A stretch of 59,996 bases of DNA, counting the filler, from Sluysia triapertura (Eukaryota), in NCBI GenBank assembly GCA_046118255.1. It is 5 parts of 5 records of this genome, joined end to end, with 100 filler letters (N's around TTAATTAATTAA, not from the genome) between each part and the next. Parts side by side here need not be neighbours in the genome. Positions count along the whole stretch, not along the records: positions 1 to 13,808 come from JBJNIA010018410.1; 4 more parts are not named here. One strand, 5' to 3'. Shown in pieces: positions 1-59,996 of the stretch. A model generated the notes under the pieces. The model did no database searches. It was not told where the DNA came from and saw only the letters and a list, made by a program, of their open reading frames with translations. Numbering within the stretch: position 1 is the stretch's first letter; each line of letters starts with the position of its first letter. The position numbers were made by a program, and so were the translations under genes.

Positions 1-1
1 A

Positions 2-1357
2 GATGAAATAAATAAAAATCCCCAGTCATTCTTGAGACAACTAACAGATGAAAATGATATAAATAATGATATGAAAACAATAAAGAATAATGATAATGAA
101 ACAATAAAAAATGATAACGAAATAATTGAGAATAATGAGGAACCTGATTACATAGTGAATCTTAATAGAAATCCACATATTGAAACAAGTAACAAGGAAA
201 CCAATACAATTAAAAGAAAAAACGAAGAAGATGTAATAATAGCAACTAATCCTATTAAAAAGAATGTTATTGATTTAACAAAACTAACAGATGAAAACGC
301 AGAAGAAATATTGGAATTAGATACAAAAAATATAGTTTATGCCTTTCTGTCCGTTGCATTTACAAATTTTAGTAAATGTAAGAAACTGTTACCGAAACTA
401 AAAAAATATGAGAATGCTATAATAAAGATATTAAAACAATTAGAAGAGAAATATAAGGATAAAGATGTTAGTGACTTTATAGAAAATGGACAGTATAAAT
501 CAATCATTAATAAGCAACTTAATAAAGGGATAAATAGAGACAGATTTAAGATAATCCTAGCCTACACTATTTTTCAATGTAGTAAAGAAAAAATAATTGA
601 CAAAAATAAAATAAACAAAGTTATAGACTTTATCAATAAGAAAACAAAATTATGGATTGAAGAACAGGGAGGTTGGCGAAATATAATTAAGGAAAAAGAA
701 AATCAGAAAACCGAAGAGACATCGAATTTACTTGCAAATTTATTTGGAAATAGTAATATGTTAAACACAGCCATACCGCGATTAGGAAATTCAACAAACA
801 ATATGTTATTTGTGATAATATTGTTAGCTATGTTTGGAATAAATAAATCTGGTGCGATAAAAGCTTTTGATTGTAATAAACCACAAGTTGGCAGAAAATT
901 TTCATTATTGGACACGGAGGATTGTCCGGAATCTAGGCCGAGTAGGATTCAAATAAAAGAGACTAGAGTTTTTAATGTATATCAAGAAGGAAACTTAATA
1001 ACAGCACTTGTTAGAGAATGTATGGTGAAAAGATCAGTAGCGATATGGTATTGTGGACATAATAGTCATTCTTCTATAATAGAATTACCATACGTATTGA
1101 AACCATTTAAAGTTCTGCCTAATAATCGTAGAGATGCTTTTGAAACTGGCTATCTAGGATTAGTCAAAGGAGATAAATTGAGAGTAAGGAATAACGAAAA
1201 AATAATTTATAATATTAGAACTGCCGGAAATGTACTAACAGATGGAACCTGTGAACAAGGATCTATTGAATATGAAGGGAAAATATATCACAACGTCGTA
1301 GCACAAGAAACATTTGTAGTAAGTTTGAAATCCTTTAACGAGAGTTTTGACATCTAA
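2..1357 (+). CDS. Polyprotein segment 1: N/E-rich linker, Bcl-2-like domain, signal peptide, N-terminal part of chuvirus-like glycoprotein
   Basis: Frame is open from nt 2 (GAT GAA ATA AAT...) to TAA at 1355-1357. The next ORF (ATG 1367) is in the same frame three codons later, so the TAA is an internal nonsense lesion. Confidence 0.85.
   Translation, partial: DEINKNPQSFLRQLTDENDINNDMKTIKNNDNETIKNDNEIIENNEEPDYIVNLNRNPHIETSNKETNTIKRKNEEDVIIATNPIKKNVIDLTKLTDENAEEILELDTKNIVYAFLSVAFTNFSKCKKLLPKLKKYENAIIKILKQLEEKYKDKDVSDFIENGQYKSIINKQLNKGINRDRFKIILAYTIFQCSKEKIIDKNKINKVIDFINKKTKLWIEEQGGWRNIIKEKENQKTEETSNLLANLFGNSNMLNTAIPRLGNSTNNMLFVIILLAMFGINKSGAIKAFDCNKPQVGRKFSLLDTEDCPESRPSRIQIKETRVFNVYQEGNLITALVRECMVKRSVAIWYCGHNSHSSIIELPYVLKPFKVLPNNRRDAFETGYLGLVKGDKLRVRNNEKIIYNIRTAGNVLTDGTCEQGSIEYEGKIYHNVVAQETFVVSLKSFNESFDI
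320..690 (+). CDS. Bcl-2-family-like domain within the polyprotein
   Basis: DTKNIVYAFLSVAF (BH4-like), AIIKILKQLEEKY (BH3-like helix), QLNKGINRDRFKIILAY (BH1-like, cf. LFxDGVNWGRIVALF), VIDFINKKTKLWIEEQGGWRNII (BH2, WIxxxGGW), in the correct order and spacing. Confidence 0.7.
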
Positions 1358-2610
1358 AAAGGTACAATGATGTCCAGATCATTTTGCAGAATGGACCAAA
1401 CAAGCTGCGATACAGGCGAATCTACATTAATTTACGAATTAGATAAATTTCAGTGTCCATTAATATTTTTAAAGCAAATAAAATTTAATTTAGTATCCGG
1501 ATTTGTTTACCAAAATAATGATGAATTACCAATTGAAGAAATAAATAAAAAAGAACAAGTACAGCGTAAAGCGCTAGAACAGAATTTTCATAATTTTCAT
1601 ATCAAAAGGAACCATAATAAGATGTGGAAAGGAAATCACCGAAACTAACTACCAAGGCATTTATCTATCTGAGAAAACAATATTGCAAGCCAAAAAAGGG
1701 ATAGATACCAAGAACATAAAATTAAATAGTTACTTTAATAACAAAATAGACTTTTATTACCATATTGGATTAATGTCTTTAGAGAAAATTTACCAAATTA
1801 TGATTTCTCGAGACTGTCAATTAAACAAAGAAATATTACGCACGAAACTAGCAGTGGCAATCACAAATCCCGATTTGGTAGCACCATTACTACCATTAGA
1901 AGAAGGAGTATTTGTTAGATTAATGGGAGAAGTGTTATATACTTACAAATGCAAAAAGGTAGAAGTTCAGTTAAAACCAGTAACTGAATGTACCAATGAA
2001 TTGCCGATAGTATACGGGAAAATAGAAACTTATTTAGAACCAGTAACAAGGGTAACATTTCCGAGTGACAAGATAAAACCAAAAGTAATGCATTGTTCAA
2101 ACGTAATGGCACCAGAATATAGAATAGATGAAAATTTATGGATTTCACTACCGCATAGAACTCAAGTTAAAGTACCAGAAATCATTGGATTAACGGAACT
2201 AAAGGGAAAACTAAAATTTTTGGCAACTAAAAATATACCTCATTCAGGTATATACACAAATGAAGATATACAAGCGGCTTGGCGAGAAATATTATTCCCT
2301 ATAAAAAGATCAAAAGTGTTGACAGATATAGTAAATAAGGCAACAGTAGAGAACGACGAAAGAATTAACTTTGAATTACTATTAGGTCCGGATCATTTTA
2401 AGAAAGCTGCACAAAATACATTAAAACAAATTTGGGGAACTTTCTAAATTTAGGTCAAGCCTTTTCAGGACTAATATGTATTTATATAATTATTAAGGTA
2501 ATAGCATTGATAATATCTCAAGTCTTTTCTATTGTAGGAATTTATAAAATTTTAGGTCTTACTTGGAAATTAATAATAGGCTGTTTCCCATTCTTGGCAA
2601 AATACTTGCT
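803..2610 (+). pseudogene. Chuvirus-like envelope glycoprotein (env), interrupted by 1 stop and 2 frameshifts in this assembly
   Basis: Signal MLFVIILLAMFGINKSGA, then AFDC..FSLLDTEDC, CGHNSHSS, GNVLTDGTCEQG, CGKEITETNY (frame of ORF 1683), YFNNKIDF, DCQLNKEILRTKLAVAITNPD, GEVLYTYKCKKVEV, CTNELPI, YLEPVTR, SGIYTNEDI..ILFP, WG(N)FLNLG + TM. This series is collinear with the Jingchuvirales G proteins and chuviral EVEs as I know them. Confidence 0.85.
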
Positions 2611-5600
2611 GCATCATCATGCAAATTCCCAAATAAACGCGCTAAGAAAAGAAAGAACACGAACTGAAAATGAAAATATAGCACTGCAAACAATTCAAAA
2701 TAATAAAAATGAAGAAATACAAAGCGATACTCAAAGAAATAAAATTTATCCAATTCCCCCAACGGCACCAACACCGAATGTAATTTACATGATAATATGT
2801 GCAAACAATAATTATAATAATTCTAAAAGACCAATGGCTAATGTCAAGATTAATGGTAGAACAATATTGGCACTCGTGGATACAGGAGCAGTAGCATCGC
2901 TAATTAATGAAAATCAACTAACAGAAAAAGAAAGAGGGAGTCTCGCAAGTCATTTTTCACATTTATCAGGAGTAACCGGAGACGCCATACATATCATTGG
3001 AGTAATGAAAGCTATATGTGAAGTGGGACAAAATAAAGTCGAAGTTAAATTGAGAGTGATGAAGAAATGCCCAGAAGATATGATACTAGGAATGGATATA
3101 CTGTCTCAACTAAAAGGAGTGATACTGGATTTCGATAGTGTTAAATTAAGGGATAGCCATTCAAATAGAACTATTGATGATGATGATGTGTATATCGACG
3201 AACCATTATGGTTATTAAGTAGAACTGAATACATAATGCCAGCAAAAACAAATAGCTCACTGACTGGCCGAATTATGTTCATTGTTTCAGAGACCAACCA
3301 AGAAAAATTGGATATAGGTATTGCATATTCAATCTGTAATAATTGTGAAGGAAGGATACCTGTCAGAATCATAAATTATACAAAAGATAATAAATGGTTA
3401 TTTACAGGTACTAAATTAGGAAGAATTGTGAACTATAGAACACCAACTATTAATATGGTGACGGATACGAAAAACAATACAATAAAACTACAACGGGATA
3501 TACAAGAGGAAGATTATGGAGAAATTCAAATTAATAACAAAAACATAACGAAAAGACAAAAGGAACAACTACATGAGGTTATATATCGATATCCAAGAGC
3601 AATCTCAAAAAATAAATATGATATTGGAGATTCAGTTATTATAAAACATGAGATACCATTAATAGAAGATAAAGTGATTCGAAGAAAACCGTACAGAATC
3701 CCTATTTGTAACCAGAAGGAAATGCAAGACCAAATCGATACTATGAAGAAGGCTGGAGTAATAAGGCCAAGCTTCTCTCCTTTTTCATCACCAGTATTGC
3801 CAGTTAAAAAGAAGGATGGTACAATGCGATTCTGCATAGATTTTAGGGAGTTAAATAAAATAACACGAAAAGATGTATTTCCATTACCACGAATAGATGA
3901 ATTGTTAGATACATTAGGTAACGCTACTTATTTTACAACTTTAGACTTGCAAAGTGGATACTGGCAGATTGAGATAGCAGAAAAGGATAAACACAAAACG
4001 GCTTTCACATGTGGAAACGAATTATACGAATGCGAAAAGATGCCATTTGGTCTAACCGGCGCACCAGCAACATTCCAACGTTGTATGAATTTTGTATTAT
4101 CGGGATGTAAAAACGCCATCGTTTACATAGATGATATCATAATATTTTCCAAGGATTTTAAAACTCACTTAGAAGACACAGATAATATTCTAAAAAGATT
4201 AGAAGTTGCCAGACTTAAAATAAAACCAACAAAATGTGTATGGGCAGAAGAAAAAGTTGAATTCTTAGGACACATAGTATCTAAGGATGGCATTAAGCCA
4301 AATCCAAGAAATATTGAAAAAGTGGTTAAATTCCCGCAACCAGATAATGTTAAAAAGATTCAAAGTTTCTTAGGCTTAGCCAATTATTACAGAAGATTTG
4401 TCAAGAAATTTGCAAAGATTGCGCAACCTCTTAGGAAATTAACAAAGAAAAACGTAGAATTCAAATGGACCGATGAACAAAATAAAGCATTTAAGGAATT
4501 AAAAGAACATCTTACTGCAGAACCAATACTAATTTTTCCTGATGTCAGTAAACCATTTATATTGATAACAGATGACAGTAATTATGCTATTGGCGCAATT
4601 CTGGGACAGAAAGATAAAAATAATCTTGAGTCAGTCATAGCATACGCCAGTCGAAGACTTAACAAAGCGGAGATGAATTATTCAACTGTAGAAAGAGAGT
4701 GTTTAGCAATTGTATACGCATGTAAATTGTTCAGACATTATTTGTTAGGACAAAAGGTTTATTTATATACTGATCATAAACCTTTAACCTATCTGTATAA
4801 TCATAGAGATGAAGTCAGTAGACTTAACCGATGGTTCAATAAATTATCAGAATTTAACTTGGAAATCGTTTATAAACCAGGGAGTTTGAATAACGGAGCT
4901 GATTGTATGTCCAGATTAACAAATGTAGATGATAAAGGAAACATTAATTTGATACAAATTATGTCAATATCGGGAAAAATGCAGAATTCAGAAGAGATTA
5001 TTAGATACCAAAGAAAAGATAAAGAAATTTCAGCTATTCTAGATGGATTGGCTAAAGGTACTTTAAACGAATTACAAGCAAAGAGATTATCCATTATGGA
5101 AGGGATATTAAGATTTAAAAATAACAAAGACGAATGGAAAACTATTGATCCAGAATCATTAATTATACCTATTCTAATACAATTTCATGACGGACAATTA
5201 GGAGGACACTTATCAACAAGGAAAACATTATCTAGAATTAAAAGTAAATATTACTGGGAAAATATGGAATCGGATATCAGAAAATGGTGTAAGGATTGCT
5301 CAATATGCTGTCGACGCAGAAACACTGGACAAAAGACAAAAGTACCATTGAAATCTATGCCAGTACAACTATCACCTATGGAATTTACTGCTATGGACAT
5401 TATGGGTCCTTTTCCAGAAACCATTAATGGAAATAAATATATAATAGTATTTGCGGATTATTTGACTAAATGGCCAGAGGCTTACCCAATGCCTAATCAA
5501 AAGGCCGAAACAGTGGCTCAAATATTAGTAGAAAAAATCATTTACAGATACGGAACTCCTAGAAAATTGTTGACAGATCAAGGAACCAATTTTACTAGCG

Positions 5601-7387
5601 ATGTTATCAAATCAGTGGCTAAAATCTATAACATTCTTAGAATTTATACGTCACCTTACCATCCACAAACCGATGGACTAGTGGAACGTTTTAACCGAAC
5701 TCTTATTAATATGATTCAATCATATGTGAATGACAGACAAACTGACTGGGATTTATATATAGCACCATGTCTTTTCGCTTATAGAAGTTCTGTACATCCA
5801 GCAACTAACTTTACTCCATTTTATCTAATGTACGGCAGACATTCTAACATGCCAGTGGATTTGGAGTGGATACCACCTACTTCACAATATTTAGAGATTC
5901 CAGAATATGTAACAACAATGAGAGAACAGTTACAAGATGCATGGAAGCGAGCAGGTCTCCAAATTAAATACTCTCAGGAAATATATAAGGATACATACAA
6001 CAAGACAGCAAAAGAACATAATTTTAAAGTAGGAGATGAAATATTAATAGACTATCCAATAACCAAACCGGGTCAATCATCCAAGTTACAAAAACCTTTT
6101 AAAGGTCCTTATCTAATAACAAAAGTTACTGATACAAATGTTTTTGTTAAGGATCCTAATAAGACTATTTCTGAAACGTTCGTGGTGCACGTTAACAGAT
6201 GTAAATTAGCACCGAAAGAAGAATATAATTTGAGAAATAGAAAAGTACAAAAATCAAAACTGAAAGTTCTACCAAGACACAAAGATCGAGATAAACCACC
6301 TTCAATTCATGTACTAAGGAATAAACAAGTGATATTTATGATAAATGCCCATGGAAATGACTTGGCTCATATAATGCAAAACGTGCGGTTTAATGGACGA
6401 TGGGTTAGAGCAATTGTAGATACCGGCGCTACGATTACCGTGGTCCATAAAAATTTCCTAACAACTTGGGAATTAATCTTCGTAAATAGACCAAGTCTTG
6501 TAACATACAATGTGAATCAAACGCCTGTAAATATTAATGGAACTCTACTCTGTTATATAGAAGTACTGGGACTATATGTACAAACCTTAGTAAAGGTCTG
6601 GGATAGTAACCCATATGAATTAATATTAGGAATGGATGTTATCAATAAATTAGAAGATATGGTCATTCATAGCAAATATGGATTTATAAAAATACCACCC
6701 GGATCAAATATGATTATACCTCAAATAGTGGCTCCACAAGTTGGTGACGAACTAACCCTATATCAAATGCCAATGTCAAATTCATCATTACAGGTCCCAA
6801 ACTTACCTTTGGCTGATATCGTCGAATCTACACTCCATTTTTCAGATGCATCTTGGGGATCACCATCAACGATTACATCAGAGGAAAACTCGGATTCAGG
6901 AATTAGCTCAAGCTCCGATATTCATAGTACAGTAATGATAATGACCAATGTAAGAAAAAGAACTAGTCCTAGTAAGAATTGTTGTTTTGGGAAAATAAAT
7001 TATTGGCTTTCTATCTTGATTGTAATCTTTTTATCAATTATGACTAGTGTCATGGCAACAGAAACAGCTGAAGAATACAAAAATATGAATATAGCCACAA
7101 ATCATGGCAGGGAACAGAAAATAATAATCACCGATGTGTATAACCAATACTGGAAATTTGAATTTATTTCCAAGAAAATGATTCTACGACATAAATTTGA
7201 AATTTATTGTATCTATTTAAAGCCATTGTTAAAGCCACATTGTCTGCATTATGCTTACAGACCTATGCTAATAACTTTCTCTTTAGACATTCCAAGAAAT
7301 ACGCGAGACATTTGGAAATTTATCAAACAAGTAGATCAATTAAGCAATAAAGAAATAACGAAAATACAGAGTTTTACCCAACTATAA
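2432..7387 (+). CDS. pol: Polyprotein segment: env TM/tail - aspartic protease - RT - RNase H - integrase - second aspartic protease - C-terminal membrane/secreted domain
   Basis: 1651-aa uninterrupted ORF. PR LVDTGA (~2879) and ILGMD; RT FCIDFRELN, LDLQSGYWQ, MPFGL, YIDD (4124-4135); RH TDDS/IAYASR/ERECLA/TDHKPL/NNGADCMSR; IN H-H-CxxC, MDIMGP, TDQG, GLVERFNRTL, GPY (~6104); second protease IVDTGAT (~6419) and LILGMD. Confidence 0.97.
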   Translation: MGNFLNLGQAFSGLICIYIIIKVIALIISQVFSIVGIYKILGLTWKLIIGCFPFLAKYLLHHHANSQINALRKERTRTENENIALQTIQNNKNEEIQSDTQRNKIYPIPPTAPTPNVIYMIICANNNYNNSKRPMANVKINGRTILALVDTGAVASLINENQLTEKERGSLASHFSHLSGVTGDAIHIIGVMKAICEVGQNKVEVKLRVMKKCPEDMILGMDILSQLKGVILDFDSVKLRDSHSNRTIDDDDVYIDEPLWLLSRTEYIMPAKTNSSLTGRIMFIVSETNQEKLDIGIAYSICNNCEGRIPVRIINYTKDNKWLFTGTKLGRIVNYRTPTINMVTDTKNNTIKLQRDIQEEDYGEIQINNKNITKRQKEQLHEVIYRYPRAISKNKYDIGDSVIIKHEIPLIEDKVIRRKPYRIPICNQKEMQDQIDTMKKAGVIRPSFSPFSSPVLPVKKKDGTMRFCIDFRELNKITRKDVFPLPRIDELLDTLGNATYFTTLDLQSGYWQIEIAEKDKHKTAFTCGNELYECEKMPFGLTGAPATFQRCMNFVLSGCKNAIVYIDDIIIFSKDFKTHLEDTDNILKRLEVARLKIKPTKCVWAEEKVEFLGHIVSKDGIKPNPRNIEKVVKFPQPDNVKKIQSFLGLANYYRRFVKKFAKIAQPLRKLTKKNVEFKWTDEQNKAFKELKEHLTAEPILIFPDVSKPFILITDDSNYAIGAILGQKDKNNLESVIAYASRRLNKAEMNYSTVERECLAIVYACKLFRHYLLGQKVYLYTDHKPLTYLYNHRDEVSRLNRWFNKLSEFNLEIVYKPGSLNNGADCMSRLTNVDDKGNINLIQIMSISGKMQNSEEIIRYQRKDKEISAILDGLAKGTLNELQAKRLSIMEGILRFKNNKDEWKTIDPESLIIPILIQFHDGQLGGHLSTRKTLSRIKSKYYWENMESDIRKWCKDCSICCRRRNTGQKTKVPLKSMPVQLSPMEFTAMDIMGPFPETINGNKYIIVFADYLTKWPEAYPMPNQKAETVAQILVEKIIYRYGTPRKLLTDQGTNFTSDVIKSVAKIYNILRIYTSPYHPQTDGLVERFNRTLINMIQSYVNDRQTDWDLYIAPCLFAYRSSVHPATNFTPFYLMYGRHSNMPVDLEWIPPTSQYLEIPEYVTTMREQLQDAWKRAGLQIKYSQEIYKDTYNKTAKEHNFKVGDEILIDYPITKPGQSSKLQKPFKGPYLITKVTDTNVFVKDPNKTISETFVVHVNRCKLAPKEEYNLRNRKVQKSKLKVLPRHKDRDKPPSIHVLRNKQVIFMINAHGNDLAHIMQNVRFNGRWVRAIVDTGATITVVHKNFLTTWELIFVNRPSLVTYNVNQTPVNINGTLLCYIEVLGLYVQTLVKVWDSNPYELILGMDVINKLEDMVIHSKYGFIKIPPGSNMIIPQIVAPQVGDELTLYQMPMSNSSLQVPNLPLADIVESTLHFSDASWGSPSTITSEENSDSGISSSSDIHSTVMIMTNVRKRTSPSKNCCFGKINYWLSILIVIFLSIMTSVMATETAEEYKNMNIATNHGREQKIIITDVYNQYWKFEFISKKMILRHKFEIYCIYLKPLLKPHCLHYAYRPMLITFSLDIPRNTRDIWKFIKQVDQLSNKEITKIQSFTQL

Positions 7388-7531
7388 AAGATGTAACAGA
7401 GCACTCTTATACAACTACAAATCGGAAAAGCAACTTGACTAATTCAACTACAAAAGTTACTACAATGCACTCTTATAACTTTTTTGATAATGTTACTAAT
7501 TTTTACAGTATTATAAATACTTTGGACTGTA

Positions 7532-7942
7532 ATGTACTTGTTTCAAATTCATAAGAAAATACGGGCCCCTACGAATAATAAAAACCGTATGCCGTTAATT
7601 TTAATTACAATGATTACAATAATACACCGCCACGAATATTCGTTTAAGACAGAACACTTTGAATTTTATAATAGCGATAATGAAGTAAAAGTTAAAATAA
7701 TAAACCAAAATATTCATGCCAAGTTTGCTTGTCTGAAACCAGCCAGACTTAATTTCAGCTCGTGGACCATCTATGAAAATTACATAAATAACGACTTAAA
7801 GGGTCCTATTACAATATGTTCGGACATGTTACCTAATGAAGATAGACATTATTACAAAAATTCGTCATTCATCAAAATACTTACACTTTGCTCTAAAAGG
7901 AACATGAAAACACTTAACAATGTTAGAAACATTACGAAATGA
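7532..7942 (+). CDS. Hypothetical accessory protein, possibly secreted
   Basis: 136-aa ORF with a short hydrophobic MPLILITMITII segment, 3 Cys and an NFS sequon; overlaps the next ORF. Confidence 0.4.
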   Translation: MYLFQIHKKIRAPTNNKNRMPLILITMITIIHRHEYSFKTEHFEFYNSDNEVKVKIINQNIHAKFACLKPARLNFSSWTIYENYINNDLKGPITICSDMLPNEDRHYYKNSSFIKILTLCSKRNMKTLNNVRNITK

Positions 7943-8219
7943 TCCTGCTTTAGTAATATTAATAGTGGCAACAATACTATTCATAATCGCTTTAGCTATA
8001 GTGGTATTAACCATCATTATGTTCGTTTCAAACAAGTGTCGATACCCATGTTTACCACATGATAATAATAATGACGACGATGATGCATACACAGTTGCAC
8101 ATCGAAACAATTACTCTCCTCCTCTAGGTATGCCAATATTCCCACCTCCAATTTACGAATATGCTTCGAACAACCAGTCACCATTTATTTATGGGAGTTG
8201 GCACATGACACAACTCTGA
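7920..8219 (+). CDS. Small single-pass membrane protein with PPxY motif
   Basis: Long hydrophobic stretch ALVILIVATILFIIALAIVVLTIIMFV, juxtamembrane CRYPC, acidic patch, PPPIY in the tail. Confidence 0.55.
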   Translation: MLETLRNDPALVILIVATILFIIALAIVVLTIIMFVSNKCRYPCLPHDNNNDDDDAYTVAHRNNYSPPLGMPIFPPPIYEYASNNQSPFIYGSWHMTQL

Positions 8220-9140
8220 TCAACATTACTAGCTTGTATTTGTTTATCATATGTTTCAAATGCATGTATAATAGATTTAAATTCAGAAAACATATACCAC
8301 GAGATTTAACTCCTTGAATATCTGTTACATCAACTCAAAAGGACATTATTGTCGCAGTACAAGCAGATAAATTCAAATTGATCAATCTTTACATAAAATG
8401 TTGTTTAATGGGTTGGTGTCAAAATGAATCGATATTAAACAAAAATATTTTTTATTGATAATCTTATAGAATATCAAATGTTCTACGTTACACTAACTAT
8501 AGAACTCGAACATGATCCTGAACATAATTCAAAAATGATTTTAATAAGGCATTATAGAATTAGAACTCAACTATTTATTTTTAGACAATCACAGAAAATT
8601 ATCGAATTTCCCATGATAATTTATCGATACATTGGCAATATTATACGAGTAGACAACCCACTAGAGAATAATGCGTTAATATTAGCATATACCTTGCATG
8701 GTATCATGAATTATGGATTAGTTTTCCCTAAAGACACTATTCGAATATATGGTTATCCGCATACTAAAATTATGTTCTTTAGTATTTGGATTATACGTAA
8801 TGAGGAAATAAGTAATACGACAGAATTTTGGCCATTCATTAGGAAATTCGACGTACAAGTACCAGTTATTGATAGTCACGAAAACGACTCAGATCTAAAA
8901 GTAATAAATAAGCTTAAGTTCTATAATAATAATGTTACAAATTCATCTTGTGCTACATTTACAAATGTAAGTAAGATAAATGCAGAACATCCAGCTATAG
9001 TAAAGTCTAATAATAATATCATTATAATTATAAATTATGTTTTAATAACAAATCAACTCATAATACTAATGATAAATTTTATAATACCTAAATTTTATTT
9101 GTTCTTTAGGCACAGAGCTCATTTTTTATATAGATTTTAA
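8205..9140 (+). CDS. Hypothetical surface glycoprotein, 5' part decayed; intact ORF 8478-9140
   Basis: MTQL*STLLACICLSYVSNA reads like a broken signal peptide. The 220-aa ORF has clustered N-glycosylation sequons (NTT, NDS, NVT, NSS, NVS) and a hydrophobic C-terminus. Confidence 0.4.
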
Positions 9141-9729
9141 GTATTTTAAGTATTATGAGTATTGCATAATTGACCATATGTAATGGTTCTGCCATTCATG
9201 TTGGGTCATATGTAATATTTATATAATGTTAATTAATTTCAAATCTGTAAAATAATAAAAGTAAGAAGTTAGGTTTAATATTAAATAGTTAATTTTAGGA
9301 TCGTATAAATGACTGTATGTGATGGTCACCATCCATTTCGAGTCATGCACAAACTAAAATCATTACTTAATTGTATAGGTTTAGGTTTTTTAATCTTTAA
9401 AATTACTGTACTATCTAATTATTATCTTATTATATTTTTTTTGTTTACAGTTAGAAAATGTCCTAATCAACAAAGTCCATCCGAAAATACTTTGCTCGTA
9501 CTTCCCCTTGCTTTCACCGATTTCATTTCTTTTGATTTTATGATCTGTTCAATTCCTCTCCTTCCCCACTACCTAGCTGTCCACTGTGTAGGGCTACTAT
9601 TACAGAATGCAATATTTTCTATAAGAAAAAGTTTCGTAGGTCTTATACCTTTTCAGTTAAGTATATCACTGATGATTCGGAGGAGCCCGGTATTGATGTT
9701 TATCAACTGGAAACAACCATGAAGTAAAG

Positions 9730-9764
9730 GAATCTAAGTAGAAACTAAGTAGAATCTAAGTAGA
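9730..9764 (+). repeat. 11-bp tandem repeat x3 (AA[T/A]CTAAGTAG)
   Basis: aatctaagtag aaactaagtag aatctaagtag read directly. Confidence 0.8.
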
Positions 9765-10304
9765 CGCCCTCCTAATTTCTCTAAAACATTAACAAAATCC
9801 CAAAGACGCAATAGACACAGGCATCAATTAAAACATTTCTATAAGGAACAAGAATCGAAGTTATCGCATCCTCGAAAACCTATAAACCCATTCTTAAAAA
9901 GACGAAATTAGGTTTACTTCTTTATAAAATCATATAATTTTAATATATTCTCATGTTGAATTCAATATACAACTAAGCTTACTGATTTATATTTTCTTTT
10001 TATGTATATCTTATTACCTTCATTTTTCCAGTAACTTACAAGCCAGAATATTAAACCATCAGAAAAATTTCTACGTTTACATCGACTGCTATTGCCATGA
10101 AAACATAACCCCTGTCTTTTTCCCTGATTCTGTTTCAACCCCCAATACTTTGAAGTCTGAGCTAGATTTGAATCTTGCGACGCACATATTTTCTTTAAAA
10201 CCCGAAGCATCTTTCATATCGCTGGATGGGCTAGCACAAATCCCCGATTCTATAAACTCTCGATATCTTGTAGTTTTATATAAAACTTTTGTTCTAAAAA
10301 GAAA

Positions 10305-11240
10305 AATGATTATTTTAATCAATTACTAAAGAAATTACTTTAGTTTCACTACTATCCACTGATGAACTAAAACAGCTTCCCTACAGTTGAAAAGTTAATT
10401 CGATTTCTCTTTACTCCATCTTAACGTTGGCTTCATTTCAGCTTTTATGCAGAAATGTAACTCAATATTTAGCAGTTTTATGATAATTGGTGAAATTAAA
10501 AATCAGAAATTGAACAAGACGGAAATTAAAGCTGTCGAAATAAGTCGACTAATTTCGCTGATTAAATATCGACAACAATTTCCTTCTATTTTAATTATCT
10601 AGTGAGATTTGTGGTAAACAATCTCCTTATCTTCTTAATATCATCTAATTAAAATTTAAAATCATTGTTACATTGCTTTTATAATATTAACGTAATTTGT
10701 CAACTTAATTTAAGTATAAAATTATAATAAATTTATTTCTCAGGAGCATCTTTTGTATAATATGTTGTGTGTTAACCGTACGTTGCACATATTTGAATTA
10801 GTATCTTTATAAGTATCAATTTGATATGAACTTTATTAATACTTAGACATCAGAATATATTTAACTTTAGCTTTAAATTATAAAAATGAATTAGAATAAC
10901 TAATTTTTACGTTATTTACGTTGATACGCTTCGCAATACATCATCATTAAAAATACTAATAAAACTCAATAAAGCTAATATAATGAGAAAAACATTTTTC
11001 CTGAGTTATCAAATTAAACAAATAAATTAATTAACAAATGTACTTTAATATTTTAACAATTAAAACCTTGTAAATGATTATTTCTTCATATTTCTCATTA
11101 TTTTGTTTTAATTTAAGTATTTTACATACTTATATTAGTATTAAAATTCATCATAATGTCTCATCTTAATTCTTTAATAATGTTGAACTTATTCTGTTAT
11201 TCTGAGTCTTGACCCTTACATCTATCTTTATCCTTCACTG
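10305..11240 (+). repeat. Dispersed repeat family A, copy 1 (unclassified, coding-like)
   Basis: Shares blocks (ctatccactgatga; atttgtggtaaacaatc; ttttacgttatXtacgttgaXXXgcttcg; ttaacaaatgtactttaatatttt) with 41345-44450 and the reverse complement of 56520-57530. Confidence 0.8.
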
Positions 11241-11869
11241 ATATATATATTTTATTTATCTACACACTAAGTACAAAAAATAAGTATGATACTTAATATT
11301 AAATCAATAATTTAAAACTTATTTTAAACATAGGTTTAAACTAGTAGCAAAATACTTATGCTGTGGTATTTCTAACTCTTAACGCAAAATATTTTTTGTA
11401 ACTTTATAAGCCAATATTTTATCTGAAGATAAGTGTTCTGTAGTTATGGTCTTAACAAATGCTCAAATAATGTAATTTTCTCAAAATTTTAATAATTTAC
11501 TCTTTAGCTTTAACAATTTAATATAAACGAAAATAATAACTTTATTTCACAAAATACAAAAGTTTTGTAGAGATTAAAGCTCAAACAGCGTTTAACTTAA
11601 TAACCACATTATTTTGAGTATATATTACCCTCAATCAATCGGGGACTTAATAATTGAACTAACTGCAATTTTAAGTCAATTTTATATTTTCAACTTCGAA
11701 AGTTGACAAATGATCCAACAATATATAATTTACCAATGCATGAAATTGTAGATAAAATCGAATAATTGTTGTTCGGTGAATGTTGCCCAAGTGTTGAATA
11801 AACTGTTAATTGTGAACGAATTAACGTTGACGCTGCAAATTTGATATAAGTGTACCAAATTCAAAGTGG

Positions 11870-12060
11870 AGATTTCCAAATAGCGATTAACTAAGCTGGT
11901 GCTAATTTATTTACTAGTCATCAGGCAAAAGGAATCGATGAAATGTTTACAAGCTTCTATTCTATTTTTAGAAGCTAATTTTCTTTTTTGGAAAGTATTT
12001 TTTAAATGATTTTAAAAGATTTTTAAAGAATTTTAGATGATTTTAAGTGGTTTTTAAATC
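11870..12060 (+). repeat. Dispersed repeat family C, copy 1
   Basis: ctggtgctaatttatttactagtcatcaggcaaaaggaatcgatgaaatgttt aligns with ctgatgctagtttatataatagtcatcagccaatgaaaatcgatggaatgttt at ~29976. Confidence 0.6.
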
Positions 12061-13729
12061 TTAAAGCCTACTGAAATTTCTTTTTGTAACGTTCTATTTT
12101 AAAAATTGTAATTTTTATGTTGTTCCTGAAAATCGAATGACTCCCGGCAATTGATAAAATTATTTGGATCACAAGTTAATTTATCACAACGAATAGTGTT
12201 TCAATGAACGAATAATAGAAACAATTGGCCAAAAACAAATAAAAATTTAAATTTCAAGCGCCACATCGAACAGTAATCGTTGAATTCACTTTATGTAAAT
12301 TTTATTAATTTTTTCCTTTTGTGGTTCTCATATTTTTTAATTACAGTAGTTTTTAAATATAGTTTATCTTGGTGGAAGTACTTTATAAGTACGTTTATTT
12401 TTACTAGAACTTTTGAAATTAATTTATACTAAAATGATTAAATAATTATATATAAATATTTAATTTTCAGCAAGATTTAGTTTATTAATAAGTAAATACT
12501 TGATTTTCCTAATCATTCAATTTTAGCAAGATTTAAAATAAATATATTCATAATAATAATTATTATTATTAAAATTGGCAAGATTTTATTGATTGGTAAA
12601 TAAACTTATGTATGCAAGAATTGAGATATCGAACAACTCACTTCTCAGTTTATTAAAAGAATTTTCTTACCAATAAATATGTTAAAAGGGTTCGCCTACG
12701 ATCTTAGACTTACAAGAAACGGCTAGTTCGTAGGATTTTAATGGAGGTCGAATAATGTTTTAATGCTAGTGACTTCTTAGATTTGGTATTATGTAAACTC
12801 TATTTTATGATTGATGAGCAAACAAATCGTTATCCAAAGAGTTTATTAAACAAAATTCTCGGTAAATTCTTTATCTACTTTTAAGTAGAATTCTCAATAG
12901 CTTTATGAATTATAGTATAGATTCCTTTTCCGCTTTTTTCTAATCGAGGTTAAACGTGTTTAGAACGTATGTACTTGATTTACGTTCCGCTTTATCGCGA
13001 GATTAATTACTTTAGTTTATAATTAAACAGAACCTGCAAAGTATTGATTTTACTACTCGGTCTTAAATGCTGAAAATAATATATAGTGATGAGTTTAAGG
13101 CAAGTAAAAATTATATAATTTAATTAAATTTTACTAAAGGATAGGAGAAAATTTGAATAATGTCATAACGTACTTAATTTAGATAATTTGTGACTGTGTA
13201 AATTTTCAAAGAATATAATTCAAAATTTTAGATTATTCATTACTATAAAAACTTAAACTAACTCTTACAAAATAAATCGTGAGGGTCGATTCGACTAATT
13301 AGATACGTTTTATACCTGATCAGAGACGTTCTGATTAGATTTCTTAATCTTATACAACAAAATTAATGCTAAATATTGAAACATCTGGAATAATGTAATA
13401 ACGATGTATTTGAATCACTGCTTTACTAAAAGAAATAACGTTATTCACAATCAAATGAAGTTAAGACAACCCTATAACAGTCTGTCAATATAATTAATAA
13501 TTTATATGTTAAATCAGCCTGATCAAGTATTCAATATTTTAATTTAAGGAACTTGGTAAAAACTCAAAAATATATTAACAACAATGTTTACCAAAAATCG
13601 TGTAACAATTATAAAGTTAATTGTTATAATTATAATTATAAATATAATTATAAAGTTAACAAAAATCTTCACAAATAATAAAAAATTATAATAATTATAA
13701 TTATTTTAATACCTAAGCCTAAGAATAAT

Positions 13730-13808
13730 AATGGTTTTGATAATGAAGTGTTTCGAAGCACGTCAACGTAGATAACGTAAAATTAGTTATTTTAATTAAT
13801 TTTGTAAT
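13730..13808 (-). repeat. Fragment of repeat family A
   Basis: tgaagtgtttcgaagcacgtcaacgtagataacgtaaaattag is nearly identical to 56571-56615. Confidence 0.8.
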
Positions 13809-13908
13809 NNNNNNNNNNNNNNNNNNNNNNNNNNNNNNNNNNNNNNNNNNNNTTAATTAATTAANNNNNNNNNNNNNNNNNNNNNNNNNNNNNNNNNNNN
13901 NNNNNNNN
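13809..13908. other. Artificial assembly gap spacer
   Basis: 44 N + TTAATTAATTAA (stops in all six frames) + 44 N. Confidence 0.97.
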
Positions 13909-14569
13909 GGCGAAGCATCTTTTTATACAGTTAATTTTGATAATTGCTTTCACGTAATTTTACAGGTACGCCATTAGTAAGTCGTGTACTGTAAACGGAC
14001 TCATAATAATTAATTATTTTGCTGTAAGTTAAGTTTTTAGGTTAAGAAAAACACCCAGCACGCATAAATTACAACAAAAATTAAATATCGGGATTATTAA
14101 TTATAATACATGTTTATAATATAAAATAATAATATTGAGTATAAAAATAAAATATAAAATGCTTACTATACGATCTCCACAAAATGTCATTTGAAATAAA
14201 GTACATATTAATGAATACTAACATATTTTTATATGCACTAGTTGTTAAATAAGCTATATAATGTAATTACGCAAAACACATCGAAAACGAGTTCTTCTAC
14301 AAATAACTGAATGAATCTTCTACAGTTCTTAAAATATAAATAATTATTTAATAATTTTGTGATATATTCGATTATTGATGTATAAGTTAATTGTATTATA
14401 TTTTGACTTAGAAGCATCTGAACTATATGAAAAATTATTAGGTCATTATGGATGAAATTTGTAAATAAAAAGCAAATTTAGTTGATAACTTATAAAAATA
14501 AGAAATTGTTTTATTCATCAAAGTTAGGTACCCATATTGTCTATTTCACCTTGTTGGTTGTAGTATATT

Positions 14570-14870
14570 TCTTTTCTGATGGGTGAGCTAAACTTCATTA
14601 AATCTTAATGGCTTACATCTTCGCCAAACACTCACCATAGCTTTTTCTGATGAATATTGCACATCGGAATGCTTTATGCTGATTTATTCTTGTCGAGCCA
14701 CTATGCTAAAAATTGCCATATTAGATCCATTTATCATCACAAGTGACAAATTAAATCAAAATGGATAAGTTTGTGTGGAACTCACTTATTCAACCAAACT
14801 TCAACGATAATTCATAAAAATTCAGACTCAACAGTGACTTTTGATTATGGAAGATCGTGAGGCTCATTTG
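14570..14870 (-). mobile_element. Mariner transposase remnant
   Basis: Minus strand reads K*VPHKL (WVPHEL motif), VTCDDKWI (TGDEKW) and HQKKAMVSVW, with stops and deletions. Confidence 0.7.
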
Positions 14871-17800
14871 TGATATATTATTAATGTTCCGCGAATTTTT
14901 GGCAATTCCTTTTTCATCAAAATTAATTTTGAAAAAAGTTTTTAATATTTTTGAGATTTATTTAAAGCAACAAAACAGAACAGTAAAATATTAAGCCAAT
15001 GTCAAATAATAAGCTGTTAAAGTTGGCAATATCATCTACAAATTTCAACCTAATATTACATTAACAATGTTATAAAGAAATATTAAAAACTCATTATATA
15101 CATCTCAATGCTAGGCATTACCATAAATGTACCACCAAAATTAGTCTTATCGATTTTATCGATTAAAATTAAATTAATCTGCTATACGAATTTTGACAGA
15201 TAATAAACTTAATTTTTTATTTAAAAAATAATATATTTAAATTTAATAGGAAAGAGAAGATCATTAATGCAGTTTTTTTACATTTCTTTTAAATTTAAAT
15301 GCATTCATAAATTAACCAGAAAATTTTTAAACATTGTTTTAATTACTTATTTACAAATTATAATAAGCCAAAAATATTTGAAGAATATGAAATTTAAAAT
15401 TGTTCAAATAATTAAAAAATAAAATTATTTATATATATAAAATGCAAATAATCATGAGAAAGTGATTTTTGTTTTGTTATTATGTTTCTTATCATATATA
15501 ACACAAATAATGAAACAACTGAAAGCAATACATAGAAAAACTTTTTTGAATTTGAAAAATTGAACTTTATAAATACACAAGAAAAAATAAAATTCTTAAT
15601 AAAAAATAAAAATCAAATAAATTTAATTTAAATAAATCCTTTTTTTCTTTGAAATAACTAAAAACTATTTTTATTTTTAGTACAATTTTTTAAAATTTAA
15701 AAATTGCGCGATTATGTAGAATTTGGATTCAAAAGAATTTGAAAACAAAATCAGAATCTTGAACATTTTATTTAAACTGTAAATAAAATTAACATTGTAA
15801 GTTGTCATTATAACTATATAAAACAACTTACAATATTGATTTAACTTATTTTATTAAAAAGAAAATTCCTTATTAAAAATAGATACGAAGTTTCTAGAAT
15901 GATCGAAAACATTCTAGAGTTCTACTGGCCTATGATTGTCCGTTGGTTCATATAAATAACCACATTTAATCATAAAGCAACAGAATTTTTAAAGCACTTT
16001 CGTCATCATCTCGATTAATTTTCCATCATGTTTCTTGGGAAAGATTTCAAAGTTTAGCAGCTTCACAATTTGGCTCATGGACAAGGCGCTGTTTCCTATT
16101 TCCATGTTATGAGTAAGTTGTTTTTTTATAAGGACGTTTTAATTTTTCCAGAGAAAATAAAAATTCTAAACTACACTTAAATCTTTTGTAAACGAGTTTT
16201 TAAATCTTGATGTAATGAGGGGATAATTTACAATTGTAATTATTTATATAGTAATTAAAGATACTGCATAATTTTAATTTTAAAATTTTAATTCCTTTTC
16301 TTTTGTGTCTTATCTACTTTAATTTATATAATAACTATTCAGTATATTCAATTGTTTGCACTTTAGTCTAAAATTTGCAATAAGCCAGTACATAAATTGT
16401 ATCATAGTTATAACTTTCGAATTTTTGAAGTAAAAATCTAAACCAAATAGATTGATAAACAAAGATAACAGACCCTCTTGACAAAATTATTAAGAAATGT
16501 CGTAGCTAAATAGACAATATTTCGAATTAGATATATTTTATGATTCCTCAATACGTAGTTCCAGAAATGCCCTCTTTATGTCTGATCAGTTTCTTTTGTC
16601 GTAGGTTAGGAATTAAGAAAACCACACACTATAAACGAAAATGGTTTAAGACTGGACATAGTTAATATGAAATTTGTTTACTATCTTATTAAAAAACTTA
16701 TCAGGCTCGTCAAATATCGCTTCGATGATTCAATAGATTTTGTATATCTATCGTTGGTTATAAGACACATTGTGATCGCTTAATGTACTCTTGAAATCCT
16801 TAAATATAACAGTAATAGACTGATTTTAGAATCATCTTGATTATTGTTTGATGACAAATATATCACCGAATTCAGTCATTGCAGAAACATAAGAAAGAAT
16901 TAAAAAATACATAAAATACAAAAAAATAATACTAATAATTTTTTATTAATAACATAAGAAAAATATTACTGTAATAATAATGGTAATAATTTTTACAATT
17001 TTAAACAAAATTTGTTATTTTTTTATTCAAGTTATTAATTAAATTTAATGGGTTTAATTAGTTTTATGTGAATATTTTGATCTAGTTTTATGATTAAATA
17101 TTAACGCATTAAATATTAACGAGTTAACACGTTCTGCACGTAATATAGCTAGTGAGCGGAAACCGACAAAACTCGGATTTTACGAATAAGTGGTTGGTTG
17201 CGGGAACCATTAAAAAGCAGGTATTTGAGAATCGTTGAGTCATCAAATTGCGCAATATTTAATTATGTTATGGTTAAAGTTCAAATGATTTGTAAACATT
17301 TAATAAAATATGTTAAAGTAAAGATATATAAAATAGAAAAGTAAAAATCAGGTGGAGAGCTAAAGCAAATCCTTATTCTGGATATAATCAAGGAGCGACA
17401 TAAGTTCGCCTGCCAACGGAATACTATCGAAACAAGGAAAAACAGGTTATAGTAATTTCACAGTCTAACGAAAACGAGTTGTTTTATCCGCCGACATAAG
17501 GAAGATCAAATTGTGGTTGTTAAGATTAATTAGACCTTTAACCCAACCGAAATTGATATGAAAATATCAAGAATTAAGAGGGCTTATAGACATATATCTG
17601 AGACATTTTAGCGTCTTCAGATCCTATTCATTCATTCATTCAACGTATCTTGAATAAGTTTTGTCCAACCTAATGAAATTTCTTGCAATAGAAGGTGCAA
17701 GCCAATTGAGTGATACGCAATTTATCCAGAATATCAACACATGCAAAAATGCAACAAAAGCGGAAAATGGATGCACATGTGTGAAAGAAGTGCCACCAAT

Positions 17801-17922
17801 GCTTTGACAGACTCGTAAAGGTTAGGCAAAAATTATTGCATTTCAATATGAGCTAGAGGGAATAATAATGCCATAGTAGTTGAAAAACCCTGTTCTCTTC
17901 ACAGCAAATTCAGTAAGGAAAT

Positions 17923-18130
17923 TGTGGTGACCCAGCCTACACCTCCCTATATATCACATCAATCATAACATTAATCGACACAAACCTCATTACAAAAAAA
18001 TTAGATTATAACAAGTCTTATCTATATCGTTCACATTACAACACTCATCCTTATAAAATTGCAAATGCCTAACAAAATCATTTTACTAACATTTTTAGAT
18101 CAAAATAAAACACAACGTATTGTCATCTTG
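17923..18130 (+). repeat. Partial copy of C-rich LTR-like repeat family B
   Basis: Begins TGTGGTGACCCAGCC, like 21508 and 47232, and is followed by the same G-poor composition. Confidence 0.35.
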
Positions 18131-18266
18131 CCATCATTATGATACAATATCTTTTTATCTGTAAATTACAATCTTTTATTTTATATTTTTTTGTATTTTA
18201 CAATCTTCCTTTTATAATTTCTTTCCGGAAAAAATTAATGAATATTTATAAAATTATTTGTTTCAG

Positions 18267-18730
18267 GTTTTGTGATACTTATATCACTGCATGTTGAACC
18301 TATAGATGATAAAAAACGAAATTGAATAATTAATCCTAAAGAATTAAACCAGTTTTATTAACTTAATCCTGGTAAAACTGGTTCAAAATTTAACGTTATC
18401 TATACAAACACACCCTTAGTAATAACAGAACCAGGGCATGCTAGTAGTAATTTACTTAATGTTCAGGATATATGAGAAAAAGTAACTTTTATTGTGGGAG
18501 GAGGCTGTAGTTTTGTACACAAAGCAATAAACACCGAAGTAGCAGATGCAATAGCAGCTGTTATTTATGATTACGGTCACATGAATAAGAAACTGATTAG
18601 TATGATTCCAGATGAGTCCAACCATCCAATAGCTTTTTTAAGCGTCGCTGATGGAAACAAAATAGCTTCTACGTTGAGTTCAATGAATTTAGATTCTACT
18701 CAAATAATTATCACACTTAACGTGACCGGA
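18267..18730 (+). pseudogene. PRADC1: PRADC1-like (protease-associated PA domain) pseudogene
   Basis: After a tttcag acceptor: IINPKEL..LVITEPGHASSNL..KVTFIVGGGCSFVHKA..AIAAVIYD..ISMIPD..PIAFLSVADGNKI..IIITLNVT, collinear with PRADC1. Three in-frame stops. Confidence 0.75.
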
Positions 18731-19065
18731 ATACAACTATTTGGAATACTTTGCAAGAAGAACTGAATGAATTAATTGAAAATCAAGTATTGACACCACA
18801 TAATGCTATTCAAATTCTCTATAAGTTTGATAAAGTTATAAATGAATATTTGGCATCGAAAGTAAAAAACCGTTTAACATTTAGAGGAAATATGAAGTCC
18901 TATATATTTTGTGATAGTGTTTGGACGTTTGTGATCGATAAAGCAGAAGTTAAAGATGGTCCTTTGTCTTATTCTGTAGATAAAGTGAAAATTGTTGCCT
19001 GTGATGTAAAGTCTAACAAAACAGTAAAAACCGATCATGGGACTCGAAAAAATATAGAAAATTAA
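18727..19065 (+). pseudogene. GTF2A2: TFIIA gamma subunit, lacking start codon and first ~6 residues
   Basis: RNTTIWNTLQEELNELI..LYKFDKVIN..VKNRLTFRG..YIFCDSVWTF..VDKVKIVACD. There is an in-frame TAA immediately upstream, no ATG, and conserved LGNT and YRFCD are altered. Confidence 0.9.
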
Positions 19066-19368
19066 TACGATGATAATTTTATTTGGAAGTACAAAAATAA
19101 TTTAAAAAGAAATTTGTTTTAATATTTTTCGAATTTTGAGGTTTATAATATTTTATTACAATCCTAATTTAATTGTTTTCGTGAGTCATTAACAAATACA
19201 AATAAGTGTTATTGGGATTTTAAAATCATTTTATATTTAAAATTGTTTATAAAAATTTGATTACGCAATGTATATATAGCTGCATATGACAATTTGAGAT
19301 ACCACATTTTGTTTTATATGCACTAATTTTTTTGATAAACATAAGTAGAAGTAATTTTACTATCAATA

Positions 19369-20623
19369 ATGTCAAATCGTTCGAAGTCTCCTTTGTATAA
19401 TTACGTTAAGAAATTGTTAGAAGATAGTAAATCTGCAACTGTTGAACATGATATTGAAGACAATAATTATTATAAGAATAAATTAATTTTGAAAACAAAT
19501 GATAGTTCATTAAAAATACAAATAGTGCTCGGATCAACAAGACATCGACGCTCGCTTATAAAGTCGCACGGTTCTATTCGAGAAACGTTGTCTGAATGTT
19601 TGATGATTCCAGATAATTCGAATCAGCCATTAAAGGAAGAAATAATTAAAATACTAGAATTAGTAGATTTTTTGTACTCAAATAAGTTTGTTTCTTGTAA
19701 GGAAGAATATCATCCTTATATTTTAAAATAAATCCTACGTTTGTAAACTTAATGGTTTCTGTAATCTATAATTTTAATATAAAACCTAATATGGATGATA
19801 TTTTTGAAATAATTGACCAAACCGAATATTTGAAATTAATCTTGCACCAGTATCGAATAATAATGTTTCTGTTCGAAAGAGAGGTTCAGATTACAGAGTT
19901 TGTGGAGTTTATTGATTGCATAGAATTGTTTATTTAAGTTTTATAATTAATTTGCTAAACAGCAGTCAAGTCAAACAGGAACATTACTTACTTGGTACCA
20001 ATAACGAGTTAGTAGACATAGAAGCTTATAACGTCATTTTTGATTTAATTTTTTATATAATTTTCGATTCAATTATTGATTCAATTGAAGTGTTTATTTC
20101 TGTCGTTCGCATTAATTACATGATGCATCGTTATTATAATAATAATCTTACTTGGATAATGTGTTTTCACAACCCGGCCGTCGAACTTAACTTTTTAAAT
20201 AATTTTGAAACTGTGAAGACTAATGAAGTAGACATTCATATTTCAGGTGAATACGTTCATAAAGAGCTAAATGTTGCCGAGATTTGTAACAACCACGTTA
20301 TTGTCCATCCTGAATACAATATTCTTTTTGTTTTTATGTTCTATCAAATTGATATAATTTTTTATTACGAAGTTAACATTTTAGATGATTTTAAAAATAA
20401 AAAGACGAACAAAATTAATACGTACAATGTGAATGAACGCATTCATCGAGGCCAATATAGAGTCTTAAATAATTTTAAAATTCACTATAGTTACGTCACT
20501 GTTTACTTTCTGTATGATATTTTTATCACTTCTAAGCCTTATTGTACAACTTATATTGTTCAAAAATTTGAGACAAGTGCATACAATGACCTGATATTCG
20601 ACAGAGCCATTACCTGTAATTAA
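19369..20623 (+). pseudogene. Fragmented ORF series, unknown product
   Basis: Three consecutive same-strand ORFs (120, 61, 235 aa) with coding-like composition; no recognisable motif. Confidence 0.4.
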
Positions 20624-21507
20624 TGTAAGTCTTATATGTGCTTAGAGTTTTTTGTAAAGTTTGTCCTATTTATGTACAATAAAAAATTTTCATGTTATTT
20701 TTACTTCAAAGTTTTCTTTCATAAAGAAATTTTTGAGTGCCTTAATCGCCAATTTTGTGATAAATAAAATTTCTCGTAGTAATATAAATAATAAAAGAAA
20801 TAACAATAATTTTAATTATGCAAATAATAATAATAAAAATAACGCCACAACAGAAATAAACAGAGTGTAGAAAACGTAAACACATAAAAAAGAGTGCCAG
20901 CCACTATTAAAGTTACCCGTATTAGATCTCGTGCGATAATTATTTATAATTCATAATAGTTCTTTAGGATGTTTGGTGAGAAATTAAAGATATTAGCAAA
21001 TACTCTGAAGGTAAAACAAAGATGTGAGTGATTAGGTTAATATCCATCTTACTTTAAGTCTATTACTCCTAGTTAAAAAGTTATAAAATAAAATAGGACC
21101 CTATTCTTGACTCAAAAGCTGTCAGCTGAAATGCGAAAAGTTTCGGCTAAATGACACTAAACAAAAAAATTAATAGAGTACATAAAAATATATGGTAAAA
21201 TGCATACATTTTTGTATTTTATTTATAACCAGGCGTATTAAGAAACCTACTACCTACTACCTAATAAATGGATAGCGCAATCTATAATAAAGCTTTAGTT
21301 ACCGTCGACGATTATGTTTTTCAGGTTTTAGTGATGGAAAGTTATGCTCCGGTCGATACTTTAAATTTTATCTCTATAGTTATAGGTTATCTTGAGAGCT
21401 TTGACTTGTCTTTTGATTAACAGGTATTCAAATTGTTTATTTCTTTCTTGAAATAAATGTAAGTGCAATTTGTAAGATAAATTTTATATATCACAATTAA
21501 TCACAAT

Positions 21508-22233
21508 TGTGGTGCCCAACTTATTACCTTAACAAATTTTATTAAAAATTTACATTAAACATTTTCAGAAATTCATTAAAAACATTTAGTTACATAAGTC
21601 TTCCTCAATATAACATTCACTCCCAAAATCTACAACTCACATTTTAAATTCACAATCAATACAAAATAATTAAAATCATATTCGTTTCAACACCACACAA
21701 CAACCTCGTAAAATTCGTCACAACCGTTTTATACCTTAATTCTTTTCACATCCACCAAAATAAACTCACACTTTTCAAAACACTTCAAATCTACAATCTC
21801 ATAACATACAATACCATCAATTTACATTAAGAGATTCACCAAAAATATTTTATTCGACACTTCATAACAATTCAATCACTATCACATTCGAAATTAACTA
21901 ACAGACATATTCAAAGCAATCCATACATTCTAAATTCACGATCTGTTACCATTAAAACCTAACAGCTAAACATTACTTTCTTTCAAAACATCAGTGTACA
22001 TTTATCATCTATTTTCTAACATTTACATTATTCCTAATACTTAAGCCTTAACCTTCTACACTTTAATATATCTTCAGTAAGAACATTAAATAGTATCTAA
22101 AATTCATGTAAAACTAGAAAACAGCGGTTAAAATTTATATTAAAACGCGTCACTCATTATCTTAAAACATTACCATCACTATTACACCTGAAAACCTTAT
22201 CCAAATTACGTAATATTAAGCTGTAACATCACA
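21508..22233 (+). repeat. C-rich/G-poor LTR-like repeat family B, possible solo LTR
   Basis: Starts TGTGGTG, ends CATCACA (imperfect inverted ends). Internal block cacattcgaaattaactaacagacatattcaaagcaatccatacattctaaattca matches ~47500-47555. No TSD found. Confidence 0.5.
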
Positions 22234-22888
22234 GACTCACATTTCTTTAAGGTTCATCTGTTTTTATAAGTTTGATATGTTAAGAAAGAAAAGAATTAAA
22301 TGCAAGATCATGTTAAACTAAGAAACTAGGACTTTATGCATTTTAATAACATTGTCGTTCTTGTTATTATTGTTATCATTCTTAATTCCATCATTTTTCT
22401 TACTTTCAAATATGTCAGAAATAAAAAATATAAAAGAAAGTTTGTTTTTAAGAAACAAAGAATTTATGTTGTAATAATAATAACACAGTATTGTTATTAT
22501 TATTATTGTCAATACAAATTTTAATTTTCAATTTTTGTCAATTATTTTGGAAACTACCACTATTTTAATTTACAATCACAGTCACTGTCACCATTGATAG
22601 TGGTTAGTGTAGGCCTTTCATGATGTAGTAGTAGCTTCTATTATTACTGGTTGTCCAACCAGAATGATTTTCTCATTATATTTATATATCTTCCCTTGGA
22701 CAACCAATCAAGACAAAAAAATTTTTGTCATTACCAAAAAATAAAAAGTACACCAAATTATAATTAATTAATGTTATCAAATTTCTAGTAATTGAAAATT
22801 TTTTTATCAATTATGGTAAATTATACTTATCATTTTTGTTGTTTTATTAATTATAATAGTCCTTCGAGGCTTAACTTTTGTATTTTAC

Positions 22889-24180
22889 ATGAATTCATGG
22901 GCCTGTTTTAGTAAAATTCCTAAATGCGAATGTTTTGGAGAAAAATATGAAAAAATTGTAACTACAAATTTTAGAGCTGATAACGTGGGTATGGTTAGAA
23001 CTGCGATTGAACCCACCCTTACTTCCTTACATCCCGGCATTCCTTTGCTCGACAAGAAGATAATAATATATAAAACAGTTTTAACTAAATAGACACCTCA
23101 AGATTATTTAAAGGTGATACAAGAACTTCAACGATTAAAGAGTTTATTATGCAACACTCTTGAGTATAATATTGATGCACAAATTAAGGAACATGTGCTT
23201 CTAGTATGTATAAAAGATTTCGAAGAAACTGTTTTTCGAAGCCAACTGATGTAATCATAAAATGCTACAATGTGTACAAAACCAAATCGAAAAAGTTTTA
23301 CCTAAATGAACGACCAGAGAGCTATAACGAAAATAATGCTATTAATGAAAAGTTTAATGATATTTATGAAGATACGATGCTGGAGTCGCTCAAAATTGTC
23401 ATAATTCTAACAAATGATTATCTAGAAATGACATTACCAATACGTTTATTTAATGCGGCTCTTTGTTTATCAAATAAGTGAAATCGATATTTGACAATAA
23501 AATCTTCACATAGTGCAGATTTGATTCATGATGAATGTAAAATTACTCTTAAAAGTCTCAGTGAAATTACTTTGAAGACATTATTTGCATGGTGGGGCAA
23601 TTCAAAATAATACTTTCTGATCATATTTTTAATCATCAAGAAAAAATTCATGAAATTAATTTAGATGATTTAGTATTGGCTGTTTACGATCTGTTTGAAT
23701 TGTGCAATGAATTTTACATTAGTTTCGATGATTGGCATCTTTTTCTGACCTTGATAAGATAATTTAAATCGACCGAATAAACAAATGAATTAATTAATCC
23801 CTTAACATTATCAGAACATAAAGTGGTTTTGGAATCAATATAAAAAAATGAAGATGAACTTGATGAAATTAACAATAAGGATATAATATCATCAGATGAA
23901 TCACAATGTAATTTAAGTGAAACACGTTTGCTATATAAAGATCTGGGAAAGACATCAAAAGAGGAATGTGACCAAGAAGGAAATTGTGTCAAATATGGGA
24001 GCAGTTGTATGTATGCCCATACAGTGGATAAGCTAATGATTTGTTCACAGAACGCGGATCATCTATATCGAATCGGAAGCATCTTGAGATTCCTTGAAAT
24101 ATCAAAGCTGAACGTGAGCAAGAACAATGCGATTATCATTGAACTAAAATTAATTAGATTTTATACTGATAATAATGATA
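22889..24180 (+). pseudogene. Decayed ORF ending in a CCCH zinc-finger-like motif
   Basis: Chain of same-strand ORF fragments; LYKDLGKTSKEECDQEGNCVKYGSSCMYAHTVDKL resembles YKT..C..G.C.YG..C.FAH..EL. Confidence 0.4.
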
Positions 24181-25724
24181 TTATAATGTTTTATTTTTGT
24201 TCAGATAGCGGAGCGGGTGAAACACATCGCACATCATTCGGGACAGTATTTTTATGTAATTTTTTATGTAAAATTTTATGTAATTTTTATTTATTATCGT
24301 TTGTAGTAAAGTTTAAAAATAAATTTCAAATATGTTTATCATTTTTCTATCATAATAAAAAGTCAATTTGAGTGAAACATCGATAAAAAAATATATTCAC
24401 CCAACAACAATAATGAAATTATTAATCACAACTAATATAATGAATTATTACATTTTTTGTAAATTAAAAATGGTACCAATTAATTTGTAATACTTCAAAT
24501 AAAAATCTGATAATCATTTCAAAGAAGAACTTCTTTTTCTATTCAAATTTATTTTCTTATTAAATTTTCATCACATGATCTTCTCTACAATAAATTTCCC
24601 TCTAATCAATAATTTACTTTCTAACAATTCTATTCAACAGTGATATCACGGTCGAATAGCCAATTTTCTCTGTATATTAGTTAATTACAATTCATATATT
24701 ATTGCTTATCACATTATAATGCTGTGTATTTTATATAATTATATCTGTCTACTAGCATTTATTTGGTTTTTCACGTTTTATCGGTATCTGTGTTGATCCA
24801 TGACATTTGCTAAGTTCCATCTGCGTATCATTGTAATTATTCTAAGTACTTTTGATGTTTGAAAATATTTCGAATATTTTTAAACCTTTTTTAAATTTTG
24901 AGTTATAAAGTAAATGATCGTCGATATTTTAATATTGTAAAATAAGTGCAACATGATTTTATTTAAAATGTTTTATTTTCAAATTATTTTCAACAATATT
25001 TACAATGCCCATAAATGTATAAATTGTCTTCATATTATCCTTAAATTTTAAAATAATATCAACGTTATTAATTGTAATGATTTTACTTAAAGATTATTCA
25101 AGCAAATAATTTCTCATTTTATTTAAATAGTTTTCAATTATAAATTTTTAGTATCCAAATTAAAGACAATATTTGTATCTAAATTTTAACCAAAAATTGA
25201 ATTTTTAATTATGTTAAACTATTTCTTCAATATTTTTACTTGCTATATTTTTACTTACAATATTATAATTTTTATATTTTTTAATTGTTCATTATTTATA
25301 GATGTATTTTTTGCTTTATGTGTGATAGAAAAGAGAATTCAACAGTTGTAATTTTTAAACTGATAAATTGTATTTATTGTCTATATTGTAATTTTCTTAC
25401 TTTTTATTTTGCTTTTAATATTTTCATAATAAAAAGAAAATGATTTTCGAGAATAATAAAAAGTAATTGATATTTAGTATTTTGCAATTTGTTAACAGAC
25501 AAACTTTAATTGCAAAAACATGCACTAAAGTAAAAAATTTTCATTTTTAAAAAACATCACTACAGTTTGATATTCATTTTGAATAGAGAAAAAATATTTT
25601 TATATATTAATTTATTTCATTTATAATTAATAATTTTATTTTTTAAACTTAAATTCTTTTGAAGATTCTATTACTGTTTGAATATATGTTTAATATTTTT
25701 ATATTATATTATGTAGATATCGCG

Positions 25725-25824
25725 NNNNNNNNNNNNNNNNNNNNNNNNNNNNNNNNNNNNNNNNNNNNTTAATTAATTAANNNNNNNNNNNNNNNNNNNN
25801 NNNNNNNNNNNNNNNNNNNNNNNN
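25725..25824. other. Artificial assembly gap spacer
   Basis: N44-TTAATTAATTAA-N44. Confidence 0.97.
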
Positions 25825-26846
25825 ATCAAAAGTATATATAAAATAAAAACAAAACAGTACATTTATGTATTAGAAAACGATTGAGAATAACTTCAGTATG
25901 CATAAATTTTCGGCGGAGCACTTGTATTCATTCGAAGGTCCTCTAAGGGCCCCCTCGGGCCTGGGCTCTGTGCGGATACACCTATTGCACCTGCCTATTA
26001 ATTTATTATACAAAACAGTGCAAAAGTTGCAATTCTTATTGAATCAATGGCAAGACCAATTTTTCAGTAAAAAAATCTAATACATCTTATCTTATGGAAT
26101 TGTACTGGTTACCAATAAAAGAAAGAGTAGAAGTCCTGAATATCTCTTGGAAAAAAATAAAAAATAAACCCAAAATGAATGTCTTTAATCCTTTAATTAA
26201 AAAAATGTTTTACAAAGGTTTATAACTCCAATATAAGTAAAGGAAATTAATCAAAGAGATAGAATATAAAAATTGTTTGCTACATTTATGACAAATATTA
26301 CACAGTTTTTGACATTCTGGAAAGAAGCAAATTGTATTAGTATTGTGAGACGCGTAGAAATACAAAATAATATATAATATTTAATGGCCATTATTCTTCT
26401 ACTCAAGACTCTTACAAGAATACTCTGATAAGTCTAAAACATAAAGAAGAATGAAACTTATCTTGCAAACATTTCAAAAATACCTTAATAAACAGCAAAA
26501 ACAAGTAAACATGAGAAAATGAAAATCATTTTGTATCGAATGTGGATGAGAATTCGTCAAACTTGCAAACTATTACAGATCGGACGTAAATGTCAAAAAC
26601 TGGAAACATATTCCGAATAACAACAATATGAGAACCATTTTTAAAAATTTAAAGAATCAAGAAGTGTCCAAGATACTCCAAAATCAGAAAGAAGATCAAA
26701 AAAAGAAATCATCAAATCATTTTTACGTTAACGTTTATTCTACTGAATTTTTTCAATTTTTCGTTTGTGCAGACTTCATATTTTAGAGTAAACAATAAAA
26801 TTTACGTTATCACTCTATCATGATTATTGTTTTATATATTTCACAG

Positions 26847-27123
26847 TCATGATCCTGAAAAATGGAGTCACGTCAGTTGCGCTATTTGGGTCCCAGAAGT
26901 TGGATTTGGAAGTGTGGAACGTATGGAACCAATAATTCGATTTAATATGATACCTCAAGCACGCTGGAATTTACGTTGCCATTTATGTAAACAGTACAAT
27001 GTTGGTGCACCGATTCAATGTTACGATAAAAAATGTAAATTGGCATTTCATGTTACTTGTGCAATCAGTCACAATTTATTGATGAACCAAGAAATATCGG
27101 AAACTAATGATGTCAGATTAATG
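26847..27123 (+). CDS. Internal exon of JADE/rhinoceros-family (PZP; ePHD/PHD2) gene
   Basis: Acceptor tttcacag, donor ATG|gttcgt; KWSHVSCAIWVPEV..MEPI..IPQARWNLRCHLCKQ..GAPIQC..CKLAFHVTCA..DVRLM. Confidence 0.9.
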
Positions 27124-27205
27124 GTTCGTTTATTTCTATTTTTCCTCATCGGTAATAAAACTGTCTGAATAATTTTATCTAAATAAATAAGTTATAGGCT
27201 TTAAT

Positions 27206-27206
27206 G

Positions 27207-27259
<53 letters not shown>
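27206..27259. repeat. (AAT)n microsatellite
   Basis: Read directly. Confidence 0.95.
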
Positions 27260-28629
27260 TTGCTATATATATTTTGCTTTAAAATTTCTATTTAATTAAA
27301 TTCGTTTTTATTAATTTGAGTATTTGTTGCAAAAGTTGTGGTATTTTTATGAGAATTTAATTTTCTACTGAAAGCTCGAAAGAGTGTGCCGATTTTTTAA
27401 AATTTAGTCCTACTATTTAATAGTACAGTTTATACTTATTGGAATTATCTGTTTTATGTTAAGGAGTTACTTTCAGCTTCAACTCCGTCGTTTTTGAGAG
27501 CTGCAAGATGTAATTTATAACTCAACAATTATGAGTTTGATGGTTATTGTTTAATTTAACATTTATTCAGTACAAAATATATTCCCTAAAGATAATTAAG
27601 TAGTTTTATACTTTTTCCTAAACTCGGATTTATTCCATCATCAGATAAACTAAATCATAAAGACTAATAGTCACATATTTACGCAAACACCTCACAATAT
27701 TGCGTTATCGTTCTAGAGGATGACGCAGAAATGCGATGTTAATAGATTCAATTGAATTTTTTACCATGAAAATTTCTCATGCTAATTTACTAAAGTACTA
27801 AGATCTATTCTAAATCAAATAACCAAGTGACTAACATGTAATTATTGGGATGTTGAATCTATTAACGTCCAGTTTGCATTGTTCGTGCGACACAACTTCA
27901 AAAGCACGATTGTAAATAATAATTATTCGTTTTTAGGAATATTATTTAACAGATATAAATATGAATGCAAAGTGTTAAATTTTGATGTTAGAGAGTGACA
28001 AATCTGGATAGTAAAAGCGGGATTACGTGTGATTCATGCGATCGTTTCTGATTCAATTTGGTAGCGGATAGAGATGGATTATTTTTTAAGTAAAATCAAA
28101 TCAAAACAATTATTGATTATGTAAATAATATAAATTATTGATTTAATGTAAAATAAGTAGATTAATTATTATCGATTATCTATAATAATAATTATTGTTT
28201 TATTATTATTATTATTTACCATCTTTGTTTAAAATCACTTGTTTAAGGTCAAAATTTGAAATTATATAATTTGTGAGCTTACGATTTTAAATAATTATCG
28301 GTTTTAATTTACGAATGATGTAGGTGGTTTATCCCTATCTTTCTGACTTATTTTTCTTAACAATTTCCTTGTCTTAATCTTATGTAAATTGTGTGGTTGG
28401 CAATAGAATTTGATTAAATTAGTAGTATTAATAGTCTGAAACTTTACATTATCGTTATGAATAGTAAATTTCGGAACTTGTTTTAAAATCTTATTAGTTT
28501 AATTTTAGTATGAACATAAATATTTGAATTTAAATTTACAAAATAAAAAAAGATATTGTAATATATTTAATACAATCACTTATAAAATTGAAACAGTTAT
28601 GGATTAAAGGTAGTTGCTTATATTGTCCG

Positions 28630-29330
28630 GTAAGTTTATCCAAGGACACATTGTCATTTTCATTGATTGCAGGTTCCTAAAATTACACAAAAGCAAATAT
28701 TAAGTATTAATTTATTATTGAAAATTAAGATTTCTTCTCTGACACTATAGTACGCATCCTCTTCTACATCTATATCAATTTCTTGTAATTCTTCATCATT
28801 TGTTTCTATTAATAATTTCAATATTAATAATTTGATCATCATTTAAGCTTATTTCTTCATTTAACTCTGGTTTATTTGATTCTGCTTCTACTTCATCATT
28901 ATTTTCTTTTTATTCTGAATCTATTACTTTATTAATTTTCTTGATTGCTTTGTTTTTCTTTCATTTACCTTCCCATTTATTTGCTGAATTTTTTTCTTGT
29001 CCTCATTTGCATTTACTTTTATTTCTTTTACTTATTTCATTCTTCCATTTTTGATTAAATATTTCTCGAATTCTAACTTGAATTAGTTGAATTGTTAACC
29101 TAATTCCCTTCTTTGTTTATCCTTGTAAGCCAAATATCTGACATGCATATAAGTCAAATACTTATTGTTTATTTTTGAATACGTTTTTGTCACAGTCTAA
29201 TCCCAGTAATATAAAGTTCTCGGAGCATTTCATTCTTTTCTTCATCGGTTATTAATTTGAGATATTTATCATCTTCATCACTGCTAATTTCTCTTCTTGG
29301 TTCTGTTTTGGTTTTCTTAAAGCTAAACTT
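28630..29330 (-). mobile_element. Decayed retroelement fragment (post-gag acidic region), paralogous to 36600-36900
   Basis: Minus strand EPRREISSDED..KNEMLRELYITG..DCDKN is shared with the gag-linked remnant at 36600-36900. Confidence 0.55.
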
Positions 29331-29889
29331 ACGGCAAAATAAAAATTGAGCAGAATTCGGTTATAGTAAAGATCTTACAACGTGTAGATGGCGTTTCTGC
29401 ATCATGATAAGTTAATAATTTTACTATAATTACTCGAAAAAACACATCTAACTTAATGATTTCTAAGAGGGTCTTAAAATTTATATATCATTTAATCAAC
29501 TTTAATTAAATTAAATTAAATACAAGATTAAAAATAATTAAAATTCAAGACAAAATTTGTACAATGAAAAAAAATTAAAAATTCAAATGTTATTTTAAGA
29601 TTAAAATCCTTTTGGGATCTTTAATCTACTTCCTTTTTGATTTTAAGTCAAAAGTTTCCCCTCAATATATCGTGGTTCTTACAATACAATGATCAATTTC
29701 TGATTTTAAGTATATTTTATAATTCTGATTTAAGAAAAATCAAAATCACCTTAAAATAAAATAATTTACCCTTTCATGGAATAAACAGATAAAACTGGAA
29801 CGAGAAGGAGGTCCTTGTACTATTTTACTGCCCAATCACTTGACTAGAAACTCCAATTCTTGAAAAAATGGATCAAATAGAACGCTGGA

Positions 29890-30115
29890 TAAAGTGATGA
29901 CTAGTATATTTTTCAAAATGGCGTTGACTGTTAATAAATTGAATTATACTTTCAAAATGGCGATTTTCGTTAAACTGATGCTAGTTTATATAATAGTCAT
30001 CAGCCAATGAAAATCGATGGAATGTTTCTTTTTTGGAAAATAATGTACTTTTTTTGGAAAATCAACATATATTAAGTTTTAAATAATTTTAAAGCATTTT
30101 AGAGGGTCGTGATGA
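29890..30115 (+). repeat. Dispersed repeat family C, copy 2 (CCAAT box and two AAAATGGCG motifs)
   Basis: agtcatcagccaat...gggtcgtgatg matches the reverse complement of 57545-57715. Confidence 0.65.
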
Positions 30116-32497
30116 CAACCAAACAGTTCTTTGTTCTTGATTTTCTTATTTCATTTCTCCATACTGATATCTTCATATTCATTTCTGCCAACTCTTAAAT
30201 TTTCTCGTACCACAAATGTTATCATCAGAAAGTCTTGAGGAATTGTGTATTATTAATTCTTTAGAAGAATCATTACATTCTATATCAAAAACTTTTTTAT
30301 TACGTCTTATAAAATCAGATGTCAAAAATAAAAGTTACAAAAAAGGATATCGGATTATCAAGTTTAAGACGAGAATTATTAAGACGAGAAATTCTTAAGA
30401 AATATGTCGATTATTTTTCAGATTTTAATGTTAAAATTTCTTGCAACTTTCTCTTTTTTCTGATTTGATGTACTTCATCGATTGGCAAATAGGCATAGCT
30501 AAATTTTTTCAATGAAACATTCTCTAATACATATTTCAAATCTTCTTCATATAATAATAATAATATAATACAATATAATTATAATATAATAATAATAATG
30601 GTAGTGGTAGTGGTAGTGGTGACAACAGTAATGGTGGGAATGCTTGTTGTAATGATTTATGTTTGCGGATTGAAAAAGTGAAGTGATAAATGTATCACAT
30701 GTTTTGCAAGCGAATGAAGGATTTGAGAAGGTGAGACAGTGTTATGTAAAGATGAATGATGAATGAGTATTGATACGTGTTTTCGACATAATAAAGTCAT
30801 CGGTAATGGTTTCCACATTCATTAACGAGGAAGAGTAGATTCGCATTTGTAACTTGATATGAAAAATGATAGTTCGACTGCTTTTTCAATCGTATTCATT
30901 CGATTAGAATCTGGCTGATGAATGTCGCTAAAAGGTCCTTTAGTACTTTGAATATCGTTATTACTAATTTGATATGAATGAATTTTGTTAACTTTACCAT
31001 AAACTTTCTTTTGTTGACATTATTTTCTGTGAATATACACAATGGTTTGATTACAATAAATTATAAAATAACAAATCGCGAGGTGTAATTTTTAACTCCT
31101 TATCCTTCAATTTAATTTGTATGCCTTAACTTATATATATATTTTTTTTCTCTTACATAATATCGGTTCTCGATTAATATAATTAATCCTCGGAAGATAA
31201 TTTAATTACTTTTAGAAATGTATTTTCTTAAATGAATGATCTTAATACAATTATAGGTCTTAATTAATGTTTTAAAGTTTTAATTACTTTATGTGATTGA
31301 TTAGAATAATTTTATACAATAACTTAATCAAAAACAATTGTTTGGAATATTTATTATAAAATTAACATACGATAAAGGGTACTAAGAAATAATAGAACCA
31401 AGTATAGAATAACAATTGATATTTTAAAATTAAAGCCTTTCAACCCTTAATTTTTTTATAAATTACTTATTTTAAAGAATGACTTTTCTATTATAAATTT
31501 TTTAGTGGATTTTATTGTTTTAACTTCGAAAGTTAAAATGCCCTTACTAATAACTTACTAATTGACACCGAGAACAACTTTTCAAATGGTTATATTATAA
31601 ATCGCGTCCTTTGTTTTATCTAACTAAATTATGCTTCTTTTTGATTCAACTGCAACCATATACCAACTATATCCAAAATATTCTAGAATTTTCGATTTTT
31701 TGAAAAATTATCTATTTTTGTGTTTTAAGATTTTAAAGGGATTGCGATAATAACCTAACAATAACAATGGCTCGAATTTTTAGGAGTTCAAATAATGTGC
31801 TGTTATTTCGATTTTTGATAAATAATACTCGATAATAATACTCTTCTCAAATTTAAGATGAATGCGATTCAATTAACGATCTTAGAAGGTCATCTATTAA
31901 AGATTGTGTTGAATGTAGAATATATTCAAGTTCCAAATTTCTGGAATCAGTTTTGATGCCTTCTGATAACTTTAGCGGCACTTGATCTTAGTTTATATTC
32001 GCAGTAATGCTTATTTGACACCACTTTAGCTACGACTCTGGATATATTCTAAATACAGAAAAATATTAGAATGCTAAAATGAAATAAACTTATTTCTATT
32101 CCAGGAAGAGACCTCTTTAGAGTAAAGTTTAAGAGAATAAGAATTCAATTTTGTATATAGTGATCAAATCTACAATATGCAAAATATTTTTTAAAAAAGT
32201 GCGCAGGTGGTTTTAATTTAGTTATTTTTTCTTCTATCTTTCATTTCTAGATCTTAATTTCGACATTTTAAAATTTTTGCGATTTTTAAATTTATCAAAT
32301 ACTTAAATTTGTTTTTTCTACTTGAATTTTGTTTTCTTAATTGTTTTTGTGGCTTTTTACTTCGTTTTTATAATCCACTCTTTTTTATATTACTTCGAAA
32401 CCAAAACAAATTAATCATAAGCACAATAATAGACAAACATGTAAAATTTATTCGACCTAATAATTTAATAAATAAAACAGAAGAATTCAACAAGTAT

Positions 32498-32575
32498 ACA
32501 ATAAAAATAAAACGAATAACAATAAAAATAACACGAATAACAATAAAAATAACACGAATAACAATAAAAATAATA
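32498..32575. repeat. 21-bp tandem repeat (ACAATAAAAATAACACGAATA) ~3.5 copies
   Basis: Read directly. Confidence 0.85.
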
Positions 32576-35500
32576 ATTATAATTTGAATAAATAATGAAC
32601 AAAAGCAGAAGAAATTTAAGAAATAGAATTATTTTAGCTTTAAAAAGAGCGAAAAAAGTTTATATAAACTAACTAGAAAGTTTGAAATATTTGAAAGTAA
32701 TATTTTTCAATGAGCTGGTGCTATCAGAAATGTGAATGTAAATTGCCATATTACGAATGATTTTCATGAAGATTTATTTCAATGGTTTTTTTTCAAAAAT
32801 TTGTAATTTTCGAACTGAAAATTTTATAGTTAAATCCGATAGTTAAATGGTTTTAAAGACGGTACAATTTTAATACAAAATTACTCTCCGGTGAATGTGA
32901 TTTTGTTGTAAGTTCGATTTTATTTCTATTTAAGGAGTGCGGCTATTCATTTATTTACAGTTGTAAAGTTTCTTGATTTGTTTATTATGTTCCTTCAAGA
33001 GTTATTTCTAAAATATTGACAAAATAAAATTAATTTATAAAAATATGTGAAGAAACTTAAAAAATTGATTAATTTGTCTGATTAAATAATTACTTTGATT
33101 TTCGACTAAGCATGTTACAAATAAAATATTTAACATTACGTTACTAGCATCAAAGAAATTATTGTTGAATATGAGAAAACATGAAGAATGAAAGCTCAAA
33201 AATTTTTAGTCAAATAACAAATCGACGGTGTCTCATTTTTATACCGAAAAATTATCACACGATTATATTCGCGTTGGCAAAATTTTATCAACATTTTGAG
33301 ACAATTGTATTACTTGATCGTTCTTAACTGTTATTCCTTAATTGATGATTATTTGTGAATGTTTTGTAATTTTTTACTTTTATCAGCAATAAATACTTTG
33401 TAATTTTCTTATTATCTTGATTCTATAGTTTCGATTCTTTTACGATTCAATCTTTAAAAATCTTTTTATTGTTAGCAGGACAATTTTTATTGTTATTTGT
33501 ACAATATATACGGTTTACGGCAATTTTCAAAGCTGTAAATTAGTTGAAGTATTTATAAAGGGGTTAATGACTTTTTATTACTTGTTCATTACATTATTGA
33601 ATTTGCTGTGTTTTTTAAGAAAACTTAATAGCAAAATAGAATGAACGTTTGGGTCCGCTTGTAGTATACGGCTTATTGAGGCGTACCTACAAGAATAAAA
33701 TGAATAACTAAAAAATGTAAATCGAATTGGTTTTAATTTGTATAATATACTTAAGTAATATCTAACTTGAGGGTTTAATACAAATGTCCAGTTTTGCAAA
33801 ATTTACTATGCCAATAAATAAATAAAGTAACACTGGGAAGATTTATTTACTAAAAAACGCTATTGTACAATTGATGTATCAAACAATCACTAAAGATGCT
33901 GTTTATATTTATCGAACAATTATAATAATATAATGATAATAGAATGTTAGGAATAAAGTTTCGTTAAAAAATACAATATTTTAGTTTGATTTTGTGACTA
34001 ACTTAAGGCCAGTCGTGAAAATTTTTATTAATTTGAATATATTTTGTTGCTCCCACAAAAATAGAGAGCATAACTTAACATATGCAAACTTACTGTTTAA
34101 TTAATTAATAGGAATCAATCGCTTCAGATTATTGTCTTGAATTTTGAATGTGTAATCGAATACTTTGCCGATGTTCGGAGTCAACGTAAGCGATTATAAC
34201 CATAAATAAAATTGACTTTAACTTTATAACTAAAACTGTAATCACTAATGATTATTGTATCGACAAAAAATTTTATTTTTTATTGAAAATTTTACTCCTT
34301 ACATATAGTGAATTTTTGGCAGCCATTAGCCATTTAAATAATTATTTTATTAAAACAATTCTTTATTGTAATTTTTATTTCTTAAAGTCTACAAATATAA
34401 TTTGTTTTTTCTTTAATTTAATTTTGATTATTTAATTTTAGTTAAATTAATACTTTACTAAATATTTTAATCTTAATATTTACAACATTTAAAATGTATT
34501 TTTACAAAATTCTTACAAAATAATTAATATTCAATTCAAGATACAAAATTAATAAATTTTACAAATTATAAATGTATTTACTAATTTACTGATCGGTTTG
34601 GGTTTATAGACAGATTTCAGCATCAATATAAATACTGCAATATTAGAAAGGATTACGCGCGTACTGTTGTCAGTTATTTTCACTTGTTGTCGTAAAAATG
34701 ACGATACGATTATTAATTGAAATGAAATTAAATGGTGTAAACCAAATTAATAAATGTTTATTATTTATAGCACGTCGAATAATAATTAATTAAATTCTTT
34801 TACGAAGATCCACAAAGTATATACTAATGAAGGAATACTAAATGTTTAGAGTATTAAATATTCAAATATTGAATATGCACGAATGTCGAGTCAAATATGA
34901 ATGGTTCTTAAATATTGAACGATTATAGAATAGATCCGGCAACATCGAGTATTGATTCAAGTTTATAAAACTAAATACTTCCAAAAAGGCGAAGTATGAG
35001 ATATACATTGGTCCGGTTTGTGCACGTAAACTTGCAAAAACAATATTATTTTAATAGAACGTGTTGAAACAAAATCAATAAATTACTCAAATAAAATCAT
35101 TTATTTATTATCCAATTTATTCTCAACAAAATAATACCATCAAAATCTGAGTCAAACAATATATACATTTTTTAGGTTTTGACTTTACACGAAAAAATTT
35201 ACAAAAACAATTTCTTTGTAGGTGTGTACTGCGCTGCTGTTACATTACCAATAAATTTTTTCCTTCAGTAATCAATTTTCCTTACAGTATTCTATTAAGT
35301 GGCCAATTTCATCTATATTTAATTTTCTGATATAATATTTGATTGGACAAATTATAATTTAAATAAACATTCGTATGTAGTTATTTGTTGGTTTGTGTTA
35401 GGTAGTGTTTATTTCTTCAGTTTTAGATTTCTTGATCTTATGATACTACTGTTTAATGTGTAATCTTTTTGACTTGTTGCAAGTTCCAATATTTTTTACT

Positions 35501-35639
35501 TTTTACCACTTAATTTTGATTTCGGGGTATTTTCAGATGTTTATTTTAAAGTTTCTAGAATATTTTAAATCAATTTTATTTTAAGATCACTGAGATGTTT
35601 TTGATATTTAGATTTAAATTGCATTTTGTAATAATTTAG

Positions 35640-35740
35640 GCCTTTTGTAAAATTCACAGTAGAAAATTAAACCACGAACCTGATCTACCAGAATGCAGTA
35701 CCAAAGGTCCTCGTAACATTAGAGAAATGCGAATTGAAAA
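35640..35740 (+). CDS. Next exon of the JADE-family gene
   Basis: Acceptor ataatttag, donor aa|gtaagt. Phase 0 matches the previous exon, and AFCKIHS supplies the final Cys/His of the ePHD (cf. SYCPKHS). Confidence 0.8.
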
Positions 35741-36419
35741 GTAAGTTATTTTTATTTCTGTTATATTTGGTTGGTTTTATTTATGCAAATTAAAATATGC
35801 ATAAAAACATTTGTTTGCAATAAAACATATTATTTCATAGATTACTTTAGTATTCTCGCTATATTCAGTAGCAGTTGATTTAATATGCATCATTTTCTCG
35901 AAAATACTTTCGTCAAATGTCGGTCTCACTCGCCATTTGTATTGATTGCGGCGTCAACATTATTCATATTCCATTTAGAATTTCTCGTCTTTAGTAATTC
36001 TTTTCTTTCTTTTCCTTATATAATTTACACTGTCTTGCACGAACTTCGTTATCTTGATTTACTGCTTTTGAGGAAACTTTCTTTTTAACAAGTTTAACAA
36101 GCGACCTTTCATAAATTCTTGTTCGAGCAGTTTTCATATCGTTAAGATTAATTAAATTTTCAAATCAGGTGAAGTATTTAATATTCGTTTAGCATATGTG
36201 CGGTGAATTAGATTATGTTAATTTTGTTTTTTAGTGTTGAAAGTAAAATAGATTTTGAAATGGTCAGATGCCTTCAAAGAGTTGTCTGTGGTTGATTTTA
36301 ATTTCGCAATTTCGGGTATTAAGTGATTGTTTAAATTAAATAATAAACGTTTTTACCAAATACAAAATAAAATAAGACTAAGAAGACAAGAACATGTATT
36401 AATATAATATTAATAATAA

Positions 36420-37706
36420 AATTTAATTTCTTCGTCGCCTTATTTCTTTTTCATCTTCATTGCTATCAACTGTAACAATATTCTGTCATATAATAGTGAG
36501 TAAATATGCCTATGCAAAATTTTCATGTTTTTCCATAAGAACTTTGTGTGAGCACGATCTTCTCCATAGGCCTGATTACTGATGTCAATTTTCCTTCACC
36601 AAATCAATGTTTAAATTTATTAGGCATCCATTGTTCTCGAATTCTGACTTGAATTGGTTGGATTGTTAATCTATTTTCCTCTCTTCCTCGTTCTCTTTAT
36701 CTTTTTGAAATTCTAAATATCTATCATGCATGTGACTCATAAAGATTTCTTGTTTATTCTTGAATCTATTTTTATCACAATCCAATCCAGTAATATAAAA
36801 TTTTCTAAGCATTTCATTCTTTTCTTGGTGTTCTTTATTATCTTCATCGCTACTTATTTCTCTTCTTGGTTCTCTTCTATTTTTATTTCTTTCCTTTTCA
36901 TATTGGTATTCATCTTCATATTAATATTCATTTCTGTTATTTCTATACTCTTTGATTTTTATAGTTACAATTTATTTGTCCCTTATTACTCTTATTATTA
37001 GCATCATTGAACCTTACTTTCCTATTTGGCCTTTGATATCTTTGTTGTTAACTTTTTACTCTAGTAAAGTATTGAGTAAACACGTTTTGCCTTAGTTTCC
37101 TACAAACTCTTGCATAATATCTTTTTATGACAGTTGTCACAGATTATCTCTCCATCTATATTAGTTTGAGTCTTATTATTGTTTTCATATCTCATTGAAC
37201 TCTTACTCCTACTCATTAAAGTTAGAACTAGGTGGCCATCTCTGTGCTGGTCTTTGCTCATAATTAGATTATCATGGAATCATATGCTTCTATTTTTTCC
37301 TCTATTATTATTTGGATTACCCCTATAAAAACCTCTACGTGGGCTGTTAAATTACTATTATCATAAGAATTATTTCGATTATTATAATTATAGTCATAGT
37401 TTGAGGAATTATATCTATTATCATTATAATTATCAAAATTATCTTTATTTCTTATGAATTTTGGGCTTTTGTCTCGTTTATATTTGTCATCATTATCACG
37501 TATATAATCAATATTATCTCTATCAGTTTTATATGACCTTTCTGTGCTTCTTAATTTATTATTATTTCCTTAAAAGGTTTGCCTTCCATTAATGTAAGAC
37601 ATACGTCCTTAATTCCGACGAAGACCAATTTTCAATTTATCTAATAATGTAGCTTCTTTTTTATCTTCAGGACCTTTGCCCTGACAACTAGACTTTTAAG
37701 AGTTCA
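36420..37706 (-). mobile_element. Decayed LTR-retroelement gag remnant
   Basis: Minus strand N/R/D-rich stretch, then IICDNCHKK/YARVCRK (frameshifted CCHC knuckle, ~37095-37150), then a charged region shared with 28630-29330. Confidence 0.6.
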
Positions 37707-37806
37707 NNNNNNNNNNNNNNNNNNNNNNNNNNNNNNNNNNNNNNNNNNNNTTAATTAATTAANNNNNNNNNNNNNNNNNNNNNNNNNNNNNNNNNNNNNN
37801 NNNNNN
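37707..37806. other. Artificial assembly gap spacer
   Basis: N44-TTAATTAATTAA-N44. Confidence 0.97.
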
Positions 37807-39114
37807 GCCCCGTCTAACAATTTCATTTTTATTAAATTCAATTTTACCAAATGGCACTTTTAGGCCTTTTACCCCAACAATACTAATGACAACGATTCAT
37901 TAACTGATGTCATAAATTATTGTAATAATGCTATTCAAGCGTTAGATTTAAAATTGTAGGTTAAGTATCAATTCATTATTAGTTATAATTATAACCATCG
38001 TAATATATTTTATTTTATAATTAGAGATGGATTTGTTGAGACAGTAATAACCTGGATGATAAATTTTTTTGTTATCAAGATAACAGTTAAATATATTATC
38101 TCATAGTTAACTTATCAACAAATGAAAGTTCATAATTTTGTTTCAATTACAATTATAAACATAACCTATAAATGTCAAAGCAGTAAAATATACTCGAGTA
38201 ATTATGCAAACATTTCGGTGCGATGAAATACTATTAGTAATACCTCAACAATCCACGTACTATTCTATTAGTCAACAGATATAAAGGTAGTCTATTTATT
38301 TTATGGAATATTACATTTTAGTCTTTATTATTATCCTTTTTTATATGATCTTTACCTAGATATAGGTTTAATTAGTGACTTATCATCAACATGTTCAATG
38401 ATTTTTCAACATTCACCATATGACAATTTATGTTTAGTAAAATATCTTGTTGCATATCAATTAATTACTGTATCTAAAAAATGTTTTAAGTATTATTTCA
38501 TTTCTTTAATTATTTATAATTACCAAAGACATTTCAATAAATGCGTTTTCCTATTATCTATTAATAAATATTGATAATTAGTAAGATTAATTTTTATTTT
38601 TTTCAGTATACAGAAATGTAGAAAAGTCGGTATAGATTATGATCAAATTAATTTTGGGTAGCTGCAATTCTTTATCATAAGATTCATATTTTATTCAGTA
38701 AGGTACATCGTTATAAAAGAAATTCATTGTTAATAATAAATCTTCGTTACACCTGGTCTTAACTCCATATAATTCAAAATCAATTTAACTATAATACAGA
38801 TAAAAAACAACCTCAACCATTTTACAAACTTAGTAGTATCTTTTTACCGTTGTATTTAATTTATATGTTTAATTAATATGTTAAAACATGTTAAATAAAA
38901 TATATTAAATAGTTGGTAAAACATCGAGTGATTAATTTCATAAACAAGATATTTAGAAGAAATAATCTTTTTTGTACTACAAAGATTGATGTCCGAAAAA
39001 AACATATTAGGTAAAACAATGTTGACAGTAAATCATTTATTTTTCCTTGAATATTGTCAATGTAAGAGATCTGTTGAATTGAACTATCAAATATAATATC
39101 AATTAACACATTAA

Positions 39115-40940
39115 CCCTTTGCTGCCTCTGCAAGTTTCTCAGGTTTAAGAAGGCTTATTTAGAGGATTGAATAAGGACAGTGTTTTGCATAATCGTTTCT
39201 GCACAAAGTTATTTACCACCATTTTGTGAGAAAAATATTTGATAGTGACGAAAATACTGATGTCGAAGAGAATATTGACCCAAATTTATTGAATGATGCA
39301 AGGACGTGGCAAAATACGCACTTTCAACCAAATTTTCATAATTATATATGCTAGGCAAAACCAAATATTGGTAATCAATCATGGAACCAACTAACTTACT
39401 TCGAATATTTTTTGATAACGACTTTATGACTGTTATTGTAAACGAGACCAACAAATATCAACTTCAAAATCCAATTGGTAAACGTGAAAAAATGGCTAAA
39501 TGGGTTGCTGTGACTGTTGCTGACTTGTGGATTTTCTTCGGACTAGTTTTACTCACCGGACTAGTACGAAAAAATGATTTGGAACAACATTGGTCTATAG
39601 ATAGCCTCATTTCAACAAATATTTTTTAGCCGAATAATGTCAATAAATAGATTTAGAGATATAATGCATTGTTTTCACTTCAACAACAATACAATTCCTT
39701 CTCAAGATCGACTGTGCAAAAAAAAGAACGTGTGGATTTCCTTCGAAAGAAATTTCGTAACTGCAATGTCCCGTTTCAGAATTTCTTCTTTGGAAAGAAC
39801 GACATACATTATAGTACATTTTGTACATACCATCTAAAAGAAATAAATTTGGTCTGAAAATGTTTCTATTAGTTGGCTGTACCACGAAGGTTGTTCTTGA
39901 CATAATTATTTACACTGAAAGCACAACTAGAAATCAGAAGTGTTCGAGATCTTGGTATTAGTGGTTCACTTGTTATGACACTGATGAAAAATTACCTGAA
40001 AAAAGGTCATATGCTTTATGTCGATAATTGGTATACGGGTCCCAAACTATTTGATCTTTTTCATAAATATGATACAAACTCTTGCGGCACGGTTCGAAAG
40101 AATCGAATTCGTTTACCCAAACTTGACGTTCAACATCAAAATAATGGAACACTTCTCGCATTGAAGTGGCATGATAAGAGAGAAATTTATATGCTGTCTT
40201 CCTTTCATACTGCTTCGATTGGTGAATCTGGAAAGGTTTCTTGCGATAATCAACCAATAATGAAGTCGCAATGTATCCTCGATTACAACAAACACATGAA
40301 TGCAATAGATAAGGTTGATGTGCAAATGTCCTTTTCTGAGTGCATTCGCTAAATCTGTCAAGTGGTACAAGAAGGTGTTTTTTTATTTTCTTGATTTTTC
40401 TGTCTTCAATACCTATGCCATTTACTCAAAAAACAACAAATTGAATATTCTATTGTACTCATATAAACTGGAGATAGTGAGAAAGATGTTTCAGAAATGT
40501 AATGCTTACTGATAAACTCATTCAGTTCAGCGACCGCTTATCCAAGACTCATTGGGAGACATTTTCCTAGTTTGAATTCAAGCAATGACAGTAGAACTAA
40601 TCGTAGACGTTGCGGCGTATGTAGTGCCAGAGGAAGAGAGGCGAGAACAATTTATATGTGCGAAAATTGTGAAAATGGAGTGATTCTGTGTGTGTGTGTC
40701 TGATTGCTTTAGAACATTCCACACTATGTTACACTTTGATAGATAATACTAAATTTACCAATTTTCAGATTTTATGCTATTTTATTGAAAATTCATGAAA
40801 AATTCTACATTTTTTATTAATTTTGAAATTAACACTCATGCAAGTGGCGCCAGCTTCTTAATGGCTTTCTCACATATATTTCTTATAAGCTATCAAATAA
40901 ATTTATGTTCGCAAAAATTCGCTCACAGGTGGTTAAAGGG
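39115..40940 (+). mobile_element. piggyBac transposon with both ends, transposase decayed (PGBD4-like)
   Basis: TTAA|CCCTTT...AAAGGG|TTAA. Fragments IVNETNKY, MSINRF, PSKRNKFGLK, YVDNWYT, CGTVRKNR, WHDKREIYMLS, DYNKHMNAIDKVD, KWYKKVFF, and a C-terminal RRCGVC..C..C cysteine-rich domain. Confidence 0.95.
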
Positions 40941-41344
40941 TTAAAGGCGCGGAATAAAATTTACTGTAAGTAGAATTTGAACAACAGAACAGCTTTAAAT
41001 CACAAAACTTACTAAATACAAATGTAAAGTGGCGCGTGGATCGCAATGTGGTTGCAAACGGTACTAAACAGACGAGATAAATCGTAGAACTAAGACTCCC
41101 GTCTTTAATGTGTTAATATTTCATCTGTTTCGAAAAACACGATAAAGGCCATCTTAACAATTAAATTTTTGACTCCCAAATATTGATTAAAAATTTTTTA
41201 TCATTTATTCTATTTTTAGACCAAAATATGCATTTCTATAAAATTATAGTTAAATAAATGTACAACAAACACAATATTCGAATATTAAATAAATACAATT
41301 TTTAGACATTTAATAACGCGTACATCTGGATCTTAGATACGTTT

Positions 41345-44300
41345 TTAAATTATCAAATTAAAACCCAATAACAAAGGAAATTCGGAAGATTTCGATATAT
41401 TCTTTAAAATATCACAAATATACAATGAAAATTCTTTTATAATAATTCACTTCTACTACATAAATAAAACTAATAAAATTCCTTTAACAAAATACCTTCA
41501 ATATATAACTTTAATATCGGTTTTAAAATTATACAAATATTAATAAATTACTATCAGGGTGGCAAAACCCAAATAAATGTTGACGCCCGCATTAACTAAA
41601 ATATAATGAATAAGAAACAGGTTACTAACTCTTTTCCTTATAACCACTTAAATGTTTATTTTAGTTGATTGGTAAAGAATAAGCTTCATTTTCACCGCTA
41701 TCCACAGATGAAATAAATCAGCGTCCGTAAAGCTTTATTGTTTCTTTATTGTTTTTCTCTTATATTTTTCTAATTTTCTGCTGTTTATAAAGCAGTTTTA
41801 TGATCATTTGGGAAACTGAAAATTGGAAATTGGACAAGACTGAAATTGAAACTCTCTGTTTTTTTAGTTGGTGATAAGTCAACCAATTTTACTGATCTAA
41901 TTTCTGCAGCAATTTTCGCCTGCGTCTAATTTCATTATCATTTTAATTATCTAAAAATAATGGAATTTGTGGTAAACAATCCCTTATTTTTCAGTATCAT
42001 TAAATTAAACTATTATTATTAAATTAAACTATCATTATTATAAACTATTATATTAATTCACAATTTATTAACTTAAATTAAGGATAAAATTAATGGAATA
42101 ATAAATTTATTTTATATAGGAATATTTTGCGTAATACGTTGTACGTCAAGTTCAATGTCATATTTGGATTAGTATCTTTATAAACATCAATTTAATATAT
42201 ACTTCATTAATACTTAAACAACGGAACATATTTAACTTTAATTTTTAATTATAAAAACTAATTAAAAGAACTCATTTTTACGTTATCTGCGCCGACGTGC
42301 TTCGTAATACTTCATCATTAAAAGTACTAATAAAACTAATAGTACACCTTGTTTCAAAAGTGTGGGGCACGCCTTATTTTTGGTGTATACAGAAACATAA
42401 TTTATATCATAACAAATTAACAATATTATTTAAAATATGAAACACGAACAGACTATTATTTATTTATAGTTTCCAATTTTAGTACACTTTTATAACTATA
42501 TTGCATTTAGTTAAATAAATTTCTTTTCACAAGTATAGGACATATTATACAAACTTTTATTTAAGAGACTACATATTTTTAGAGATTATATTTTTAGAGA
42601 CTATATTTTATTGATGTTTCTAAGTTTTTCAACACATTTTGGTCATCGAATCAATCATTGTATTAATCATCGAATTAATCTTTACCCAAGCATCCAAAAT
42701 TGCATTTTTAACTCAGATATATTATTATACTGTTTTCCTTGACAGTATCTTAAAGAATAATTAAGATGATAAATTTTCTAATGGATTGTGGTCAGGGTAT
42801 CTTGCCGGCCACTCTAACAAATTTAATCCATCTTCATTTACATATTAAATGTTTTTTTTGATCGATGACAAGGAGCGTTATCCTACCGAAAGCTGGCATT
42901 TATATTTTCTGGAAGTTTGACATACGGAAGTATTACTTCTTTTATCAAATCATAGTACTTAAAGCCATTAAGAGTTGATGGAACCACACATAAAAATAGA
43001 TTTTATCATAAATTATGGCAGCCCATACTATAACTGATCCTTCCCCACAAATTCTCTTAGAAAATTTTTATTTTGAATCCTTTAGATGACTTCATCAGGA
43101 CCATCCAAATTAAATTTCTTCTAATCTGAGAATATATCCTGGTCCAGTGGGTGCGATTATTAATATGATTTTCGTCAAAGTTAATTCTTGCCATTTTATG
43201 AGCATCAATAAGTGGAGGTTTAGCAAGCATTTTAATATTAATTTAAATTTTAATATTTTAAAAATAACAATTTTTAAATAATTTCAGTACTGTTGTTTTA
43301 CTGCATTATGTGAGTTGTAAACAATATTGAATTTTTCGCGTACCTTATTAAACTCATTTTTGCCTATTAGAAAGTGCCTTAGGACAGCCAATTTGTTTCC
43401 ATTGCTTTTTATAACTAATTTGATATCGCATGTCTTGATCTGCTTAGCCTTTTGGCAATAGTTGCACTACATTTTTGAGTTAAAAAATGCAACACTGGAT
43501 GGTTGGGAAAAGATTGAAATAAAAAGTGTAAATACATTGATTAATTAGGTAACTAAAATGTGTTTAGATGTATTAAAAAACTCAGGAACATCAATAAAAT
43601 ATAATCTCTTAAATAAAATGTTTGTATAATGCGTCAAATACTTTTGAAACGAAATTTATTTAACCAAATGCAATATAGTAATAATTAAAAGTGTACTAAA
43701 ATTGGAAACTATAAATAAATAATAGTTTATCCGTGTTTTATTTATTAAATAGTATTGTCAATTTGTTGTGATATAAATTGTATTTATACACCAAAAATAG
43801 AGCGTGTCCTATATTTTTTAAAAATGGTTTACACTAAATCTAATATTATCTTACCCTGAGAAAACATTTTTATTAAGTTATTAAATTAAACAAATTTTAA
43901 TTAACAAATGGACTTTAATATTTTAATAAGTAAAACCTTATAATTGGTTATTTCTTAGTATTTTTTATTCTTTTGTCTTGATTCAAATATTTTATACGCT
44001 TATTTTGTTATTACAATTCATCATAATATCTTATCATAATTCTTCAATGATGTTTATTTTACTTTGTTGTCATGAGCCATGACCCTTATGTTTCTTCTTA
44101 TCCTTCACTAATCCCAACAGTATCTTCATTAGCATCAATTAAATATAAACTTTAGTTATACTTAAGCATATTTTAATTTTAATTTTAGATTATAAAAACT
44201 AATTAAAATAACTAATTTTTACGTTTTCGGCGTCGACGTGCTTCTTAACATTTCAACATTAAGAATACTAATAAAATCCAGTATTTCACACCAATTCTTT

Positions 44301-44460
44301 TGTTATTTCATCATGTGCATATATTTTTCACTAAATGATTTAATTAAAAATTTTTAATTAAATTAATTAACAAATGTACTTTAATATTTTAACAAGTAAG
44401 ACCTTATAAAAGGTTCTTTCTTCGTATCTTTCATTCTTTTATTTTGATTTAAATATTTTA
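41345..44460 (+). repeat. Repeat family A copy 2 (split by Tc1 insertion, plus a partial extra copy at ~44150-44460)
   Basis: Collinear with 10305-11240 and the reverse complement of 56520-57530 on both sides of the transposon. Confidence 0.8.
42343..43831 (-). mobile_element. Tc1/Tc3-like DNA transposon with ~180-bp TIRs, decayed transposase
   Basis: TIRs ~42343-42525 and ~43651-43831, TA at both ends. Minus strand IFSD*KKFNLDGPD, GEGSVIVWA, DNAPCH, EWPARYPDHNPLE. Confidence 0.93.
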
Positions 44461-45289
44461 TACACTTGTTCCACTAACACCGTGTTTTATCTCATTTAGT
44501 TTGTTTAATATTTCTTATTCTATTTTGTAATAAAAGCTATAACTCTTATATTTATCATAGCTTTAACCAAACCCAACACAATACAGATTTTATTAATCAA
44601 GTCAGTCATTTTTAGAAGATGAGGAACTTGGCACGGCTTGTCAAATTTAATTCAGTTTATTTGAATTGTGTGTCACTTGTTAATTATAGATTAAAGGAAT
44701 ACATGTGATTAACGATTTATTATAAAAGTGAGTCGATTTCGGTACTAATTTCACAATGCTGTTACTGCTATCGTAGACCAAGAAAAGATTTTATCTAATG
44801 TGAGGACTAGATTGTTGTAGACTGTTGAACTGTTAAAAAATGAACTATTGAATTAAAGACAGAATAGATAAATTATATCTCAATATTACTATGTTTAATA
44901 ATTTATTTGTTATTTAATGATTATTTATTTTATTTATTTATAAAATGTTATTTATTTTATAAAAAATACTTATTGTTATTATACAAAAATAAGAAGGATT
45001 TAAAAAATAGTTAAAATTAAAATTAAATCTTAAAAAATAGAAAATAAGTATAAAATTAAAATTCTGATTATAAATTTTATTTTCTTGAAGCAAATTCATG
45101 TTTTTTTAAAAAAACAATTATTCAAATTTTATAAACACGCAATATGGCTGTTAGAAATTCTATATATAAAGTCGTTGACTTTTACGGAATTTAATAACTG
45201 ACAATTGCTGAAAATTAGTAATCATCGCACAATCCTTCGAGTTTTTCCATGAAAATGAGTTTATTACTTATAAGTTTCATAATCTTCTC

Positions 45290-45695
45290 ACCGTAAAAAG
45301 GGAGAAATAAAATCACATCTAAAATCATTGTGTAATTTTGCTTATACCGTAATACGGATAAGTTAAAATCGTTCAAAATCGTTAAACTAAATTCTTTTGA
45401 ATTTAAGTAATCAAAATTCTTATTATTATTATATTGTATATTCTATTGTGAGTATTTGTTCTTTTTGTGAATATTTGTTCTTTTTGTGAATATTTATTCG
45501 TTTTGTGAATAAAACTTAGGACCATTGTCTTTTATTATTATTAAAGTTAAAATCATTGTTAGACGCTAGACCGTAATAAGGCTAGCTCAAAATCATAAAG
45601 TAATATTAAAAGTTTTCAACAATTGGACCGTAACCGGCTAATTTAATATCTTATTTTTACCAAGTTAGACCGTAAAAGGGCTAACTAAAATTCAC
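45290..45695 (+). repeat. Iterated degenerate motif ACCGTAA-n2/3-GG(C)TA-n-AAAATC x5, flanking a short tandem repeat (~45445-45510)
   Basis: Copies start at 45290, 45346, 45570, 45627 and 45669. Confidence 0.65.
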
Positions 45696-45859
45696 TTAAA
45701 TTTATTATAATTAAAAGTGCCAAAACAACTCCACAATCCTCGTAGGTACTCCAAACCATTGATACGTGACTCTTTCTTAGTGAAACTTTCTCTTTAAATC
45801 CTAACAGGCAGCCGTCGTGCAGATTTAAGTCGTTTTCTGTTAGGCGAACTCTCTCCAAG

Positions 45860-46030
45860 TTACTATTCGCATCGAGGTTAGGTGAAAATATCTTTGCAAT
45901 TTGATAAACCGTGGAACAATATTATTACAAGGACATATTTGGACTAACATTTTTTGGAATTTTGAGTATTCAAGGAAACTTATGAAATCTTGGATTAATA
46001 TTTTGTTGAACTTTGTGGATAACATAATTT
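45860..46030 (-). mobile_element. Possible Penelope-like RT remnant
   Basis: Minus strand PRFHKFP*ILK..VSPNMS..STVYQIAKIF resembles the PLE motif PxxYGLPKIHK..RPIVS..SPTYxLAKxL. Confidence 0.3.
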
Positions 46031-47231
46031 CTTTTATTTGAATAAATAAGCTTATTCCTGATAGGTTTAGAACATTTATAATATTTGTTTAAAATATTCT
46101 TAAAATCATTGTTGTTCGAAATCAAAGCATTCGCCTGGATCAAAATCATTAATAAAATAGAATTTTGTTCATAATTTAGTTTTGTCTTACGTAAAAAATT
46201 GTAAAAATTATAAATATTATAAAAAAACTATTAAAATTATTATCATTTAAAAAATTATTAATCTATTATTTTAAAAAACATTACAAAAAATAAGCTTCCA
46301 GAAATAAAATTGTTTAGTTAAAGTAAATTTTAAAAGATGTTTTTGTATGTATATAAAGACATACAAAAATAAAGAAATCTGAACAAATCTAAATTCGCCA
46401 TTTTGGTATCACAAGGAAAACAAAGTTATCTCAAAAAATTATCAACGATATTATCCGGCTAGTTACCATCAAATTCATTATCATATTACGCGTTCACATA
46501 GATTTCCAGTTAATTTTCCAAGTTATTGTGTAAATCCCGCATATTCGATTAGAGAGATAGTACTCTCCAAATATTAGCAGCTCGAATGCATCAAGTCAAA
46601 AAATTGAACAATATTATTAATTAATTCGTAAGTTTGTTTCACATAGTTCGTAAACTCACATTGAGTTAAAATCTAAACGCAAAATATTAATTTTCACAGT
46701 TGGTCCTTAAGGCCAATCACAAAATCAATTTAAAATATAAATTCATTACTCTTTAGTTGGCCTTAAGGTCAATTATAAAATACTTATCAAACGGCTAGAC
46801 CTTTATTATAACTCAACTTTTATCTTTATTATAATTTTATTATTTATAATTGATAATTATTCTTTTTGAATTTTTTAAATTTTTAGTAATTTTATTTGTT
46901 GTAATAAAGATATTAAAAAACTTTCGAATCCAGTTTTTATTATAATTGTTCTAGGATTAACGTCGTAACTTAAATTAAGTTTATAGTTATCTTACCTTAT
47001 GAACAATTTATGATTAAATTTATTTTTAGTCGAAAATACATTGATTGCAATATTATCTCATTAAATTTTAATACAAAACCAAAAAATCTAACTGTTATTA
47101 TATTAAGATTTGAAGATATAAAAAACGACACATTTCTATACGAATATTATGCACTTGATTTTTACATTAACTCAAATATTACATAAACCAACATTGGTCT
47201 TGATTATTTTAAGCTATTTAGTGTCAGTTGA

Positions 47232-47858
47232 TGTGGTGGCCAACCTACTTCCATAATAATCATTCTCTACAAATCACGCTCAATAAATCAACACAATACA
47301 CATAAAAACTACCTCTTAAACATTATGATATTCCTATATTCATCTCCTTTATATCCACTAAAATATCCTTATCCGTCAAAACCAATTAAACACTCAATCT
47401 TATAATATCCAAACTACAATTACATTCTAAACCATTAAATTACAGCAAAAATTCATTCAAAACATTTTATTTTTCAGTTTTTAACAATTTAAGCACAATC
47501 ATATTCGAAATTAGTCAACATACATTTAAAAATCATCCAAACATTCTAGATTCATGTTTTACATCATTTAATCTTCTATAACACACAACCATATTATTAC
47601 ATAAACAATCCAATTCAAATTACATTCCAACATCACACAATCAATTCCCCAATATATTAAAAGTTATTTTATTTGCACTTACCAGACTACACCTATTTAA
47701 CATATTAATAGCTTAGGATCTATTAATATTTATAACCAGAAACGTTATTTCATTTAACGTTATCTTATCCTAACGTTATCCTAACACCAAAAATTAATTC
47801 TATTGAAGCGCAAAAATAATATTCAATATTTAACTGAAACACTCTAGGCGTTATTACA
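47232..47858 (+). repeat. C-rich LTR-like repeat family B, second long copy
   Basis: Starts TGTGGTGGCCAAC and shares an internal block with 21880-21940; right end approximate. Confidence 0.5.
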
Positions 47859-48309
47859 TATCATTAAGAAGTCACATCTGAAATTCTGAGCATATCCCAC
47901 TCCTGACACCATTTTTGTTGGGAGTTAGAGTATTTTACTTTTATGATAGTGGATTTAGTTAAAATTTTGAAATAGAACAAATAAAATATATTTCATACAC
48001 TAACTGGCGTGTATGCCTGTGTAATTTCTTTAATTTCGTATGTCTGTGTAATTATATACCAGTTAATTGGACGTTCAATCAAGATACCTCAATACAAAAA
48101 TTATGCTTCTTGGGATTGGACGTCCAATCAGCATAAGGAATACACTGTAAAAATTCATTTTATAAATTTTATTTTTGGTAACCTTTAAAAAATGTTCTCT
48201 TACAATTAATAAATATGCATGAGTGAAATAAAAAGTGCGAATAATCTTAATTTATCGGATGTCGATGTTGTAATGCTATGAATAATTTTTCGATTCTATG
48301 TGAAACTAA

Positions 48310-48890
48310 TTTTGAAAATGAAAGTCCAGAATCTTATCAATGGAACTAAGAAGTGATAAGTCTTTAATTCAAAATGTCTTCAAAAAATGTCTCCAAACGA
48401 ACCTTATTTCTGGAAAATAAGCATAAAATAGAAAAAACTGATGTATCGTTTATTAAGTTCCACGTTTGGGATTTTTCTGGTCAATTTGATGCAACTAATA
48501 CAATGATTTGCGATAAAGATTTATTTAAATCATCTATATCTTTGTCAATATTGATGTATTAGATGAATTTACAGAACCATTAAGTAGACTGAGTTTGATA
48601 GCTACTCACACTTATGAAGCCAATAAAAATGTCACAATAGAAGTTTTCATGCATAAATTTGATTTATTAAAAGATGAACACAAAATTGAAATACAGAGGG
48701 AAATTACACAAAAGCTTGATGATGAATTAATGGAATTGTGTTTTGAAAATCTAAACATTGGGTGCCATCTAACAATAATATATGACCATTCAATATTTAA
48801 AGTTTTCAGTAAAGTATTACAAAAACTGATTCTAGATCTTGAAGTATTCTCAATGCTTTTATTTTAAATTCGAGTTTGGAAAAGCAATTA
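48310..48890 (+). pseudogene. RRAGC: RagC/RagD (Gtr2) GTPase pseudogene
   Basis: ILSMELRSDKSLIQNVF (degenerate LMGLRRSGKSSIQKVVF), TLFLE, FHVWDFSGQ, EVFMHKFD..DEHKIEIQREI, IYDHSIFKVFSKVLQKLI. Frameshifts and a destroyed P-loop; no introns seen. RagC vs RagD is not resolvable. Confidence 0.88.
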
Positions 48891-48903
48891 TTATTATTAT
48901 TAC

Positions 48904-48953
<50 letters not shown>

Positions 48954-48980
48954 TTATTATTATTATTATTATTATTATTA
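48887..48980. repeat. (ATT)n microsatellite running into gap
   Basis: Read directly. Confidence 0.95.
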
Positions 48981-49080
48981 NNNNNNNNNNNNNNNNNNNN
49001 NNNNNNNNNNNNNNNNNNNNNNNNTTAATTAATTAANNNNNNNNNNNNNNNNNNNNNNNNNNNNNNNNNNNNNNNNNNNN
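48981..49080. other. Artificial assembly gap spacer
   Basis: N44-TTAATTAATTAA-N44. Confidence 0.97.
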
Positions 49081-52000
49081 ATATAAAACTTATCTAGCTT
49101 CAAATCAAAAGGGTTCCCCTAAAAATAACATTTTCTTACAAAATGTTAAATAAATATCAGTGGGCGAATTCCCAAAAAATAAAATACACTTTATTTTAAC
49201 TTAATCGATACTTATTTAAAATAAAATTCAAAGTATTAGCGCAAATATTCTTTATTTTAATTAAAATTAATATTTCTTTAGAACAAAATTCAAAACATTA
49301 CCAAAACATGGATTTTCTTTTTTGTGGTCTCTCGTGAATCTTGTCCTTTTTTGTGCTGTAAAAATTCCTAAATATTCTATTTTATACTTTTATATCATCA
49401 AATCATTCCAACATTCACAATCAGGAATTACTCTAAAACCTCTTTTAAAGCGATTAAAACGATTTTGACATTACATGATACGACATGCCAAACAGAACAT
49501 AACAATTCGATTAACAACCAAATCGTACTTTTTCTCTACTCTATTCGACCTATATTTTCATGAATCACTTCTTACGTTAAAGTAACAATTATTATTTTTA
49601 TTATTGACATGAATAAAAATGATGAATTTAACTTTAGAATTTACAGTTTAATTAATTTTCTAATAAGAAATATTTAAGGTTCTCATTCCCAAACAAACTA
49701 TTTCACAACATTTCAACCTTATTTTCGGATTCTCCTCTTTCATAGCAATCGCTTCTTATTCAATTCATTATCTTTTCATTATTCTAAATATGAAAATTTC
49801 AGTTTTTTTTAATTAAAAAATTAATTAAAATTCGACTTTGCACAATATGGAGACTTTCCTCGCATGAACTCAGTTAGACTTTTCATCTGAAGGTCTCTTT
49901 AAACACATATACATGCAGAGTTACAATTTTACAAAAGCATTCCTCATTCCAAAGTTATTCACTCAAACGTAATTTTGCTTAATTAAGTTAATTAAGGTTA
50001 TATTTAATTAATTATTTATTTTAACTCATTTTATTCTAAAGTTTAGAGGTTTTATTATGATTATAAAGTTATTCAATACTTTATAAGAACTCAGGAGGCT
50101 CTAGATATTTTCACCTTGACTACTCTGATTCCTTTTCTACTTTTTTATTTTAATTATTAATATATCAAATTTATCTTTAATATTATTAACCACGATTTTA
50201 ATCCTTGAACATTTTACAAAGTTACTCGAAGGTCTCAAAAGTCTTCAAAGGTTCCAAAATATTAACAAGGTCTCATCCCCAGGTTCTTTGGAACTCCAAG
50301 GTATCCTTCGGTTTCAAAATGATTAAACATTTACTGTTGATTATTCTTGCTCTAGGAATATTTAATTATGTTTATATTATCATATTTCAGATATTTTATT
50401 ACTTTTTCTTATATATTTTAAATTCTCTTACGTTTAACCTATTTTTTCTACACTAACTGGACAATCCCAACAAATGTATTTCTAAAGTATTCTAAAATTT
50501 CTAAAATATTTCTTGATAATTTTACAATTTTTATTTTATATTTTTTAATATTTAAAATTTCTATATTTATTTTCATTAAAAATAGTGATTTACAATCTAT
50601 ACAAAGAGAAATGCATGTCTTCACATTATTAATTAATTGTGTTATCGTTGTTAATATCAAAATAACACATACGTACATATTCTTCTCCTTTTCACATATT
50701 TACATTGTTACTCATTATCTTAAGCTTTTTTAATCTAAAATTCCCGAGAATATATTATAATCGATTATAGCAACTGGTGCATTTAAATCTTACCAAATTT
50801 TCATAACATCATGATTTGCTTGATCAGATTCATTTAATTTTCTATGTCCCAAATGTTTTCTGAGGAATTGGTTATTTCTTGAATATTTGAATCATTTTTT
50901 TGTACTTTCAGTTTATTACTTGAATCGATTTTGTTATTAAATATTTCAACTGCTTCCTCTGATCGAGTTCGAGAGCTGCTAATGTTAAATTTTTTCGTTT
51001 TTTGACCTCTTTTTACTAGACTTCAGTTACATCTTCAATTTTTACAGATGCTCTAGTTCGTGTTTTGGATGAATGGAATTGGGTAGTAATTAATGTTAAA
51101 ACTTTGTCTGAAATTGATTTAACTATCAATTCTGTAAACAGAAGTTTTGTCTGAGTGATATAAATCTTTTTTCAAGCAAGCACTTGATACATCTGTTGAT
51201 CCATTTAAAGTTGATAAGCATAATTTACAAAAGTTTTCAAAAGATAGTAATGCTTTCCAAGTGAGTCTGAATATCATTTAAAGTAATATTAATTTGAGTT
51301 CTATGTTCTTATGGTAGGCCACAAGAATATGCTTCACAAAGAAGATTGTGAACGTTTAAGGAAAAGCGATATTAGGTTTTATAGAAATTTCATCATTGTT
51401 TTAAATTCTGTCTAAGTTTGATTATTTGGAGATTTTGTATGTTGATGTGGTTAAATATTTATGTGATTGCTTACTTCTTTCACGTTTAGTGTTATATATG
51501 TGATATTTTAGTTGTGAGTATATTGCTTAGTTTATTTGTTAGTGGAAAAAATATTAAGTGAAAAATGTTGAATCACCGCACAAAATCTAACATGTAAATA
51601 TCATAAATTGTTTTTTTACATGAACGCAAAAGCGCAGGTTAACATCAAAGCAGAACGAAATAAATCTACATTATAACTAAATTTAAAGGTATTTTACTTA
51701 AGTAATGTCACATGTGAATTGTGTATAATATCTATAGTACATCAAAAACATAGGATTATCATTTGCGGTAACCTCTAAGAAAATATATTATTTCCTGTTA
51801 CGATTAATGTGGTTATTTAACCTACTTCAGTTAAAATTTCGCATTGACAAACCAACAAAGCATGAAGCAACTTCAACACAGAGCATTAGCCTAAATACAT
51901 AAATATATAAACATCGTAATATTCAAATTCAAAAAATGCGTAAAGGTTAAAATTAAAATTAGATAAAAATATAATTACAATTAAATTTCTAGAAAATACA

Positions 52001-53391
52001 ATCTATCTTTCTTTCTTAAGCGTCCTTACTCTGGCTTCCACACTTTATCCTTTTCTTCTACAATCTGAACACGTCAAACAATTCACATCCTGTCAGTTAG
52101 AACAAACAAAAGATGATAATATAATTGCAAGAATGTTCATATTTTACTGCATTCCAAGATTATCTTTCAATCTTGGCTAATTTCCACAGTGAATTAATTA
52201 TACAAGAATCAGAAAGATATATCCTCAATGCATATTGTTTTTTTAAATTTCTTTGCATTCATTAGACAACATGAATATAAAATGTGTTGAATATAGTTTG
52301 CTCTTATCCTTACTAATATAATGAATAGCGAAATTAAGAAAAAATTTCAGTTTCGAATTACTTTTATTTTTTATGTGAAGTACTAGAATATTGTAAAATT
52401 AATACTTTGACCTTGATGACTTTGGAATTTAATGACTTTGGTATAACGTGATAATTTTATAATTTATTTCATAATTTATTTGGTATTATATGAGTTTTAT
52501 AATCTATTAATGTTAATTACATGATCTATTAATTTTGGAATATTTGAATGCGATCTAAAGTAAGAAATTATAAAATCATATTAATTGTTAATTAAATTAA
52601 TATATTAATAGTTAAACTGACGTAATTATAGAATAAAATAGATTTATAAAATAAATTTTAATGTTTTGTTTTAATTTTGCAAGATAACACAGTTTATGTT
52701 GACACAATTTTTGATAGCATACAGATTTTGTTGACACAATTTCAATTTATAAAGGTCTTCAATGCAACTAATTATTATAAGTCTTATTATAATATTGGAA
52801 TTCGTGGTGTACGATTCGAAATCAGTTTATTGTCACGCTTCAAAATAAATTTTATTTAACGTTACGTTGGTTTAATTGTTATAAGTCAAGATATTAACAA
52901 TATAAACGTAAATTTATACTTAAACTCTCTTTGTAAATTAATTTTTTTGGATCTAACGAAAATTCATTTGTAAATTTATTTGATTTTTATTTTAACTTCT
53001 GTTGAGTTAAAATACGCAAATGAATTGTTATTAATATTACTATTATATACGTTTTATTATTTCATAATAAATTAAAATCGAGTCTCATTATTCAATTTAC
53101 ATAGTCGCAAATATAAAATCCATAAAAGAAAACACGTTTTGAACAATTGGAATTTAAATACAATTTCGTAAAATCCTTTTGAGATTCCATTTCAAGGAAT
53201 CTACGTAAAATAATCCTAATAACATTATCATTATTAATTTTGATTATTTAAACAAAATTTCATAAAATTCATTAGTATTAAAATTTACCTCCAGAAAATT
53301 TTTAATATTTCACTGTCAAGATATAAACTAGCATCATTAACAAAACCTTTTAAGCATTTCTTTCAGCCTTACTTAAGAATCCTTTTATTCA

Positions 53392-53489
53392 CAAATCCAA
53401 CGGCTGGCCCTAACTGTTAAGCCCAGTATGTTGGTGGACTCACGTTAAAACGTTTGCTTTATTCTATCTTTATTTTACAAATTCCCACA
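53392..53489 (+). repeat. Repeat family D (putative LTR 3' end), copy 1
   Basis: caaatccaacggctggccctaactgttaagcccagtatgttggtggact...cccaca. Confidence 0.75.
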
Positions 53490-54419
53490 ATATCAATCAA
53501 AACTTCCTGAATTTAGCAAGTCCATAATACAGATTTAGAAGAACTTAATAACGATCATTACAATAAAAAATATAATTCAAATTATAAATATGAAGCTGCC
53601 ATTCAACAGTCATCACAACATTCCAAATGAAAGAGAAAAATTCTAGTTAAAGATATAAATTTATATATAAGCAAGAAAATCATCAAAGTTCATCAAGAAA
53701 CGCAGATAATTATGCAAAATTTTTAAACAATCCTACAAATCAAGTAATTTGTCAAAATTCAAAGTTAACTTATTTTGTTCTGCTTGTAGTTTATGAAAAA
53801 AGTCATTCAACATCTGTGCAAGATAATCAAGTAATTATCTAAAATTTTAATTTTTTCCCAAACTTCTTAAATTTTTATAAATAATATTTTCGTGTTTAAA
53901 TTTAAAATTTTGCGCGTTTACGTAATAACTAAAAGTAACGAGTTGTTAATTTTCGAAGTAATTATAAACCAATCTAATGCATTTGTTAAGCACGTAATTA
54001 TTGATGCATTCAGAAATTTAATAAACGTCCCACCTATCACATTAAATCTCAAATCCAATATTCACTGAATAAACCAGAAAAGCTTTGATTTGCCTTTATT
54101 AAAATATGGAAATAATGAATAAAACAAACATTTGTGTATGTTCAGAATTACAAAATACGGACTAAACGTTTAGAATTTATTGTGTCTTTATTTTTTTATT
54201 TTGTCTTGTGTCGGCTACTAGAACGAAAAATAACCTACTAATACTATATAACCCATCAGAAAATTATGCATTTTTTAAAGTTATTATGAATCTAACGTTA
54301 CTCGTTTTGATTTACCGGTATCACCATCCAAATCACTTATTTGCGGATTTAGATTTTAAATAAAAAGGAACTTATATAATACTAACTTCTTGGGTATTAT
54401 CTTTTCTATCTTTTATCTA

Positions 54420-54516
54420 CAAATCCAATGGCCGGCCATAACTGGTAAGCCCAGTACGTTGGTGGACTAACTTTAAAATCTTTCTTTATTCTAGTATTCT
54501 ACTTTAAATTCTCACA
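54420..54516 (+). repeat. Repeat family D (putative LTR 3' end), copy 2
   Basis: caaatccaatggccggccataactggtaagcccagtacgttggtggact...ctcaca. Confidence 0.75.
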
Positions 54517-54751
54517 TATTAATAATAAGGAAATCTCAAGAAATTTATATTATGCACTCAGTATAACACAAGGGAGATATAAAAATTGATAAATATATTG
54601 CGAAGAATTAATCTCATTTAATTCTTTAAGTAATAATTTAACAATGGATGTTGCGTGAAACTATTATAAGTTTCGAAATTGATTACAAAATTTTATTTTT
54701 CGTTGATTTTACGTGGATACTTATTGTATCAGTAATGTCGAATTTTAATAA

Positions 54752-55545
54752 TTGTTTTCAATCGAGGACCTAAAAGGTGATCCTCATTCAGCAGAATATC
54801 TATCGAACTTTTCTGCTACACCAATGTTGCAAGAAGGAGTATATTTTGATCGCCAATTGTCCGGAATTTCACGACTAGTTCTTGGTCCAAACCTGAGAAT
54901 TATTCACAATACAACGCACTCAGGATCCAAATCTACGTGCGAAGTTTTAAAATCCAAAGTGATTTGGCCCTATATGCGAAAAGATATTAACAATCATGCC
55001 TAACTTGCCATGCGGTGAAAACACACAAGCATACCAAACCAGAAATCCTCAATTTTCCAACCGCTTAACTCTTTGATACAATTCACATGGACATCGTCAG
55101 TCCTTTATCAAATTCCAAAGGATATACTTACATCTTGACAATCATAGACCGATATAGTCGTTGGCCGGAAGCGTTTTCTATGCGCTGCATATCTACTGAA
55201 ACAATAACTAACATTCTTGTAAAGCATTGGTTTGGTGTGCCCAAGAGTATAATTACCGATCAGGGCAAACAGTTCGAATTTGAACTTTTCAACAGTTTAT
55301 TAATACGCCTAGGAAGTTCCAGATTATCCGCAATTCAAATGGAATGATAGAGCACTTTCACCGTACGCTAAAAGTTCACTGCGGAAACTATCAATCAAAC
55401 ATAATTGGTCAGATGCATTGTCCCTGATACTACTTGGTTGGAGGAATATTCCACATTCATCTACCGGATATTCCCCAGCTCAAATCGTGTTTGGTACAAA
55501 TACAAGATTACCACATGAACTATTCGAAACTTCGCTGCCAAAATA
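54752..55545 (+). mobile_element. Ty3/gypsy integrase remnant
   Basis: IHNTTHSG..VIWPYMRKDI, HMDIVSPL..YILTIIDRYSRWPEA..FGVPKSIITDQGKQF, NGMIEHFHRTLK, TGYSPAQIVFG; stops and frameshifts. Confidence 0.9.
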
Positions 55546-56172
55546 ATACGTTTTCTCTAGGCATTTAAGAGAATATTTCAGCGAATTAAACATAATAATT
55601 CACCACGTGTATACATATGTGATGACTAAGTTACATTTGTAATTTGTACATTGATATTTGTATTAACACGCATTGATATGACTAAAATAATATTATTGAC
55701 TAAACTAATATTATTGATTTTATATTTGTATGTAATATTAAATATTTATTGATGTATTAATTTTTGATTTATTTTCATATGTTTATTATTTTCAAATCTA
55801 AAGAATATTTTCAAAGGAATTAATTTTAATTATTTTATGGTAAGATTATTTTTAAATTATTAAAAATTATAAAATTACATGTAATTAAAAAATTAAAATC
55901 ATTTGTTTCAAATAAATAAAATATTAGTTTTGTTTTTAATAATATAATTTTCGATTTAATTTTTCTTGATTTAAATCAATTTATATAGTTTTAAAATAAA
56001 GAAAAATCACCTGTCTGTTGAATTTTCCTATTTCAAAGGATCTACGCAAAATTACATTTAAATTTTTAAATAAATTACTAATTATTAAATTAATACATAA
56101 CATTCGAAACAGTTAGCATAAATTCAAAAAATCTGATAAATTTTGATTTGACCTCCATTACTTTTACTTTAC

Positions 56173-56275
56173 CAAATCCAATGGCTGGCCCTCGCTGGTA
56201 AGTCCAGTAGGTGGTGAACTCACAGCTTTAATTTAACTTTTATTTTATCCTATATTAACTTTAACGTTTCTCACA
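56173..56275 (+). repeat. Repeat family D (putative LTR 3' end), copy 3
   Basis: caaatccaatggctggccctcgctggtaagtccagtaggtggtgaact...ctcaca. The upstream block tttcaaaggatctacgcaaaat (56031) also matches ~53190. Confidence 0.75.
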
Positions 56276-56519
56276 CATACCACGAAGTTTAGCCAGACCT
56301 AGTGAGTATGTCTGGTTGATCGTAGAAAACCCTCATTTGTTGCAGCTAAGATATACCGGCCCACATAAAGTAATAAATATAAATAATGAAAACATAAATA
56401 TAAATAATATAAATATAAATAATTTAAATATAAATAATAAATATAAAATACATTTGTTAATTAAATTAATTAAAATTAATTAATTTGATGAGTCAATAAA
56501 AATGTTTGCTTCTGATATA

Positions 56520-57530
56520 ATGATATTAGATTTAGTGTATAATGTTGAGTTTCATTAGTATTTTTAATGGTGAAGTATTGCGAAGCACGTCAACGTAGAT
56601 AACGTAAAAATTAGTTTTTTTGATTAGTTTTAATAATTTAAAATCAAAATTAAATATGTTCTGATGTTTGAATATTAATAAAGTATATATCAAATTGATG
56701 TTTATGTTATTAAACTTGACATACGACGTACGGTTGACGCACAACTTATTATACAAAAGATTCCCATGAGAAATAAATTTATTATTTCATTAATTTTTTC
56801 TTTAAATCAAATTAATAAATTGCGCATTGATATAATAACAATATAATAATGATTTTAAATTTTAATTTAATGATATCGAAAAGATAATGGGATTGTTTAC
56901 CACAAATCCCATTATCTTTAGATAATTAAAATGATAATAAAATTGGACACAGACAGAAATTGCTATCGAAATTTAATCAGTAAATGTGGTCGGCTTATCA
57001 GCGACTAAAAAAGAAGAGAGAGCTTTAATTTCCGTTCAATTTCTACTTTTTCAATTTCCCAAATTATCAAAAAACTGCTGTATAAGCAGTCGTATTTTTG
57101 CAAAAAATTAAGCATAAAACGGAAATAGAGTCATGGTAACGAAAGAAGAAAAACTGTAGGGACATTGCTTCAAATCATCAGTGGATAACAGTGTAATTGA
57201 AGCTTACTCTTTAGAAATCAGCTAAAATAAAACATTATATGAATATGGGAACATGTGTTAGTGATGTGTCTGTTATTGACTATATTTTGTATTAATATGG
57301 GCGTCAAAATATTTCTTAGATAAGTTATGTAAACCCTGGTAGTGATTTGTTAATATTAAAAGATTTATAATTTGAGGTTTATAAACAAAAACGATTTATT
57401 ATTAAAGAATAATTTGTATTGTTAGTATTATAATGAATATTTGTTGTAATCTTGTGATAATATTTGAGAATATATCGAGATTCTGAATTTATTTAGTTAT
57501 TGAGTTTTAATTTAATAATTTAAAAAATAA
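56520..57530 (-). repeat. Repeat family A copy 3 (inverted)
   Basis: Reverse complement is collinear with 41345-42340 and retains the uninterrupted TA insertion site. Confidence 0.8.
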
Positions 57531-57544
57531 AAATATAAAAAGAC

Positions 57545-57715
57545 ACAATACATCACAACCCTTTTAAATCACTAAATTAAAATCATTAAATTCCTTACAA
57601 GAAAATTAATTTCTAAAAAAGAAACTTATTTTCGAAAAAAAAGAAATCGAAAATTCGTAGATTCTGATTGGCTGATGACTGGTATATATATTGGTATTAG
57701 TTTGATCTAAATCTC
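57545..57715 (-). repeat. Dispersed repeat family C, copy 3 (inverted)
   Basis: gattggctgatgact and catcacaaccc are reverse complements of blocks in 29990-30115. Confidence 0.65.
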
Positions 57716-59126
57716 ACTTTAATTTTATTTTTTTTAAATTTTATTTATCCATCTTGTTTCATTAACAAATATTATAAGGATAAGTGATGAATTTTAACGA
57801 ATTGTTCCAGCTATTCAACAGTTTCCATTAAATTAGTAAGTTATTACTGAAAGGTAGTTTTGATCCTCGTGATAAAATCATTTATTAATCCCTTTTTATC
57901 TCAATTTAATGAAGTGAAAGTACACATTTAAATTCTGAAGTATGAAAATGAAAAGGTTTTAATTATAAAATAATTCCTTTTTATATCGTTATTCTTTTTG
58001 CTACATTTAATATTTGAATATAATTTTATTTAAGAAATTTGTGAGTGTTATTTGTTGAAATGTGATTTGCCTAATTTGTAGAACAAATTAGACTGAACTG
58101 TAGAATTACATTTTTGATATTAGAACCATCTAACTATTACAGAGTAGGTATATTCTTAGAGCAATAATCACCACACCAAATTTCCATATTAATTACGTTA
58201 ACATTCGTCAAGTGATAGTTACATGAACGCCCACTCTGCATCGGATCCTGCCCAATTTTATTTTGCCGCAGGTTAAAAGCTAAGAAAACTACATCAAATT
58301 TGAGCACCCAAATTGGGACCAACATAAATTAAATTGATGTTAAAAGCATAAAGCGATACTAAATTTTGAATATTTGGGACTTTTAAAGCAGCATTAAGTC
58401 CTAATTTGACTTTTCGAGTTAAGTTACACTTACAGCCATATAAGCGACATTAATAACTGAATTAATTTGGGAATAAAATTATATTTGACATTAATTACGT
58501 CGTTGTAGTTTTAATTTTTGATAGATTTAGCTCATAAATGAGTATTACGTCTAAATTTGTATAAATTTGTATATTTATATTATCTAAGTTTAAGGTTACA
58601 AGCTTGAATTTCATTGTTTATTTGACATTTCACTAAGTTTAAATCGTTGAATTTTGAATTTTTAAGTGATTAGTCGAAGTTATATTGAATATTTGGATAA
58701 TTAATTTAAATTGATACTGAGTTCAAGTTGTTACAAATTAATATTGTGATTTCCCAGTAAGCATTTCATAAGTTGTAGCTGATTTTTCATTAAGTAAAAT
58801 AGATTTGATTCGACCGTAAGGGGTTATGTAGTTTTGTTAATAAAATTGTCTTTAGTATTAGAATTAATCGAACTCTTTGGAAAGATTTAGTTAAATATTC
58901 AAAGATTTCAAATTGCACTTTAACTTTTATTAAGATTAATAAATTTTGATTTATAAATAACGTATAAATATAGGCGTACAAAATTTTATTTAATGTATCT
59001 ACAATTAAATTTAATATGTGAGAATTTTATTCGACATCTACAGTCTGCTTGAGTCCATGTTTCACGATCAAATGTACACAAATGAATGAGTATAATCTGA
59101 GAAATAGAGCTATTACTAAAGGCATA

Positions 59127-59864
59127 TTAAAAGTTAGACCGACCTTTCAGTTGTATGGGAGTTGAGGTTATTTTTAATGTTCTGTCGTTGTATGTTGAAT
59201 AGTATTTCATGGTTAAAATTGGTTTTGAGGGCGTTAATTTATGTAAGGTAGGAAAATAAAAGTTGATTTGAAACATGTTACACAAAAACTTACATTCATT
59301 TATGTTGTTAATACATAGTATTACCTTATGAATGAAGGTGTGATATCTGTAAATTGGATTATCTTCTGAGGACATAGTCAACTCAATATTGTGTTGATTT
59401 TTGTTAACGACGTTATTCTTATAAGACAGTTTGCGGCTCTGTGAATATTTAAAACTAAAAGATCCTATGATGTTGAAACCACTTATCAATTTAATCATAT
59501 TAATTATGGACAATATCAAGTTTATCATTTCTGGACTTCTTTGAAATAATATCGTCTGTTCGCATCTTATTTCGAGAACTGAGTTGTTAAAATTACCTCC
59601 CATGATTATCTCGAAAATATCGCTTAAGGTGGTAAGTAGTTTATTCACAATTTTGATCTTAAAGAAAAGGAACATCTGGGAATTATTACAACTATTTTTT
59701 GATTTTATATCATAAGAATAAAATATATAATAATACAAGAAGTGACAATTTATTAAATTTTTTAATAAAGAGTAAATTTTAAAAAATATGTTAAATTTTG
59801 ACAAGCTTCCTGACAACATCGAAACAAATATATTAAATTTTGAAAAGCCTCCTGACAGCATCAC
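59127..59864 (-). CDS. Hypothetical ORF, unknown
   Basis: 245-codon open frame in very AT-rich DNA; starts in a 42-bp duplication; no recognisable motif. Confidence 0.25.
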   Translation of the reverse strand: MMLSGGFSKFNIFVSMLSGSLSKFNIFFKIYSLLKNLINCHFLYYYIFYSYDIKSKNSCNNSQMFLFFKIKIVNKLLTTLSDIFEIIMGGNFNNSVLEIRCEQTILFQRSPEMINLILSIINMIKLISGFNIIGSFSFKYSQSRKLSYKNNVVNKNQHNIELTMSSEDNPIYRYHTFIHKVILCINNINECKFLCNMFQINFYFPTLHKLTPSKPILTMKYYSTYNDRTLKITSTPIQLKGRSNF

Positions 59865-59996
59865 CTCCTTCCAAGTCCCATTTTCGCTGTTAACCAGATT
59901 GTTAATCCTATAATGATTGTTATAAAAATAATTGTTATAACGAAGAGAATAAATAAAATTTAAAGTACAAAAATTACTTCTATTATCCTGGAAATC

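Follow-up and report, generated by a model that had tools for sequence, protein, structure and literature searches.

The window analysed here is a 59,996-nt stretch of DNA from Sluysia triapertura (GCA_046118255.1), filler included, in which five parts of five records are joined end to end; its first contig (1–13808) starts inside a retroelement. A preliminary description had read 857–2610 as a chuvirus-like glycoprotein belonging to a Ty3/gypsy element. We found this glycoprotein (hereafter G) within a longer series of retroelement features, in which PR denotes protease, RT reverse transcriptase, RH RNase H and IN integrase:

2..760, plus strand: polyprotein upstream of G, comprising an acidic linker and then a Bcl-2-like domain (about 350–690, with a BH2-like WIEEQGGW motif), from Pfam and a homologue profile
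800..856, plus strand: predicted internal signal peptide of G, placed by its position immediately upstream of AFDC
857..2440, plus strand: ectodomain of a class III fusion glycoprotein of gB/chuvirus type, broken, from Pfam, a sister-copy model and fold searches
2456..2610, plus strand: predicted transmembrane anchor of G and membrane-proximal tail, in the protease frame (hydrophobic segment 2456–2554; PF24664 positions 533–648)
2825..3125, plus strand: retroviral-type aspartic protease 1 (DTGA; PF00077, E 9.6e-12)
3179..3440, plus strand: spacer kept among relatives at the position of the Burro dUTPase-like domain (aligns with four homologues)
3800..4860, plus strand: RT (YIDD) and RH (PF00078, E 4.5e-35; PF17917, E 4.6e-38)
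5150..6200, plus strand: IN with zinc finger, core and C-terminal part (PF17921, E 1.1e-18; PF00665, E 1.3e-12)
6380..6650, plus strand: second aspartic protease domain, after IN in the same open frame (PF13975, E 6.7e-9)
6995..9140, plus strand: string of signal-peptide/ectodomain/transmembrane cassettes, one with a PPPIY tail, broken here (hydrophobic segments 6995–7045, 7938–8039 and 9018–9074)
9380..9920, plus strand: decayed RING-finger accessory ORF, limits approximate, from a DNA match to sister copy L057
10030..10280, plus strand: start of a 440-codon orphan ORF; copies depart from the window at 10196–10275 and go on in frame

All three natural pieces of G matched PF24664 (Monjiviricetes_fusion, 653 profile positions) above the curated cut-off in a Pfam profile search, piece 1 over positions 9–207 (E 2.7e-22), piece 2 over 265–544 (E 1.6e-46) and piece 3 over 533–648 (E 1.3e-12), and these matches lie far beyond what chance would give. 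Five of the six motifs listed in the preliminary description were found as written, starting at nucleotides 863 (AFDC), 1052 (CGHNSHSS), 1812 (DCQLNKEIL), 1926 (GEVLYTYKC) and 2244 (SGIYT). The sixth, WGxFLxxG, occurs in no single frame, its halves being read in frame 3 (2427) and frame 2 (2441) on either side of a frame change. That change, near 2440, is the last of three breaks in the window copy, the others being an in-frame stop at 1355–1357 and a frame change near 1585 with approximately 15 codons missing. With these three breaks, the suggestion of a potentially infectious element fails for the window copy, which is a dead insertion. One cysteine conserved in the family is also absent from it, so that the cysteine pattern, previously called full-length, was slightly overstated. 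At 800–856 the window was below the hydropathy threshold used, and a hydrophobic segment occupied the same place in all four intact homologues.

The fold was predicted on L004, a sister copy within this genome, which is 95–97% identical to the window over its 539-aa ectodomain and whose one stop was read as X. We relied on a model built from a 125-row alignment (mean pLDDT 89.5, pTM 0.73); an earlier model, with 6 rows aligned, was of low quality (pLDDT 48.6), yet its matches were already class III fusogens. Against the PDB, the top matches listed for the L004 model were all herpesvirus gB (best E 1.5e-12), with 403 residues aligned to VZV gB at Z 11.5 and an rmsd of 8.6 Å, and against predicted viral structures Tacheng tick virus 4 G ranked first (E 4.6e-38), the best matches being glycoproteins of chuvirus and chu-like kind. 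Since the predicted fold of L004 is of class III and of gB/chuvirus type, the similarity to chuviral or gB-like glycoproteins on which the earlier reading had been made to depend is present. Taken with the PF24664 matches, the model identifies 857–2610 as a class III fusion glycoprotein of chuvirus/gB type, and the chuvirus-like assignment is borne out.

The assignment to Ty3/gypsy was likewise upheld by the domain order. Positions 2402–7387 form a single open frame of 1661 codons that carries PR, RT, RH and IN in gypsy order and then the second protease, and G runs in frame into PR in several copies. A search of the same genome returned at least 143 matches to the element (142 scored of 3768 candidates). 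Among these copies, L004 runs through the Bcl-2-like domain and G into PR in a single frame that is interrupted by one stop. L033 has an uninterrupted stretch of 581 aa between the BH2 motif and SGIY, and L012 has one of 654 aa that leads out of G into PR. The contig begins downstream of the 5' LTR, the gag gene and the probable ubiquitin-like domain; other copies show these parts, a Gag with a CCHC knuckle being found upstream in L033 and L021. The Bcl-2-like domain matched Pfam Bcl-2 weakly, under the cut-off (E 0.008), and a homologue-based profile matched Bcl-xL in the PDB (E 4e-4), all 60 of the 60 matches listed being Bcl-2-family chains; the ubiquitin-like profile matched mostly FAT10, DSK2, Elongin B and hPLIC-2, weakly (E only 0.03–0.9). 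The order of the element is gag, ubiquitin-like (on these weak matches), Bcl-2-like, G, PR, RT, RH, IN and second PR.

Among the loci fetched from this fragmented assembly, no single natural copy has an open frame that reaches from gag to integrase, the stretch between gag and the Bcl-2-like domain was observed as broken pieces only, and no intact full copy occurs, the fetched contigs all being shorter than 17 kb. The element length of approximately 17 kb is summed from different copies. In three database relatives (P0008, P0014 and P0020), Gag, G, PR, RT and IN all lie within single ORFs. We consider it very probable that the glycoprotein stretch is the broken env of a high-copy Ty3/gypsy LTR element, in frame with the Bcl-2-like domain and the protease and likely translated as part of one Gag-Env-Pol polyprotein. 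This placement of G in one polyprotein, after the Bcl-2-like domain and before the protease, had been missed in the preliminary description. P0014 is filed as a protein of a bacterial MAG and is probably a mis-binned animal contig. In another locus of the host genome (L025, 300–2028 and 3734–6101), an extra ubiquitin-like/Bcl-2-like/G start lies upstream of the main one; it is more diverged (67% identical to the window, versus 80% for the main start) and is possibly a nested relative.

The Ty3/gypsy hallmarks (LTRs, tRNA primer site, polypurine tract and gag) are present in sister copies, outside the window. Copies match the window up to about 10280, where another repeat cuts the window element and removes its 3' LTR, and then extend approximately 2.5 kb further. 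A purine tract stands before the final 1.3 kb of the element, and these 1.3 kb are found again ahead of gag in other copies, giving LTR-like repeats at both ends, each end taken from different copies and none lying in the window. The 5'-side repeat is followed by the primer site TGGCGCCCGAATTGGGAC, which occurs 191 times without mismatch in the genome (its reversed control, 0 times) and agrees with the 3' end of a tRNA-Lys(UUU)-like gene of the host. Among tRNA-like loci with an exact match to the primer site, ARAGORN called none of the five tested and Rfam called one of three, weakly (E 0.005). Of the three contig-level sequencing runs that cover the element, the best may derive from the source sample and hence gives no independent support; the sequencing-run search listed no RNA run containing it.

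Selection on G was estimated by comparing unjoined window pieces pairwise with 48 loci of the same genome and taking medians over copies with dS > 0.4. The median dN/dS was 0.05 for the C-terminal piece of G (20 copies above the dS threshold, 33 aligned), 0.06 for the N-terminal one (15 of 22 copies), 0.04 for RT (3 of 7 copies), 0.10 for the Bcl-2-like domain (n = 11), 0.11 for integrase (n = 5) and 0.10 for the second protease (3 copies), all of these ratios being approximate because dS is high and partly saturated. Purifying selection on G is as strong as on RT, at an approximate dN/dS of 0.05. Such low values indicate that G was still working during the spread of the family; most of the insertions examined have decayed since, a stop codon lying within the aligned C-terminal piece in 22 of 33 copies.

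Elements of this layout are already in print, and novelty is not supported for the association: a gypsy env between gag and pol has been published for planarians (PMC6431247, PMC13524379). Nine flatworm elements with gB-type env are described in PMC13524379 (Chary and Hayashi 2026), which gives a GAG-ENV-POL order for Platyhelminthes, links gB-type env to Chuviridae G and argues for a pre-Cambrian association. Its Smed_errantivirus_1–6 (cysteine class C1a) resemble the present family in Ty3/gypsy pol, gB-type env, gag-env-pol order and, probably, flatworm host, and span 14.5–18.0 kb against the stitched length of about 17 kb here. Comparing the Smed_errantivirus_1 row of the supplement with L004 by eye, we found all eight domain I–II cysteines of class C1a and the motifs in common, one of these cysteines being the one missing from the window copy. 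The Smed elements are intact by the inclusion rule of that catalogue, in contrast to the window copy with its three breaks in G, and in the parts of the paper compared they have no assigned primer tRNA, whereas the present family points to tRNA-Lys(UUU)-like. The words Bcl and Burro do not occur in the main text of PMC13524379.

Burro/GYPSM1, the giant planarian gypsy elements reviewed in section 7 of PMC6431247 (Arkhipova and Yushenova 2019, citing Grohme 2018 and Jurka 2007), share with the present family an env in frame between a BCL2-like domain and PR, as well as accessory ORFs. According to that review, the Burro env has matches among mononegavirus fusion glycoproteins, and upstream of BCL2 lies a ubiquitin-like domain, a position for which we obtained only the weak matches given above. 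Burro exceeds 30 kb and has a 4,873-aa ORF1, whereas the present element has a shorter polyprotein front end. None of the MATH, BIR, AIR1, Smc or ankyrin domains of Burro was found in the upstream ORFs scanned, which are fragments of broken copies, and where Burro has a dUTPase-like domain between PR and RT, the conserved spacer of the present family gave no dUTPase match in Pfam or the PDB. The element resembles Burro in how it works, but because the size and extra domains of Burro are missing, we file the family, on a comparison by description, with the smaller flatworm gag-env-pol elements. The finding of a chuvirus-like G in a gypsy element thus adds one more decayed family to a published layout; what is added here is the constraint on G, equal to that on RT during spread, the tRNA-Lys primer site and the 3' cargo. 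Troyka elements (PMC12440569) were considered and rejected, since as described there they lack env and have different termini.

This cargo begins with the second protease and continues with at least three cassettes, which are broken in the window and have longer open frames in sister copies (L054 6711–7859, L061 3157–4419). The cassettes matched no Pfam family, and the third ectodomain gave no usable match in the ESM Atlas (best 0.78). Immediately before the 3' LTR lie the RING ORF, which has a basic tail and is represented in L057 (4487–5002) by a match to zf-RING_2 (E 2.1e-6), and the 440-aa orphan ORF (L061 871–2196), which has a DTGA-like motif and likewise gave no usable ESM Atlas match (best 0.83). 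The second protease, the post-integrase cassettes and the RING gene go unmentioned in section 7 of PMC6431247 and in the sections of PMC13524379 compared, although figures and supplements may cover them and our literature search was aimed elsewhere; on that footing, a post-integrase cargo of tandem membrane cassettes, second protease and RING gene looks undescribed. Relatives P0008, P0013, P0014 and P0019 likewise have hydrophobic cassettes behind the integrase. In P0001, P0003, P0007, P0012 and P0013 each polyprotein has between two and five DTG motifs of protease-like type, and repeated protease duplication seems typical of this lineage.

The origin of G was addressed with unrooted trees, after G rows covering less than 75% of the G profile had been dropped (136 of 160 kept). 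In the FastTree tree (135 G domains), a single branch (SH-like 99) took in every one of the 17 polyprotein-borne G sequences along with two short unplaced fragments. In the IQ-TREE tree of 39 rows all 16 polyprotein-borne sequences likewise grouped together (SH-aLRT 97), with the four named chuviruses outside that branch and interleaved with insect-genome proteins. Naming was sparse: seven of the 135 rows were stand-alone G with an informative name (four chuviruses and three insect-genome proteins), and word-based protein searches returned few named viral proteins (5, 9 and 4 matches). The sample had no outgroup from rhabdo-, borna- or nyamivirus G or gB. Within these limits, G was not nested inside chuvirus G diversity in the unrooted trees, and the trees, being unrooted and sparsely named, give no direction of transfer. 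When G and RT trees were compared, as the preliminary description had proposed, the seven elements available, whose relatives in the RT tree were all unnamed, gave one supported split common to both trees, the rest being mostly unresolved. The polyprotein-borne branch and this shared split fit an old association between G and the element that may have been kept vertically, in agreement with the part of the earlier reading that called it ancient. Also in the IQ-TREE tree, Hardyhead chuvirus G shared a branch (SH-aLRT 99) with two G proteins from beetle genomes, and the tick and shrew chuvirus G lay elsewhere. Should the beetle proteins be retroelement env, this grouping would be a hint of exchange between viral and element G.

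The same trees bear on the proposed capture of G from a negative-strand RNA virus. A fairly recent, independent capture from a chuvirus-like virus would follow the route proposed for Anakin (Dezordi 2020, PMC7642597), a mosquito LTR element with the same glycoprotein family, which differs in being BEL/Pao, whereas the element here is gypsy with G inside the polyprotein upstream of pol. Consistent with such a capture, the nearest named viral sequences and structures are chuvirus and chu-like G, and a Platyhelminthes Jingchuvirales genome appears in PMC10084718. The Jingchuvirales glycoproteins compared (those of Tacheng tick virus 4, Wufeng shrew chuvirus 2, Hardyhead chuvirus and Fushun oxya chuvirus 1) share the Pfam family and fold, but they are stand-alone ORFs on the opposite side of the supported branch and are 20–26% identical to L004 G, against 26–41% for its six RT-carrying relatives. 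The eight domain I–II cysteines recur by eye in the Schmidtea elements, and a general scan of ORFs around G revealed neither a chuvirus L nor a chuvirus N gene. Because G groups with polyprotein-borne G and apart from the four named chuviruses, a recent chuvirus capture is unsupported, and we regard it as very unlikely. Less credible still, and in our view next to impossible, is a non-retroviral EVE that happened to insert next to a gypsy pol, or a fusogen gene domesticated by the host. It draws on PMC10084718, where LTR-element fragments are reported often to flank chuvirus G fragments without true capture. In arthropods, that paper found no clear gypsy capture. Here, however, G keeps a fixed position in over 100 copies of the family and shares the PR frame in several of them, which refutes the reading as a lone EVE or domesticated fusogen; that most copies are broken also speaks against this reading.

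For the preferred reading, an env translated within a Gag-Env-Pol polyprotein, a mechanism can be proposed from the pattern of hydrophobic segments and general knowledge of viral polyproteins. The Gag, ubiquitin-like and Bcl-2-like domains would be synthesised in the cytosol, and the predicted internal signal peptide before AFDC would then direct the G ectodomain into the ER lumen and be cut by signal peptidase, the leftover peptide possibly anchoring the Bcl-2-like domain in the membrane. The G anchor (2456–2554) would bring the chain back to the cytosol, where the element protease could release RT, RH and IN, and putative G trimers on budding particles might fuse with neighbouring, germ-line or stem cells. 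The main rival to this account holds that G is kept without infectious particles, in an intracellular or cell-contact role such as an ER assembly anchor or fusion of neighbouring cells, and we judge it a possible though unlikely alternative. The obligate in-frame fusion to Gag and Pol, which differs from canonical env genes, is compatible with such a role, and we found no particle or infectivity data. Against it stand the complete class III ectodomain, kept under a constraint like that on RT, and the PPxY-like motif in a downstream cassette. PPxY-like motifs are a budding late-domain pattern. The entry mechanism of elements with gB-type env is called unknown in PMC13524379, a further point on the side of the non-particle role. 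A more far-reaching and speculative extension, which we hold to be rather improbable, would see in the family a multi-glycoprotein enveloped flatworm retrovirus, in which the post-integrase membrane proteins might trigger or target the gB-type fusogen, as the partners of herpes gB do, the Bcl-2-like, ubiquitin-like and RING modules might disarm host cell death and degradation, and such elements could be the reservoir that supplied chuviruses with their G. If the cassettes do partner the fusogen, this would bear on the question raised in PMC13524379 of how retroelements with gB only enter cells.

The host is likely a flatworm, as suggested by one of the four COX1 loci read, by low G+C (19–34% in the window contigs) and by the planarian relatives of the element. 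That COX1 locus is AT-rich and has AAA at conserved Asn sites, as in the flatworm/echinoderm code; the other three (L065–L068 being all four) are of fish type, 80–83% identical to each other, and represent food or contamination in the assembly. The repeat that truncates the element at about 10280 belongs to a dispersed family present at 10310–11242, 41786–44470 and 56444–57230, whose inverted arms at 42393–42558 and 43616–43785 may mark a DNA transposon. Farther along the window, at 53392–56212, a G+C-richer repeat of 40 nt occurs three times, the copies being 85–88% alike.

What the first reader, a model, noticed from the sequence alone, without database searches (positions are those of the whole stretch)
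320..690. Bcl-2-like (vBcl-2) domain embedded in a retrotransposon/retrovirus polyprotein
Seen: four motifs in Bcl-2 order over ~125 aa. They are DTKNIVYAFLSVAF (cf. BH4 DTRALVADFVGYKL of Bcl-w), IIKILKQLEEKY (BH3/helix 2-3), YKSIINKQLNKGINRDRFKIILAY (BH1, with NWGR changed to NRDR) and FINKKTKLWIEEQGGWRNII (BH2). About 40 aa later comes a hydrophobic segment that doubles as the glycoprotein signal peptide. Known: Bcl-2 mimics are carried by large DNA viruses (herpes-, pox-, asfar-, irido-, adenoviruses), and some have lost the BH3 groove and act on innate signalling instead. I know of none in an LTR retroelement. Inference: the element captured a host Bcl-2 gene and expresses it in-frame. Signal-peptidase cleavage would leave it tail-anchored in the ER membrane like cellular Bcl-2 proteins, possibly to block death of producer or infected cells.
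Basis: partly seen in the sequence, partly recalled or inferred. Interest (0 to 1): 0.93.

Follow-up and report, generated by a model that had tools for sequence, protein, structure and literature searches.

The report
Bcl-2-like domain in an enveloped retroelement
A virus-like jumping gene (Ty3/gypsy type, with a rhabdovirus-type envelope protein) encodes, just before the envelope's signal peptide, a very diverged relative of the cell-death regulator Bcl-2; two distant relatives carry it too, I found no earlier report, and the 3D fold is still unproven.

Summary
All four quoted peptides are present at the stated places. The second half of the stretch (BH1 to BH2, window 491-694) is more than chance. 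A profile of the window domain plus two distant relatives finds only Bcl-xL, Bcl-2 and A1 among the 60 hits shown from the PDB (best E=1.5e-4). The relative L001 alone hits Pfam Bcl-2 at E=3.6e-5. All scores stay below Pfam's curated cut-off. Both AlphaFold runs failed (pLDDT 47 and 35), so the fold test is inconclusive.

The domain lies in frame 42 residues before a signal-peptide-like segment. A class III fusion glycoprotein (PF24664) follows, and its tail runs in frame into protease, RT, RNase H and integrase. This window copy is defective: its glycoprotein gene has two in-frame stops and two frameshifts.

Relatives from two metagenomes include unbroken polyproteins of 3003 and 4844 residues with the same layout. 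Three lineages, including the two most divergent, carry the Bcl-2-like domain; two lack it. That fits an old acquisition followed by losses.

An anti-death role on the ER membrane is plausible but only inferred. Neither of the two papers I checked, nor any of four literature searches, mentions such a domain in an LTR retroelement.

The parts
2..313 (+). Asn/Lys/Glu-rich low-complexity stretch in the same reading frame. The frame is open to the left edge of the piece, so the protein's start lies outside the window.
   Evidence: Translation. Tandem 21-24 nt repeats at 48-138. No Pfam family.
314..697 (+). Bcl-2-like domain. The part with statistical support, helix 4 through BH1 to BH2, is about 491-694. 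BH1 reads NRDR at 533-544 and the BH2 GGW is at 668-676.
   Evidence: Pfam PF00452 E=0.0032. PDB phmmer and profile hits to Bcl-xL, Bcl-2, A1 and BAX. Motif coordinates. The N-terminal half has no independent support.
698..802 (+). Polar and acidic linker between the Bcl-2-like domain and the signal peptide. It contains a Met at 758, 15 residues before the hydrophobic core.
   Evidence: The five relative proteins read also have a Met a few to about 25 residues before their hydrophobic core, most followed by basic residues.
803..856 (+). Signal-peptide-like segment: a 13-residue hydrophobic core followed by NKSGA. It is the only membrane-type segment between the Bcl-2-like domain and the ectodomain.
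   Evidence: Hydropathy scan. Aligned with the equivalent segments of L001, L002, L003/L006 and L005, each ending in small residues just before the conserved [AG][FWY]DC start of the ectodomain.
857..2752 (+). Class III viral fusion glycoprotein gene (Monjiviricetes/rhabdovirus-G type), from ectodomain to cytoplasmic tail, with its membrane anchor at about 2444-2587. The gene is broken by 2 in-frame stops and 2 frameshifts.
   Evidence: PF24664 matched piecewise over profile positions 3-648 of 653 (E=6e-21, 1e-43 and 4e-10). Break counts. Hydropathy.
2825..3121 (+). Retropepsin-type aspartyl protease, in frame with the glycoprotein tail.
   Evidence: PF13975 and PF00077, E=5e-19 and 1e-16.
3803..4855 (+). 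Reverse transcriptase and RNase H.
   Evidence: PF00078 E=1e-34; PF17917 and PF17919 E=1e-37 and 8e-36.
5150..5707 (+). Integrase: H2C2 zinc domain plus catalytic core, of Ty3/gypsy type.
   Evidence: PF17921 E=2e-18; PF00665 E=4e-13.
6377..6655 (+). Second retropepsin-like domain after the integrase, in the same frame. A membrane-type segment follows at about 6980-7069.
   Evidence: PF13975 E=7e-9. Hydropathy. Relatives also carry extra protease domains before and after Pol.

Best explanation
The stretch is a highly diverged Bcl-2-family domain. It belongs to an old lineage of envelope-carrying Ty3/gypsy retroelements of invertebrate animals.

In this lineage one long polyprotein frame holds, in order:
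1. accessory cytosolic domains (ubiquitin-like domains, and in some lineages the Bcl-2-like domain);
2. a signal peptide;
3. a class III fusion glycoprotein with its membrane anchor;
4. protease(s), RT, RNase H and integrase.

Shown:
- the sequence similarity to Bcl-2 proteins over BH1-BH2;
- the in-frame position just before the signal peptide in three lineages;
- the polyprotein layout, including unbroken relatives.

Inferred: during translation the signal peptide takes the nascent chain to the ER. The glycoprotein ectodomain crosses into the lumen and signal peptidase cuts after the small-residue motif. The Bcl-2-like domain stays on the cytosolic face, held by the signal peptide. This resembles the tail-anchored topology of cellular Bcl-2. 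There it most likely acts as a pro-survival factor for a cell that is making glycoprotein and reverse-transcribed DNA.

The copy in this window is defective because its glycoprotein gene is broken. Here the domain is a well-preserved relic, not evidence of current activity.
For: Homology:
- The window piece against the PDB gives almost only Bcl-2, Bcl-xL and BAX among its top weak hits, aligned from BH1 to BH2.
- The profile of window plus L001 has best E=2.2e-4, and the three-lineage profile has best E=1.5e-4. All 60 hits shown are Bcl-xL, Bcl-2 or A1.
- Pfam PF00452 gives E=3.6e-5 over profile positions 36-100 for L001 and E=0.0032 for the window.
- The L001 and L002 pieces, each searched alone, also find Bcl-xL.
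- GGW and five other columns are invariant in three sequences that share only 21-27% identity. A basic residue aligns with the Arg of Bcl-xL's NWGR in all three.
- Predicted helices match the helix 4-8 register of the Bcl-xL alignment.

Architecture:
- PF24664 glycoprotein and Pol domains lie downstream in the window.
- The same order occurs in L001 and L002.
- Unbroken polyproteins P0012 (3003 aa) and P0010 (4844 aa) show that the glycoprotein is translated inside the polyprotein frame.

Age:
- The domain-bearing lineages include the two deepest branches of an RT tree.
Against: - No score reaches Pfam's curated cut-off: 18.4 and 24.7 bits against 31.4.
- A scan of 1.84 billion representative proteins found nothing at E<=0.001, and a word-index search found no small Bcl-2-like protein.
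- The N-terminal half has no detectable Bcl-2 similarity.
- In BH1 the Trp-Gly of NWGR is lost.
- Structure prediction failed, so the fold is unconfirmed.
- Only three sequences carry the domain, and in L001 only the C-terminal half lies in the glycoprotein frame.
- Two related lineages do without it.
- A Met precedes each signal peptide by a few to about 25 residues, so the glycoprotein could also be made separately (from a spliced or internally initiated message). In that case the topology argument would hold only for the full-length translation product.
- The hydrophobic core is short, at 13 residues.
- Nothing here bears on function.
Confidence: 0.6

Rival explanations
1. The stretch is a helical leader or adaptor domain of the envelope polyprotein with no common ancestry with Bcl-2. 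It would resemble a matrix protein or an Env leader peptide that links capsid and membrane. The WIxxxGGW match and the weak profile hits would then be convergence or chance in a Lys/Ile/Asn-rich helical sequence.
For: - All scores are below Pfam's cut-off.
- The N-terminal half has no Bcl-2 signal.
- There are no hits in the large protein libraries.
- The structure models are uninformative.
- Related lineages have ubiquitin-like domains plus a linker at this position instead, so the slot tolerates different content.
Against: - Three sequences of different composition (window 29% GC, L002 39%, L001 43%) each find Bcl-xL independently and in the same register.
- Combining them improves the E-value about a thousandfold and leaves only Bcl-2-family proteins among the 60 hits shown.
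- HMMER reports a bias correction of 0.0.
- No matrix, Gag or leader family was hit.
Confidence: 0.2
2. It is a true Bcl-2-family domain whose role is not to block apoptosis. Some viral Bcl-2-fold proteins have lost the BH3 groove and act on innate signalling or autophagy. Here it could instead serve assembly at the membrane.
For: - BH1 lacks the Trp-Gly of NWGR in all three lineages, and BH3 and BH4 are not recognisable.
- Its neighbours in relatives are other host-type modules: ubiquitin-like domains, ankyrin repeats and an RNase T-family exonuclease. This suggests a broader host-manipulation set.
Against: - A basic residue at the NWGR Arg position and the BH2 GGW, both groove-lining in cellular proteins (established knowledge), are kept.
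- Nothing here measures function either way.
Confidence: 0.15
3. It is a chimera: a host Bcl-2 exon joined by accident to an inserted element, or by misassembly, in this one locus.
For: The window is cut at the left edge. No LTR was found in it, so the element's own limits are not seen.
Against: The same domain sits at the same place, in frame before the glycoprotein signal peptide, in L001 and L002. These come from two other samples and have only 30% identity.
Confidence: 0.02

Closest known systems
Cellular Bcl-2 family (Bcl-xL, Bcl-2, A1/Bfl-1, BAX; Pfam PF00452)
   Same: - Best and nearly only sequence matches.
- The alignment runs from helix 4 through BH1 to BH2 with WIxxxGGW.
- There is a basic residue at the NWGR Arg position.
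- A hydrophobic segment follows after a flexible linker.

   Different: - Scores are below the family cut-off.
- NWGR reads NRDR here, and VTFTK and QSEAR at the aligned positions in the relatives.
- BH3 and BH4 are not recognisable.
- It is not a free-standing gene but a segment of a retroelement polyprotein.
- The hydrophobic segment is a 13-residue signal-peptide core followed by a glycoprotein, not a C-terminal tail anchor.
Viral Bcl-2 homologues of large DNA viruses (herpes-, pox-, asfar-, irido-, adenoviruses); from established knowledge, no comparator fetched
   Same: A host-type cell-death regulator carried by a virus-like genome, often too diverged for ordinary sequence thresholds.
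   Different: - Those are separate genes in double-stranded DNA viruses.
- This one sits in a reverse-transcribing Ty3/gypsy-type element and is fused in frame to the envelope precursor.
- No viral Bcl-2 protein came back as a named hit in my searches.
Envelope-carrying Ty3/gypsy elements with GAG-ENV-POL order and class III (gB-type) ENV, reported in Nematoda, Bryozoa and Platyhelminthes (PMC13524379)
   Same: - Ty3/gypsy Pol, with a class III fusogen placed before Pol.
- That paper notes that some ectodomains are flanked by two membrane segments rather than a signal peptide and one anchor.
   Different: - That paper does not mention a Bcl-2-like domain: zero occurrences of 'Bcl-2' or 'apoptosis'.
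- Here the glycoprotein matches the Monjiviricetes G model PF24664, and its tail is in frame with Pol.
- I could not test whether this family is among the published ones.
Capture of a chuvirus-type glycoprotein by mosquito BEL/Pao elements (Anakin; PMC7642597, as cited in PMC12440569 and PMC13524379)
   Same: A glycoprotein from negative-strand RNA viruses taken up by an LTR retroelement.
   Different: A different retroelement superfamily, a different gene order, and no accessory Bcl-2-like domain reported.
Internal signal peptides that leave the upstream protein membrane-held (flavivirus capsid anchor, foamy virus Env leader peptide); from established knowledge
   Same: A cytosolic domain directly before a signal sequence in a viral polyprotein or precursor. 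After signal-peptidase cleavage it stays attached to the membrane.
   Different: Those upstream domains are structural (capsid or leader), not Bcl-2-like. The cleavage is proven for them and only inferred here.

Membership tests
Bcl-2 family (PF00452) | Score at or above Pfam's gathering cut-off (31.4 bits) | tested here: not met
   Window piece 18.4 bits, E=0.0032. L001 piece 24.7 bits, E=3.6e-5. L002 piece gave no Pfam hit.
Bcl-2 family (PF00452) | Significant sequence-profile match to solved Bcl-2-family proteins, in BH1-BH2 register | tested here: met
   Profiles A2 and A4 against the PDB have best E=2.2e-4 and 1.5e-4. All 60 hits shown are Bcl-xL, Bcl-2 or A1. Query positions 70-137 align to Bcl-xL 124-193.
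Bcl-2 family (PF00452) | BH2 motif (W-x3-GGW) | tested here: met
   WIEEQGGW at 650-676. GGW is invariant in the window, L001 and L002.
Bcl-2 family (PF00452) | BH1 motif (NWGR) | tested here: inconclusive
   The window has NRDR, keeping the Asn and Arg but not the Trp-Gly. L002 keeps the Arg and L001 has Lys at that column.
Bcl-2 family (PF00452) | Recognisable BH3 and BH4 / helices 1-3 | tested here: not met
   The N-terminal 79 residues searched alone find no Bcl-2 protein. Only the A1 alignments reach back to query position 43-44.
Bcl-2 family (PF00452) | Globular bundle of about eight helices around a central hydrophobic helix | tested here: inconclusive
   AlphaFold2 gave pLDDT 47 (single sequence) and 35 (3-row alignment). 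The models are all-helical with plausible helix boundaries but no reliable packing. Foldseek found no hit below E=0.89.
Bcl-2 family (PF00452) | C-terminal hydrophobic membrane anchor after a flexible linker | tested here: inconclusive
   A hydrophobic segment lies 42 residues after GGW (40-57 in relatives). It has a 13-residue core plus a cleavage motif and is followed by an ectodomain, so it has signal-peptide character.
Envelope-carrying Ty3/gypsy retroelements (GAG-ENV-POL type) | Pol with protease, RT, RNase H and integrase (H2C2 + rve) in Ty3/gypsy order | tested here: met
Envelope-carrying Ty3/gypsy retroelements (GAG-ENV-POL type) | Viral fusion glycoprotein with a signal peptide and membrane anchor, placed before Pol | tested here: met
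   PF24664 covered over profile positions 3-648 of 653, in pieces. Anchor at about 2444-2587. The gene is broken in this copy and unbroken in P0010 and P0012.
Envelope-carrying Ty3/gypsy retroelements (GAG-ENV-POL type) | Gag with CCHC zinc knuckles upstream | not testable with these tools
   The window is cut at its left edge. Relatives L001, L003, L005 and L006 have CCHC/capsid-like ORFs upstream.
Envelope-carrying Ty3/gypsy retroelements (GAG-ENV-POL type) | Long terminal repeats | tested here: inconclusive
   There are no direct repeats of 40 nt or more in the window or in L001. Neither holds a whole element with both flanks for certain.
Viral Bcl-2 homologues (functional class) | Blocks cell death or binds BH3 ligands | not testable with these tools
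   No functional data can be obtained here.

The most novel reading that the evidence does not exclude
A family of very large, envelope-bearing Ty3/gypsy retroelements of invertebrates has kept, over long evolutionary time, a working pro-survival Bcl-2 homologue. It is delivered to the cytosolic face of the ER by the envelope's own signal peptide. It forms part of a set of host-derived accessory modules (ubiquitin-like domains, ankyrin repeats, an RNase T-family exonuclease, a RING protein). Such a host-manipulation toolkit has so far been associated with large DNA viruses, not with retroelements.
Probability: 0.3. Interest if true: 0.8.

Novelty: new variant of a known kind. Interest (0 to 1): 0.62.

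Why it matters
Virus-encoded Bcl-2 homologues are a classic example of host-gene capture, but to my knowledge they have been described only in large DNA viruses. A Bcl-2-type domain kept in a reverse-transcribing, envelope-carrying retroelement would show two things. Elements on the border between transposon and retrovirus can also carry cell-death regulators. And a signal peptide can double as the anchor of an upstream cytosolic effector.

The finding also points to a poorly described family of giant polyprotein retroelements with several host-like accessory domains. That bears on how retroviruses gain accessory genes. The claim is directly checkable with more copies and a structure.

Tried and rejected
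- **Large protein libraries.** The domain (151 aa) against 1.84 billion representatives gave 0 hits at E<=0.001. The word-index search with the domain gave none at E<=10, so no cellular donor or close kin could be named.
- **Collection scans.** The window+L001 alignment (A3) was scanned against JGI metagenome contigs and IMG/VR. The three-lineage alignment (A5) was scanned against those two and GTDB genomes. All patterns matched only unrelated stretches.
- **Structure.** AlphaFold2 on the single sequence gave pLDDT 47, and on a 3-row alignment pLDDT 35.
- **N-terminal half of the L001 domain.** I looked for it in the neighbouring frame.
- **L003/L006 and L004/L005 lineages.** I looked for the domain there and it is absent.
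- **dN/dS.** Not attempted, because the three copies share only 21-27% amino-acid identity and are saturated.
- **Host of the window.** Not identified. There are no tRNA or Rfam hits and no recognisable host gene in 7400-13808.
- **Sample accessions.** They were not found in the paper library.
- **Chimera or misassembly.** Rejected because of the shared architecture.
- **Gag capsid bundle.** Rejected because there is no Gag family hit and Gag lies further upstream in relatives.
- **Slips in form.** Searches were corrected and resent.
Full report
**1. What is in the window**

The piece (1-13808) is AT-rich, with GC between 0.22 and 0.34. On the + strand one reading frame, open to the left edge, reads in this order:
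- an Asn/Lys/Glu-rich low-complexity stretch;
- the stretch of the finding;
- a polar linker;
- a short hydrophobic segment;
- the start of a viral fusion glycoprotein.

Pfam identifies the downstream protein as a Monjiviricetes-type (rhabdovirus G-like, class III) fusion glycoprotein, PF24664. It is covered from profile position 3 to 648 of 653 in several pieces (E=6e-21, 1e-43 and 4e-10). Its last part continues in frame into a retropepsin protease, RT, RNase H and an H2C2 + rve integrase, which is a Ty3/gypsy-type Pol.

After the integrase the same frame holds a second retropepsin-like domain and a membrane-type segment. The glycoprotein gene of this copy is broken by two in-frame stops and two frameshifts. 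Pol is uninterrupted. No LTR-like direct repeat, tRNA gene or Rfam family was found in the window. The element's 5' part lies outside the piece and its 3' end was not located.

**2. Is the Bcl-2 likeness more than chance?**

For the window piece alone (151 residues, 284-736):
- Pfam's Bcl-2 model gives E=0.0032 and 18.4 bits, at the BH2 end only. This is below the 31.4-bit cut-off.
- phmmer against the PDB gives weak hits (E from 0.06 to about 0.8). All but a few of the 60 shown are Bcl-2, Bcl-xL or BAX. The alignments run from before BH1 to past BH2.
- GGW occurs once in all six frames of the 13.8 kb.
- A scan of 1.84 billion representative proteins found nothing at E<=0.001. A word-index search found no small relative.

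So the domain is very diverged and has no close kin among called proteins.

**3. Relatives**

Searching with the whole frame found one protein, P0001 (30% identity). Its alignment with the window starts inside BH1 and keeps YIQEQGGW. Searching with P0001 found P0002, P0003 and P0004. Their contigs are L001, L003 and L004 (ENA assembly ERZ25039515) and L002 (JGI 3300013315). Cluster look-ups added two unbroken giant polyproteins from the ENA sample: P0012 (3003 aa, L005) and P0010 (4844 aa, L006).

All relatives share this layout:
- Gag-like ORFs with CCHC knuckles;
- a long frame with ubiquitin-like domain(s) and an acidic linker;
- a signal peptide and the PF24664 glycoprotein with its anchor;
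- one or more retropepsin domains, in some relatives with ankyrin repeats;
- RT, RNase H and integrase, then more protease-like sequence.

P0010 and P0012 show that the glycoprotein is meant to be translated inside the polyprotein frame.

**4. The domain in the relatives**

A Bcl-2-like segment sits at the same place, in frame before the signal peptide, in two relatives:
- L002 has the whole domain (P0004 residues about 30-175).
- L001 has only the C-terminal half in the glycoprotein frame. I found no similarity in the neighbouring frame and did not join frames.

It is absent from L003/L006 and L005. L004 is cut before that point.

The three copies share 21-27% identity. Eight columns are invariant, among them GGW and the Gly before BH1. 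A basic residue aligns with the Arg of Bcl-xL's NWGR in all three.

Independent tests on the relatives:
- The L001 piece hits Pfam Bcl-2 at E=3.6e-5, over profile positions 36-100.
- The L001 piece hits Bcl-xL in the PDB at E=0.001, second only to a repeat-driven match to a designed repeat protein.
- The L002 piece finds Bcl-xL at E about 0.65, through BH2 only.

Profiles do much better than single sequences. Window plus L001 has best E=2.2e-4. All three lineages have best E=1.5e-4. In both cases all 60 hits shown are Bcl-xL, Bcl-2 or A1, and query positions 70-137 align with Bcl-xL 124-193.

The three sequences come from DNA of 29%, 39% and 43% GC. Composition therefore cannot explain the shared hit. 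I take homology of the BH1-BH2 half as likely, about 0.75-0.8.

**5. What is not supported**

Only the weaker A1 alignments reach back to that region.
- Both AlphaFold2 runs were poor: pLDDT 47 for the single sequence and 35 for a three-row alignment.
- The models are all-helical, and their helix boundaries fit helices 4-8 of the Bcl-xL alignment.

**6. Age and origin**

In a neighbour-joining tree of the RT domain, L002 and the window are the two longest and deepest branches. L001 groups closely with the domain-less L003/L006 and L005. RT identities to the window are 49-63%. The simplest reading is one old acquisition by the family with later losses, not a capture by this particular element. 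The donor could not be tested, because no cellular Bcl-2 protein could be brought in.

**7. How it probably works (inferred)**

The hydrophobic segment (803-841) has only 13 hydrophobic residues. It is followed by small residues (NKSGA) and then the conserved [AG][FWY]DC start of the ectodomain. The relatives have the same pattern, ending in TNT, AQA, SSA or TNG. That is the look of a cleavable signal peptide.

This segment is internal to a polyprotein whose downstream Pol must end up in the cytosol. The likely topology is therefore:
- upstream domains in the cytosol;
- ectodomain in the ER lumen;
- anchor in the membrane;
- Pol back in the cytosol.

Signal-peptidase cleavage would leave the Bcl-2-like domain on the cytosolic face, held by the signal peptide about 40-57 residues after BH2. 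This mimics the tail-anchored state of cellular Bcl-2 proteins. Internal signals work this way in the flavivirus capsid anchor and the foamy virus Env leader (established knowledge). A pro-survival role is the most natural guess. I give that functional step about 0.35.

One caveat applies. In the window and all five relative proteins read, a Met lies a few to about 25 residues before the hydrophobic core. In most it is followed by basic residues. The glycoprotein could therefore also be made from its own start. In that case only the full-length product would carry the anchored domain.

**8. Comparison with what is known**

- Envelope-carrying Ty3/gypsy elements with the order GAG-ENV-POL and class III ENV are described in Nematoda, Bryozoa and Platyhelminthes. 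Some ectodomains there are flanked by two membrane segments (PMC13524379). That paper contains no mention of Bcl-2 or apoptosis.
- Capture of chuvirus-type glycoproteins by BEL/Pao elements is known (PMC7642597, as cited in PMC12440569).
- Four full-text searches found no paper on a Bcl-2 homologue in an LTR retroelement. This negative holds only for that library.
- Viral Bcl-2 homologues of large DNA viruses are the functional analogue (established knowledge). None came back as a named hit, and none was fetched.

**9. Verdict**

BH1-BH2 and the context hold; BH3/BH4 and the fold remain open.
- I rate this a new variant of a known kind (virus-carried Bcl-2 homologues) in a new type of carrier.
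- The window copy is defective.
- Interest is 0.62.

Noticed in passing
L005:7169-16180 (P0012) and L006:6512-21046 (P0010): Relatives have single uninterrupted polyprotein frames of 3003 and 4844 residues. These hold ubiquitin-like domains, a signal peptide, the class III glycoprotein, up to four retropepsin domains, ankyrin repeats, a C2H2 finger, RT, RNase H, integrase and more. That is unusually large and complex for a Ty3/gypsy-type element.
   Followed up: partly
L005:16542-17882, L004:7920-9260, L006:21702-22841, L001:19611-20084: An RNase T-family (DEDD) exonuclease gene follows the polyprotein in several lineages, at only 21-36% identity between them. It therefore looks like an accessory gene of the element rather than host flank. 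In L006 a RING-finger ORF (zf-C3HC4_3) comes next. Neither was detected in the window.
   Followed up: partly
L001:6922-9042; L005:7169-8700 (N-terminal 500 residues of P0012); L003:9403-9700: One or two ubiquitin-like (beta-grasp) domains lie upstream of the glycoprotein signal peptide in the relatives. Pfam ubiquitin gives E=0.0034 in L001, and the pattern is clear by eye in P0012. They occupy the same cytosolic slot as the Bcl-2-like domain.
   Followed up: partly
window:6377-7069: A second retropepsin-like domain and a membrane-type segment follow the integrase in the same frame. Relatives also have protease-like domains both before and after Pol. The purpose of the repeated protease domains is unexplained.
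   Followed up: partly
window:7400-13808: There is no recognisable gene, LTR, tRNA or Rfam family downstream of the polyprotein frame. Only short ORFs without family hits occur, and GC falls to 0.22-0.26. The 3' end of the element and the host could not be determined.
   Followed up: partly
L005:20304-21005 and L004:11676-12269: Fragments of a prolyl 4-hydroxylase alpha-subunit gene (P4Ha_N, E=6e-26) lie a few kb downstream of the element in two near-identical contigs. This points to an animal host for the relatives in the ENA sample.
   Followed up: no
window:48-138: Imperfect tandem repeats of 21-24 nt encode the Asn/Lys/Glu-rich N-terminal stretch of the frame. This is low-complexity sequence of unknown role.
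   Followed up: no
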